Positions 1 to 64,000 of a DNA stretch of 64,000 bases are shown here, in pieces. The stretch is from Eledone cirrhosa (Eukaryota). Below the pieces are notes generated by a model that did no database searches, was not told where the DNA came from, and worked only from the letters and a program-made list of their open reading frames with translations. Where the stretch lies: NCBI GenBank assembly GCA_964016885.1, contig OZ024741.1, forward strand, positions 57,536,001 through 57,600,000, given 5' to 3'. Both the position numbers and the translations under genes were made by a program. Positions within the stretch are counted from its first letter, which is position 1, and each line of letters begins with the position of its first letter.

Positions 1-479
1 TTATATAAGTAATATAAATATATGTAATTATTGCACACCATACTGGTGATAGCCATCTGTGAGACTAAATGACGTGGTGTGTGCCGTCTTGTGATTTTTC
101 GATGGAGAGTTACACATGGCAAGGGGACATAACTTACTTTTATGCAATACCATTTTCAATGCATAGTGTCTGTGTTGGACCTCCGTCGGTACCAACAACG
201 AGAGTTCCGTGAAATTAACGTGCAAGTGGCTGAGCATTCCATACACACGTGCACCCTTAATGGAGTCCTCATGGAAATTCAACGGAACACTGTGTAACAA
301 AGATGGCCAATTACAGGCACAATTGTAATTCAGTGGAGTGGAGCAATATGAAATGTAGTGTCTTGCTCAAATATAGAACGCATCGCCCGGCCTAGGAATC
401 AAACTCACGATCTCATGATTTCGAAGCGAGCTTATTAATCACTCATGCTCTTACTACCAACTATCCATGTACATTTACT

Positions 480-1030
480 ACATACAAAGTCTACCTTTCC
501 TGTTAGTCAGCTTGCTATCCCATTACACCTCTTGTTTACCTAAGATTTACCTTGTGTGTATCATATAAAGTTTCTACACCTTTTCTACATATCAAGCAAG
601 GCCATTTCTCTAATGAGATCAGGGTCCTGTCTTCTTTTCTACTTAATAAAACTTTGAGCCGCAGACAGAAATTTTTCTCTGGTTCTTCCACAGATCAAGC
701 TAGAAGAACCAGATCATCTGCACACAGAAGTATCCATGGACTGCCAGTCATAGACTCCTCTATTATGACCTAGGCTTGCAGTGCTCTCACAAGCAATTCT
801 TCTACACTTAGTTACCTTAAGGACCACCAGATGACTATTTGTGGTACCCTGTTAAAGTCCTTCTCTAGATCAAGAAAAGCTAGATATAGAGGCTTACTCT
901 TAGCTGGGAACTTCTCTTGCAGTTGTTTCACAAAGAAGAAGGCAACTGTCATACTCCTCCCTGGCACAATACAAAAATGCATCTTATCTAAAGTGATTCT
1001 TTCTCAATTTGTTATATCAGGCCATCTGGA
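480..1030 (-). mobile_element. Degenerate RTE LINE fragment (RT region)
   Basis: Reverse complement resembles the RT region of the RTE at 20875-22962 (LDKMHFCIVPGRS, LYLAFLDLEKDF-like words), with stops and frameshifts. Confidence 0.7.
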
Positions 1031-1229
1031 TCTGTCCCTAGTGCTATGTTCCAAAACTGTATATTTTAAAGTTTATCTAAAAACTTTCCATCATAATTTT
1101 ATGTAAGAACCTTTTTGTTATATTACTAAATCCCTTGAAGTTCTTGATTATTTTCAAAATGGTTTAAAAATTAAAGGCAGTGTTTTTCATTAGAAATATA
1201 TTAGTGAAATGGTTACATCAAACTCTTCT

Positions 1230-2030
1230 TCTTCTTGTTGGAGTGAATCATGGGAGCAAAGTCCTCAAACAAGCCTTCCAGAAGTTCCTATCAAAAGCAA
1301 TCATCTAATATGGCTGGATCCCCAATCAAATCCAACCGAGTTCGTGGATGTTATCCAACCATCTTACATTCTAACCACATGTCTGTAGTACTGCAGTGCA
1401 AAGCTATGCACCCTGTTGAGTAACATTACTCTAAAGACCCTTCAGAGGAACCCCATTTCAGTCGCTTATATTCATGATCACATTATTTTGGTCATTACCC
1501 AAGATTCATGATCATAGGTAAAGGTAGGCATGAACACTGAATTGAGGATAGTGAGTTTGGCATTTATACCTACCTTCCTTCTTTTGACGACCAAGTACTG
1601 AAGCTGGCACATCAGCTTAATTCAGCATTCTGCTTTCCATCATTCATGAAAATGACCCTGAGACATTTGAATTTCTCCACCAGCTACAGTGTAACACCAT
1701 TCATATGTACAGTGCACAGTGCAAGCTTCCTTGAGAGGACAAGTATCTTAGTCTTCACAGCATTGATTTTCATACCTGGTGTGCAGCACCTGACAACAAA
1801 CTTATCCAGTGCATGTCAGAGATCACCTTCCGGCAAGTTAAGTAATACCATGTCATCTGCAAATTCCAGCTGACTACACCTACCAGTCTTGATACCATTT
1901 CCAACCTGGTTGACATGTCAATCCCATCCATGAAGATTATGAACAGGAGAGGTGACAGTCAATACTCCTGGCAGAGTCCAACACCCACATAGAATGGTTT
2001 TGACTTAGCTCCATTAATCCAAACACAAAT
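1230..2030 (-). mobile_element. Degenerate RTE-clade LINE 3' fragment
   Basis: Minus strand gives an RT-like LSPLLFIIFMDG...EFADDMVLL segment and ends in a short (GAA)n tail. Confidence 0.55.
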
Positions 2031-2639
2031 ATTAGGGTTTTGGATGATGTATTCCTAGATATACTACATCTACAACTAGTAGTTAGCAATATAAAGCCAT
2101 TTTCTCTGTTAAAGCAGAGGTTAGTCTTGACAGGCCTTATATTTTCATTTGAGAGAATATTTACAGACTGTCTGAAAAATTAGAAAAAGTACAGGATGGT
2201 CAAAGCTGAAAACAACAACAATAATAACAAATATGTGACTTCATATGTAAGTTTATCGGGTCTCCTACGAGGTTGCATCTTATTGGATGCTTCTTGGTAA
2301 TTTTAAAATAGGAAACACAGTCCTATCATGTTACAGCTCACACCTATGCAGGTTAGCTGGCCTCCTAAAAGGTTATATCTCATTGGAGGTTTCTCAAGTG
2401 TTTTAAAGATAAGAGTCCCAGTTCTATCATGTTACAGTTCACACCTGCATATGTTTGGCTGGCTTTCTATGTTGTTGCATCTCATTGGAGGCTTCTCAGA
2501 TATTTTAATCATAGGAACCCCAGTCCTATCATCCTGTTACAGCTCACACCTATGCAGGTTTAACTAGTTTTATATGAAGTTGCATCTCATTGAAGGCTTC
2601 TTGGGTGTTTTAATGATAGAGGCTCCAGTCTCAAAGACC

Positions 2640-3530
2640 TTGGGGACTGCAGAATGTAAAGAACATCACGCCATAGCTCCAATCTGTCATGCCAGCAACA
2701 CACTTCTATGAGTTCTGCTGCAGAAAACACAGTAGTTTGTGGAGGGACAATTCATCGAGGTGCATTGGGCTTTCAAAAGAAGGCTGGGACAATTTATCAG
2801 ATATTCAACATCAGGATTATTATGGAAAAGGCATATGAATACAATATACCCCTGTACATGGCCTTCATTGATTACAAGAAAATTTTCAACTCAGTTCAAC
2901 ACTCAACTCTGTGGACCATACTGATGAAGATGGATGTCAACACTGCAGTAGTTGACCTATTGAAGAAACTATATAGTGTGTAGCATACAGCAGTTTAAGT
3001 GGAGGACCATCTGGAAAGGTGCTGCAGGGTGCCTCATGTCAGTCATATTCTTCAACTTTTACTCAGAAGAGGTAATGTGATAATCAGCAGATGATCTATC
3101 CTGGATAGGAGTAACCATTGGTGGCTGGAATCTCAACAGCTTTGCTGATGATATCCTTCTTAGAGCAAAGACTGCTTGATAATGTGGAAAGGGTCTCTGG
3201 TGAGTATCAGCTTAAGATCAACACCAGGAAGATGAGTCATGGCAGCCAATAGGGAACTGGTATGGCTAGACATTTAATGTTGAGGAGTCACACCAGCTCA
3301 AGTGGAAAATTTAAAGTACCTGAGAACGACAATAGATCAAACAGAGAATGGTTGGAGACAGCAAAATTTGCATTTAGGTCCCTCAACACCCTGTTGAAAG
3401 ACAGCGCTTTCATCAAGAGCATTAAGCCAAAGTTTCTGAAGACCCTGGTATATCCAGTGGCACTGTGTAACTGTGAGACATGGACACTAAAAAACCACTG
3501 ATGTTAACAAACTGTTGTCATTTGAGACAA
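2640..3530 (+). mobile_element. Degenerate RTE/BovB-like LINE RT fragment
   Basis: ORF 2708-2983 contains QIFNIRIIMEKAYEYNIPLYMAFIDYKK; downstream FADDILL and LVYPVALCNCETWT are RT-associated words. Confidence 0.75.
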
Positions 3531-3945
3531 GTTTCAGGTGGGCACTGCACATCAGCAGTGAGAAGAAGGAGGAGAAGAACAAGGGCATCAGTCATATTAT
3601 GTTGTTACAGCTCACACCTATGCAGGTTTAGCTGGCCTCCTACAAGGTTGCATCTCATAGGAGGCTTCTCAGGTGTATAACAATAATAGGGGCCTCAGTC
3701 CTATCATAAAAAGACAGCGCACACATGCAATTTTAGTTAACCTCCTCCTATGAGGTTCAATGTAAGAAAAGCCATTTCAAAATGAGGGCATGTCACTTTG
3801 AAATGAGATATGCAATTTCAAAATGAGTACATGACACTTCAAAGTGAGTACAGCAATTTCTTTTGGTTTTGTTTTTTTACTCCACCCACTTGCCAGATAC
3901 TGTGAACTTCTAAACAACAGAACACAAGTGAACTATTATTATACA

Positions 3946-3994
<49 letters not shown>

Positions 3995-4429
3995 ATACAC
4001 ACACACACACACACACACACACAAATATATATTCTTTCCACATAATTAAGCAGCAGATATTGTATGCCACTCCTTACAACTCATTACTCCCATAATAGCT
4101 TGTCTGTAGTTTATTTACCAAACAATTTTTTCTTTTTTTGTTAATTTAGACTTTTTGTAATTCAACCAATAATTCTCGACATAGTAATAATGTTACCATT
4201 TAGTTGATTATAGCTGTGCAGCTATGCTAGGGATTTGGGGCACCACCTTGATTTAGTTGATCATATCAGCATCAGTACTTACTTTTCAACTCTAGTACTT
4301 ATTTTATCTATCTCCTTTTTGTCAAACTGCTAAGTTAAGAGACATGCTATGATCATGCTATGATCATGCTATGATCATTGCTATGATCATGCTATGATCA
4401 TAGCATCATAGAGACATGCTATGATCATT

Positions 4430-6722
4430 GCCAATCTATCCCTCATGGGCAGTAACAAAAACCACAACCATCTCCAAACAGCTCACTTTGACTGGAATAT
4501 AGCAGACAAACTGTTACTGCATCGAGTTGCAACGTCCAAACTGGCTTGAGTTCTACGACTCTGGAGATGTCAACACTGTACTCCAGAACATCCTGAGCTC
4601 AATATGGACAGCATGTCCAGCATCGGTGCCACGTAAGCAGAAAAAACATCCCAAAAGTGCAATTTGGGAGACTGCAGCAGTCCGTCTTGCCAGAAAAGAA
4701 TGTTGTAATGCTGAACGTGAGTACAAACTGCATAAATCAGATATCAATAGGAAGAGGCGAAATAAATCATCCAACCATCTCAAACAGGTGACAAAAAAGG
4801 CAGTGCTTCAATTTGAGCAGCGCCTAGCAACCAACCCTAACAGTAAGGTGTTCTGGAAGTATGTTCACTCAAAGCAGAGGTCTCACTCTCCAGTTGGTCC
4901 TCTTCGCAATCCCCACACAAGCCAGGTTACTGACGACCCAAAGGAATGCGCAGAGCTCATTGCTGAATGCTATGCAGGCATTTTCACTATTGAAGACCAG
5001 AGTGTACCATCTCCACCACCTATGACACCGGACTCTATTACAACCATGGAATTTACACCTGCAATGCTGCGGCGTCACCTTAAAAATAAACGCAGCCATG
5101 CCTCTCCTGGTCTTGATGGTGTTACGTACCTGCTTCTTAAACGTGGTGGGTACTTCCTTCTGCACCAGCTATCACGCTTCTTCCAATTCTGTCTGAACAA
5201 CGGTGCTACTCCAGAACAGTGGAAAACTGCCAGTGTCATTCCTCTGTTCAAAAAGGGTGACCGCACATCACCTGTGAACTATCGTCCAGTCAGTCTTACT
5301 AGTTGCATCGCCAAATTGATGGAATCCTGTGTCAGAAAAACACTTTGGAACTTCTGGAACTCTCACAGTCTTATCCGGCCCTTGCAATTTGGATTTCTCC
5401 CTAACTCCAGATGCTGTGATCAACTTATAGAGTTTCTTGAGGACATCACCCGGATCACTGATGGCGGCTCATGGGTGGATGTTGTTTACCTTGACTTTGC
5501 TAAAGCTTTCAATTCTGTGCCACACAAAAGGCTTATGGCAAAACTCTCTGCAATTGGTGTGAAGGATGATCTTTTTAACTGGTTGAAGTCCTTCATTCTC
5601 AGTCGAAGAGAGGTAGTCATGGTTCTAGGACAGCATTCCTCACCATATGAGATGTCATCTGGTGTAACACAGGGATCTGTTCTTGGCCCCCTTTTGTTTG
5701 TGGCATATATTAATGACATAGATGCCAACTTAAAGAATGCCACAGTACTGAAATATGCAGATGACATCAAGCTGTATCTTGAGATAAAAAGGACCGATCC
5801 TGAACACTATAGATCTTGCCTGCAATCTGACCTGGAGACAATGCAACAATGGATCACAGACTGGCAACTCAAGCTGGCTGTGGACAAGTGCACCACCATG
5901 CATTTTGGGAGTAAAAATCCAGCATCCACATACTCTCTCCACAACACTAATATCAAGAAGTCTTCTTGTGAATGTGACCTGGGCATTACGGTCAGCAGTG
6001 ATTTGCGTTGGACAAAGCATGTCTCTAAAATTGTCAACAAGGCCGAGGGTGTCTTAGCATCACTCAGCAAGACCTTTGTGAGCTGATCTCCAGCCATCTA
6101 TTTAAAGCTGTACATAGCTGTGGTGCGGCCACACTTAGAATTTGCATCACCAGTCTGGAACCCCTATCTTGCTCAGAATATTGACCGCCTGGAAACTGTT
6201 CAGAGACGTGCAACCAAGCGAATACCCTCCATCAGGCATCTACCATACTCTGAACGCCTTGCTTCCCTGGGCATGGATACATTGAAGCTCCGACGTCTGG
6301 CAACTGACTTGGTAAACACCCACAAAATTATTAACCATCTTGCCAACAACAACCCTGAGTACCTTTTTGATTTCCATGTGTCTAACACACGTGGGCATGC
6401 CCACAAAGTCAGAAAACAGCACAGTTCCCATGACTTTCGGAAACATTTTTTCACGCTCACAGTTGTGAAGCATGGAACAAACTACCTGCATCAGTTATTA
6501 GCTGTCGAAACACTGCATCCTTTAAAACCTCCATGCTTCCTGAGATTCGCCAACACTACACCTAATATTCCCCCTCCATACACATACACACATGTATATC
6601 ATGACTCATACACTATTCACTTCCCTGACATTTGTATATTATTCTATGTACTATACATGCACCTTTGATGAGTTGTAGTGCACCTGAGCACTTTACACAA
6701 TAATTTCATTATTATTATTATT
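4430..6722 (+). mobile_element. CR1-clade LINE, 5'-truncated (ORF2 RT with one premature stop) and (ATT)n tail
   Basis: ORFs 4527-6086 and 6120-6668 contain SPGLDG, NYRPVSLTS, QFGF, YLDFAKAFNSVPH, GVTQGSVLGPLLF, YADDIKL, VRPHLEFASPVWNP and TRGH; the element ends in cattattattattatt. Confidence 0.93.
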
Positions 6723-7714
6723 ATAAATAGACACGGATGGACACACACACATATATACATACATAAATAGACATACCTATGTATATACACATACATAAAC
6801 TCACATATATGATGGGCTTCTGCAGTTTCCATCTACCACATTCCTCTCATAAGGCATTGGTCAACCTGAGGGTATAGAAGAAGACACATTCCTAAAGTGC
6901 CATGCAGCAAGAATGAACCCAAAATCACGTGGTTGCTCAGCAAACTCCTTAACCACACAGCCTTGCCTTTAAAGTTATTTTGTAACAGCTGGAGAAGAAA
7001 TAACATTTAAGCTGAAAAGTAGCTGATAATAATAACAACAACAATAATAAAAGTAATTAAAAAATAAAATGAACAAAAATAAACCTTAGAAGCAAAGAAG
7101 TCGATCAACTGGTTTTACTTTCACTGGTACAATAGAAAATTTATAATATCAAAGAGAATTGAAATGCAACTTTGTTGTTGCTATTCAATGCTCTTGTTAG
7201 GGATACAGATAAAATCCAAATCCTACCAGACAAAAACCCCATATAGTAAAAAATAAAACAGTAATAGTTAAAACAAAATCTATTTATAACTTTTAAGAGC
7301 TAACATTATGAAATGTAAGTAATTTACCAGTTAAAAAATAAATCAACACTATTTATTCATATTCTGAATTATATTATATTATATATTATGTGGGTTTTTT
7401 TTGTTTGGTAGGCATAGGGAATTTTGTCCAGTAGAGTTTCTGTCATGGATATGTCTTGTTAAACTCTTATTTTCTCTTTAATTTCTTCTACATACCTATT
7501 GTGAAATGTGCTTGCCTAATTCATGCTATCCAGTGTCATATCATTCATAAGGCCGACTAGGCTGAAGCTGAAGCCTAGGTGCTCCTCAATTTCTTTGTTG
7601 TAGTGGAGTGTTTGATGGGGCCAGAAATAACTGAAGGCCAGAGGCCCAGATGTGAGTTAATATGGTCCTACTGGTCAACCTGGTGAGAAGATTTATATTT
7701 ATGTATGGAATGTA

Positions 7715-7880
7715 CTATATTTCCCGGCGTCGACGGCGCTACTTTTTTCCTAAAATAAGTCTTGAAAATCTACCATGCGTCCTGGAGGCCGAAGGTTATT
7801 TTTTTTTTTTTTTAATTTTTGGTTGTCAAAATTAGGGTGCGTCCTCGAGGTCAAAGCATCTTTGGTTTTAGGAAATACAG
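7715..7880. mobile_element. Tc1/mariner-type MITE
   Basis: TA-flanked imperfect terminal inverted repeats (ctatatttccc...ggaaatacag); a second inverted copy lies at 23626-23795. Confidence 0.65.
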
Positions 7881-8375
7881 TAATTCTTAATTGACGTTTA
7901 GCTTATATTTTATAGGACTCATGGCCTAGTAGTTAGAATGTTAGACACATGGCCTAGTGGTTGGGGTGTTGGACTCCAAATCATAAAGGTCAAGGGTTGA
8001 TATGACCCAGGTATTTATTGAGCTAACCAAAACACAAGGAAACTGATGAATTTTCAATACATATACTCATCCCTTTACAAGTTCAATATCATCAACAACT
8101 TAATCAATAATAGACTGGGCATGGTTGTGTTGTTAAGGAGTTCACTTTGTAATCATGAGGTCTTGAGTTCAATTCCACTGCGTGCTATTTTAGGCAAGTG
8201 TCTTGTGTCAACCCAGACAATGAAATTGGATAGACAGAAACTGTGTGGAAGCCTGTCAGGTGGACTGCACCAGTAATTTGAAGATGTGGCCTTGTTACAC
8301 AGTGACACACTGGTATTGCCTAAGAATTATGTTCAGGGTGCACATGTCTATGGAATACTCAACCACTTAAACAAT

Positions 8376-8563
8376 AATTGTTTCTACTTTTGGCACAAGG
8401 CCAGCAATTATTCCAGTGCATTACTGGTACTTTATTTTATCGTCCCATACGGATGAAAGGCAAAGTTAACCTCGGTGGGATTTGAACTCAGATCGTAAAG
8501 GACCATAACTCTGTACTGCAAAGCAGGCGTCCGATCCTTTACTGATACTGCCAATCCACCACT
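8376..8563 (-). mobile_element. SINE family B copy
   Basis: Reverse complement of the family consensus seen at 36582-36770 (B-box gttcaaatccc, gactttgcctttcatcc, aaataaagtaccagt). Confidence 0.8.
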
Positions 8564-8692
8564 TACACAATAATACAAGTTGGACTGTACCTGCATTTCA
8601 ATTGTTTAGACCTTTCACATATTGTGTCATGCTGATCCTGCTTGGGAATTTTGTTAAGGGTACACTTGCCTGTGGAATACTTAACCACTTAC

Positions 8693-9036
8693 GGAGGCAC
8701 ATGGCTTAGTGGTTAGAGCATTGGCCTTGCAATCGAAAGGTTGTGAGTTCAATTCTCAGACCAGGTGATGTGTTGTTTCCTTGAGCAAGACACTTTATTT
8801 CACATTGCTCCAGTTTACTCAGCTGTAGAAATGAGATGGTAGGGACTGGGGTCCCTATCATTCCACTGCAAAGTGGTCGTGGAGGTGCCATGGCAAAAAA
8901 GCACCCAGCACTCACTGTAAATGAGGTTGGTGTTAGGAAGGGCATCCAGCTGTAGAAATCAAGCCAGAATCAAGTCCCGTCCCACCCTTGCAAGCAGGGA
9001 AAAGTGGACGTAAAATGAAATGATGATGATGATGAT
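8693..9036 (+). mobile_element. tRNA-derived SINE family A with RTE-derived 3' tail
   Basis: A-box tggcttagtggttagagc, B-box gagttcaattctc; tail cccgtcccacccttgcaagcagggaaaagtggacgtaaaatg(atg)n matches the RTE 3' end at 22925-22985. Confidence 0.9.
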
Positions 9037-9664
9037 TACACGATAATACAAGATAAATTGTACCTGTCATTCAAAAGTTTAGTTTTGTTACATATTGTGT
9101 CAAGTTGATACATTTTTTTTCTTGTTTTCCTTTTTTCAAATGGTCTTTATATGTCTATGTTTTGAACACCCCTGGTTCTACAATACAAAGTTGTTTATAT
9201 TTATGTGAAAACTCTTCCATCATGATTATTTATTTGTTAAGTGAGTTAAATTATTTATTTATGGAATATATTATGTAAATAGTTTAATAGAAAAAGAAAA
9301 AAAAGAAAATTTAGATTGAGAAGAAAGATTGAAAAAACAGAAAAGGGAGTGAATGGCAAGGACTCTAGTATCACAGAAGATGGGGAGGGGAGGGGGATTC
9401 TGAATGGGCTCTGGGCCTAGGGCAATTTGTTAAGTTATATTCCAAATGCCAGATTAACAAGGAGAAAGTTAGTTTTATTATTAAATGCATCCAAATTCTT
9501 GATTGTTTTGAAAATAATTTGAAAATCATAGGAAGTGTCTTTTATTACAAATATGACAATGAAAGAGGAAAAAAATCATCTAATTAGAAGAGTATGGTAA
9601 AATAGACTAAGAGGAGGCAATCCTTTTTCAAATGATAATTATTTAATGGCTAAGTAAATAAAGG

Positions 9665-10090
9665 CCGAAGGCATGTGACTTAGTGGTTAGGGTGATCGGC
9701 TCACGATCATGAGGTCGATTTCAAGCGACGTGTTGTGTCCTTGAGCAAGACATTCTATTTCACGATGATCTAGTCCATTCAATTGGGAAAAATGAATTAT
9801 ATCTGTAATTCAAAGTGCCAGCCTTGTCACTCTGAATCTCCTTGAAAGCTACGTTAAGGATATACGTGTTTGTGAAATACTCAGTCACGTACACTATAAT
9901 ACAAATGGACTCTACCTGTAATTTAAAGGGTCAGCCTCGTCGCAGACTGTCAAACTGAATCTCCCTGAGAATTACGTTAAAAGTGCATGTGTCTGTAGAA
10001 TGCTCAACCTCCTACACGCTAATTTCATTTTCAGGCTGTTCCGTTGATTGAGCAACTGGAACACTCGTCGACACCGACGGAAGTCCATTC
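9665..10090 (+). mobile_element. Degenerate tRNA-derived SINE copies upstream of MED29
   Basis: A-box-like gtgacttagtggttaggg, central tgtccttgagcaagaca, and a tail shared with other copies (28-430, 11115-11460). Confidence 0.6.
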
Positions 10091-10181
10091 CACTCTATGA
10101 CCTTTAACGTCAGTCAATCTTTCCCAATACGCTTTGCGTGTCCAGGGGGAGATAACCATTTAATAGACCACAAAAAAAAAC

Positions 10182-10661
10182 ATGGCGTCTGGTGCCCAAG
10201 TTCCTCCAACACAACAACAACCTGCACCTCAACAACCTACCCAGATGACCCACCAGCAGGTAGATTTTGACCAAATATCGCGATATAAGATGATGATGCC
10301 GCGTTTAAAAGAATCTTTAGTCAATTTGATTAAACTAGCTTCGCAGGCATTTCGGCAGAATGCTAGCGTCGACGCTGGTAACAAACTGAACATAGAAAGC
10401 ATACAGCCGAAATTTGAACGAGGTCTGGAAGACTTGTACGCTATATGTGACCAGATGGAGGTGATACTAAGACTTGCTCAAGAAGCCAGCGCCCAGATAA
10501 TCGACGGCAACCGATTTACACCGATTCCTGTCGTCACAAATAAAACAGATAACCAAGACGGACAAAGCCAGTCCTACCCGCAATACCAAAGTACAGTCAG
10601 AGCACAGATTTCTACAGCGAAAGAAATTCACGAGATACTCAAAAGGCCGGATAAATCATAA
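10182..10661 (+). CDS. MED29: Mediator of RNA polymerase II transcription subunit 29 (intersex), single exon, 159 aa
   Basis: Intact ORF with good start context (aaacATGG). Q/P-rich N-terminus, then DFDQISRYKMMMPRLKESL, KFERGLEDLYAICDQMEVILRLAQE and SYPQYQSTVRAQISTAKEIHEIL, which resemble the conserved MED29/Intersex blocks (recognised from memory). Confidence 0.9.
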   Translation: MASGAQVPPTQQQPAPQQPTQMTHQQVDFDQISRYKMMMPRLKESLVNLIKLASQAFRQNASVDAGNKLNIESIQPKFERGLEDLYAICDQMEVILRLAQEASAQIIDGNRFTPIPVVTNKTDNQDGQSQSYPQYQSTVRAQISTAKEIHEILKRPDKS

Positions 10662-11654
10662 CTTTTGTTTTTTTCTTTTCTTTAACCCCTTCTCTTTTTT
10701 TAAATGAAATTATTTTTATTAACACACGACCTGTGTAATTCGTCTTTTGAAACTAATTTTGTAAAAAACAAACAAAAAGACCCCCCCTCCCCTCCGAAAA
10801 AAACACACCCACATACATCGCACGCACAAAATTACTTTATTTATAAAATGCCAGACTTAAAGAATAATATTGACTGAGGTCGATATAATTGACTAAAACA
10901 CCTTCATGACAGTACCCCTGTATGGATGCAGTCTTATGACTGAAACTAAGAAGAATATAATGCCCCAAAGACATTACTGAAATAAACGTGTCAGTGTATT
11001 TATATATCCACGTATAATCTTCTCAAATTGTTTGTTGTTTACATTTAACCATTTATTTGCCTTGTTCACGTTTGTGCAGTAATTATTTTGAATTTCTTAA
11101 TCATCTTAACCCTTTTGATACCACGCCACCTGTGTTGGACCTCCGTCGGTCCCGACGATGAGTGTTCCAGTTCTTATAACGGGCAGCCTGCTCATTTAAC
11201 GTGCATGTGGCTGAGCATTCCAGAGTCACGTGTGTGTTGGACCTCCGACGATGAGTGTTCCAATTATACCAAACGACCTGCGTTGGACCACCGTTGGATC
11301 CAACGATAAGCGTTTCATTTGTTAGAACAACGATACTGTCTGCTCGTGAAATTAACGTGCAAATGGCTGAAATTCTACAGACACCTGCCCCCATAACGTA
11401 GTCTTCAAGGAGGAGATTCAGCGTGACATTGTGACAAGTTGGGCCCTTTGAATTACAATCACTTTTATGTTAATTCCCGTGTTGAATGTTTAGTCGGTTA
11501 ATCGAACAAATGAATATTCATCGTCGAAACCAACGGAGGAATCATCAATTTTATATATTTTCTGTATCTATCCTTTGTGACTCTGTCTCTATTTTTGTGC
11601 TCTTGAAGAAGGTCTAAAGCCCGACACGTCGAACTTTCTTTCCCCTTTTCCATA

Positions 11655-12080
11655 TCTGGCAATGGACTTGGTAAATACCCACAAAGTCATTAACCATCTC
11701 GCCAACAACAACCCTGAGCACCTTTTTTATCTCCATGTGTATAACACACGTGGACATGCCTACAAAATCAGAAAACAGCACAGCTCCCATGACTTTCGTA
11801 AACATTTTTTCACGCTCAGAGTTGCTGAAGCATGGAACAAACTACCTGCATCAGTTGTTAGCTGCTTAGACACTGCATCCTTTAAGACACTCATGCTTCC
11901 CGAAATACGCCAAAACTACACCTGATGAACCCCTTCCATACACATGCACACATGTGTATATCATGACTCATGCACTGTTCATTTTCCTGACGTTTGTACA
12001 TTACCCTATGTACTATACATACACTTTTTGATGAGTTGTAGTGCACCTGAGCACTACACAATATTTCATTATTATTATTA
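11655..12080 (+). mobile_element. CR1 LINE 3' fragment, same family as 4430-6722
   Basis: High similarity to 6296-6722; ORF 11662-11925 has TRGH...FFTLRVAEAWNKLP; (ATT)n tail. Confidence 0.9.
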
Positions 12081-12379
12081 TAAAACATGAAACTAATAAG
12101 ACTTTTTGTTCCTGTCGTGTCGTTTCCTTTAACTGTGTATGTGTGTGTATATGTATATATATATATATATATATCCTTCGAATGAAACAGTTCTAGTCCT
12201 GTAGAAGCCATTTCTATATTAAATATTTATACTCTGCTATGTATTGAGTACCTTACTTACTGTGGTTACCCCTGATTGAACCCGGGATACACACACACAC
12301 ACACACATATATATATATGGGCGGGGGTTGGTGGGGGAACAAGTATACAGGATGGAGATGGGTGAGTATTAAGATGTGG

Positions 12380-12975
12380 AAAGGTACATGGGTGCAGACT
12401 AGTGTCCTCTGTTTGCTTCAACCTGTGCACATGGGATGGTGGGTCTTCTGAAGTACAGCATATCACCAGAGCTCTCGATCCAGTGTCATCACCTTTAAGA
12501 GGTTTAATTGTGCAAGGTCATCTTTTATCACTTCACCTCAAGCTTTCCTAGGTCTTCCTCATCCATAGTTTCCTTCAGCTTTAAGTGCCCTGCGTCTTTT
12601 TATACAGCTGTCATCCTCCATCTGTATCACATGTCAATACACTATATCTGATCCCTTTTATGCCCACTTTCTCTTTCAGTTCATTGATGCTTTGCCATTC
12701 CTGTATACTACTATTACACATCCATTGGAGCATGCAAGCTTCATTTCTTGCCAATCTTCCTAGGTCCTGTGCACACAACAGCACCAGTTCTTACACTCCC
12801 ATGTAATATTGCTATTCGAACACAAACATCATACAACCTGCTTTACATTTTCAGAGAAAAACCTTTTGTAGCTAGCAATGGTAGTAGCTCCCTGAACTTT
12901 TCCCATCCCGTTCTCATTCTGGTTACTGTACTTTCAAAACATTCGCCTCCACTGCTAATTTGGTCACCCAGTTAA
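12380..12975 (-). mobile_element. RTE LINE 3' fragment
   Basis: Minus strand resembles the RTE C-terminus (GWEKFRELLPLL, KGFSLK). Confidence 0.75.
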
Positions 12976-13958
12976 CTTGCTCCAGGTCTGATTCAGTCCA
13001 GATTATTGGCTGGACAAAAACTGGAACAAATTAACTATCAGAGTAGCAACCCTTGTACCAAGAAGAATCTATTCTTGAAAGTTTAGGCAGAGATGAGGAA
13101 TGTATATATTGCCTTGGTCATCTTCTACCACCTGACCATCATGCCTTGTCCCAGTTCACATTTCTGTCCTCACAGGTGTGTCTGCTCTTTCACTTTTTCT
13201 GAAAGTGGTTCATCTGCTGCCAACATCCACTGTAGCAGACTGGGCATGCTGCGACAGTTGATATGTAGACATGTTGTGGCTGCAACATCTAGCATTTACT
13301 TGATGTGTGTGGTTCCCATTTTGTAGACATGTTATTCTAGCTCATCTCCTTGATGGAGCTAAAAGTCTGGGTCAAGCAAAGTCCGAAAGGGAGTGCTTGG
13401 CAACTGGAATGTTGTCATGCACTTACAGCCTTCCACAAGTCAGGCACTGCAATTGGTGGCAAATCCACTTTAGCATTCTATAGAGGATTAATGATATGGA
13501 AAAGCAACAATGTTCTTGTTGAGAAACTAGATGTTGAAGACGATCAGTTAGCTACTCTCTTTCATAGAACAGGGTTCATAGACAACTTCCAGAAATCTCT
13601 GACCTGGCAATGCTACTGGGGAGGGGAGGGGTATTAACAGTTCGAGATAAGCCCTACATGCACTTCAAGCTAACTGGTTTTTACAGAAGTTTTCCACAAG
13701 TGGCCCTCAGACATCTCTCAATTGAAGAATTTTTTTTGTTATAATTTTATTGTTACCTTCTTTTTGTTTTCGTTATACCTGTATATACACCCCCACATTC
13801 AATGTTTTGTCTTGTTCTCTCATCAATGTTTTCTTCATGTGAATCCATTGTAGTTAATAATGAAGTCATTATTATTATTATTACAGTTAGGGTGGTGGAT
13901 AGGCAGAGTTATTAAAGTGTCAGACAAAAGCTTAGCATTATTTGTTCTAGGTTTTTAC

Positions 13959-14186
13959 TTGTACATTCTCATCTACATCTCATACAGGTATCATATGATT
14001 TATTTTTATGACAGTTTCTTTCAATGTGGCAATCTTCTCCAGTCAATATTCTTTAGGAATTATTCTAATTAGTCTCAAATATATTGAGATGTCATATAAC
14101 GGGAGAAGATTGCCACATTGAAAGAAACTGTCATAAAAATAAATCATATGATACCTGTATGAGATGTACAACATGAGAATGTACAA
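13959..14186. repeat. Fold-back inverted repeat, about 82-bp arms
   Basis: 13959-14040 is the near-perfect reverse complement of 14102-14186. Confidence 0.9.
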
Positions 14187-14699
14187 TAATTCAATCTGAA
14201 TTAAGAGGTTGTGTGCTTGAGACTTTTATAAATTAGTCAGTCCTTTCCAGATAGATGAGGTGGATGATTACTTCCAACATGTGAAAGTTAAATGTTTTTA
14301 GGAACATGTTCCTGAAGAGAGTCATCAATCTGAGCATTAAAGATTGGATGAATTGTTTAGCGAAGGTCACCACAAGAAAACATTTAAGACTCTGAGGTAT
14401 AGCATTTTTATGGACATTTGAGGCTTTTTGGCAACTGGGTCTCGGACAGTTCACTCACAACGGAGTTTGTTATAATCTTATTATATCTATATCGAATTAA
14501 ATTAGTGGTTGGCCTGCAGTGGTGTTTACCAAAGTAAATAACTCTGTGACCAACTCACTAAAACTTTCTGATTTCAAATACTGTCAAGGTCAACTTTGCT
14601 TTTCATTCTTCCAAAGTTGATAAAATAAAGTACCAGTGAAGTACAGGGGTTGGTATAATCGATTTCCTCTTCATCCCCAAATTGTGACTAAATTAGATA

Positions 14700-15340
14700 T
14701 TATTGGCAGTATCGCTAGAGGGTCTGACACCATGCTTTGCAGCAAGGAGTTACTGCCCTTTATAGTCAGATCAAATCCTGCCGAGGTTAACTTTGCGTTT
14801 CTTCCTTACGTGGTTGATAAAATAAAGCATCAGTAATACACTGGGATAATTGCTGGCCTTGTGCCAAATGTAGAAACAATTATTAGTATCACAAACGTAA
14901 TTCCTCATATCTTTAGTATAATTGTTTCTACTTTAGGCACAAGGCCAGCAATTACCCAGTGCATTACTGGTACTTTATTTTATCGACCCCGTAAGGATGA
15001 AAGGCAAAGTCAACCTCGGCGGGATTTGAACTCAGATCGTAAAGGGACGTAACTATGCTGGAAAGCATGGAGTCCGACCCTCTACCGATACTGCCAATCC
15101 ACCGCATGGAATACTTTGAGGGCAGCAGATTGACAGTAATGGTAGAACATTGGATAACATGCTTTGTGGCATATAGTTATGGCCCTTTACATTCTGAGTT
15201 CAAATCCTCCCAAGATTAGCTTTGCCTTTTATCCTTATAGGACCAGTAAAATAAAGTACCAGTATTGCACTGGTGTCGATTTAATCGACTTTCTCCTCCC
15301 CCCAAAATTGTTGGTCTTGTGCATAAATCAGAAACCAGTA
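14700..15340. mobile_element. Cluster of three SINE family B copies (+, -, +)
   Basis: Repeated gttcaaatcc...ctttgcctttcatcc...aaataaagtaccagt motif in alternating orientation. Confidence 0.8.
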
Positions 15341-16269
15341 TAATTTAAATACTTTTATTTCACATAATTATGCACACAAATAAACACATTTATATTTGAA
15401 AAAATAACAATAACAAGAACCTTATGAGTGACACAGCTCCCCCAAATGTCTCAAACGCCACCATAAATAAACTGGTTTCAGAATATAGGCACAACTTAAA
15501 ACCAGCAAAAGAAGTCAGTTTGTTTAAATACCATAACAAACACAGAAAACCCTTGAATTCCTATTTAACTCTTTTGATAGAAATCTACCTATGATACAAA
15601 ACTGTTTGTTTTCAAGTGTTTATATTTATCTAAAAAAACCCTTCATGATAATTTTATGTTAGAACCTTCACCAAGTTATATTCTAAACAACTTGTTAATG
15701 AGAAAGTTAGTTATATTACTAAATCCCTCCAAATTCTTTTATTATTTTCAAAATTATTTGAAAACCATAAGCAGTGTCTTTTATTAGAAATATGGTATTA
15801 TTATTAAATTATTTTTTCTTAGAAAAAAGTAACTTTTCTCCTGTGATTTTATTTACTTTCTCAGAATTTCAGTTGGTGAGGCTCTAAGCTATGTAAAGCC
15901 TGGAGGCCCCTCGTTAAATTACACCAAGTTTCACAAAAATTGAAAACATTTTTGACTTTAAATGGAGCAGCTAGTGTTAGTTTATGTCAGCAAGAGTAAA
16001 TTCAGAAAAAAAAATCTATAAAAAAACATGTTTTGGATGGAATTATCTTCATTGGAAAATACATTGTTAAACCATCTAACATGCAGAGTGGATGCCCTGT
16101 GACCTGGCCACCTAAGAGATCTAATTGCATTATACTCTGCTGTAGCTGGAGTATGTCTGTTTTGGTTGCTTACTGCTCTAATGAACAGTCGTCTCCTCTG
16201 AGTTGATCTCTCCCTGTCATGTCTCTGATCTTTTTTTCTCAACCAATCTGACTGTTTTGAAAAAAAATG

Positions 16270-17400
16270 ATTTAGGAATCTAACCCATTGCAGTGTGCAA
16301 CATCTTTTGGCGATTTGTATCCAAGTGCCTGCAGGTTAGTCATAGAGGATTTCAGCAAGGAACTATGCCTTGTTCAGCTCAAGGTAGGGGTTAAATACGA
16401 TTGTGAGGCTGTTGCTCTTGTGGCCAGACATTTTATTGAGCAGCAATTGTAAAGCTGGACATGCAAAATACCTTTAATAGTGTTAGGCATGGCCACATTT
16501 TAGAGATGTGCCAAAGATAGGCCCCTTGATACTCTCTCTGGCATATATCTCTTATGGGATACTCAACACAATCATTGCTGCTGGCAACAAGATCACATCC
16601 ACAATAAGAGTCCAGCTAAGTGACCCACTTGGACCACTTTTCTTTGTGTTGGCTGTTGTTGACATTGCCAACTCACTCTGCTCACTTTTCAATGTCTGTT
16701 ATTTAAATGACATGACACTGGGTGGCCCAGTTTAATCTGTCGTTGATGACTTTCAGCAAATCATTCCAACCCTCATTCCTCAGTCTTGAAATTAACAAGT
16801 CTGAGGTGATGTGAGCTATACTGAAACTCAATTTGAAGATGCTGTACTCAGCATTCAGCCTGTCTTGATTATGGGACATCTAACTCCAAGAGACAATGAC
16901 TACATTCTCAGCTCTCAAATCCTCTTGATAGTCATATGAGAGTGTCTGGAGATCAAACAAACTGACCTGGCAAGAATGATGGAGAGATTGTACATCATCG
17001 ATATGCATCTTATGTCTCCCTCCTAAGGAACTATTTTGTCCTCCCTAAATTCCTCCACGTGTTGCACAATGTGCTTTGTCAACCTCACAAGGATTGCTTC
17101 AATGAATTTGTCACCACTATCCATCACTGCATTGAACTCATCTGTAATATTTGTGCAATATCTGACCTGGTTTACCTGCACCACTGAACATGAGGTTCAA
17201 GTGGTGTAGATATCTGTGCAACTTCTGAACTGTCTTCCATCAATGAGATTCTCCACTAGACATCAGAGCCAAACGTAAACTGGGAACTTAGGTCAGTTCT
17301 GGCTGTCAGGGTTGACGATGGCTTCTCTGCCTCCTTCTCTCCAAGTATGTAGGTTTCCAAGGCAACTGGGATGACATTAAGTGCAAGTTAACCTTCTGAG
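16270..17400 (+). mobile_element. Degenerate CRE-type non-LTR retrotransposon RT fragment
   Basis: Translatable remnants PIAVCNIFWRFVSKC, KLDMQNTFNSV, QLSDPLGPLFFVL and YLNDMTLGGP. Confidence 0.7.
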
Positions 17401-17890
17401 CCTTGAAACAAGAGAGTAGACTGATCTGTCCTTAACCACCAGGATCCCAAGTGTTCGAGTCACAAAACCAAACAGCTGATTCCAGACTGTTGGTATTAAG
17501 CGCATGGTTGATAGCTGACATTAACACTTCAGCTTCAAGGTCCTGCCTGAGGTGAGAGATCACTATCAAGATTTTGCTTTTGTTGAGTTGGGTCAGGCCC
17601 CTGTGTCTTCTTGTGGTGATAAGATGGCAAAGAGCACAGTAGTGCCACCAATACAGAGATTCCGACACATATCTGGTAAGTTTGATGCAAGGAAGGTGGA
17701 ATAAATTGTCGTGGCTGGAAATATTTCTTCTTTGCCTATTGCATGTGGTTATGATTGACTCCCTGCAATGTGAAGAGCTGAGGAGGAGAGGAAATCTGAA
17801 AAAAACCTGGACAATATCAGAGGTGAGGTGAGTGATGAGGTTTGAAAAACAAAAAAAATGTGTGTGTATATATATATATATATATATTAA

Positions 17891-18300
17891 TATTGGTGTG
17901 CTCTGAAATAGCGATGTATACATGAATACATGTATAGTATATTTGGCAATATACTGTATGTTTAATTAATAACATTTAGAAGACCATTCGTTATCACTTT
18001 TAAAGTAGTGACTATGTCACTTACTTATTTTTGGCAAAGGTAGGGAGAGAGGCTGACAGGCTGTTTCTCCCTGATTGGCGTTTATCAAATCCAGCTTTTA
18101 TAATTTTCGACAAAGGCAGGGGAGTGCATCGTTTTGATAAATGCCAAACAGTGAGAAACAAACTGTCAGCCTTTCTCCCTACCTTTGCTGAAAATAAGTA
18201 AGTGACATAGTCACTACTTTAAAACTGATAGCGAATGGTCTTCTAAATGTTTTTAATTAAACATACGGTATATTGCTAAATATACTATACATACATTCAT
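17891..18300. mobile_element. Asymmetric fold-back element related to the 310-bp retrozyme unit
   Basis: Arms ~17913-18090 and ~18133-18300 are reverse complements; the left terminus (attgg..tgctctgaaatagcgat...aacattt.gaagacc) matches the array end at 40951; flanked by (TA)n. Confidence 0.8.
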
Positions 18301-18429
18301 ATATATATATATCTGAAATATTCGAGGTCCGTGGGTAATCGGCTGGCTGGACAGGATGGTAAATAGAGCAGTCACAAGGCGTAGGTAAATATCTAGGTTC
18401 GAAATACTATGTATGCGTAAAAAATATAG

Positions 18430-18716
18430 TTTAAGAAGACAACAAACAGAGGTACAAAAAGTCTTATGCTTTATATGGAAAAAAGGAAAGTTTAACGTTT
18501 TGGGCTTAAGCCCTTCTTCAGGAGAACAAAATAGAGACAGGATCACAAAGGAGAAACAGAAGAAAAGGAGGTCCAAGTAAAGAAAAAAAATTCTTTATGA
18601 TCCTGTCTCTATTCCGTACTGCTGAAGAAGGGCTTCAGCCCGACACGTCGAACTTTCTTTCCTCTTTCCATATAAAGCATGAAACTAATAAGACTTTTTG
18701 TACCTATGTTTGTTGT
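18430..18716. mobile_element. Inverted pair of PLE-type pLTR relics with degenerate hammerhead cores
   Basis: Plus copy ctgaaga-agggcttcagccc-gacac-gtc (from ~18622); minus copy ctgaaga-agggcttaagccc-aaaac-gtta; a related copy lies at 11570-11655 plus 12081-12125. Confidence 0.6.
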
Positions 18717-18749
18717 TTGATATATATATACACACACACATTCACCATA

Positions 18750-18802
<53 letters not shown>

Positions 18803-19177
18803 TACATATGCACATGTATATACATATACTCACACAAACGTACATTCACATATACACATATATTAAAAAAATAAACAAACAAAAGGAGCGTAGTTCTGAG
18901 TGGGCGTAGACATGCATACAGATATAGCAGTTCTAGATTAAACCTCAAATGTTAGGGGTAAAAGCGTAAAAAAGAGGGATAAGCAGTTCCGAGTGGCCTT
19001 ATTTTCGATTGTTCGGTTTTGTCTCGTCTCGTTTCCTGTTTTATTTTTGTGAGTGATAACATTCCTCCGGGCATAGCTGATTGCTTGGCACTACAACGCT
19101 ATTAGCTGTCAGTCGTGAAAGCAGGCGAAGGTGACGTCATTCGTCATCGTTTATTTCCGTATTAAAAAACTAGGGCA

Positions 19178-19236
19178 TGTATAAAGCAGCTAAAAGATGT
19201 ATAAAGCAGCTAAAAGATGTATAAAGCAGCTAAAAG
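19178..19236. repeat. 20-bp tandem repeat x3 (atgtataaagcagctaaaag)
   Basis: Read directly from the sequence. Confidence 0.9.
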
Positions 19237-19557
19237 TTTCTGTTGTTGATTTTTTTTTCGTTGCCTTAATGTACTAAAAGATCTTGTTTGTAGCTGGTAG
19301 ATCTTTGGCAATATATTCTATCTCCAATCTTTCTAGTTTTTTAATGATCAGCTGTCATGGCTTACTAGCTCTATACGGACATTTAAATTGATTAAATAAT
19401 TAAATAAATCAGGGTAGCCCTAAAAAGCACGACTATTGACTAATTTAATAGTTGAAGGGAAATAACTCATAAAGTATGCTTACTGAAGATAAGTGCTGTC
19501 CCTTATATACTTGGACGCGGATGGCTACTTATTTTGTTGCTATAAACACTATTTATA

Positions 19558-19720
19558 TAATTGTTTCTACTTTAGGCACAAGGCCAGCAATTATCTCAGT
19601 GCATTACTGGTACTTTATTTTATCGACCCCGTAAGGATGAAAGGCAAAGTTAACCTCGGCGGGATTTGAACTCAGAATGGCAAGGGTCGTAACTCTATGC
19701 GTCAAAGCATGGCGTCCGAT
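19558..19720 (-). mobile_element. SINE family B copy
   Basis: Matches the family B consensus in reverse orientation. Confidence 0.8.
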
Positions 19721-20467
19721 TAATGCGAATGAATGTGATTCACGAAATATATAAATCAATAAAAATTAGCAGAAAAAAAACAAACCGGAAAAAAAGAAAG
19801 AAAGTATGTACACTCGATCACCATTTCCGTTCCGAGAGATCCTCCATCACCTTCATTGAAGTCATTGAGGCCAGCTTGTTTCATTGACTGACTTGGCAAA
19901 CTCATACGGAACGGAAGATGTCTTAATATCAGCAATTGATTGATCATTTTCTTTTTGTGCTGGTTACCATTGCAACCTCCAGTGTCCTCCTTGGTCCCCA
20001 AACTACCCTTTTCTTTCACAATATTGGGAGAGGGATATCTCATTTAAGGAAAGAGCTCTATGGGGTGGAATGGCTGATGCCGTGGGTTTGCTGGCTGTTC
20101 TCCATGGCAACACTTCCACCACTTTGTCAGTTAGGTGCAGCCAAGATGTTTCATAGTCAAGGGTGCAGAGTTTATATATCCTTGCAAGCAGGGAAAAGCG
20201 GACGTAAGGAAACGATCAACTTTCGGCAAATCGGACCGAGGGAACAATGTTTCCGTTGGTCTTTCCAGTTGTTAATACTATCTATCGGTCGCAACTCCAG
20301 GTAGAAGGAACAACATGAAATAAAGTGTCTTGCTCAAGCACATAATGCATCAGGTCCAGGAATCGAACTGACAACCTCATGATTGCGAATCCAGTTCTCT
20401 AACCAATCAGCCAGATTCCTTCACCGGCGTGAAGTAGACGTAAAATGATGATAATGTTGATAATTGA

Positions 20468-20745
20468 TATATATATATATATATATCTATATCTATATCT
20501 ATATATATATCTATATCTCTATATATATATATATCTATATATATATATATATCTATATATATCTATATATCTATATCTATCTATATATATATATATATAG
20601 ATATAGATATATATATATATATATATCTATATATATCTATATATATATATATATATCTATATATATATATCTATATATATATATCTATATATATATATCT
20701 ATATATATATATCTATATATATATCTATATATATATATATCTATA

Positions 20746-20780
<35 letters not shown>

Positions 20781-20825
20781 ATCTATATATATATATATAT
20801 ATATCTATATATATATATATATATA
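20468..20825. repeat. Long (TA)n/(TATC)n microsatellite
   Basis: Read directly from the sequence. Confidence 0.98.
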
Positions 20826-22982
20826 GGCTACTGATGAAACCTGTGGCTGGAGCAGAGCTCCAACCAGACAGAGAGTGACCTGGTGGTGGAACAGCAGTGT
20901 AGATAAGGCTATTAGAGACAAAAGACTAGCATGGAAGGCTTGGAATAAGGGTGGGAGTAGGGAAGAATATACAGCCACTAAGAGAGAAGCTAGACGTCAG
21001 GTGTACTTAGCACGCAGGGAGGCAGAGAGTAGGAGGTTTGCCAATGTTCTGCGACGGGAAGATCAGAGGCGTGCGGTGTTCCACATTGCAAGGCAGTGTG
21101 TCAATGCAAATCAGGATGTTGTTGGTGATAAATGTGTCCGGGATGATGCCGGTGTACTTAGTGTCACGAATGACCAGAAAAAGGAGGCCTGGAAATGTCA
21201 TTATGAGAGACTGATGAATGTGGAGAACGAATGGGAGAGAGAGAAATTACCCTTGGTAGATCCGACAGAGGGACCAGCTATTGAGATTGACGAATATAGG
21301 GTCCAAGAGGCGATTAGGGAAATGAAAAATGGTAAGGCGGCCGGACCATCGGGAATAGTTGCTGAGATGCTGAAGGCATCAGGGGACGTAGGCACTAAAC
21401 TGGTTGCACGCATAATCAATCAGGCTATATATGGTGGTGTCATACCCAAAGACTGGTGCAGCAGTATTCTCATAAATTGCTACAAAGGTAAAGGGGATGC
21501 TTTGGAGAGGAGCAATTATAGGGGTATAAAACTGATAGATCAGGTTATGAAAGTGGCAGAAAGGATTTTAGCACAACTAATTAGAGAAAGGGTCAAACTA
21601 GATGAGATGCAGTTTGGTTTTGTGCCTGGGAAGAGTACAACAGATGCCCTCTTCTTGGTGAGACAAATGCAAGAGAGGTTCTTAGAGAAGAATAAGCCAC
21701 TATACTTGGCCTTTGTTGACCTAGAGAAGGCCTTTGATAGGGTACCCCGATCTGTCATCTGGTGGTCCCTAAGGAAGCTGGGTGTTGAGGAATGGCTTGT
21801 AAGGACAGTGCAAACTTTGTACAGAGGTACTCTCAGTAAAGTCAGGGTAGGAATGGAGTTTAGTGAGGAATTCCAGATACAAGTAGGAGTACATCAGGGT
21901 TCGGTCCTCAGCCCGCTCTTGTTCATTATAGTCCTCCAAGCCATAACAGAGGAGTTTAAGACTGGCTGTCCATGGGAACTTCTCTATGCTGACGATCTGG
22001 CTCTTATGGCAGAATCAGTAGAGGAGCTAGAGAATAAATTCCGGCTATGGAAACAGCAGTTGGAAGCAAGAGGACTGAGAGTAAATCTAGCTAAGACAAA
22101 AGTGTTGATGAGTAGAAAAGAGGACAAAACCCTGATTCCGTCAGGGAAATGGCCATGTTCGATATGCAGAAAAGGAACTGGCATAAATTCTATAAAATGC
22201 ACACAATGTAGGTCCTGGGTACACAAGAGATGTAGCGGGATAGCAGGCAAACTAACAGGTAGGGAGAAATATGTATGCAGTAGATGTACAGGGAAATTAG
22301 ACAGTAGAAGTCGCACTGATAGACACATTTTTCAAATGCGAGAGGGCGCTATAGAAGTGGTGGATAGCTTCCGGTACCTAGGAGATCAGATTAGCATGGG
22401 AGGAGGGTGTTCCGAGGCCATAGTATCTAGAATAAGGACGGGTTGGAAGAAGTTTAGGGAGCTGCTTCCTCTGTTGACGAAGAAGGGTTTCTCCCTGCGT
22501 ACGAAAGGCCGGTTGTATGATGCCTGTGTGAGGAGCGCGATGCTGCATGGTAGTGAGACATGGGCAGCTACCGCAGAAGATATGCGACGGCTGGAGAGAA
22601 ATGAGGCAAGCATGCTCCGTTGGATGTGCAGTGTAAATGTGCGTGAACGACCCAGCATAAATGTGTTGAGAGAGAAACTGTGTCTGAGAGGGATAGAATG
22701 TAGTGTACGGGAGAGGAGACTGAGGTGGTATGGACATGTGATGCGCATGGAGGATGACCGATGGGTGAAGAAGTGCCAGGAAATGCCAGTTGAAGGAAGA
22801 CGTGGTAGAGGTAGACCACGAAAAACATGGGCGGAGGTGGTGAGAACAGACCTCAGATCATTGAAGCTCACGGTGGAGATGACGAGGGACCGTGACGAGT
22901 GGAGAGATGCTGTGCTGAATAAGACCCGTCCCACCCTTGCAAGCAGGGAAAAGCGGACGTAAAATGATGATGATGATGATGA

Positions 22983-22985
<3 letters not shown>
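20826..22985 (+). mobile_element. RTE-clade LINE, 5'-truncated and young, with an uninterrupted 695-aa RT ORF (20875-22962) and (ATG)n tail
   Basis: KAAGPSG, NYRGIKL, QFGFVPGKSTTDA, FVDLEKAFDRVP, GVHQGSVLSPLLF, LYADDL, RRLRWYGHVMRM and GRRGRGRPRKTW; no APE domain; inserted between (TA)n tracts. Confidence 0.95.
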
Positions 22986-23062
<77 letters not shown>

Positions 23063-23085
23063 CTATATATATATATATATATATA

Positions 23086-23480
23086 AGCAAAAAGAAAAAG
23101 ATGGATTCCAAGTTCTACATAAGTTTAACACTTTACATATGTTTCAACTGTGATATAATTAACTGTAGTGAAATCAACTCACCAAAATATTCCTGATGTA
23201 GTCTTTAATTAATTCTACTTTAGTCTATATTTGTAATGTTTACTTTTGTTTAAAATACTTCTGACAATGGTGTGCAATGAAAATATCTGTTTTATATTTT
23301 TTTTCTTTACTCACACAAGTTACTTGTAAGATTCCATTTGTGACTAAATGTGTAATATTTATACTACACCTGAAACATATGTAAAGTATTAAACTTATGT
23401 AGAACTTTGACTCCAGCTTTCTTTTTTGCTTGTATACTACACTGTGTTTACATCTATCTTTCCATACCCTTTTCCTTAAA
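23086..23480 (+). mobile_element. PLE-type inverted pLTR relic with degenerate hammerhead (23254-23390)
   Basis: Inverted arms 23086-23146 and 23370-23431; aatactt-CTGACAA-ggtgt...acacc-GAAA-catatg-TA-aagtatt. Confidence 0.65.
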
Positions 23481-23625
23481 AACATTTCTTATTTATTACA
23501 TAAATACATTGAGCTCACCCTGAAAATATTTGGCAATTATATACTCCCATATATAACTCTCTACATACAAATTGAGTTATACATTCTATTACACTTACTC
23601 TCTCCTTCTCTCTCAATATATATAT

Positions 23626-23795
23626 ACCATATATTCTGGCACCGAAGACGCTTTGTCCTCGAGGACGCACCCTAATTTTCACAACCAAAAATTAAAAAAA
23701 AAATAATAAACAACCTTTGGCCTCCAGGATGCATGGTAGATTTTTGAAACTTATTTTATGAAAAAAGTAGCGTCTTCGATGCCGGGAGATGCGGT
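23626..23795. mobile_element. Tc1/mariner-type MITE, inverted copy of 7715-7880
   Basis: Shared internal sequence gaggacgcaccctaatttt...ggcctccagga.gcatggtagatttt. Confidence 0.65.
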
Positions 23796-23844
23796 GTTCA
23801 CACACACACACACATACATATATACATACATATATATAAATATA

Positions 23845-24320
23845 CTTGGGACACAGTGAACCGTTCTAGCACCACTCCATTGGTTGCTGTTTGGTTTGGA
23901 GATCATGGTGACTAAATGAGCCATAAAATCAGTCTCTTCCACTGCAAACTGGTCCAAAATCACCTTTGATGTCGACACTCTGATGTGCTTCTGATCTGCA
24001 TTCAGGCATTTTGATACCGATTTTGTGGAAAGCCTTCTTGTGTCCAGCATGTTGTGGATAATGGGGCTAACTCTTTCACGGGAAATCTCCTGAGTCTCAG
24101 CTATGACTTTAGCTGAAATCGAGCAGTCCCTGAGAATTATGACGTGTAGAGTGTCGGCTTTGTCCTCTGTGGTCGTGGAAGTTGGTTGTTCTGATGGGGG
24201 TTCATCTGTGACCTTGAAATGACCAGCCTGAAACATTGACATCCAGATTTTTATTGTGGAGTAAGATGGGCAGCCATCCTTCAAGACTTCCTTCATCTCG
24301 CCATGGATTTCTGCTGCTCC
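23845..24320 (-). mobile_element. mariner transposase N-terminal (HTH) fragment, degenerate
   Basis: PSYSTIKIWMSMFQAG..DEPPSEQPTS...IIHNMLDTRRLSTKSVSKCLNADQK resembles mariner HTH and WVPH-linker regions. Confidence 0.85.
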
Positions 24321-24759
24321 TTTTGCTTATTGTATCATGGTCTGCTTATCAGAATGACTAGATCTACCCAATATATATATATGTTAAACAATGAAAACAA
24401 AAAGATGATGTTCAGTGCTTAATTAATCCATTGTTTTATGATTGTTTCAAAGGGTGAAATGAAACATAATAATATTGATATATTATCAAATAGATATCAC
24501 TTATGTAACTCCATATTATTGGTCTTGACAAAACACATCCACCAGAGATAAACCATAAACGGATACAAGCACCTAATCTCCTCTTCAGGTACCCGCAAGA
24601 AATACAATGTTGTATGTTATAGTGAGTTCGTACAACAACTTAACTACACTGTCAAGGAGCAGTCTGGTCATTATGACTGCTGGTTTAGAGCCCCAGGGAG
24701 AGCCAGTGGATAATGAATGGGCTGAGACACAACATAAATATATAAAGAATATAGTCCTG

Positions 24760-27620
24760 CAGAAGAGCCATTAAAATTGGCACTCTGAATGAGAGGACTG
24801 TTCGAACGCTGGAGACGAGAGAGGAGTTGGGTCATCTGTTCGAGGAGAGTAGTATACAGATCCTTGCGATCCAAGAACACAGGATCCTACATGATGGGCC
24901 CGTGAAGAGAATCATGATTGGAAAGAGGAGCCCTCTCATCACCACATCAGCAGTGAGAAGCACAACTAATGCTGCAATAGGAGTGGGTTTTATGTTGAGT
25001 ACAAGAGCCAGTCTATTAGTGAGAAAGATCATACCTGTCTCTCCGTGAGTGTTGAGGGTGACCTTCAGTGGAAACCAAAGGCTGACAGTCATCTCAGCCT
25101 ATAGTCCAATTGAGGGCGACTGATGTGAGTGCAGAGGAGTTCCATGAGGAAGTGTGTAGAGCTGTCAACATCAGACAAGCTCATAACATCCTGCTTGTTC
25201 TGGGTGACTTCAATGCACATCTGAGTAAGGAGAGCAGTGAAGATCCTTGTTGGTACTTCCATAACAACACCAACTGAAATGGGGGACTATTGAGAGATAC
25301 CCTGCTGGAGGTGAACTTGATAGCAACTCACCTAGGTTTAGAATCAGGGCAAGATGTGGACCTACATCTCTGATATGCACCTCTCCAAGTCCCAGATTGA
25401 TTTTATTCTGGTGAGGAAGAAGTGGCAGAGTAGTGTTTTGAACACAGAACCATACAATTATTTCAGTACACTGGGCAGTGACCACTGGCTTGTTATGAGT
25501 AAGGTCTGGGTGAGCTTAAGAAAGAGTAAGGCTCAGTCCCAGAGATCAACCTGTGATGGGAGCTTTCAAGGAAGTTGATAAGCTACAGGAGAGGTAAACA
25601 ATAGAAGTGAAGAACAGGTTCAGTACTCTATGTGGGGAGGCAGAAGAGAGAGAGAGACTGGAGGGACTGAGGAGAGTGTGACGAGGAGGTACAGGTACTT
25701 CACCACTGTAGTTGCAGAAGCAAGTGAGACCCTGGTGCAGAGGAGAGAGAAGAAGAGGAAGAACGTCAGCCCTGCAGACCCAAAAGTGTGTGCAGCCAGA
25801 GAACACATGAAAGCTGCCAAGGACCAATTCCATGCTGATCCTGCGGAGGAAAGGAAGGAGAATATGGAGGTGATAAAGGAAGAACTCTGTACCACTTACA
25901 TTGAGGCCAGAGAGGAGGGCTGATAGAGAAGATCAGAAGTGTGGAGAGAGCGGTTAACTGGTGTAAGTGTAAAGAGAGCTGGACGATCATCAACGAGGTC
26001 ACATGGAGGAAGAGAGGGAGTTTGAGTCAGATCCAGGGAAGAAGGCCTGAGGATAGGAAGAGGAAATGGCGGGACCATTTTAAAACACTACTAGGAGAGC
26101 CACCTTCTACAGCACAGAAGACTGGGGAGATCAGACAGCTGTTTGAGGAACTGGATATTGAGACAGGACCCTTCACCAGAGAGGAGCTTCAGAGAGCCAA
26201 GAAGATGATCAGGGAGGACAAGGCCTGTGGAGAAGATGGAGTGGCATCAGAAATGATGAAGAAGTGTGATTTTGATGATATCATCCTGGAGTTCTGTAAT
26301 CAGGCACTGGAGAAAGGAGTTGCCCCAGATCAGTAGAGGATCAATAACATCGTCCCAGTGCCAAAGAAGGAAGATCTGGATTTCACCGACATCATTTGTG
26401 GCAAAGACCCTCAACAGGGTGATTCTTAACAGGATCCAGCGCAAGATGGAGAAGAAGCTCAGGGACAACCAGAATGGCTTCAACGAGGGAAGATCAACCA
26501 CCAGTCACACCCTGATGCCGAGGAGAACTTTAGAAGGAGGTAGAGCAAAGAGTCTTCCTGCTGTCATGGTTTTCATTGACTCCAGGAAGGCCTTTGATTC
26601 TGTGGACTGTCACTGCTTGATGAAGATCTTACAGGCTTATGGAATCCCCAAGAAAATAGTTGATCTGATATCACTGTTCTACACCAGCACCAGAGCTCAA
26701 GTCATTACACCTGATAGGACGACGGAGTTCTTTGAGATATTGGCTGGAGTGCTCCAGGGACATACATTGGCTCTCTTTCTTTTTATTATTGCAGTGGACT
26801 ATTGTATGCGCCTTGCACTGGAGAAACACCAGGACTCAGGCTTTACTGTAGCATTGGCTTAGAACAGGAGCGTTAAGGCTAAAAAGATATCAGATACTGA
26901 ATTTGCTGACAACATAGTTCTGGTGACAAACACAGTGAAGGAGGCAGAGGAGTTGATGCAGGAGATGGAGACTGTGTCAATGAGTGTGGGCTGAGAATGA
27001 ATGAGAGTAAGATGAAGTATCTGGTAGAGAACATTAAGAAGCCAGAGAAGATTATGAATGTAGGTGGGAAGCTGTTAGAGTTGGTTGAGCACTTGCTGTA
27101 TCTGGGAGCAAAGATTGGGAACACAGAAGATGATGTGATGGAGAGGAAGAGCAAAGCCTGGGCGGCGTGCCACAGTTTGAGGTCGGTTTGGAAGTCAGAC
27201 CTTTGTAAAGACCTAAAGATCCATCTCTTTGTCGCTACAGTGGTGTCTGTGCCTCTGACTCACTCAGATGGTGGATGGGGGCTACACGAGGATGCTGAGG
27301 ATGGCTCTGAACATTAATCAGTATACACTGAGGAAGAAGAACTCAGAGCTGTATGGAAGCCTTCCAAAAGTAATACAGAGGAGACTGAGGTTAGCTGGAC
27401 ATGCTCACTGATATTCAGAGTTGACACTGCACTCAGTTGTCCTGTGGGAGCCTCAACACAGACACACTAGAAGAGGGAGACCAAGATGACATATATTAAT
27501 ACCCTAAGGACAGACACTAGTCTCTGGAGACGCAGGACATTGCGGCGATGATGATGGACAGAAACCACTGGAGAGAACTCGTCCATGGATCTCAGGAATT
27601 TTACTTGCCCTAGATAGATA
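24760..27620 (+). mobile_element. Near full-length decayed APE+RT LINE (RTE-X-like)
   Basis: APE words LAIQEHR, GVGFML, VLGDFNAH, QIDFIL and SDH; RT words QNGFNEGRST, FIDSRKAFDSV, GVLQGHTLALFLF and FADNIV; many stops and frameshifts. Confidence 0.85.
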
Positions 27621-27799
27621 GGGATGCATATGACACAACAACAACAAAGTAATCAAACAGGAAATAAACAGTACCTGTGAATACAAATAAGTATTTCTAC
27701 TGGAACAACTTAGAAAAGTGACTATGTGACTTGTGAAAAAACAAGGTTATGAGTGCAAAAGGCTTTTAGTCAGTTCTATGTATGTATGAGGGGATGGGA

Positions 27800-28160
27800 A
27801 ATGGCTAGATGGCATGAAAATCTCCCTGTTTTGTGGGGGTAGGGCCCTCATCTGGAATGCCACATGTTGCAAAAGCTTCTCCAGTGGCAACCTGGTGTGT
27901 TAGACTACTGTCCCAGGCTTTGCTGCTCGTTTGGCTGAAGAGGGCAAACAGTCAAAGTATGGGCCGTTCTCTGTTAGATTTGTGGTCAAGCCTGTGGCAA
28001 TGAAGACTTATGGCGTTCTTGACCGCTGGATCACATCTCTACTTACTCCCATTGGAACAGAGTTGGCTACCTGCCAGTATATGTCCTAAGAGTTGGAGTG
28101 GCTGTTCCAGCATGTCTCCTTTGCCATCTTCTGGAGCAATGTTTTCTCCATTCTATCCAT
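27800..28160 (+). mobile_element. Degenerate CRE-type REL endonuclease fragment
   Basis: Nucleotide similarity to 29030-29380. Confidence 0.7.
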
Positions 28161-28499
28161 AGAGACAACAAAGTGAACTAATCTTTAAAGAGTGAGTAGT
28201 AAATACAGATCTCAAACAAATATTATACACAAAATATAAAGAGGTATAGTCCTTTAGCCAATGTCGACTTACTATTTTATGTCTGAGAAATAGGCAAAAA
28301 TCCAAACCCTGTTTATAAGCCGAGGCAGGCATTCAACATTTTATGTTTAGATGGTACAGTTTTGAAATTCCCATGAGTAGAGAATATATTTATAACATTT
28401 TAATATTTTGATATTTAAAAGGTTTTAAGTGTCGTTTAGAGTATAGTTTTTGTTTCATTAATGAGAATACGATTGCTATGAATCATAAACAAAATCTCT

Positions 28500-29415
28500 G
28501 GTTGATACTTCAGAATGTTCAAACCCTCTGTGTTCAGAGAACGTGAGGCCACCTGTGAGACATGGGACCGGCTGGGACTTAACCCAGTAGACGTTCCTCC
28601 TCCTTCTCCCCCTGTTGATGTCAAGTCTCCCCAACGCACTTGGAATGCCATCCAGTGCAGCCTGGCCTAAGACAGGCTCACGCGCCAGCTCGACCAGCAC
28701 CGCCTTGCTTGTTTTCGTATGGCCTCCAAACCCCACAGTGGTGCCTGGCTCCATGCCCTGTCCTCCTTCTCCACTGGCATGCAGCTAGACAACCATAGCT
28801 TGCGAATCGGCGTTTCCCTGAGGCTCGGCCTCCAGATCTGCCAGCCACACTGGTTTCACCGTGGACTCTTTCGGCCTCCACCCGCTTTCCTGTCGCCACA
28901 ATGCCGGCCGCATTCCACGCCATACTACCCTCAATGAGGTCATTAAGCATGGCTTGGATGCTGCAGGCTTCCCTTCCCAGCTCGAGCCGGTGGGGCTGGA
29001 TCGAGAGAACAGCATAAGGCCAGATGGCATGACCATCTTCCCGTTCTGCGGTGGCAAACCCCTCGTCTGGGATGCCACTTGCACCAACATTACCTGCAGC
29101 CGCAACCTGGTGCAGTCTGCGACTGACCCAGTTTCTGCTGCACGTCGGGCTGAGGGGGCCAAACTCCTCAAATACCGGTCGCTCTCCGACAGGTTTGCGG
29201 TCGTTCCCCTGGCAGTGGAGACTTCTGGTATCCTCGGCCCCAGGGCTACCTCCTTACTCACCACCATAGGCGCTGAGCTGGCCAGCCACAGGTACGAGCC
29301 CTGCGAGTTGGAGTGGCTTTTCCAGCATGTCTCCCTTGCCGTCCTCCGGGGAAACGCCTTCTCCATTCTGTCCGCCGGGGCTGTGGGTGGGCCCCATCAC
29401 GTACCAATACATTAG
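28500..29415 (+). mobile_element. CRE-type non-LTR retrotransposon 3' end (zinc knuckle and restriction-like endonuclease)
   Basis: SGAWL...[40 protein letters not shown] and PLAVETSG; GC-rich relative to the flanks. Confidence 0.88.
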
Positions 29416-29607
29416 TTAAATACCATTCTTTCATCTGATATATCTCTAAATTATATTTTATATAAGATACTTGTAGTTGTGTGAATAGCCATTTATATAT
29501 GTTGTGTTTCGTATAGTTTCATTGCATCTCCAATTTTATTTACAGAAATTTCCAATACTACACAAGTATTATTTCTAAACTCCCCTTCCCATATATATAT
29601 ATATATA

Positions 29608-29945
29608 ATCATCATCATCATCATTTTATGTCCGCTTTTCCCTGCTTGCAAGGGTAGGATGGGAAATGATTCTGGCTTGATTTCTACAGCTGGATGCCCT
29701 TCCTAACACCAACCTCATTTACAGTGAGTGCTGGGTGCTTTTTTGCCATGGCACCTCCACAACCACTTTGCAGTGGAATGATATGGACCCCAGTTCCTAT
29801 CATCTCATTTCTACAGCTGAGTAAACTGGAGCAATGTGAAATAAAGTGTCTCGCTCAAGGAAACAACACATCACCTGGTTTGAGAATTGAACTCACAACC
29901 TTTCGATTGCAAGGCTAATGCTCTAACCATTAAGCCATGTGCCTC
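29608..29945 (-). mobile_element. SINE family A copy
   Basis: Reverse complement of 8693-9036. Confidence 0.9.
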
Positions 29946-29986
<41 letters not shown>

Positions 29987-30000
29987 GATATACATACATA

Positions 30001-32510
<2,510 letters not shown>

Positions 32511-32668
32511 TATATATAAACAATCAATTATATGCTTTGTTGATGAGTATTCAACAGAGTTATGTTCATAACAGATATGATGCACTCTACAGAAAAATTT
32601 ATCTGGAGTATTATAATATTAATAATAGTAATAAATGGAAAAGTGATATTTTCCATTTATTACTATTG

Positions 32669-32736
<68 letters not shown>

Positions 32737-32862
32737 TTATATAGATAGATTTACATATACATAAACTAGACAGAGCTGTAGATATATATATGTGGTTTTG
32801 GCAACCATTCACGATTTGGCTCAATGACGAATTAATTAATTAAATAATCAACAATCATAGTA

Positions 32863-32959
32863 ATATACAAGAAAGTACGTCCATAGAATCATTTGACTGG
32901 GAGAGGAAATACTGTATATATTTTATCAAATGATTCTATGGACGTACTTTCTTATATAT
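32863..32959. repeat. Fold-back inverted repeat, about 33-bp arms
   Basis: aagaaagtacgtccatagaatcatttga pairs with tcaaatgattctatggacgtactttctt. Confidence 0.9.
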
Positions 32960-32969
32960 ATATGTATGT

Positions 32970-33095
32970 ATGTAAAAGGTAAACAGAAAAAAACAACACA
33001 ATCGGTACAGTATATGGAAGGAACATATTAGGTTAACGTTTGAAATAGCAAGAAGAGGGTCTTAACGTTCCAGACGCTAATCCTTCGTCATTACT
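32970..33095 (-). mobile_element. PLE-type pLTR relic, same family as 46745-46875
   Basis: Reverse complement matches 46750-46875, with a degenerate hammerhead core. Confidence 0.65.
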
Positions 33096-33360
33096 CGGAA
33101 TTTTGTGACTAATCCCGGTCTTTAAAAAAAAAAACTGCGATAATATTGCTATTTTGCTGAACTTCTTACACTTGTAGAGTTTTTTCCGGAATGTTTTTTG
33201 ACTGCTGTTTCCTGTAAACAGACATTCGTCTCATTCTGACGTCACCAGCCATGTCTCTCCATGTGCGTTTATTTTTCATATTTACGTACGAGGTGAACTA
33301 GCCTGTTTTTAAATTCCCTTTAGGCATATTCTACAGTGGTATTAGGGTTATCGTGTTTGA

Positions 33361-33440
33361 GCTCTGCTGATGAACGGTGCCAACCGTGACCATCCCCACT
33401 GAAAGTTTCGTGAAATAGTCTTTTTAAGACTATACAGAGC
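33361..33440 (+). ncRNA. Type I hammerhead ribozyme with all three stems (solitary)
   Basis: Stem I gctctg/cagagc; core CTGATGA 33367-33373; stem II acgg/tcgt with a large loop; GAAA 33412-33415; stem III tagtctt-ttt-aagacta; AUA cleavage after 33434. Confidence 0.75.
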
Positions 33441-33968
33441 ATTTGTAGTTTTTCCAAATTGAAGGATGAGTATTTAAGCTTTATTTTATTCTGAGTTAAG
33501 GCGCTATTGATTTTTCCCTGGATTTCACAAAATTCTGTGGATAAATCTATGTCTTGATTTTTAAAAAATTGAGTTTGAATTATTTTCCCACATCTTTCGT
33601 TAACTATTTTACCATTTTGACGTTATAGTCACTTATCCTAAACGGACGGTAGTCCGTTTAGTAATATTGTTGTGGTCGTGTTTTCGTTGGCAATCGTCTG
33701 TTTACGACAGTACAGCGCGGCTCTACTTTATTTAACTGAGATAAAACTTATATGAGCATGAACAGTAGATCATTACGCATCTTTTGGCTTAAAAATCTAG
33801 AAATTTGGTCCAGCGGGAAAAAATTTATAATCAAAGTTTGCTGATAAATCTTGTGTGTGTTCAAGTGAGTGAGTAGTAAGCGTGACTCTAGGGGAGGTAA
33901 TCCAGAAATGACGTAGCTTTGTCATTTAGCCAGTTGCCTCAACTAGATTGCTAATATATATATCTTTA

Positions 33969-35879
33969 CAGTGAGTCCTTGATATACGGTATATATGCGT
34001 TCCTGAAACCCTTACCGTATATCGAATTACCGTATAAAGAACCCATTGTAACATGAAATAGATAGGGATGTGTTCCAGCACATCGAAAAAGTCATTCCAA
34101 CAGAAAAGAAATAATGTTTTTTTTAAATTTACTGTACCTTACACATGCCGCGTAGTCCATCAGATGATGTGCCACTTCATTTGTCCCTCCCGAGGCTAAG
34201 GGACAGTTTGGGTTTCAGCCCTTACTCATCTTGGGCTGAGTTGGCAGGGGAGGATGAGGGTGATGTGGGAGGCTCAAAACGAACAAACTCGTTGACTGCA
34301 GTGGATGTTGAAGGGCCAGCTGTAGCACGGTTGGCAGGTTTGACTGGCTTGAAGAAAGAGTAGATGGAGTACTGTTTAGCGGTATTTCTTTTGGCTTCAT
34401 ACATTTCTTGGTAAATCTTGACGCTTTTCTCGACGTCTTGAGCCACTTTGCTGCACCTAGCAGGGTTGGGGTCACGCTCCTTCAGGGTTTCTAAAACCTC
34501 CATATTTTCTGACCAGTCTTCCATTGCTTGTGGGTGGCTGGGAGCGTTGTCCACTAATAGCAGAAAACGGTTGGCAATGTTGTTAGCTAATGCATATTCC
34601 TTAAGGGTTGGTGACAGATATGAGGTGAAAAAATCCTGGTGAATTGAAGTGATCAGCCATGCCTTCTTATTAGACTTCCATATCACTGGTAGGTATTGTT
34701 TAAGTAACCCCTTGAGTGCTCTTGGAGTTTCAGAATGGTAGATAATGAGTGGCTTTGAAACCCTTCGCACTTTTCTTCTCCTTGTCAATTACTGGTATTA
34801 CTGGTCATCTTTTTCCAATAAAGTCCTGTTTTATCATAATTAATAACCTGCTTTTTTCTGTACCCCTTCTCTGCAATGCATTTCTCTAACTCTGCCTTGA
34901 ATTTTTCAACACTCTCTTTGTCGGAACTGGCAGCCTCACCTGTAACTTTTATGTTGTGAAGACTCGAACTTTGTTTGAACTTATCAAACCAGCCTTTGTT
35001 TGCCTTGAATACAAAGTCCTCCACCCCCATTTCAGTCTTGAGCCTGTCAATAATGGACAATGCTTTCTCACTGATTACATTTAAAGACAGAGGCATATTT
35101 TGATGATTTTGGTCGTCGATCCAAATTTTGAGAAAGATTTCCATAATCGGCTCATGATGTTTGGTCAACAATTTACTCTGTAGACTCGTAGCATTCTCCC
35201 CAGCTTTTTTTGACAGCCTCACTATTTTTTAAAACAGTCCAGACTGTAGACTGGGCTAGGCCTAAGTTACGACTTATGGCAGATGTACCTTGCTCCTGTT
35301 CCTTCCTTTTCAAAATATCCAGCTTTATCTCCAAAGTCAGGCCCTTCCTCATGCGTTTGGCCTTTCCATCTGCATCAGCAATATTCGCAGGACGTTTTGG
35401 GGCCATGAGATATGGGGTTATAAGATATGCCGTGATAATTATGCTCCAAAAACACGCTGTCGGGTTTTCTCTTACTTTGAATAACGTCATAACTCTTAAC
35501 TGATCACTTCAGTTCGGCAAAAATTCTCTCACTGAGAGCACACGCTAGTTTGCCGAACTGAAGTGATCAGTTAAAAGTTATGACGTCATCGATCGATATC
35601 TGAACTCGCTCGTGATTGGCCCGTTTCTCGGTAAGGTCTGTTAGTACGATAGCAGTACTAACACAATTTTCCTAGAATTCGAATAGCAATCAGTTTCCAC
35701 GAATTCAAGGGGGAATTTATTGCTTACTACAGGTGGCGCTACGGTACAATATAAACAAAACACGACCAAAAACCGTATTTGTGAATTTTTTTTACCGTAA
35801 ATAGAATTGATGGTAGTAATTACACAAAACCGTATCTGCGAATTTACCGGATAAAGAACTACCGTATATCGAGGACCCA

Positions 35880-35882
<3 letters not shown>
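33969..35882 (-). mobile_element. Tigger/pogo DNA transposon, internally deleted and frameshifted
   Basis: TA-flanked TIRs cagtgagtccttgatatacggta / cagtgggtcctcgatatacggta; CENP-B HTH (RKGLTLEIKLDIL, FKANKGWFDKFK) and DDE pieces (NYDKTGLYWK, WKSNKKAW, LLVDNAPSHP). Confidence 0.95.
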
Positions 35883-35932
<50 letters not shown>

Positions 35933-36229
35933 TTCGACAGCTTACACACAGATTCCATTTATCAAATTTTCTTCATAAGACATTGGTTAGCCAAAAGTAT
36001 ACACACAAAAGAAAAAACTCACTTGAAGACAATGTGTCACGCTGTAGGACTGAACCTGAAACCAAGTGGTTACAAAGCAAACCTCTTGACCAAACACGAA
36101 AGACTGCTTACATATACATAAATATAATGGAGTAGTATAGTTAATACGAAGCATTGAGATATGTAGTAAAAGACAAATAATAAAAAAAAAGCCAGTACAA
36201 TGCGGTAGAAAAATACGAAGTGCAAAATA

Positions 36230-36350
36230 CGATGACAAATAAAACAAAACAAAGTAATGTTTTATCCAGTGTATTTTAACATATTTCAGGGCTATTATCT
36301 GTTAAAATACACTGGATAAAACGTTACATTGTTTTGTTTTATTTGTCATC
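36230..36350. repeat. Fold-back inverted repeat, about 50-bp arms
   Basis: gatgacaaataaaacaaaac...tttatccagtgtattttaac pairs with gttaaaatacactggataaa...gttttgttttatttgtcatc. Confidence 0.9.
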
Positions 36351-36364
36351 ATGTGCCCTTCGTT

Positions 36365-36993
36365 AGGGCGGTGGATTGGCAGTATCGGTAGACCATGCTT
36401 TGCAGCATAGAGTTACGGTCGTTTACGGTCTGAGTTCAAATCCCGCCGAGGTTAACTTTGCTTTTCATCCTTACGGGGTCGATAAAATAAAGCACCAGTA
36501 ACGTACTGGGATCGATTTAATTGACTTTCCCCTCCCCAAAATTACTGGCCTTGTGCCTATACTAGAAATCATTATTTGCCCTGCGGTGGATTGGCAGTAT
36601 CAGTAGAGGGTCGGACGCCATGCTTTCCAGCATAGTTACGTCCCTTTACGATCTGAGTTCAAATCCCGCCGAGGTTGACTTTGCCTTTCATCCTTACGGG
36701 GTCGATAAAATAAAGTACCAGTAATGCACTGGGTAATTGCTGGCCTTGTGCCTAAAGTAGAAATAATTATTTGCCCTTCGTATTTTTCTACCGCATTGTA
36801 ATGGCTTTTTGAAATTTGATCGGTCTTTTATTACAAATATAATTGTTTCTACAAGGCCAGCAATTACCCAGTACATTACTGGTACTTTATTTTATCGACC
36901 CCGTAAGGATGAAAGGCAAAATTAACCTCGGCGGGATTTGAACCCAGATTATAAAGGGATGTAACTCTATGCTTCAAAGCATGATGTCCGACT
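36365..36993. mobile_element. Three SINE family B copies (+, +, -)
   Basis: gcggtggattggcagtatc...gagttcaaatcccgccgaggtt.actttgc..ttcatccttacggggtcgataaaataaag repeated. Confidence 0.85.
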
Positions 36994-37779
36994 GCTTTCC
37001 AAATTGGACACAAACCATAGAGAGGCGCATTACTCAACCTTAAAGGATCACAGTTTTATACAAATTTGTAATAATTAATTAAAAAATATACTAATTTTCT
37101 TCAGTAAATAAACTCCTAAGTTTCCTTGCCGTGTATCAGCGTTGTGGAAATATCCAAATCAGTGGAGAGGTTTCGTATGGTGTTATGACTTGTGACACCA
37201 TTCTATCTGCAGGACACGGCCGAATCACTGCTAGACCGGATTATAGTGTATGTCCCTTCCTCTCCCTCTCTTTCGTTGCTTAATTCTTTTTTTCCTTTCC
37301 TTTTCCTTTTTTGTTTCATTTAAATAGTAAAGTTGACCAAAAATTCTATGAAATTATGAAAAAACCCAAACCAAAATCATTCAGGGGAACCAACTCTTAA
37401 ATATTCAACTTAAATTAATGTTCTTAGTAGTGAATATATTTTGCACTGAGTGGATCAACATGGCCAAATGGTCAAGAAGTTCGGTTCACAATCAATAAGT
37501 TCAGGGTTCGATCCCATCACGTGGCATCTTGGGTCTGTGTCATTTACCATAGTTTTTTTTGGGGGGGGGGGGCATTTTCAGATATATCCCTAATAGTTTC
37601 TGCATTTGTTAAAATCTAATTTTGAGCCTTTTCAATTTAAATTAGTCTCCATTATAAAAACTACAAATGCCTGTTTGAAATTTGAAAATGTTAATATTAA
37701 TTGATAATTATTAACTTCGTTGACTCCAAATTGACATTTAACTGTAGTTGTTAGCATGAAAACATGTTCACATTTAAAA

Positions 37780-38310
37780 TGTGTACACACAGAAATTATA
37801 AAGAATTATACACACAGACACATACACACACATAGACACATACAAACACATATACAAACACATATACAAACACACATACAAACACATATACAAACACACA
37901 TACAAACACAGAAATGATAATGAACCACACACACAGACACAGAACACACACACACACAGAACACACATACACACATACAAACACAGAGATAATAAAGAAT
38001 CAGACACACAGACACATATACATACATAGACACACAGACACACACAGACACAAACAACTTATAAACAATTACACATACAGAGAAAATATAAGCAAACACA
38101 CAAACACAGTAAATAGAAAAGATTACACACAGTCTCTTCTTCACACACAGACACTATAACATATTACACACATACACACACGTACACAATGAACGATTAC
38201 ACACTCACACACACTACAAACGATTACACTCACACACACATTATAAACACAGACACTATAAACGATTTCACACACACACACTATAACCGATTTCACACAC
38301 ACACACACAA
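37780..38310. repeat. CA-rich low-complexity and degenerate microsatellite
   Basis: Read directly from the sequence. Confidence 0.9.
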
Positions 38311-39534
38311 GTTCCCCACCCAGCGAAACTAGAAACAATGCTTTACTTATTAATAAAACATAAAACATACAATCGTTACTGGTGGTACAACTTGGAATAA
38401 AAAAAAAACGTACGAATAACTTTTTTCTTTATTTATAGTAGAAAATATATACAGGGGCCGTGGAAGCATTTCTGAATTTGTAGGGGCAACAAATTTGGTC
38501 AATTTAGTTGTAGTGATTAGTTTAGCTCTTTGCACTCTAAAATGGTCATAAAATGCAATTTGAGTCCAAGCAGGTCATATTACATTTACAGCTTTAACAG
38601 CGGCGAAGATTCAAAACCGAATCTGAGCTGTCTCGCCTCTGGAACAAGCCGTCGTTAGTTGTTTACGCCCGGCAGACCAACCCCTTGGGAGATGCTAAAC
38701 ACAGGTCAGATGTTGTTTACGCCTGGCAGAAAAGAGGTCAGATATATCCATCCTTCTAAGTTGTTTACGCCTCGGCAGAAAAAGTGAGACTACAGACAAG
38801 ACAAGTCGCATTTACACGCTCTCGTCACGAAAAACCAGTCTGCCCACTAATTTCTCACACGCCATTCCCGCCGGGCTGAGTGATTACTACTACTGCTAAA
38901 GCAAGAAAGTATACTAATACGCACACACGCACACATAGTAAGTTCACACTGTTTTCATTTCACACGCACCATTTCTGTTTGTCACATTGTATCTTTCAGA
39001 TACAATACAAATTATATTATAATCGTATTCTGTGACACTTGTATTTACGTGGCTCGAAGAGCCACTAAATTATTGTACGAATATTTCATGTTATAGATTT
39101 TATCATTCAATATTCAAATTGAATATTGTTATAATAAAATAAACATTGTAACAACACAATCCTGGTATTATTCTTTGCATTGAAACCATCATACCAACAA
39201 TTCCATCTATCCACTTATTCGTTACAACTGGATTATCCGTTACACAGCTTTCAATAATTATAAAGAGATTATAGCAAACTGACCTATGAAATCTGTCTCT
39301 GAATAACATACTAGCAATTGGCAAATAGTGATATGTGGAGAAAAAGTTATGGCATGACAATAAAATTTACTATGAAGGGTAATATAATATATTACAGTGT
39401 TATTATCAAATATCAACCAAGATATAAACAACTTTGGTATGCAATAAAAACATAAAATGTACATAAATTGTAGCGCATATACAAATAGATGTGTGTTTTG
39501 GTAGTTTGGAGAAAAATATAATTATTATTATTAT

Positions 39535-39745
39535 CATCATCATCGTTTAACATCTATCTTCCATGCTAGCATGGGTTTAGACGGGAATTGTCTCACTTGA
39601 GGCAAGATTGGTTGTCTCGCTTGTATAGGACTGTCTGGCAGGTTTTCTATGGCTGGATGCCCTTCCTAACACCAACCACGTTTACAGTGTGGACTGGGCA
39701 GTTTTTACCGTGTTACCTACACGGCCACATTACAGCGCGGACTGT
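39535..39745 (-). mobile_element. SINE 3' part with RTE-like (ATG)n tail; related copy at 47650-47890 (+)
   Basis: Shared ggttggtgttaggaagggcatcca...cttgcctcaagtg...catgc..gc.tggaa and (atg)n tail. Confidence 0.65.
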
Positions 39746-39899
39746 GTGTTTTTTTTGTCACCTACACAACTTCATTTATTTTGGACTGGATGTTGTGGTA
39801 CCGACATAACTTTACAGAGAGAGGGTGGTGTTGGTGGGAGTAGGGGTAGTGGAATGGGGGTGTATATTTGGTTAAGAGGTGCCTACTGACTGTAGGTTT

Positions 39900-40914
39900 C
39901 GCTTTGTACATAGGCAAGGCGGGTCTTCTGTATTACTGCGTAGTGCCAAAGATCTCGATCCAGTGACATTATCTTGGAGAGGTGTAAGTGTGTAAGGTTG
40001 GAATTTATCAAGTCGTCCCAGGTTTTTCTGGATCTGCCTACTCCGTAGCTTCCATCAATTTTGATCGCCCTGCACTTTTTTTATACAGCTGTCGTCTTTC
40101 ATGCACATCATGTGACCATACCAACGTAGTCTTCTCTCGAGTAAACAGCATCTGATCCCTCTTATTCCTAATTTCTCACTTAGTTCATTTATGCTTTGCC
40201 GTTCACGTATATTACTATTACACATCTAACGTAGCATGCAAGCTTCGTTCCTCTCCAGTCTGCGTAGATCCTCTGCACGCAATGCCCATGTCTCACTCCC
40301 ATGTAACATTGCTGTTCGTATGCAGACATCATACAGTCTGCCTTTCATTTTTAGCGAGAAACCTTTAACGGCCAACAGCGGTATAAGCTCTCTGAACTTT
40401 TTCCATCCCGTTCTGAATCTGGTTACTGTACTTTCAGAGCACCCTCCACCACTGCTGATTTTGTCACCCAGGTAACGGAAGGTGTCCACTATTTCTATAG
40501 AACCATCTGGGTAATGGAAGGAGCTAGTATCCTGTGGGCACTTGCTACTTATTGCACCTGAGCACCGGCCACATATAAAATCTATGTTCTTAGTTAGCTT
40601 ACCTGTGATCCCACTACATCTTTTATGCACCCATACTTTGCATTTGGGACATAAAATGGAGTTCTGCCTACTCCTTTCCTACACACTGAGCATGGCAATT
40701 TCCCAGAGGGGACTAGTGCTCTATTTTCCTTCCGACATACTAGAACTTTGGTCTTAGACAAGTTAACTTTAAGGCCTTTTCATTCTAGGCCATGCTTCCA
40801 TGTTTGGAATTTCTCCTCTAGTTCATTCATCAATTTAGCTATGAGCGTTAGATCATCTGCATATAGAAGTTCCCATGGGCAGCCGGTCTTGAACTCCTCT
40901 GTTATAGCCTGAAG

Positions 40915-40918
<4 letters not shown>
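39900..40918 (-). mobile_element. RTE LINE 3' fragment
   Basis: LQAITEEFKTGCPWELLYADDL, HKRCSGITGKL and GWKKFRELIPLL on the minus strand. Confidence 0.92.
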
Positions 40919-40950
<32 letters not shown>

Positions 40951-40956
<6 letters not shown>

Positions 40957-43583
40957 ATAAATGCTCTGAAATAGCGATATATATGTGAATATAGACATAG
41001 AATATTCGAAAATATTCTGTATGTTTATAATAAACATTTTGAAGACCTAATCGCTATAGAATAGAATACGTCACGTATTACAATTAGATTCTCGATAAAA
41101 GCAAGGGAAGTAATCTACGCGTTTCATTCTTGTTAGAAATCATCAGGACTACATATCCAGTGCTTTTATCGAGAATGACACAGCTAGAGACTTATAGAAT
41201 ACTTAGCTGTGTACAGGAACTGGTTTGAAAGAGCGGTTGCCGGTCCGGCAGAAATTAGAAATTGGAATAAATGCTCTGAAATAGCGATATATATGTGAAT
41301 ATAGACATAGAATATTCGAAAATATTCTGTATGTTTATAATAAACATTTTGAAGACCTAATCGCTATAGAATAGAATACGTCACGTATTACAATTAGATT
41401 CTCGATAAAAGCAAGGGAAGTAATCTACGCGTTTCATTCTTGTTAGAAATCATCAGGACTACATATCCAGTGCTTTTATCGAGAATGACACAGCTAGAGA
41501 CTTATAGAATACTTAGCTGTGTACAGGAACTGTGTCATTCTCGATAAAAGCACTGGATATGTAGTCCTGATGATTTCTAACAAGAATGAAACGCGTAGAT
41601 TACTTCCCTTGCTTTTATCGAGAATCTAATTGTAATACGTGACGTATTCTATTCTATAGCGATTAGGTCTTCAAAATGTTTATTATAAACATACAGAATA
41701 TTTTCGAATATTCTATGTCTATATTCACATATATATCGCTATTTCAGAGCATTTATTCCAATTTCTAATTTCTGCCGGACCGGCAACCGCTCTTTCAAAC
41801 CAGTTCCTGTACACAGCTAAGTATTCTATAAGTCTCTAGCTGTGTCATTCTCGATAAAAGCACTGGATATGTAGTCCTGATGATTTCTAACAAGAATGAA
41901 ACGCGTAGATTACTTCCCTTGCTTTTATCGAGAATCTAATTGTAATACGTGACGTATTCTATTCTATAGCGATTAGGTCTTCAAAATGTTTATTATAAAC
42001 ATACAGAATATTTTCGAATATTCTATGTCTATATTCACATATATATCGCTATTTCAGAGCATTTATTCCAATTTCTAATTTCTGCCGGACCGGCAACCGC
42101 TCTTTCAAACCAGTTCCTGTACACAGCTAAGTATTCTATAAGTCTCTAGCTGTGTCATTCTCGATAAAAGCACTGGATATGTAGTCCTGATGATTTCTAA
42201 CAAGAATGAAACGCGTAGATTACTTCCCTTGCTTTTATCGAGAATCTAATTGTAATACGTGACGTATTCTATTCTATAGCGATTAGGTCTTCAAAATGTT
42301 TATTATAAACATACAGAATATTTTCGAATATTCTATGTCTATATTCACATATATATCGCTATTTCAGAGCATTTATTCCAATTTCTAATTTCTGCCGGAC
42401 CGGCAACCGCTCTTTCAAACCAGTTCCTGTACACAGCTAAGTATTCTATAAGTCTCTAGCTGTGTCATTCTCGATAAAAGCACTGGATATGTAGTCCTGA
42501 TGATTTCTAACAAGAATGAAACGCGTAGATTACTTCCCTTGCTTTTATCGAGAATCTAATTGTAATACGTGACGTATTCTATTCTATAGCGATTAGGTCT
42601 TCAAAATGTTTATTATAAACATACAGAATATTTTCGAATATTCTATGTCTATATTCACATATATATCGCTATTTCAGAGCATTTATTCCAATTTCTAATT
42701 TCTGCCGGACCGGCAACCGCTCTTTCAAACCAGTTCCTGTACACAGCTAAGTATTCTATAAGTCTCTAGCTGTGTCATTCTCGATAAAAGCACTGGATAT
42801 GTAGTCCTGATGATTTCTAACAAGAATGAAACGCGTAGATTACTTCCCTTGCTTTTATCGAGAATCTAATTGTAATACGTGACGTATTCTATTCTATAGC
42901 GATTAGGTCTTCAAAATGTTTATTATAAACATACAGAATATTTTCGAATATTCTATGTCTATATTCACATATATATCGCTATTTCAGAGCATTTATTCCA
43001 ATTTCTAATTTCTGCCGGACCGGCAACCGCTCTTTCAAACCAGTTCCTGTACACAGCTAAGTATTCTATAAGTCTCTAGCTGTGTCATTCTCGATAAAAG
43101 CACTGGATATGTAGTCCTGATGATTTCTAACAAGAATGAAACGCGTAGATTACTTCCCTTGCTTTTATCGAGAATCTAATTGTAATACGTGACGTATTCT
43201 ATTCTATAGCGATTAGGTCTTCAAAATGTTTATTATAAACATACAGAATATTTTCGAATATTCTATGTCTATATTCACATATATATCGCTATTTCAGAGC
43301 ATTTATTCCAATTTCTAATTTCTGCCGGACCGGCAACCGCTCTTTCAAACCAGTTCCTGTACACAGCTAAGTATTCTATAAGTCTCTAGCTGTGTCATTC
43401 TCGATAAAAGCACTGGATATGTAGTCCTGATGATTTCTAACAAGAATGAAACGCGTAGATTACTTCCCTTGCTTTTATCGAGAATCTAATTGTAATACGT
43501 GACGTATTCTATTCTATAGCGATTAGGTCTTCAAAATGTTTATTATAAACATACAGAATATTTTCGAATATTCTATGTCTATA

Positions 43584-43587
<4 letters not shown>
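40951..43587. repeat. 310-bp tandem array with one hammerhead per unit (non-LTR retrozyme-like): ~1.9 units on minus (40951-41530) and ~6.6 units on plus (41531-43587)
   Basis: tgtgtcattc recurs at 41531, 41841, 42151, 42461, 42771, 43081 and 43391 (period 310); units look identical by eye; flanked by (TA)n. Confidence 0.95.
41561..41603 (+). ncRNA. Minimal type I hammerhead ribozyme (also at 41871, 42181, 42491, 42801, 43111 and 43421 on +; 41110-41152 and 41420-41462 on -)
   Basis: gtagtc-CTGATGA-tttct aaca agaat-GAAA-cgcg-TA-gattac. Stem I gtagtc/gattac, stem II ttct/agaa, palindromic stem III ACGCGT, GUA cleavage after 41597; distal stem I attctcgataaaagca/tgcttttatcgagaat. Confidence 0.9.
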
Positions 43588-43618
<31 letters not shown>

Positions 43619-43622
<4 letters not shown>

Positions 43623-43776
43623 CTTCAGGCTATAACAGAGGAGTTCAAGACCGGCTGCCCATGGGAACTTCTATATGCAGATGATCTAACGCTCATAGCT
43701 AAATTGATGGATGAACTAGAGGAGAAATTCCAAACATGGAAGCATGGCCTAGAATGAAAAGGCCTTAAAGTTAACT
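43619..43776 (+). repeat. Inverted duplicate of RTE fragment 40761-40918
   Basis: Reverse complement with one visible substitution and the same premature stop (GLE*). Confidence 0.92.
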
Positions 43777-43907
43777 ATATATATGAATGAAATGAATATA
43801 TATATATATATGTGTATATATATATAATAATTATATATATATAATAATTATATATATAATAATTATAATAAATATATATATGAATGAAATGAATATATAT
43901 ATATATA

Positions 43908-43952
<45 letters not shown>

Positions 43953-44076
43953 GTAGGAGGTGAGTTTTATTGTAGCACAATAAAGCAATGCAAATATCGG
44001 ATAAATAGCACTCCACAGTTTATAGGACTGGAGTATAAATAATATAAGATCAAAAGATGGTTAAAAGAGTTCCAAG

Positions 44077-44147
44077 TATTTTATTATGCGCATTTCAAAA
44101 ACAAATATCATCATGGGATGATATTTGCGTTCTCATCAGATAAAATA
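44077..44147 (-). ncRNA. Hammerhead ribozyme in the inverted pLTR
   Basis: Reverse complement of 46312-46382. Confidence 0.85.
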
Positions 44148-44583
44148 GGGAAACATGATATGAAGCTTAAAAAACACTTGTGAGCAGTGAAGTTTTAAAT
44201 CAACATATGAAAAATAAAGTAAGATGGATATATGAGATTGGGAAAAAAAAGGATGGGGGAGGGAAGGTAAGGAAGAGGGAGAAAGAGAATAAAGGATGAC
44301 GGGGGAGGAGTATAAGAAGGAAGGATGAGAGAGGAGGAGAAATGAGTGATAGAGAGAGAGAAATAGCCTTTACAACTGAGAAAACATTGACTCACAGAGA
44401 GAAATTAAAAAACCGTTGGAAGATAATAGATAATTTAAAAAGATTTTGAAATTAAAAGTTAATGAGGTTTATGGGTGTTGATGTTTATGATTAAAGAAAA
44501 AAAGAAATTAAGAATAGTATTAATTTAAGGTTTATATAATGAAGGGTTTAATAATATGTGCGAAAAAAAGAATTTATTAATAT

Positions 44584-45301
44584 CTCTAACATTATCTCTA
44601 AACACAATAATAAAATATTAAATAATAAATTACATCCATCCAACACTGAGCGTCATAATAATAGCAGTAGTATACCCGACGTCATTGTTAACTCTAGTCT
44701 AGATTCAGTAAATTTAAATACGACGTCAAACGTAACTTCGTTGAATGTTCATAACACCAATCTAAATCATGAAACTATAGTTCCTATCGTAAATAACTTC
44801 TCCAATCCAATTCCTTCTATAAATAATACTAGGTCACTTGTTAATAACTCTGTTAATTTCTCTAATCGTAATTGTAATTGCCCTGTTAGAACTAAATGTC
44901 CTCTTAATAACCAATGTCTTAATAAAAACTTAGTGTATGAATGTAAGGTTATAACTGGTACTAATTCTTTTACCTATTTCGGTTCCACTTCCACTTCCTT
45001 TAAAGCAAGATTTTATAATCACAAATCGTCTTTTAAATACCAACTTAAAAGAACTAACACGGCACTCTCGGAACTCATATGGTCCTTAAAAGACAAAAAT
45101 ATTAACTATAACATCTCTTGGAGGAAGGTTTTTAACGCCTTTCCTTACCAGAATTATTCCCTATCCAGAACATGTAATCTCTGCCTAGCCGAGAAATTTA
45201 CCATTATATCTAATTTTAATTCTATAATAAATAGACGTACGGCTTTATTCTCGCTCTGCTTGCATAAATCCCATATAACTTTCCATAACGTATACAGCTA
45301 A
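44584..45301 (+). pseudogene. Penelope-like GIY-YIG endonuclease C-terminal ORF fragment
   Basis: CNC.....CPL...C, LVY...YFGSTSTSFKARFYNH, TALSELIWSLK and CNLCLAEK...CLH; the first codons of the listed ORF (from 44558) come from the inverted pLTR. Confidence 0.88.
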
Positions 45302-46311
45302 TATCTCAATACATAATTAGTTTAAAATCTTTTTCTCAAAGGCTTTTATATCTATTACAAATATACCCATCTTTCTACCTTATTTCAGTATATTATATTA
45401 TACAATTTACTCATTCTATGTCGTTAGAGGTCCCCTATCTTTCTTCTTTTATCCTTTTTCCTTTCTTTCCTTTTTTTCTTTTTCAATTTCTAATCTTTAA
45501 TCTGTAACTTTTACTTGCCAATTTCTTCTCAATTCATATTATTACTCACTACAGCATTTTTCATTTTTCCATTTTTCCTCATATTATTGGCCATAGAAAC
45601 TATATATTTTTAAATATATAATAATATTACCATTAGAAAATCTTTGTAAACATATATACCTTTTGACGTTAGATATTTTTTCTTCCTTAAATTCTCTTTT
45701 TTCTTCTCTCCTTCCGTGCTCGTTTTAAACCTATTATTTACTTTTACATATTACAATGCATAAAAACAAACTTAAATCCTAACTAATTCCTCTAAGTTCA
45801 TAGTTCATTTCTTCTTCTTCTTCTTTCACATTATATCCTTAATATTGTTAATATTTTTATTTTAATAATACATATTAATAAATTCTTTTTTTCGCACATA
45901 TTATTAAACCCTTCAATATATAAACCTTAAATTAATACTATTCTTAATTTCTTTTTTTCTTTAATCATAAACATCAACATCCATAAACCTCATTAACTTT
46001 TAATTTCAAAATCTTTTAAAATTATCTATTATCTTCCAACGATTTTTTAATTTCTCTCTGTGAGTCAATGTTTTCTCAGCTGTAAAGGCTATTTCTCTCT
46101 CTATCACTCATTTCTCCTCCTCTCTCATCCTTCCTTCTTATACTCCTCCCCCGTCATCCTTTATTCTCTTTCTCCCTCTTGCTCTTCCTTACCTTCCCTC
46201 CCCCATCCTTTTTTTTCCCAATCTCATATATCCATCTTACTTTATTTTTCATATGTTGATTTAAAACTTCACTGCTCACAAGTGTTTTTTAAGCTTCATA
46301 TCATGTTTCCC

Positions 46312-46382
46312 TATTTTATCTGATGAGAACGCAAATATCATCCCATGATGATATTTGTTTTTGAAATGCGCATAATAAAATA
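46312..46382 (+). ncRNA. Type I hammerhead ribozyme in the Penelope pLTR
   Basis: tattttat-CTGATGA-gaac gcaaatatcatc ccat gatgatatttgt tttt-GAAA-tgcgca-TA-ataaaata; 8-bp stem I and palindromic stem III. Confidence 0.88.
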
Positions 46383-46419
46383 CTTGGAACTCTTTTAACC
46401 ATCTTTTGATCTTATATTA

Positions 46420-46459
<40 letters not shown>

Positions 46460-46744
46460 TTGGAAGGGCGGATGTCCCCTCCCCAGTTACACCATCCCCG
46501 ATATATACACACACACACTTATATATAAGAATAACATTAAGAAAGTTGCTGATGTTACATAAATCGTTTAGTCATTATAATTATTTCAATGGTTCCCTTA
46601 TAAAATCCATGATGTAACGTATGCATTTGTCACTGAACACACACACACACACACACATGTCAACATGAATGGCCCTGTTACTTTTATCTAAAGACATTTT
46701 TTCCAATTCCATCCCACCCGTCCCCTCAATCTATTTTATTTCTC

Positions 46745-46875
46745 ATTCTTTCTTCTGATGAAGGACTAACGTCCGAAACGTTAAAACCCTCTTCCTGCTA
46801 TATCAAGCGTTAACCTAATATATACCTTCCATATACTGTACCGATTGTGTTGTTATTTCTGTTTACCTTTTACAT
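46745..46875 (+). mobile_element. PLE-type pLTR relic with intact hammerhead core
   Basis: CTGATGA-aggac taac gtcc-GAAA-cgt-TA; stem I is weak; ends in (TA)n. Confidence 0.65.
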
Positions 46876-47263
46876 ATATATATATATATGAACTGTACTT
46901 GTAATTCAAATGCTAGCCTTATTATATATTGTATCATACTGCATCTTCCCAAAACATGGGTACCTTTAACAGGTACATGTATTTGTGTAATTCTGAGCCA
47001 ATTGCATGTTTAGTTCACAAGCAGGCTAGTCCATTGATTGAACAACTGGAACAATTGCTGTTTTAACTGATGGAGGTCCAACACACACACACATTAGCCC
47101 TAGTGTTATGTATTTCTCTGTTTGTAAATGTGCATGTATGTGTTTCTGTGTGTGTGTGTGTATATGTGAATGCATATGTGTGTGTGCACATAGTGGGTCA
47201 TGTGTGGGCATGTGACGTGAGGGATTGAACATAATTTTGAACATTTTTGGCTTATTTTGATAT

Positions 47264-47606
47264 AATCATCATCATCATCATCATTTTGTGTCCACTTTTC
47301 CCTGCTTGTAAGGGTGAGACGGGAACTGATTCTGGCCTGATTTCTACAGCTGAATGCCCTTCCTAACACCAACCTCATTTACAGTGAGTGCTGGGTGCTT
47401 TTTTGCTGTGGCACCTCCACGACCACTTTGCAGTGGAATGATAGGGACCTCAGTCCCTATCATCTCATTTCTACAGCTGAGTAAACTCGAGCAATGTGAA
47501 ATAAAGTGTCTTGTTCAAGGAAACAACACATCACCCGGTCTGAGAATTGAACTCACAACCTTTTGATTGCAAGGCCAATGCTCTAACCACTAAGCCATGT
47601 GCCTCC
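47264..47606 (-). mobile_element. SINE family A copy
   Basis: Reverse complement of 8693-9036. Confidence 0.9.
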
Positions 47607-47858
47607 ATTTTGATTTTACTATAAATATAATTTTAGAAAAGATATTGCCCGCCAGACAGTCCACGCTGTAATGTGGCCGTGTAGGCAACACGGTAAAAAC
47701 CTCCCAGCCCCACACTGTAAATGTGGTTGGTGTTAGGAAGGGCATCCAACTGTAGAAAACCCGCCAGACAGTCCTATGCGAGCAAGACAACCACTCTTGC
47801 CTCAAGTGGGAAAACCCCCGTCCAAACCCATGCAAGCGTGGAACACGGACGCTAAACC

Positions 47859-47889
<31 letters not shown>

Positions 47890-48695
47890 ATTGGATCATA
47901 GGTAGAATTATTTTTATAACAGCTAAAAAGTTGGAACCTAACTTAGCTGAAGGCTTATTTAAAAGTGCATGTCTTGAATTTCAACTTTAACCTTTTTGAT
48001 ACTAAACTGCCTGGGACCGACACTTATTCATCTATACAGATTAATTTATGTTAGCATTTATATTTATCTAAAAAATCCCTTTAATTATAGTTTTACATAA
48101 AAACCTGTGTTAAGCCTTTAGTGTTCAAACCGGCCAAAACCGGCCAGAATTCTCTACCTCCTTCTGTTGAAACTGGCTGTAACTGGTCGCTCAAACTGAT
48201 GTTAAGGTATTGTTCTCAAAATAAATACTTTCAAAATCTCATAGATTCGATATTATGCGAGGTAAAGCCTTTACCATGAAAATATAATAGTATATATAAA
48301 ATAATGTGAATGCTAAAGGGTTAAGTCATGTTTCAAACTCCAGCTTAATAATGTGAAAGTTAGATATATTAAATCCCTCTAAATTCCAAATAATTTGAAA
48401 ATCATAGGTAGTGTCTTTCTTTAGAAATATGCTAACAAAAGAATTAATAACTGAGTTGTTAATGCTATGTTTAGCAATCCTTGAATAGCTTCTTATAAGC
48501 ACCAACATGGCTGTATGGTTAAGAAGTTCACTTCAGAACCACATAGTTTTTGATTCAATCCCACTGCATGACAGGCATCTTGGACAGGTGTCTTCTACTA
48601 TAGCCCAGGTTGACCAATGCCTTGTGAGTGGAATTTAGTGGACAGGAACTGTCTGGAAGCCCTCATATATATGTATGTATGTGTTTATATATGTG

Positions 48696-49380
48696 GAACA
48701 AAAAGGCGATGATGGTTGCCTGAACACTGTACGGCGTAATTCGGGCTGTTTGTTTACAAACAAACCGAACATTATAATAAATGTTCGGTAAACCCATACG
48801 TACATATATATATGTGTGCATGTATGTATATATATACATACTACTGTATGTCTGTATACATATATGTATGTACGTTTACATACATACTTACATTTAAGTA
48901 TCAGCTGTACTAAGAGTGAGAAATGAAATTTCATTTCATTCTTTTCCATTTATCGTTTTCGGTGCGCCCGGCCGACTAACTCACTCGATATGCAAATTAG
49001 GCTGCTCAGCCTTTAATATGCATAAGGAAAGTATATACTTTCAGACGTTCAATCATCTGGCAGGAAGGTATACGATGCTGACGATAGCTAATAAGCTTGA
49101 AACTAGTACAGCGTTCCTTTGTCAGTGTTGAACAAAAAGGCGACGATGGTTGCCTGAACACTGTACGGCGTAATTCGGGCTGTTTGTTTACAAACAAACC
49201 AAACATAATAAATGTTCGGTAAACCCATACATACATATATATATGTGTGCATGTATGTATATATATACATAATACTGTACGTCTGTATACATATATGTAT
49301 ATACGTATACATACATACTTACATTTAAGTATCAGCTGTACTAAGAGTGAGAAATGAAATTTCGTTTCATTCTTTTCCAT
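48696..49380 (+). repeat. ~1.6 tandem copies of a 434-bp unit containing a hammerhead (second retrozyme-like family)
   Basis: gaacaaaaaggcga starts at 48696 and 49130; ~250-bp direct repeats; flanked by TA-rich tracts. Confidence 0.85.
49072..49114 (+). ncRNA. Minimal type I hammerhead ribozyme
   Basis: acgatg-CTGACGA-tagct aata agctt-GAAA-ctag-TA-cagcgt; stem I pairs 5 of 6, palindromic stem III ACTAGT, GUA cleavage after 49108. Confidence 0.85.
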
Positions 49381-49393
49381 ATATATATATATG

Positions 49394-49590
49394 TAGGAAA
49401 ATGTTCACGACCCCAACGGCAGAGCTCAAGCTGTTTCGACGGCTATTTCTGGACTGAAATAGCTGTCGAAATGGCTTGAGCTCTGTCGTCGGGGTCTTGA
49501 ACATTTTCCTATTACCCACTCTACTACCCTAAGTATTGAGTACTCTGGTGCGTTATGGTCCATCTGGTTCCTTACCACACTTCCTTCGCT
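49394..49590. repeat. Fold-back (about 55-bp arms, 49394-49511) with a one-sided ~80-bp extension, between TA tracts
   Basis: taggaaaatgttca...gacggctatttc pairs with gaaatagctgtc...tgaacattttccta. Confidence 0.85.
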
Positions 49591-50729
49591 ATATATATAT
49601 ATAAACATGCATACATACACACATGCCCCTACATCACATTCCACAATAAAAGCATGTGACTGAGTGGTTAGGGTATTGGACTCATGAGGATAAAGTTATG
49701 AGTTATATCCCTGGACCAGATGGCATGTTATGTTCTTGAGTAAGACACTTCATTTCACATGGTTTTTCGTGATAGGGCTGGAGCCCCTATCATTAAAATA
49801 CCCAATAAACCTCCTATGAGATGCATGAGGCCAGCTAAACCAGCATGTGAGCTGTATATTTCATATTTTTTTCATTTCATTTCACAATCCACCACACAGA
49901 GGACTCACTAGCTACTAGTGGAGCCCTTGAACTAGGATTATATAGTGAAAACTATAAATATAAAAGTATGATTCATTTGAGTATAAGTTATTGTACAGAT
50001 TTTTCAAATGACTAAATATTTGAAAACAGCCAATGTATTATTTAGAGAAAAAGAAATAAATCATTTATAAAGACAATTACTGTTAGATACCAGTATCAGA
50101 AATATTTCCGTGTTGGCATGCAAGTGGACAACCATCATCTTTAATATTTGATTTATTTTAGTTTATATTAAATTATATTTTTCCATAAGTATTTGTTTAT
50201 TAAAGTCATGCATCTCATCTATTTATATTCATTGTTGATTTTATTTGTCTTTATTGTAATTTTAGAGGTTGTCGTGGGTATAATTTCATTATTTCATTGT
50301 GTTGATAATTATACAATCTAACAATACAATAGAGTGTAATATGGAATCTATAAAGAGAGCAGCAATATATTTTGCCCATGGTTTTTTAGGCGGAGTGGTC
50401 AGACATCCCGTCTAATTGGATATAATATACTGGCACATGGTCAAACAAGGAAGAAGGAACATACCTCAATATTATGTTATGTGAACATTTTAATTAGAGC
50501 AATTAAATAATATAGTTAAATACATCAGTGCTCCTAGGTTGGGTAATTGTCAATAATTGTATTATGCCGCGACTGCATGGTGTGATATCGCTGTTTGGGT
50601 CGCTGTGTGGAAACACGTCTATTCACTCCGAGGTATCACCATTCAAAAGCCATTATTGAAATCGTTGCCACATATTTTTCATGAAACAAAGGCAGGTGCA
50701 GTAAGGATATGTTCTCAGAATATATATAT

Positions 50730-51235
50730 GGTCAAGCTACTTTCTCTACCTTCAAGTTCTTAATTGCTTTACCTATCATACTGTTGTCAACCTTTATGGC
50801 TGGTCCCTCAGTAGGGTCTGCATGGGGTAGGCCCTCATTGCCCCAATCATTTTCCTTGTTTAGCAGTCTCTCATAGTATGTCTTTCATGCCTCCTTCTTT
50901 TCAGCATCAGATAGGGCAAGTACTCTATTATCATTTTGGACACACTTTTCTCTAATCACATCATGATTTTCTCTAGCATACTGTCTCGCAATCCTGAACA
51001 CTTCACGATGCAGAACATGTGCAGACTTCTTCTTTTCTGCCTTTCCTCTTGCTAGATACACTTGGTACTTGGCCTCTCTTCTTTCTATCTGGTATTGTTT
51101 TCTGTCTCCTCCATTTTCTCCAGACTTGTTTTAATGGGTCTTTCTATCTTGTCATTACACCACCGTGTCACCCTCTGTCTTGGCAGGATCTTGCTCTAGC
51201 TGCAGACCTGGCTTGTGGCATCCAACAGGTTGTTC
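50730..51235 (-). mobile_element. Degenerate RTE LINE fragment (pre-RT linker)
   Basis: Minus strand resembles 20830-21330 (EKKEA.KTYYERLLN, PTEGPAIKVD). Confidence 0.7.
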
Positions 51236-53080
51236 CATAGAAATTCTCATTTTTTAAAATGTCATATGTCCCCAACTCCTCTTCCTATATATATATATAT
51301 AAGCACCCAGTCCTCACTGTAAAGTGGTTGTGTAGGTGTCATGACAAAAAGCATCTAGTCCATGCTGTAAAGTGGTCATGTAGGTGACATGGCAAAAAGG
51401 TTGGCGTTAGGAAGGGCATCCAGCCTTAGAAACCGAGCCAAAATTGGTTCTGCATGAGTGAATTACAGTCCCCCGACTTGATCTCTCACAAAGGGACAGC
51501 CCGTCCTACCCATGCTAGCGTGGAAGATGGACGTTAAATGATGAGGATGATGATGATGATATATATATATATAAATGAGATATAAAATGTATTGAATTGT
51601 TGATTTGGGGCGTTGAGTGTATATGTATTTCATAGAAGTGTAAGGAACTAAAACACAGAAATAGGTGTAAAACAGCTGGCCACTGTACGTGACCATAGCA
51701 AAGAATTGGGTGAATAAACCCCTTATGAATGGAAGAATGGTCAGAGAAGATGAGAGAGAGAAATAAAGAGGGAATGAAAGGGATAGAACATATAGCATAT
51801 GCTGATAGATAGAATGATAGATAGATGATAGAAAGCCAAACACTCTAAACCATATGAAATATACTATCAATATGTTGTAATCAATTTTGAAAATAAGAAT
51901 TTTGAGAGATTTAATAGAATAACTATTTCATTATTAAGATAGTGTTATCTTAACAACAGTCAAATGCACTGTTATCTTTGAGAATCGAACTCATCACCTT
52001 ATGGATTGTGAGGTGAACAAAAACAGCATGCACCTTTACTGTTGAAATAATGAGTTCTACTTTAAGCACAAGGCCAGACACTTTGGGGAGGGGAAAGAAG
52101 ATTATGTCAACCTCGGTACTATATTTTATCAAACATCCCCCCCCCCCCCCCAACCATATGGATAAAAGGAAAAGTTGACCTCAGCAGGATTTGAACTCAG
52201 AATGTAAAAAGTTTTTAAAAATACAGCTACACATTTGGCCAACACTCTAATGACTTTGACAACCTACCACCTTTCATTTCACTTCTGAAATATTACAGTG
52301 AATGACTCCATCAGCTATACAACCCTCACTTCTTTTTCCTCCTCCATTGTTTATGCATGTCACTACAAGGAACTGACAAGTGTGTTTGACACTTTCCATA
52401 ACAATCTTACAACTGTCCCTACTATAAATATGTGTCATGTGTCTAATAAATCAGTGTTATTGCACAAATAATTAAAAATTTCATTAACTTGATCATTCTC
52501 AAACTGTCAAAATAAAAATTATTCATTGTGTATGTTTTTTTTTTCTATATTTATTGACAGATTAAAGTAAAAACTAAAACAAAATCATTCAAAACAACAA
52601 ATATGAACCAATAATAAATAGAACCCTAGACTATTTATTTTGTGAAATGTGAGAGTTATTATTCTGTTATATCATTTTTTTAATGGGAAATCTTTGCCAG
52701 ATATTTTCCATGAAACAGAAGTAGGTGCAGTAAGGAAATGTTCTCAGAATATATATATATATATATACTCCACCTGGTATCTTGCCACATCCTCTTTGTT
52801 ACCCATGCTAGCATGGAAGATAGACGTTAAACGATGATGATGATATAATACAGAGGCAGACTGTTGAGGAACTAACATCACACATTTGGCTGGCCCTCTG
52901 TAAACCTTTTCCAAACTTAAAGGTTTTTTATGAAATTTCATTGTTTTATAGGTTCACCACCTGAAGAGTTCAGGCTGTCATAACTGATAGTCCTCAGTGA
53001 ATTATATATAACGGACTTTAATAAACCTGAACCAAATGAATATGGCCTCGGATGTTTTATTGATAAATATATATATATAT

Positions 53081-53363
53081 GGAGGCATATGGCATAGTGG
53101 TTAGAGCATTGGCCTTGCAATCGAAAGGTTGTGAGTTCAATTCTCAGACCGGGTGATGTGTTGTTTCCTTGAGCAAGACACTTTATTTCACATTGCTCCA
53201 GTTTACTCAGCTGTAGAAATGAGATGATAGGGACTGGGGTCCATATCATTCCACTGCAAAGTGGTCGTGGAGGTGCCACGGCAAAAAGCACCCAGCACTC
53301 ACTGTAAATGAGGTTCCCGTCCCACCCTTGCAAGCAGGGAAAAGCGGACGTAAAATGATGATG
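53081..53363 (+). mobile_element. SINE family A copy with internal deletion
   Basis: Matches 8693-9036. Confidence 0.9.
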
Positions 53364-53819
53364 ATATATATATATATATATATACACATGCACACACATA
53401 TGTATATAAACTGAGTCCACTTTTTTCCATCTCTAGGGTATTTTACCTGATTCTCTCAGCTATTATTTATAGTGATCGACTGTTATTATGGTTATTTTCT
53501 GCATTTGGCATTCTTACACTATCAAATTTAAAATCTCCAAGCTCTTTGATAATTTATAAAGTTTGTTTACTTCTGGCTATGTTCAAGCTACAAGCTGTTT
53601 TGGATAGAATGTTAAAATAAATAGAGAAAGGTGTTGGGTGACTTCTTAGGATGAAGGAAATGCAGTCACACAGTATTTGAGAGATACAGAATTAATTCCC
53701 ATATAGGTGCCTCTGTCTAATTTTTTCCATTTCTAGGAATATTTTACCCAATCCTCTCAGTTATTATAGTGATTGACTGTTATTTCAGTTATTTTCTGCA
53801 TTTGGGATTCTCACATATT

Positions 53820-53975
53820 CAAAGGCCCTAGAGCTACCTGCTTATTCACCACCATAGGTGCTGAACTGGCCAGCCGCAGGTGTGAGCCTTGCGAGTTGGA
53901 ATGGCTCTTCCAGCGCATCTCCCTTACCATCCTCTGGGGAAACGCCTTCTCCATTCTGTCCGCCAGCGCTGTGAG
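53820..53975 (+). mobile_element. CRE-type 3' terminal fragment
   Basis: GPRATCLFTTIGAELASRRCEPCELEWLFQRISL matches 29235-29385. Confidence 0.8.
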
Positions 53976-54185
53976 GAGGCCCATTTGGAACCCCATTTGC
54001 TCACCATACGAATTAAGGCATATAACCTCTCTTTTCCTTATATTTGTTTACTTATCATGCCGTCTTCCCACATTTCTTTACCATTTTTATACATTCCAAA
54101 AAGACTTTGTCGCCAATTTTGAAAACTTTTGTCGTCATCTTTATACACACACACACACACACACGTGTGTGTGTGTGTGTTAGAG

Positions 54186-54522
54186 CATGGCTTAGTGGTT
54201 AGAGCATTGGCCTTGCAATCGAAAGGTTGTGAGTTCAATTCTCAGACCGGGTGATGTGTTGTTTCCTTGAGCAAGACACTTTATTTCACATTGCTCCAGT
54301 TTACTCAGCTGTAGAAATGAGATGATAGGGACTGGGGTCCATATCATTCGACTGCAAAGTGGTCGTGGAGGTGCCACGGCAAAAAGCACCCAGCACTCAC
54401 TGTAAATGAGGTTGGTGTTAGGAAGGGCATCCAGCTGTATAAATCAAGCCAGAATCAGTTCCCGTCTCACCCTTGCAAGCAGGGAAAAGCGGACGTAAAA
54501 CGATGATGATGATGATGATGAT
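54186..54522 (+). mobile_element. SINE family A copy
   Basis: Matches 8693-9036. Confidence 0.9.
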
Positions 54523-54554
54523 ACATATATACACACATATATATATATATATAT

Positions 54555-55130
54555 ACACATTACATATCCATTGAAGCATACCAGCTTCATTTATTTTTTC
54601 CAATCTTCACAGGTCCTTTGCTTACAGCACCCAGGTCTCCCTGCCATGCAACATTGCTGTTAATATATATGCATCATACAATCTGCCCTTCACTTTGAGA
54701 GAAAAACCTTTTGTAGTTAGCAGCAGTAGCAGCTTCCTGAACTTTCTCCATCCTGTTCTCACTTTGGCTACTGTACTTTCGAAACATCTACTTCCACTGC
54801 TAATTTGGCTGCCCAAGTAACAGAAACTATCAGCTACTCTTACCAAGCCCTCTGGGCATTTAAAGGAGCTAGTATCCTGTGGGCTCTTGCTACATACTGC
54901 GCTTGTGCAACAAACATATAAAACCTGTTCTTTGCTAGTCTGCCTGAAATCCCACTACATCTCTTGTGTACCAATAGTTTGCATTGGGGCATAGGATGGA
55001 ATTTCTACCTACACTTTTCCTGCACACAGAGCAAAGCCATTTCCCTGAAGGAATCTGGGCCTTGTTTTCCTTTCTACATACTAGGACTTTAGTCTTTGCC
55101 AAGTTGACTCTAAGACCTTTAGATTCCATT
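54555..55130 (-). mobile_element. RTE LINE fragment
   Basis: ESKGLRVNLAKTKVL and GWRKFRKLLLLL on the minus strand. Confidence 0.85.
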
Positions 55131-55149
55131 TACTTTCTGCAAGCACAAA

Positions 55150-55815
55150 GTTCTCAGGAGGTTGGATTGATGCCCTGTTTGTGGCCAACATTGGTAGTCT
55201 TCTCAGTCAGGACAAGCTTCGCATCTCCATTGCATTCCGTGTGGAAGCAAATGTCTGTTTGGGTTTGAGATGTTGCTGTGGGAGGTCCCTCGACTCCACA
55301 GGCCTCAATGGTTTGTCCTGTCACCTGAATGTTGGTCACTTTGCCTGTCACATCAAGCTAAACCTGATCATTGAGCAGGCCTTAACTCGGGTAAATATCC
55401 CCTCAGTTCTGGAGCCGGCTGCATTACCCAGAAGTGATGGGAAGAGACCAGGTGGCTTTACCCTTTGTCCTTGGGTAAGAGGCAGATGTCTCACCTGGGA
55501 TGCCACAATTAATGACTCTTTTGCTCCCTCCCACATTATGGACATTGCAGTAAGTGTGAGGGTCACTACTTCCATTGCTGAACAGAATAAAATCTGAAAA
55601 TACCGGGAACTATCAAACAATTTTTCCAGCATGTGGTGTTCGAAATGTTTGGTGGAGTTGGGCCACTGACAGTGAAGTTCTTGTCATTACTGGTGACTCA
55701 ACTTACTGAGATGTCAGGTGATGCCCGTGAGAGTACCTGGTTGTTTCAGTGCCTTAACCTTATCACTCGTGGTAATGCTGTGAGCATGTTGGCTTGCTTC
55801 AAAATATTCTGTTGA
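55150..55815 (+). mobile_element. Degenerate CRE-type REL endonuclease fragment
   Basis: SVLEPAALPRSDGKRPGGFTLCPWVRGRCLTWDAT and WLFQCL..RGNA. Confidence 0.8.
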
Positions 55816-56569
55816 CCCTTGCTATATGCAGCTGATTGTTGCACTTGGTGGTGAATTGATGGTAGTTCTTGTTTTCCGTTTTTTACATTCTCTTGCTCTG
55901 GTCATATATTTTGGTGTGTTGTATTTGTAAAGTTCCTAACAATAGTCAATTGTACTTATATGTGTTTATACTTGTGTTTATGTTCTCATTCTGAAAGAAT
56001 TGTGAACAATTTGTAATGTTATTTATACAACTGTGAATAAAATAATAATCACACACACACAAAAGAAATTATGCAACAATATATTTTAAGTGAGAATATG
56101 TGAGTTAATATTTAGATGTGTGTGTAAGTATGTGATTATTAGTGTGTTTAAGTTTTGTTGTATGTGTAATGTATTTATGTGTGTGTGTGTGTGTGTGTGT
56201 GTGTGAGTATTTCTATATAGTGCAGGGATGGTGCATGTGTCGGTGTGCACGTGGATGGGATGTGGGTATGGATGCAGTGGGGAGAGAAAGTTAGAGGAAG
56301 AAGGGGTGGAGTATATGTAATTATATATAGGGAGTAGATGTAATTATGAAAAAAATGAAAAAAATAAAAGACAAAAACAATTTTAAATTTAAATCAAATG
56401 TTTATTGAAGATAAATTATTGTTAACATCATCATCATATTGTGATGTGTTAATCTTATGACACACTAGCAGTGTTGTGAGAATGTTGGATAACATGTTTT
56501 TGTGTTATTCCAATTTTCTGAGTTCAAATGCTGCCAAGGTCACCATTTTTTATTCCTTTTTTTTTTTAT

Positions 56570-56897
56570 TTCCATGTGTCTAACACATGTGGACATGACT
56601 ACAAAGTCAGAAAACAGCACAGCTCGCATGACTTTCGGATACATTTTTTCACGCTCAGAGTTGCTGAAGCATGCATCAGTTGTTAGTTGCTGAGATACTG
56701 CATCCTTTAAAACCTCCATGCTTCCTGAAATTCACTACACCTGATATCCCCCCTCCATACACATGTACACATGTATTTCATTAATCATACACTGATCATT
56801 TTCCTGACATTTGAACATATTTCTATGTACTATACATGCACCTTTGATGAGTTGTAGTGCACCTGAGCACTGTACACAATTTCATTATTATTATTAT
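56570..56897 (+). mobile_element. CR1 LINE 3' fragment
   Basis: Similar to 6371-6722, with (ATT)n tail. Confidence 0.85.
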
Positions 56898-57628
56898 ATT
56901 ATCCTTCTTCGTTCTTTTGGGATTGATAACTGAAATATCAGTCCAGTTCTGTACTTGCTTTTTCTGTCCTCCTTCTGTCTCTCCTCTGTGGTTAATTCAG
57001 CTGTAGTCTGACCTGGAGTGTGTTGTCAGGGCATCAGAATTCTTTGTGGTATTCCTTCCAATTCTCGAAACTCAAATTCTGCTGGGGTCACCAGTTTTTC
57101 ATCCTTTTGGGGTTGATAAATAAAATTTCAATCCTGTATTGAGGTCATTTCCCCCTTCTTTTTATCCATCTCTATTATTCTCCTTCTGTATCCTTCTCCA
57201 TAGTTAATTTAGTTGTGCTTAGATCTGGAGTGTTGTTAGAGCATCTGAATTCTTTGTGGTATTCCTTCCAATTCTTGAAACTCAAATTCTGTTGAGGTCA
57301 ATTTTGTCTGCCATCCTTTTAGGGTTAATAAATGAAGTACCAATGAAGTATTGGAGTTGTTCTTTATCAACATCTCTATTGTTTTCTGTTTCTTCTCCAT
57401 ACTTAAATTGACTGTAGTCAGACCTGGAGAGGGTTGTGTCCTGCCAGGGTATAAAGTGCCTAAGTCACACCATATATTACAACGGCACTCATATGACTCC
57501 ATCAGGAGCTATGGTCCTGAGGCCAGACAACTTAATGTTTTTGCCCCCTTTTACATGTCTATTATTTGATCTTATAGATGTATTTGGTTCTGGTATTCAT
57601 ATTGTTGTATTACAAGTTTCCTTGCAAT

Positions 57629-57948
57629 CGAGCATTGGCCTTGCAATTGAAAGGTTGTGAGTTCAATTCTCAGACCGGGTGATGTGTTGTTTCCTTGAGC
57701 AAGACACTTTATTTCACATTGCTCCAGTTTACTCAGCTGTAGAAATAAGATGATAGGGACTGGGGTCTCTATCATTCCACTGCAAAGTGGTCGTGGAGGT
57801 GCCACGGCAAAAAAGCACCCAGCACTCACTGTAAATGAGGTTGGTGTTAGGAAGGGCATCCAGCTGTATAAATCAAGCCAGAATCAGTTCCCGTCCCACC
57901 CTTGCAAGCAAGGAAAAAGCGGACGTAAAATGAAATGATGATGATGAT
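57629..57948 (+). mobile_element. SINE family A copy, 5'-clipped
   Basis: Matches 8693-9036. Confidence 0.9.
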
Positions 57949-58485
57949 GTGATTGTTCTGTAACTTGAAATAGCAAATATTTGTAAACACCTCAAATATA
58001 TAAATCATATATTGATGGTGTCTAAGATTTCTCCCACTCAGAAATTTGATGTGAGATTTAGTGTCTTTCCCTTTCAAATTGACTTTTTTAAAATTTGAGA
58101 ATGAAGTAATATAGCTTCACAAATTCTTGCCTTGGTTCAAGAAATGGCTCGAAGTCGGCACAGACTTTTGCAACACGAAGCTGTAGATATGACATTACTT
58201 CACAGTTACACATTGTGTTTTATTGTAACTTATACTTGTTCAGAGCCTTAACATAAATAGACCTTTATGTGTAATGAGAAAAGAAGCGACAAAGCTTCTC
58301 TCACTTTTCAATTAGAGCTCTTTGGAAATGTTGCATAACAGTCGGAGCCTTCCTCCCAACATTCAACCATATTGACTGATTCATACTGGTTAAAGTGATG
58401 AAACAGTCTTCATATTTGTTTTCTATTTCAATTTATTCAGTGTTGATTTCTTCAATTTCACTATCGATTGTCAAATGAGAAATGA

Positions 58486-59450
58486 AAATAACTTGCTCTG
58501 GGCTGTTATGAGATAAATTTCACTGAACTATTATATAATATATTTCACTGAGCTGTTATAAAATATCTTTCACTGAGCTGTTATAAAATAACTTACTCTG
58601 AGTTGTTATAAAATAACTTACACTGAGCTGTTATAAAATAACTTACTCTGAGTTATTATAAATATCTTACTCTGAGCTGTTATAAAATAACTTACTCTGA
58701 GTTGTTATAAAATAACTTACTCTGAGTTGTTATAAAATATCTTACTCTGAACTGTTATAAAATATCTTACTCTGAGATGTTATAAAATATCTTACTCTGA
58801 GCTGTTATAAAATAACTTACACTGAGCTGTTATAAAATATCTTATTCTGAACTGTTATAAAATAACTTACTCTGTGCTGTTATAAAATAACTTATACTGA
58901 GCTCTTATAAAATAACTTACACTGAGCTCTTATAAAATAACTTACTCTGAGTTATTATAAAATATTTTACTCTGAGCTGTTATAAAATAACTTACTCTGA
59001 GTTGTTATAAAAATCTTATTCTGATCTGTTATAAAATAACTTACTCTGAGCTGTTATAAAATAACTTACTCTGAGTTGTTATAAAATAACTTACTCTGAG
59101 TTGTTATAAAATATCTTTTACTGAGCTGTTATAAAATATCTTACTCTGAGTTGTTATAAAATATCTTACTCTGAGTTGTTATAAAATAACTTACTCTGAG
59201 CTGTTATAAAATAACTTACACTGAGCTGTTATAAAAGATCTTATTCTGAACTGTTATAATATAATTTACTCTGAGTTGTTATAAAATATCTTACTCTGAG
59301 TTGTTATAAAATAACTTACTCTGAGTTGTTATAAAATAACTTACTCTGAGCTGTTATAAAATAACTTACTCTGAGCTGTTATAAAATAACTTACTCTGAG
59401 CTGTTATAAAATATCTTTCAATAAGCTGTAATGAAATTACTTTCTATAAA
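58486..59450. repeat. 25-bp minisatellite (ctgagctgttataaaataacttact)n, roughly 35-38 units
   Basis: Period 25, e.g. ttactctgag at 59341, 59366 and 59391. Confidence 0.95.
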
Positions 59451-59775
59451 GATGTAAAGAAGTATTGCTTTCTCTGAACTGCTATGAAATAGCATTCTCA
59501 AAACTTGTATATTTTGTAACTTGTATATTTTTAGTCACATGACCATTATGATGTCATAAGATAAAGAAACAATATTGGCTTATGTGTGTGTGTATATATA
59601 TATATTTCTTTTTTGTAACCTGGCGGAAGGGCTGATGATAAAACTTGACATATAAGTATATATATGTATATATATATATATATATATAGCCATTTAGGTG
59701 TGTGTGTATGTGGATAGATATATGTATGTGAGTGCGTGTGTGCATGGGCATACACACACGCACATATGTTGTATA

Positions 59776-60185
59776 TCTATATATCTAAAACAGAGAATGT
59801 CTGTCTGTCTGTCTGTCTGTCTGACTCCCTAAAACTCGAGAACCACCCAACCGATTGTTTTCAAACTTTACACATGTAATACTTATGGTCGTGTGAGTGT
59901 TTTGAGCAAAAAATATTTCAAAGTTTCAATGCCCTAGGGACCGCGTTAGATAGCTATAACGTTTGCGCCCTTCTAATATCTGTCTGTATGTCTGGCTGTC
60001 TACATTACGACATTATAACACTATCTGTGTGTGTGTGTATATATGTATATATAGTGTGTATATATATATAGTACGTAATGTTTTTCGAAATATTTACTTC
60101 TGCGTTCACAGATTGAATTTTTTAGTTTCAGAAGATCCCGTTAAGGGTGAAAGGAGCGATTCTTCGCTTAAACTTTAATCTGTTA

Positions 60186-60251
<66 letters not shown>

Positions 60252-60667
60252 TATATTTGTGTACAGATATTTTTGCATACACAATAACAAAATATAAACA
60301 AACATATTTATTTCATGAGACCTGATAAGGATAAATATATATCAAATATATAAGAACCCTAGAGCAAATATTGTTCTCATTGCTGACGAGGCAGAAGGGG
60401 ATATACACGATTGGCTGAAGAAGGATGACCAATGGCCGCTATCATACCAACAGCAGCAAAAACAACAACAAAAAGAGAGGGAACGCAATTACATTCTTTT
60501 GAAAAATCTTAATGGAAAATTATTTGCCTATTCACCCAAGGCGACTTCACTTTTTATTAGGACTTCTGCATCAATTGGTGAACATACGACAAAACTGTTT
60601 CAGAAAGGAGGGATAAACATGCTAATCTATGTTTAGAATCCCGAGCAACGCCGGGCCTTTCTGCTAG
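59776..60667 (+). mobile_element. Non-autonomous Helitron
   Basis: 5' tctatatatctaaaa followed by (gtct)n; 3' hairpin cccgagcaacgccggg (60640-60655) followed by CTAG/T. Confidence 0.7.
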
Positions 60668-60902
60668 TATATATATATTTATTTTATTATAGAAGTAAAT
60701 TCTGCAGGACTGTAATTATTTCATTCAAAGAAATCACCATGATATCTTACAAATGAAGTGGTTCTCATCCTGGAGAAGTTGTTTCTATAATAAAATGCAT
60801 ATGCCTATAATCTATTAATGTTTTGAGTACTTTTTTTAACTGTAGTTTCCTCCTGATACACATTGGGAATTCACCTATGTATATATATATGTATATATAT
60901 AT

Positions 60903-62035
60903 ATCATCATCATACTTATATCCCCTTTCCATGCTTGCATTGGTTGGATGGGTTCTTTTCAGCATGGTATCTCTCCACACATAGAGATCCTTTGTCATCA
61001 CCTCTGCGAGTCTAAGTGATTGGAGGTCAGCTCTCACAATCTCTGCCCAAGTCTTTTTTGGTCTACCTCTACTGTGGCTTCCTTCCACTGGGATTTCCTG
61101 GCACTTCTTCACCCAATGATTATCATCCATGCATATCACATGTCCAAACCAATGCAGTCTTCTCTCCTGCACACCACCTCAGATTCCTCTTAAACCCAAC
61201 TTCTTCAACTCATCCAAGCTCTGCCTTTCTCTCACACTTACATTATACATCTAACGGAGCATGGTTGCTTCATTTCTCTCCAGTCTATGCATGTCTTCTG
61301 GAGACACAGCCCATGTTTCCCTACCATACAGCATCACACTTTGCACACAGGCATCATACAGTCATCCTTTTGTACATAGGAAGAAACCTTTTGTGGTCAA
61401 CAGTGGGAGTATCTCTCTGGACTTTTCCATCCTATCCTTATTCTAGCTATTATACTCTCAGGCCTTTTGATTCTAAATTCTGTTTCCATATTCGGAACTT
61501 ATTTTCCAGACCTTTAATGGATTTGAGTATAAGGACTAGATCTTCTGTGTAGAGAAGTTCCCATGAGCAGCCAGTCTTAAATTCCTGCTATAGACTGGAG
61601 AATTATAATGAATAGTAGTGGGCTAAGAGCTGAACCTTGATGAACTCCTACATGTACCTTGAATTCCTCACTAAACTAATTTCCTACTCTCACTTTGTTG
61701 ACAGCTCCTCTGTTCATGGCTTGCACTGCTCTCACCAAACATTCTTCTACATCTAATTTCCTTAAGGACCACCAGATAAAAGATTGAGGTACTCTGTCAA
61801 ACACTTTTTCTAAGTTAACGAAAGCTATGTATAGTGACTTATTTTTCACTAAGAACCTCTCTTATAGTCCCCTCACAAAAAAGAGGCCATAGTACTTTTC
61901 CCAGGCATGAAACCAAACTACATCACTCCTAATTTGACTCTTTCTCTTATTAGTTGTGCTATAACTCTTCCCATCACTTTCATAACTTGGTTCATTAGTT
62001 TTATTCCTCAAGAGTTGCTCCTCTCTAGGGCAGAG
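60903..62035 (-). mobile_element. Degenerate RTE LINE 3' fragment
   Basis: ERRLHWFGHVICMDDNHWVKKCQEIPVEG..RGRPKKTW and an (ATG)n tail. Confidence 0.88.
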
Positions 62036-62776
62036 TGATGCAGGCTTTGTGTCGATTACCCAGGAAGTGGGGTGGGGTCATTTCAACATGGGATTTATAT
62101 ATATATATATATATATATATGGAACACGAGACTGTACATAAGCACACAGATCTTTGGCTTGCCTGAGAGATCAGTGGCACCGCCTCAGTACGGACTTGCT
62201 TTATATGGACCCATCCAACTCTTGCTAGCAGGGAAAGCGGGTGTTAAAACGACAACGATGATGGAATATATATATTAATAAGTAGGAACGAGTTGTCAAA
62301 GTATCATCATTAAGTTTATTCAGATGTGACACACCCTCAAGGTTTGATCTGTATTGATCAGGCCCAACACTGGAATCAATAGCTCAACAGACTTTTGGTT
62401 TCATTAATATATATAAGAAATTACACAAGATTAGATGGTGGAACTTGTACCATGTATTGGAACAGTAAGAACAGACAACAATCTCAAAGAAACAAAACAT
62501 AAATCGATGAGATTGCTAAACCTGTCTTCAGCTGTCTTCAGGTTAATATTGTAGTTTCAGCACTTTTAAACAGGGCCACCTAACCCAATGTTATCAGCAG
62601 TGTTATAATTACTTGAGAAATCACTATACAAGATGATTAGAAAGAATATATTATGTTCATTATATCACCTTGTGTTTTAATTTTTCGTTTGTGTTGCCTA
62701 CTTTTGTACTTCAGAATTTGCGATGTCTAATCTTTCATTCCTTTCGTTCTGTTTTACAAATTCCTCTCTCTCACTA

Positions 62777-62840
<64 letters not shown>

Positions 62841-62942
62841 CACACACACATATATGTATATATATATATATATATATACATACAGCATCACACTTTGCAC
62901 ACAGGCAAAATACATGGAACTCCTTTAACCATCTTTTGTTCT

Positions 62943-62986
<44 letters not shown>

Positions 62987-62989
<3 letters not shown>

Positions 62990-64000
62990 GGAGGTGAGTT
63001 TTATTGTAGTACAATAAAGCAATGCAGATATCGGATAAGAAGCACTCTACAGTTTGTAGGACTGGAGTATACATAATATATAATATCAAAAGATGGTTAA
63101 AAGAGTTCCATTTGATATTGCCAACTACTATTCTTCTATTTCGCCTTCACTTCTCAACAATGCTCTATCTTTTGCATTTAAATATTCTGACATCACCACA
63201 GATGAACTTCACATCATTCTCACCGCACGTAAAACCATCCTAGAGTTCAACAATGAATATTGGACTAGAGCTGATACCTCTAACAACTTCGACATCACAA
63301 TGGGAGCATCCGATTCATCCCAATTGACAGATTTAATTAGTATCTTTATTTTGAACTCTTTGAGTCGGAAAATTCCTCAACTTCGCGGTGGAATTTATCG
63401 TGACAATGGACTCTTTACTATCTTAAATTGCAACATAGTTAACCTTAATATTATTAAGAACAATATACGTAATCTCTTTAACCAACATAACTTAAAAATT
63501 GAATTTGATAACAGCATCAAACTAGCTAATTTCTTGGATGTATCTCTTAATCTTGACACTGGCCTATATTACCCTTACCATAAAAACAATGAGAACCTAA
63601 ATTATGTTAATTTTAAATCTAACCACCCCACTAATATTAAGAATGCTATAGTTAGTAATATTGGAAAAAGAATATCTAACCTATCTTCTAATAAAAACAT
63701 CTTTGATGCTAACGCCAATTACTATAATAACGCGCTTTCTAAAGCCGGCTATCCTGATAAAATCAAATATAGTAAAGAAACAAATTCTAGAAGATCTTAC
63801 AGTAGAATAATTAATCATGATCATTCCAATAACTTTAATAAAAGACCTAGATACAAAAACATAATCTGGTATAATGCTCCTTTCTCCATCTCTATTAATA
63901 ATAATATTCCTAAATTATTCTTTAGTGCCTTAAATAAATGCTTCCTGCATCTCATATCTATAGTAAAATATTTAACAAACACACTATACAATTTTCCTAT
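62987..64000 (+). mobile_element. Second Penelope-like element: inverted pLTR end (62987-63110) joined to RT coding sequence running off the window
   Basis: 62987-63110 matches 43953-44074. Hand translation from 63111 gives FDIANYYSSI...FDITMGASDSSQLTDLISIFIL...GIYRDNGL...NFLDVSLNL...SNHP...RISNLSS; the catalytic YRDD appears as YRDN. Confidence 0.88.

Follow-up and report, generated by a model that had tools for sequence, protein, structure and literature searches.

For the non-LTR retrozymes of metazoans, multimeric cDNA synthesised on a circular template has been proposed as the route of integration (Cervera and de la Pena 2020, PMC7229834; review PMC7761336). Insertions of EN+ Penelope-like elements (PLEs) are described as carrying an inverted, 5'-truncated copy and a tail of 30-40 bp (PMC8557442, PMC3846280), and Li, Clavereau, Pollet 2026 (bioRxiv 10.64898/2026.07.22.740005) regard retrozymes as non-autonomous derivatives of PLEs. 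In vitro, the Poseidon protein of anole used two RT start sites that bound the tail, and both strands were cut and extended (PMC11167929). A parallel comes from snap-back synthesis-dependent MMEJ, in which inverted primer repeats at a break lead to an inverted copy and in which chains of short templated pieces arise (PMC9303309). These accounts follow the consulted parts of each source; in the literature surveyed, the integration route of animal retrozymes has been proposed, not demonstrated. In L1 twin priming, attributed to Ostertag and Kazazian (2001), two target ends reportedly prime and their cDNAs join by microhomology, the two pieces being said to cover non-overlapping parts of one RNA.

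Here we describe a locus in a 64,000-nt window of Eledone cirrhosa DNA, the whole stretch analysed, in which a back-to-back array of a 310-nt repeat is bordered on both sides by the same 157 bp of host DNA in opposite orientations. Back-to-back insertions of this repeat number about a thousand, and the present one belongs to them.

Anatomy of the locus

In the assembly sequence, the elements follow one another as an RTE-like fragment (- strand), (TA)n, 1.9 units (-), 6.6 units (+), (TA)n and an inverted piece of the same RTE-like fragment (+); this order, with its outer bounds (40761..43776) and the inversion point, had been proposed by an earlier examination of the letters (hereafter the sequence-only reading) and held on re-analysis. 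The host DNA left of the insertion is a 5'-truncated LINE fragment (39515..40917, -), recognised by an RT-like reading frame and by matches to other copies, of which the closest sampled (L110) is 89% identical over 1.4 kb. We presume that it belongs to the RTE group, on the strength of the sequence-only reading and of known motifs; a Pfam search with a 45-aa piece of it gave no match. Its rightmost part (40761..40917, -) is the original of the duplicated 157-bp segment and is followed by the left TA run (40918..40950, or 40920-40952 as a repeat call), which measures 33 nt up to the start of the tail. The tailed arm (40951..41532, -) comprises 582 nt or 1.9 units, with its outer end at unit position 233 and its inner end at 272, and the untailed arm (41530..43587, +) comprises 2058 nt or 6.6 units, with its outer end at unit position 198, the start of the unit's own short AT tract. 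At the head-to-head junction (41530..41532) the arms overlap by 3 nt, the CTG microhomology that had been claimed for the inversion point. The tail at the left end, which the right end lacks, was likewise recognised from the outset, but it measures 35 nt (unit positions 199-233) and not about 33 nt. All 310-nt units of the array are identical, with no difference across about 2640 nt.

The right TA run (43588..43619, or 43587-43619 as a repeat call) equals the left one in length (33 and 33 by one measure) and leads into the inverted 157-bp copy of the left flank (43620..43776, +), which occurs nowhere else in the genome. A scrambled, TA-rich filler of 176 nt (43777..43952, +) then separates the flank copy from a distinct PLE insertion. 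Original and copy are identical at 156 of 157 positions, with a lone substitution (40827 versus 43710) and a TGA stop in both. The sequence-only reading was thus right about the common stop and the one base; its count omits one further difference, which lies where the segment meets the TA run and leaves the copy with the purer TA. Two patterns spanning the RTE segment matched at these two places alone in the 3.0-Gb genome, and the segment is therefore a local copy rather than a chance resemblance.

Other repeats in the window include a 25-bp minisatellite of 38 copies that are 88% alike (58485-59442), LINE-like frames at 20827-22959, 31092-32511 and 4503-6083 (open stretches of 711, 255 and 527 aa, respectively), a PLE RT fragment at the window's end (63084-63998), and nested inverted clusters of a repeat for which the label tRNA- or SINE-like is a guess (14567-15311, 36231-36992, 8373-8560 and 19552-19720).

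The 310-nt unit and its predicted hammerhead

By size, composition and tandem layout the 310-nt repeat fits a non-LTR retrozyme with a predicted self-cutting motif. That class is described as having tandem, low-GC units of 150-450 nt without ORF, LTR or PBS; here, 2-kb windows over the array have 32-37% GC, and a frame scan over the array revealed no open stretch of at least 200 aa. A candidate type I hammerhead lies in every unit, nine in total, and in the first plus unit occupies 41552..41617 (+) with the predicted cut after 41597. Against Rfam HH9, a 101-nt piece scored 19.2 bits with E 0.0083, where the gathering score is 52, and in the HH9 alignment the core, stem I, stem II and a minimal palindromic stem III line up in all nine copies. 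Folding was far more stable than in shuffled sequences, with z -6.1 for the 101-nt hammerhead region and z -3.2 for the whole unit. At all 101 loci compared, the major unit has the core pattern unbroken, which is not taken as proof of selection, since the haplotypes differ at few sites. Rfam microRNA matches at the junction merely mirror the hairpin.

Genome counts for the unit and its ends were made with exact sequence patterns. The 34-nt core pattern matched 4213 times, and 1024 tailed and 1236 untailed ends were found, as expected of a dispersed, multi-copy and recently mobile non-LTR retrozyme (about 1000-1200 ends per type).

Relatives of the unit were also seen. An older one at 17867-18308 of the window, about 80% similar to the unit's end region, forms a small head-to-head insertion between TA runs, and a sibling repeat family whose hammerhead core is similar occurs in the flanks of L100, L123 and L163, likewise as tiny head-to-head insertions in TA runs. 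A 340-nt contig from a read run labelled as another organism contains 300 nt of the unit without a difference; 340 equals 310 + 30, as a collapsed tandem or a circle would give, and a related species, transfer and a mixed sample are alike possible as its source.

Two-armed arrays are the family norm

A survey of the family covered the initial 273 Mb of contig C1, where loci were picked for a match to the core or to one of the two exact ends. This yielded 158 blocks, of which 13, cut by the stretch or by N, were dropped and 145 kept, the window locus included. These whole blocks comprise 127 head-to-head arrays and 18 in a single orientation; because the 127 include a locus sampled twice and a pair that arose by tandem duplication, about 125 of them are independent. 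One tailed and one untailed end were found at 119 of the 127 head-to-head loci, two untailed ends at four, and four were partly typed. TA runs stand at essentially all ends displayed. The palindromic array is thus the norm of the family. The inverted, 5'-truncated copy with a 30-40 bp tail at one end that is described for PLEs was present at 119/127 loci, with an offset of 35 nt, together with the (TA)n target, and the PLE-type footprint that had been read from this one locus (inverted arms, one-sided tail, TA target) extends family-wide. A search for equivalents of the empty site among the sampled loci returned 5/127 matches, all of them simple repeats or family ends.

Arm lengths, junctions and common units

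The sequence-only reading attributed both the palindrome and the flank copy to fold-back synthesis or template switching that copied target DNA. The flank copy does look like fold-back; the array palindrome does not. Among 118 loci the untailed arm was the longer in 53, and equal arms, as fold-back would leave, were seen at 7; two independent priming events fit better for this reason. Arm lengths were weakly related (Spearman 0.23), both arms exceeded one unit at 97 loci, and the inner ends of the tailed arms were spread evenly round the unit, with gaps no larger than chance would leave and with 1/118 within 10 nt of the predicted ribozyme cut and 9/118 near the second start site. Each of the 80 loci whose junction was measured has its own different junction; inserted bases were present in 30, and 30 of the 50 clean junctions had an overlap of at least 2 nt, compared with 18% in simulation. 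Side observations were made at three arrays: the unit type switches within one arm only of L063 (a mosaic array), about 270 nt of unrelated GC-rich sequence are inserted at the arm junction of L036 (3599-3870), and a short repeat of unit sequence is stuttered at the arm junction of L137 (5916-6038).

The two arms of a locus are closely matched in sequence. An identical unit was common to both arms at 90/100 loci, against 986/9900 cross-locus pairs, and 21 of the 22 locus-private sequences with units in both arms occur in both. On the simplest reading of the array, one and the same RNA served both target ends, which primed cDNA on it at two fixed sites. Of 54 sporadic variants, 48 were not common in register; the other six, at L069, L086 and L154, are in-register variants that occur in same-rank outer units of both arms and not further in, which requires a multimeric template read from one unit by both primers, or copying between the arms. 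Variants fixed across all units would be explained by a monomeric circle, which is the likely template in most cases; rolling reverse transcription of a circle is plausible, and these three loci instead suggest multimeric templates.

The insertion can be pictured as follows. A Penelope-type enzyme would cut a TA repeat and extend both DNA ends on one retrozyme RNA, which would place the element in (TA)n with the ends observed at unit positions 233 and 198. Each target end would prime cDNA at one of these two sites, run over several units and stop at random, and the two cDNA ends would be joined, here at the CTG seen at the junction; at the untailed site, the TA end could pair with the unit's short AT tract. 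Two-ended priming agrees with what anole Poseidon does in vitro, where two start sites bound the tail and both strands are cut and extended. With a Penelope-type enzyme, two-ended TA priming and a subsequent TA fold-back that copied 157 bp as its components, we assign this whole explanation of the locus a probability of roughly 0.55.

A neighbouring Penelope-like insertion

Beyond the filler lies an older, head-to-head PLE insertion (43953..46427) with a one-sided tail of about 80 nt, separate from the retrozyme; it contains an endonuclease-side ORF fragment (44555-45301, +) and hammerheads at 46320 (+) and 44139 (-). Its arms differ by 5 substitutions in 558 nt. Its family is very abundant, with 59,828 first-look candidates and 925 exact tailed ends genome-wide, and relatives have open frames of 713-760 codons. 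Judged by eye against the consulted part of the Hydra-clade description (PMC8557442), the family carries the motifs of that clade, namely C-terminal EN, CxCX5C linker, DKT, CxxC, CxH, HHR and (TA)n; Pfam and PDB searches with its protein gave no match. The retrozyme unit was compared with 12 loci of this family, without a match and without a pLTR homologue among them. We do not put the neighbouring element forward as the mobiliser, because its sequence does not match the retrozyme unit; the acting enzyme is likely to be of Penelope type.

Rate and nature of the flank copy

Inverted flank duplications had been suggested as something to look for at other array loci, and there they are mostly absent: a single clear case was found among the 126 other insertions (L102, about 40 identical nt). 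At L079 and L133 diverged family ends face each other (88% at L079), and at L108 10 nt are shared between the flanks. At 483 TA runs without a retrozyme there were 10 loose matches, of which about 4 (20-55 nt) were counted by eye; a stricter rule gave 5/682, two family-pair cases included, and control cross-pairs gave 4/3000. Because 1/126 equals the background of about 4/483, the copy lies outside the signature of the family, in which a flank duplication does not recur as a target-site duplication. By the strict rule, snap-back copies near array ends were not enriched (1/100 versus 4/582, P 0.55). The flank copy is likely a product of TA-primed fold-back synthesis, that is, a rare local scar and not a target-site duplication. 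Snap-back-like flank copies between two TA runs were also seen just outside retrozyme ends at L041 (left, 14 nt), L129 (left, about 20 nt, with stuttered re-copying too) and L140 (right, about 50 nt).

How the flank might have been copied can be sketched from the layout. While the second strand was being made, or when the 2.6-kb palindrome was replicated later, its top strand would pair with its own left arm, its TA end would anneal to the left TA run, such runs being self-complementary, and synthesis would proceed 157 nt into the RTE-like fragment before switching again onto nearby TA runs, which would produce the filler, and rejoining the right flank. The flank copy begins at the TA run and is without a tail. 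The first 12 nt of the filler are the reverse complement of the array's untailed end, a motif found twice in the genome, both times here; such a 12-nt exit occurs at 31/11005 TA-run ends (0.28%). The filler has matches of 8-9 nt to the RTE-like fragment too. TA runs are of equal length here (33/33) and at L102 (28/26), against 12 of 80 loci overall, which is no general symmetry (8.3 by permutation, P 0.11). The boundary TA is purer on the copy side at both this locus and L102, as expected if the TA primer spanned one mismatch. The original carries T at 40827 where seven of nine other RTE copies carry C, so that the likely derived base is in the original and not in the copy. This substitution is C to T on the would-be template strand and would fit deamination of single-stranded DNA. 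A derived base in the original, beside an array with no variant in about 2640 nt, suggests that time elapsed after copying.

Alternative explanations

The palindrome might be a fold-back chimera or a collapsed repeat, since long palindromes are difficult to assemble; among the listed contigs of four runs on 40300-41260 (short, mostly other repeat copies), none spans the locus, which speaks neither for nor against it. A mirrored read would, however, not give a centre that is asymmetric, ends that are fixed at two biological points and junctions that vary from locus to locus in all 80 measured, and the flank copy is not identical to its original and runs into a genome-unique junction; we give an assembly or read artefact very little credence. 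For the architecture an artefact is unlikely; the locus itself is known from the assembly, and its unit number could be miscounted. If instead the whole 3-kb structure were one DNA fold-back, with one array copied in reverse and the synthesis continuing into the flank, identical arms and mirrored flank would be explained in one step, and the in-register variants of three loci would fit one arm templating the other. Against this, the right arm is 3.5 times as long as the left and has no tail, the untailed arm is longer at 53/118 loci and equal arms occur at 7/118, no clear flank copy exists at 125 of the 126 other insertions, and 48/54 sporadic variants are not common to the arms in register. 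A single fold-back is largely refuted by the arm lengths and the fixed unequal ends, and we consider it improbable. That the right-hand 157 bp came from an independent insertion of the same RTE family has a precedent at L079 and L133, where ends of one family happen to face each other; those at L079 are 88% alike, compared with 156/157 here, and the present piece is internal and not a 3' end. The two diagnostic patterns, which match nowhere else in the genome, rule this candidate out, and we regard its chance as negligible.

More weight attaches to a reading in which the array arose by two-ended priming and the inverted copy is older, made when a broken TA run snapped back, perhaps as the neighbouring PLE inserted, with the retrozyme entering the central TA later. 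Inverted copies at TA runs occur at a background rate (about 4/483, or 5/682 by the stricter rule) that is the same as the 1/126 at retrozyme loci, and short snap-back copies lie just beyond the retrozyme ends at L041, L129 and L140. A lone difference in 157 nt, for which the original holds the derived base, agrees with the age of the neighbouring PLE, whose arm divergence predicts 1.4 differences in 157 nt, and the array is without variant. Such an older scar would, however, leave the filler's 12-nt match to the array end unexplained (0.28% of TA exits) and would require that in each of the two known cases the insertion hit the TA centre exactly; in addition, snap-back copies were seen at 0 of 30 tailed ends from the family of the neighbouring PLE, a comparison of low power. 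We judge the older scar somewhat unlikely. Copying at or after insertion, for which the opening of the filler and the equal TA runs speak, is favoured over it, with odds that are a judgement and not computed, and we lean slightly to that timing. Against it, the background of about 4/483 at TA runs leaves no need for an extra route to the 1/126. A more specific proposal, which we hold tentatively and at less than even odds, is that a single complex primes both cut ends within one unit of one RNA molecule, at two sites separated by 35 nt, which would account for inversions and tails alike, and that the palindrome zips in the outer register during second-strand synthesis and sometimes copies the flank backwards; this locus and L102 would then be scars of that process, and L069, L086 and L154 would record the common template. 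If this were true, PLE machinery would be a direct source of TA-centred inverted duplications.

Comparison with known systems

As far as the consulted parts of the sources describe them, metazoan non-LTR retrozymes resemble the present family in their low GC, a unit of about 300 nt that holds a single type I hammerhead, arrays ranging from dimers to large multimers, and the lack of an ORF; this family, known here from DNA alone, differs in its two head-to-head arms with fixed unequal ends. The terms 'inverted' and 'head-to-head' are absent from the main text of PMC7229834. Li, Clavereau, Pollet 2026 invoke the same class of mobilising partner; in the parts consulted, they argue from co-occurrence and pLTR homology, favour local tandem expansion and describe neither inverted arrays nor tails, whereas our argument comes from insertion anatomy. 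A literature search for inverted or twin-primed retrozyme or PLE insertions, covering main texts, found no description of two-armed retrozyme multimers.

With EN+ PLE insertions, as the consulted parts present them, the family has in common the head-to-head inversion, the tail at one end (35 nt here) and the (TA)n targets; unlike them, the retrozyme is non-coding and both of its arms are multimeric. The consulted part of PMC3846280 explains the inversion by self-priming on the antisense template, whereas our arm data favour two-ended target priming. L1 twin priming is alike in its two primed ends and microhomology join and unlike in that the arms here cover the same sequence, the tailed arm passing the second start site (9/118 end near it). 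The flank copy resembles snap-back MMEJ, as described in the consulted part of its source, in its inverted copy and in a filler of short templated pieces, and departs from it in that the primer here is a long TA run. At 157 nt, the copy is also long for a snap-back MMEJ insert.

With its roughly one thousand young insertions and its two fixed start sites, the family is a ready substrate for in vitro work. To this the locus adds a probable side reaction by which host DNA is duplicated in inverted orientation; such copying is uncommon, has counterparts known from break repair and is unsuitable as a family marker. Inverted PLE ends, the one-sided tail and TA targeting are already published (PMC8557442, PMC3846280), as is a PLE origin of retrozymes, within the parts of those sources consulted; what is added here is a measured rate of flank copying, equal to background, and the in-register variants of the two arms.
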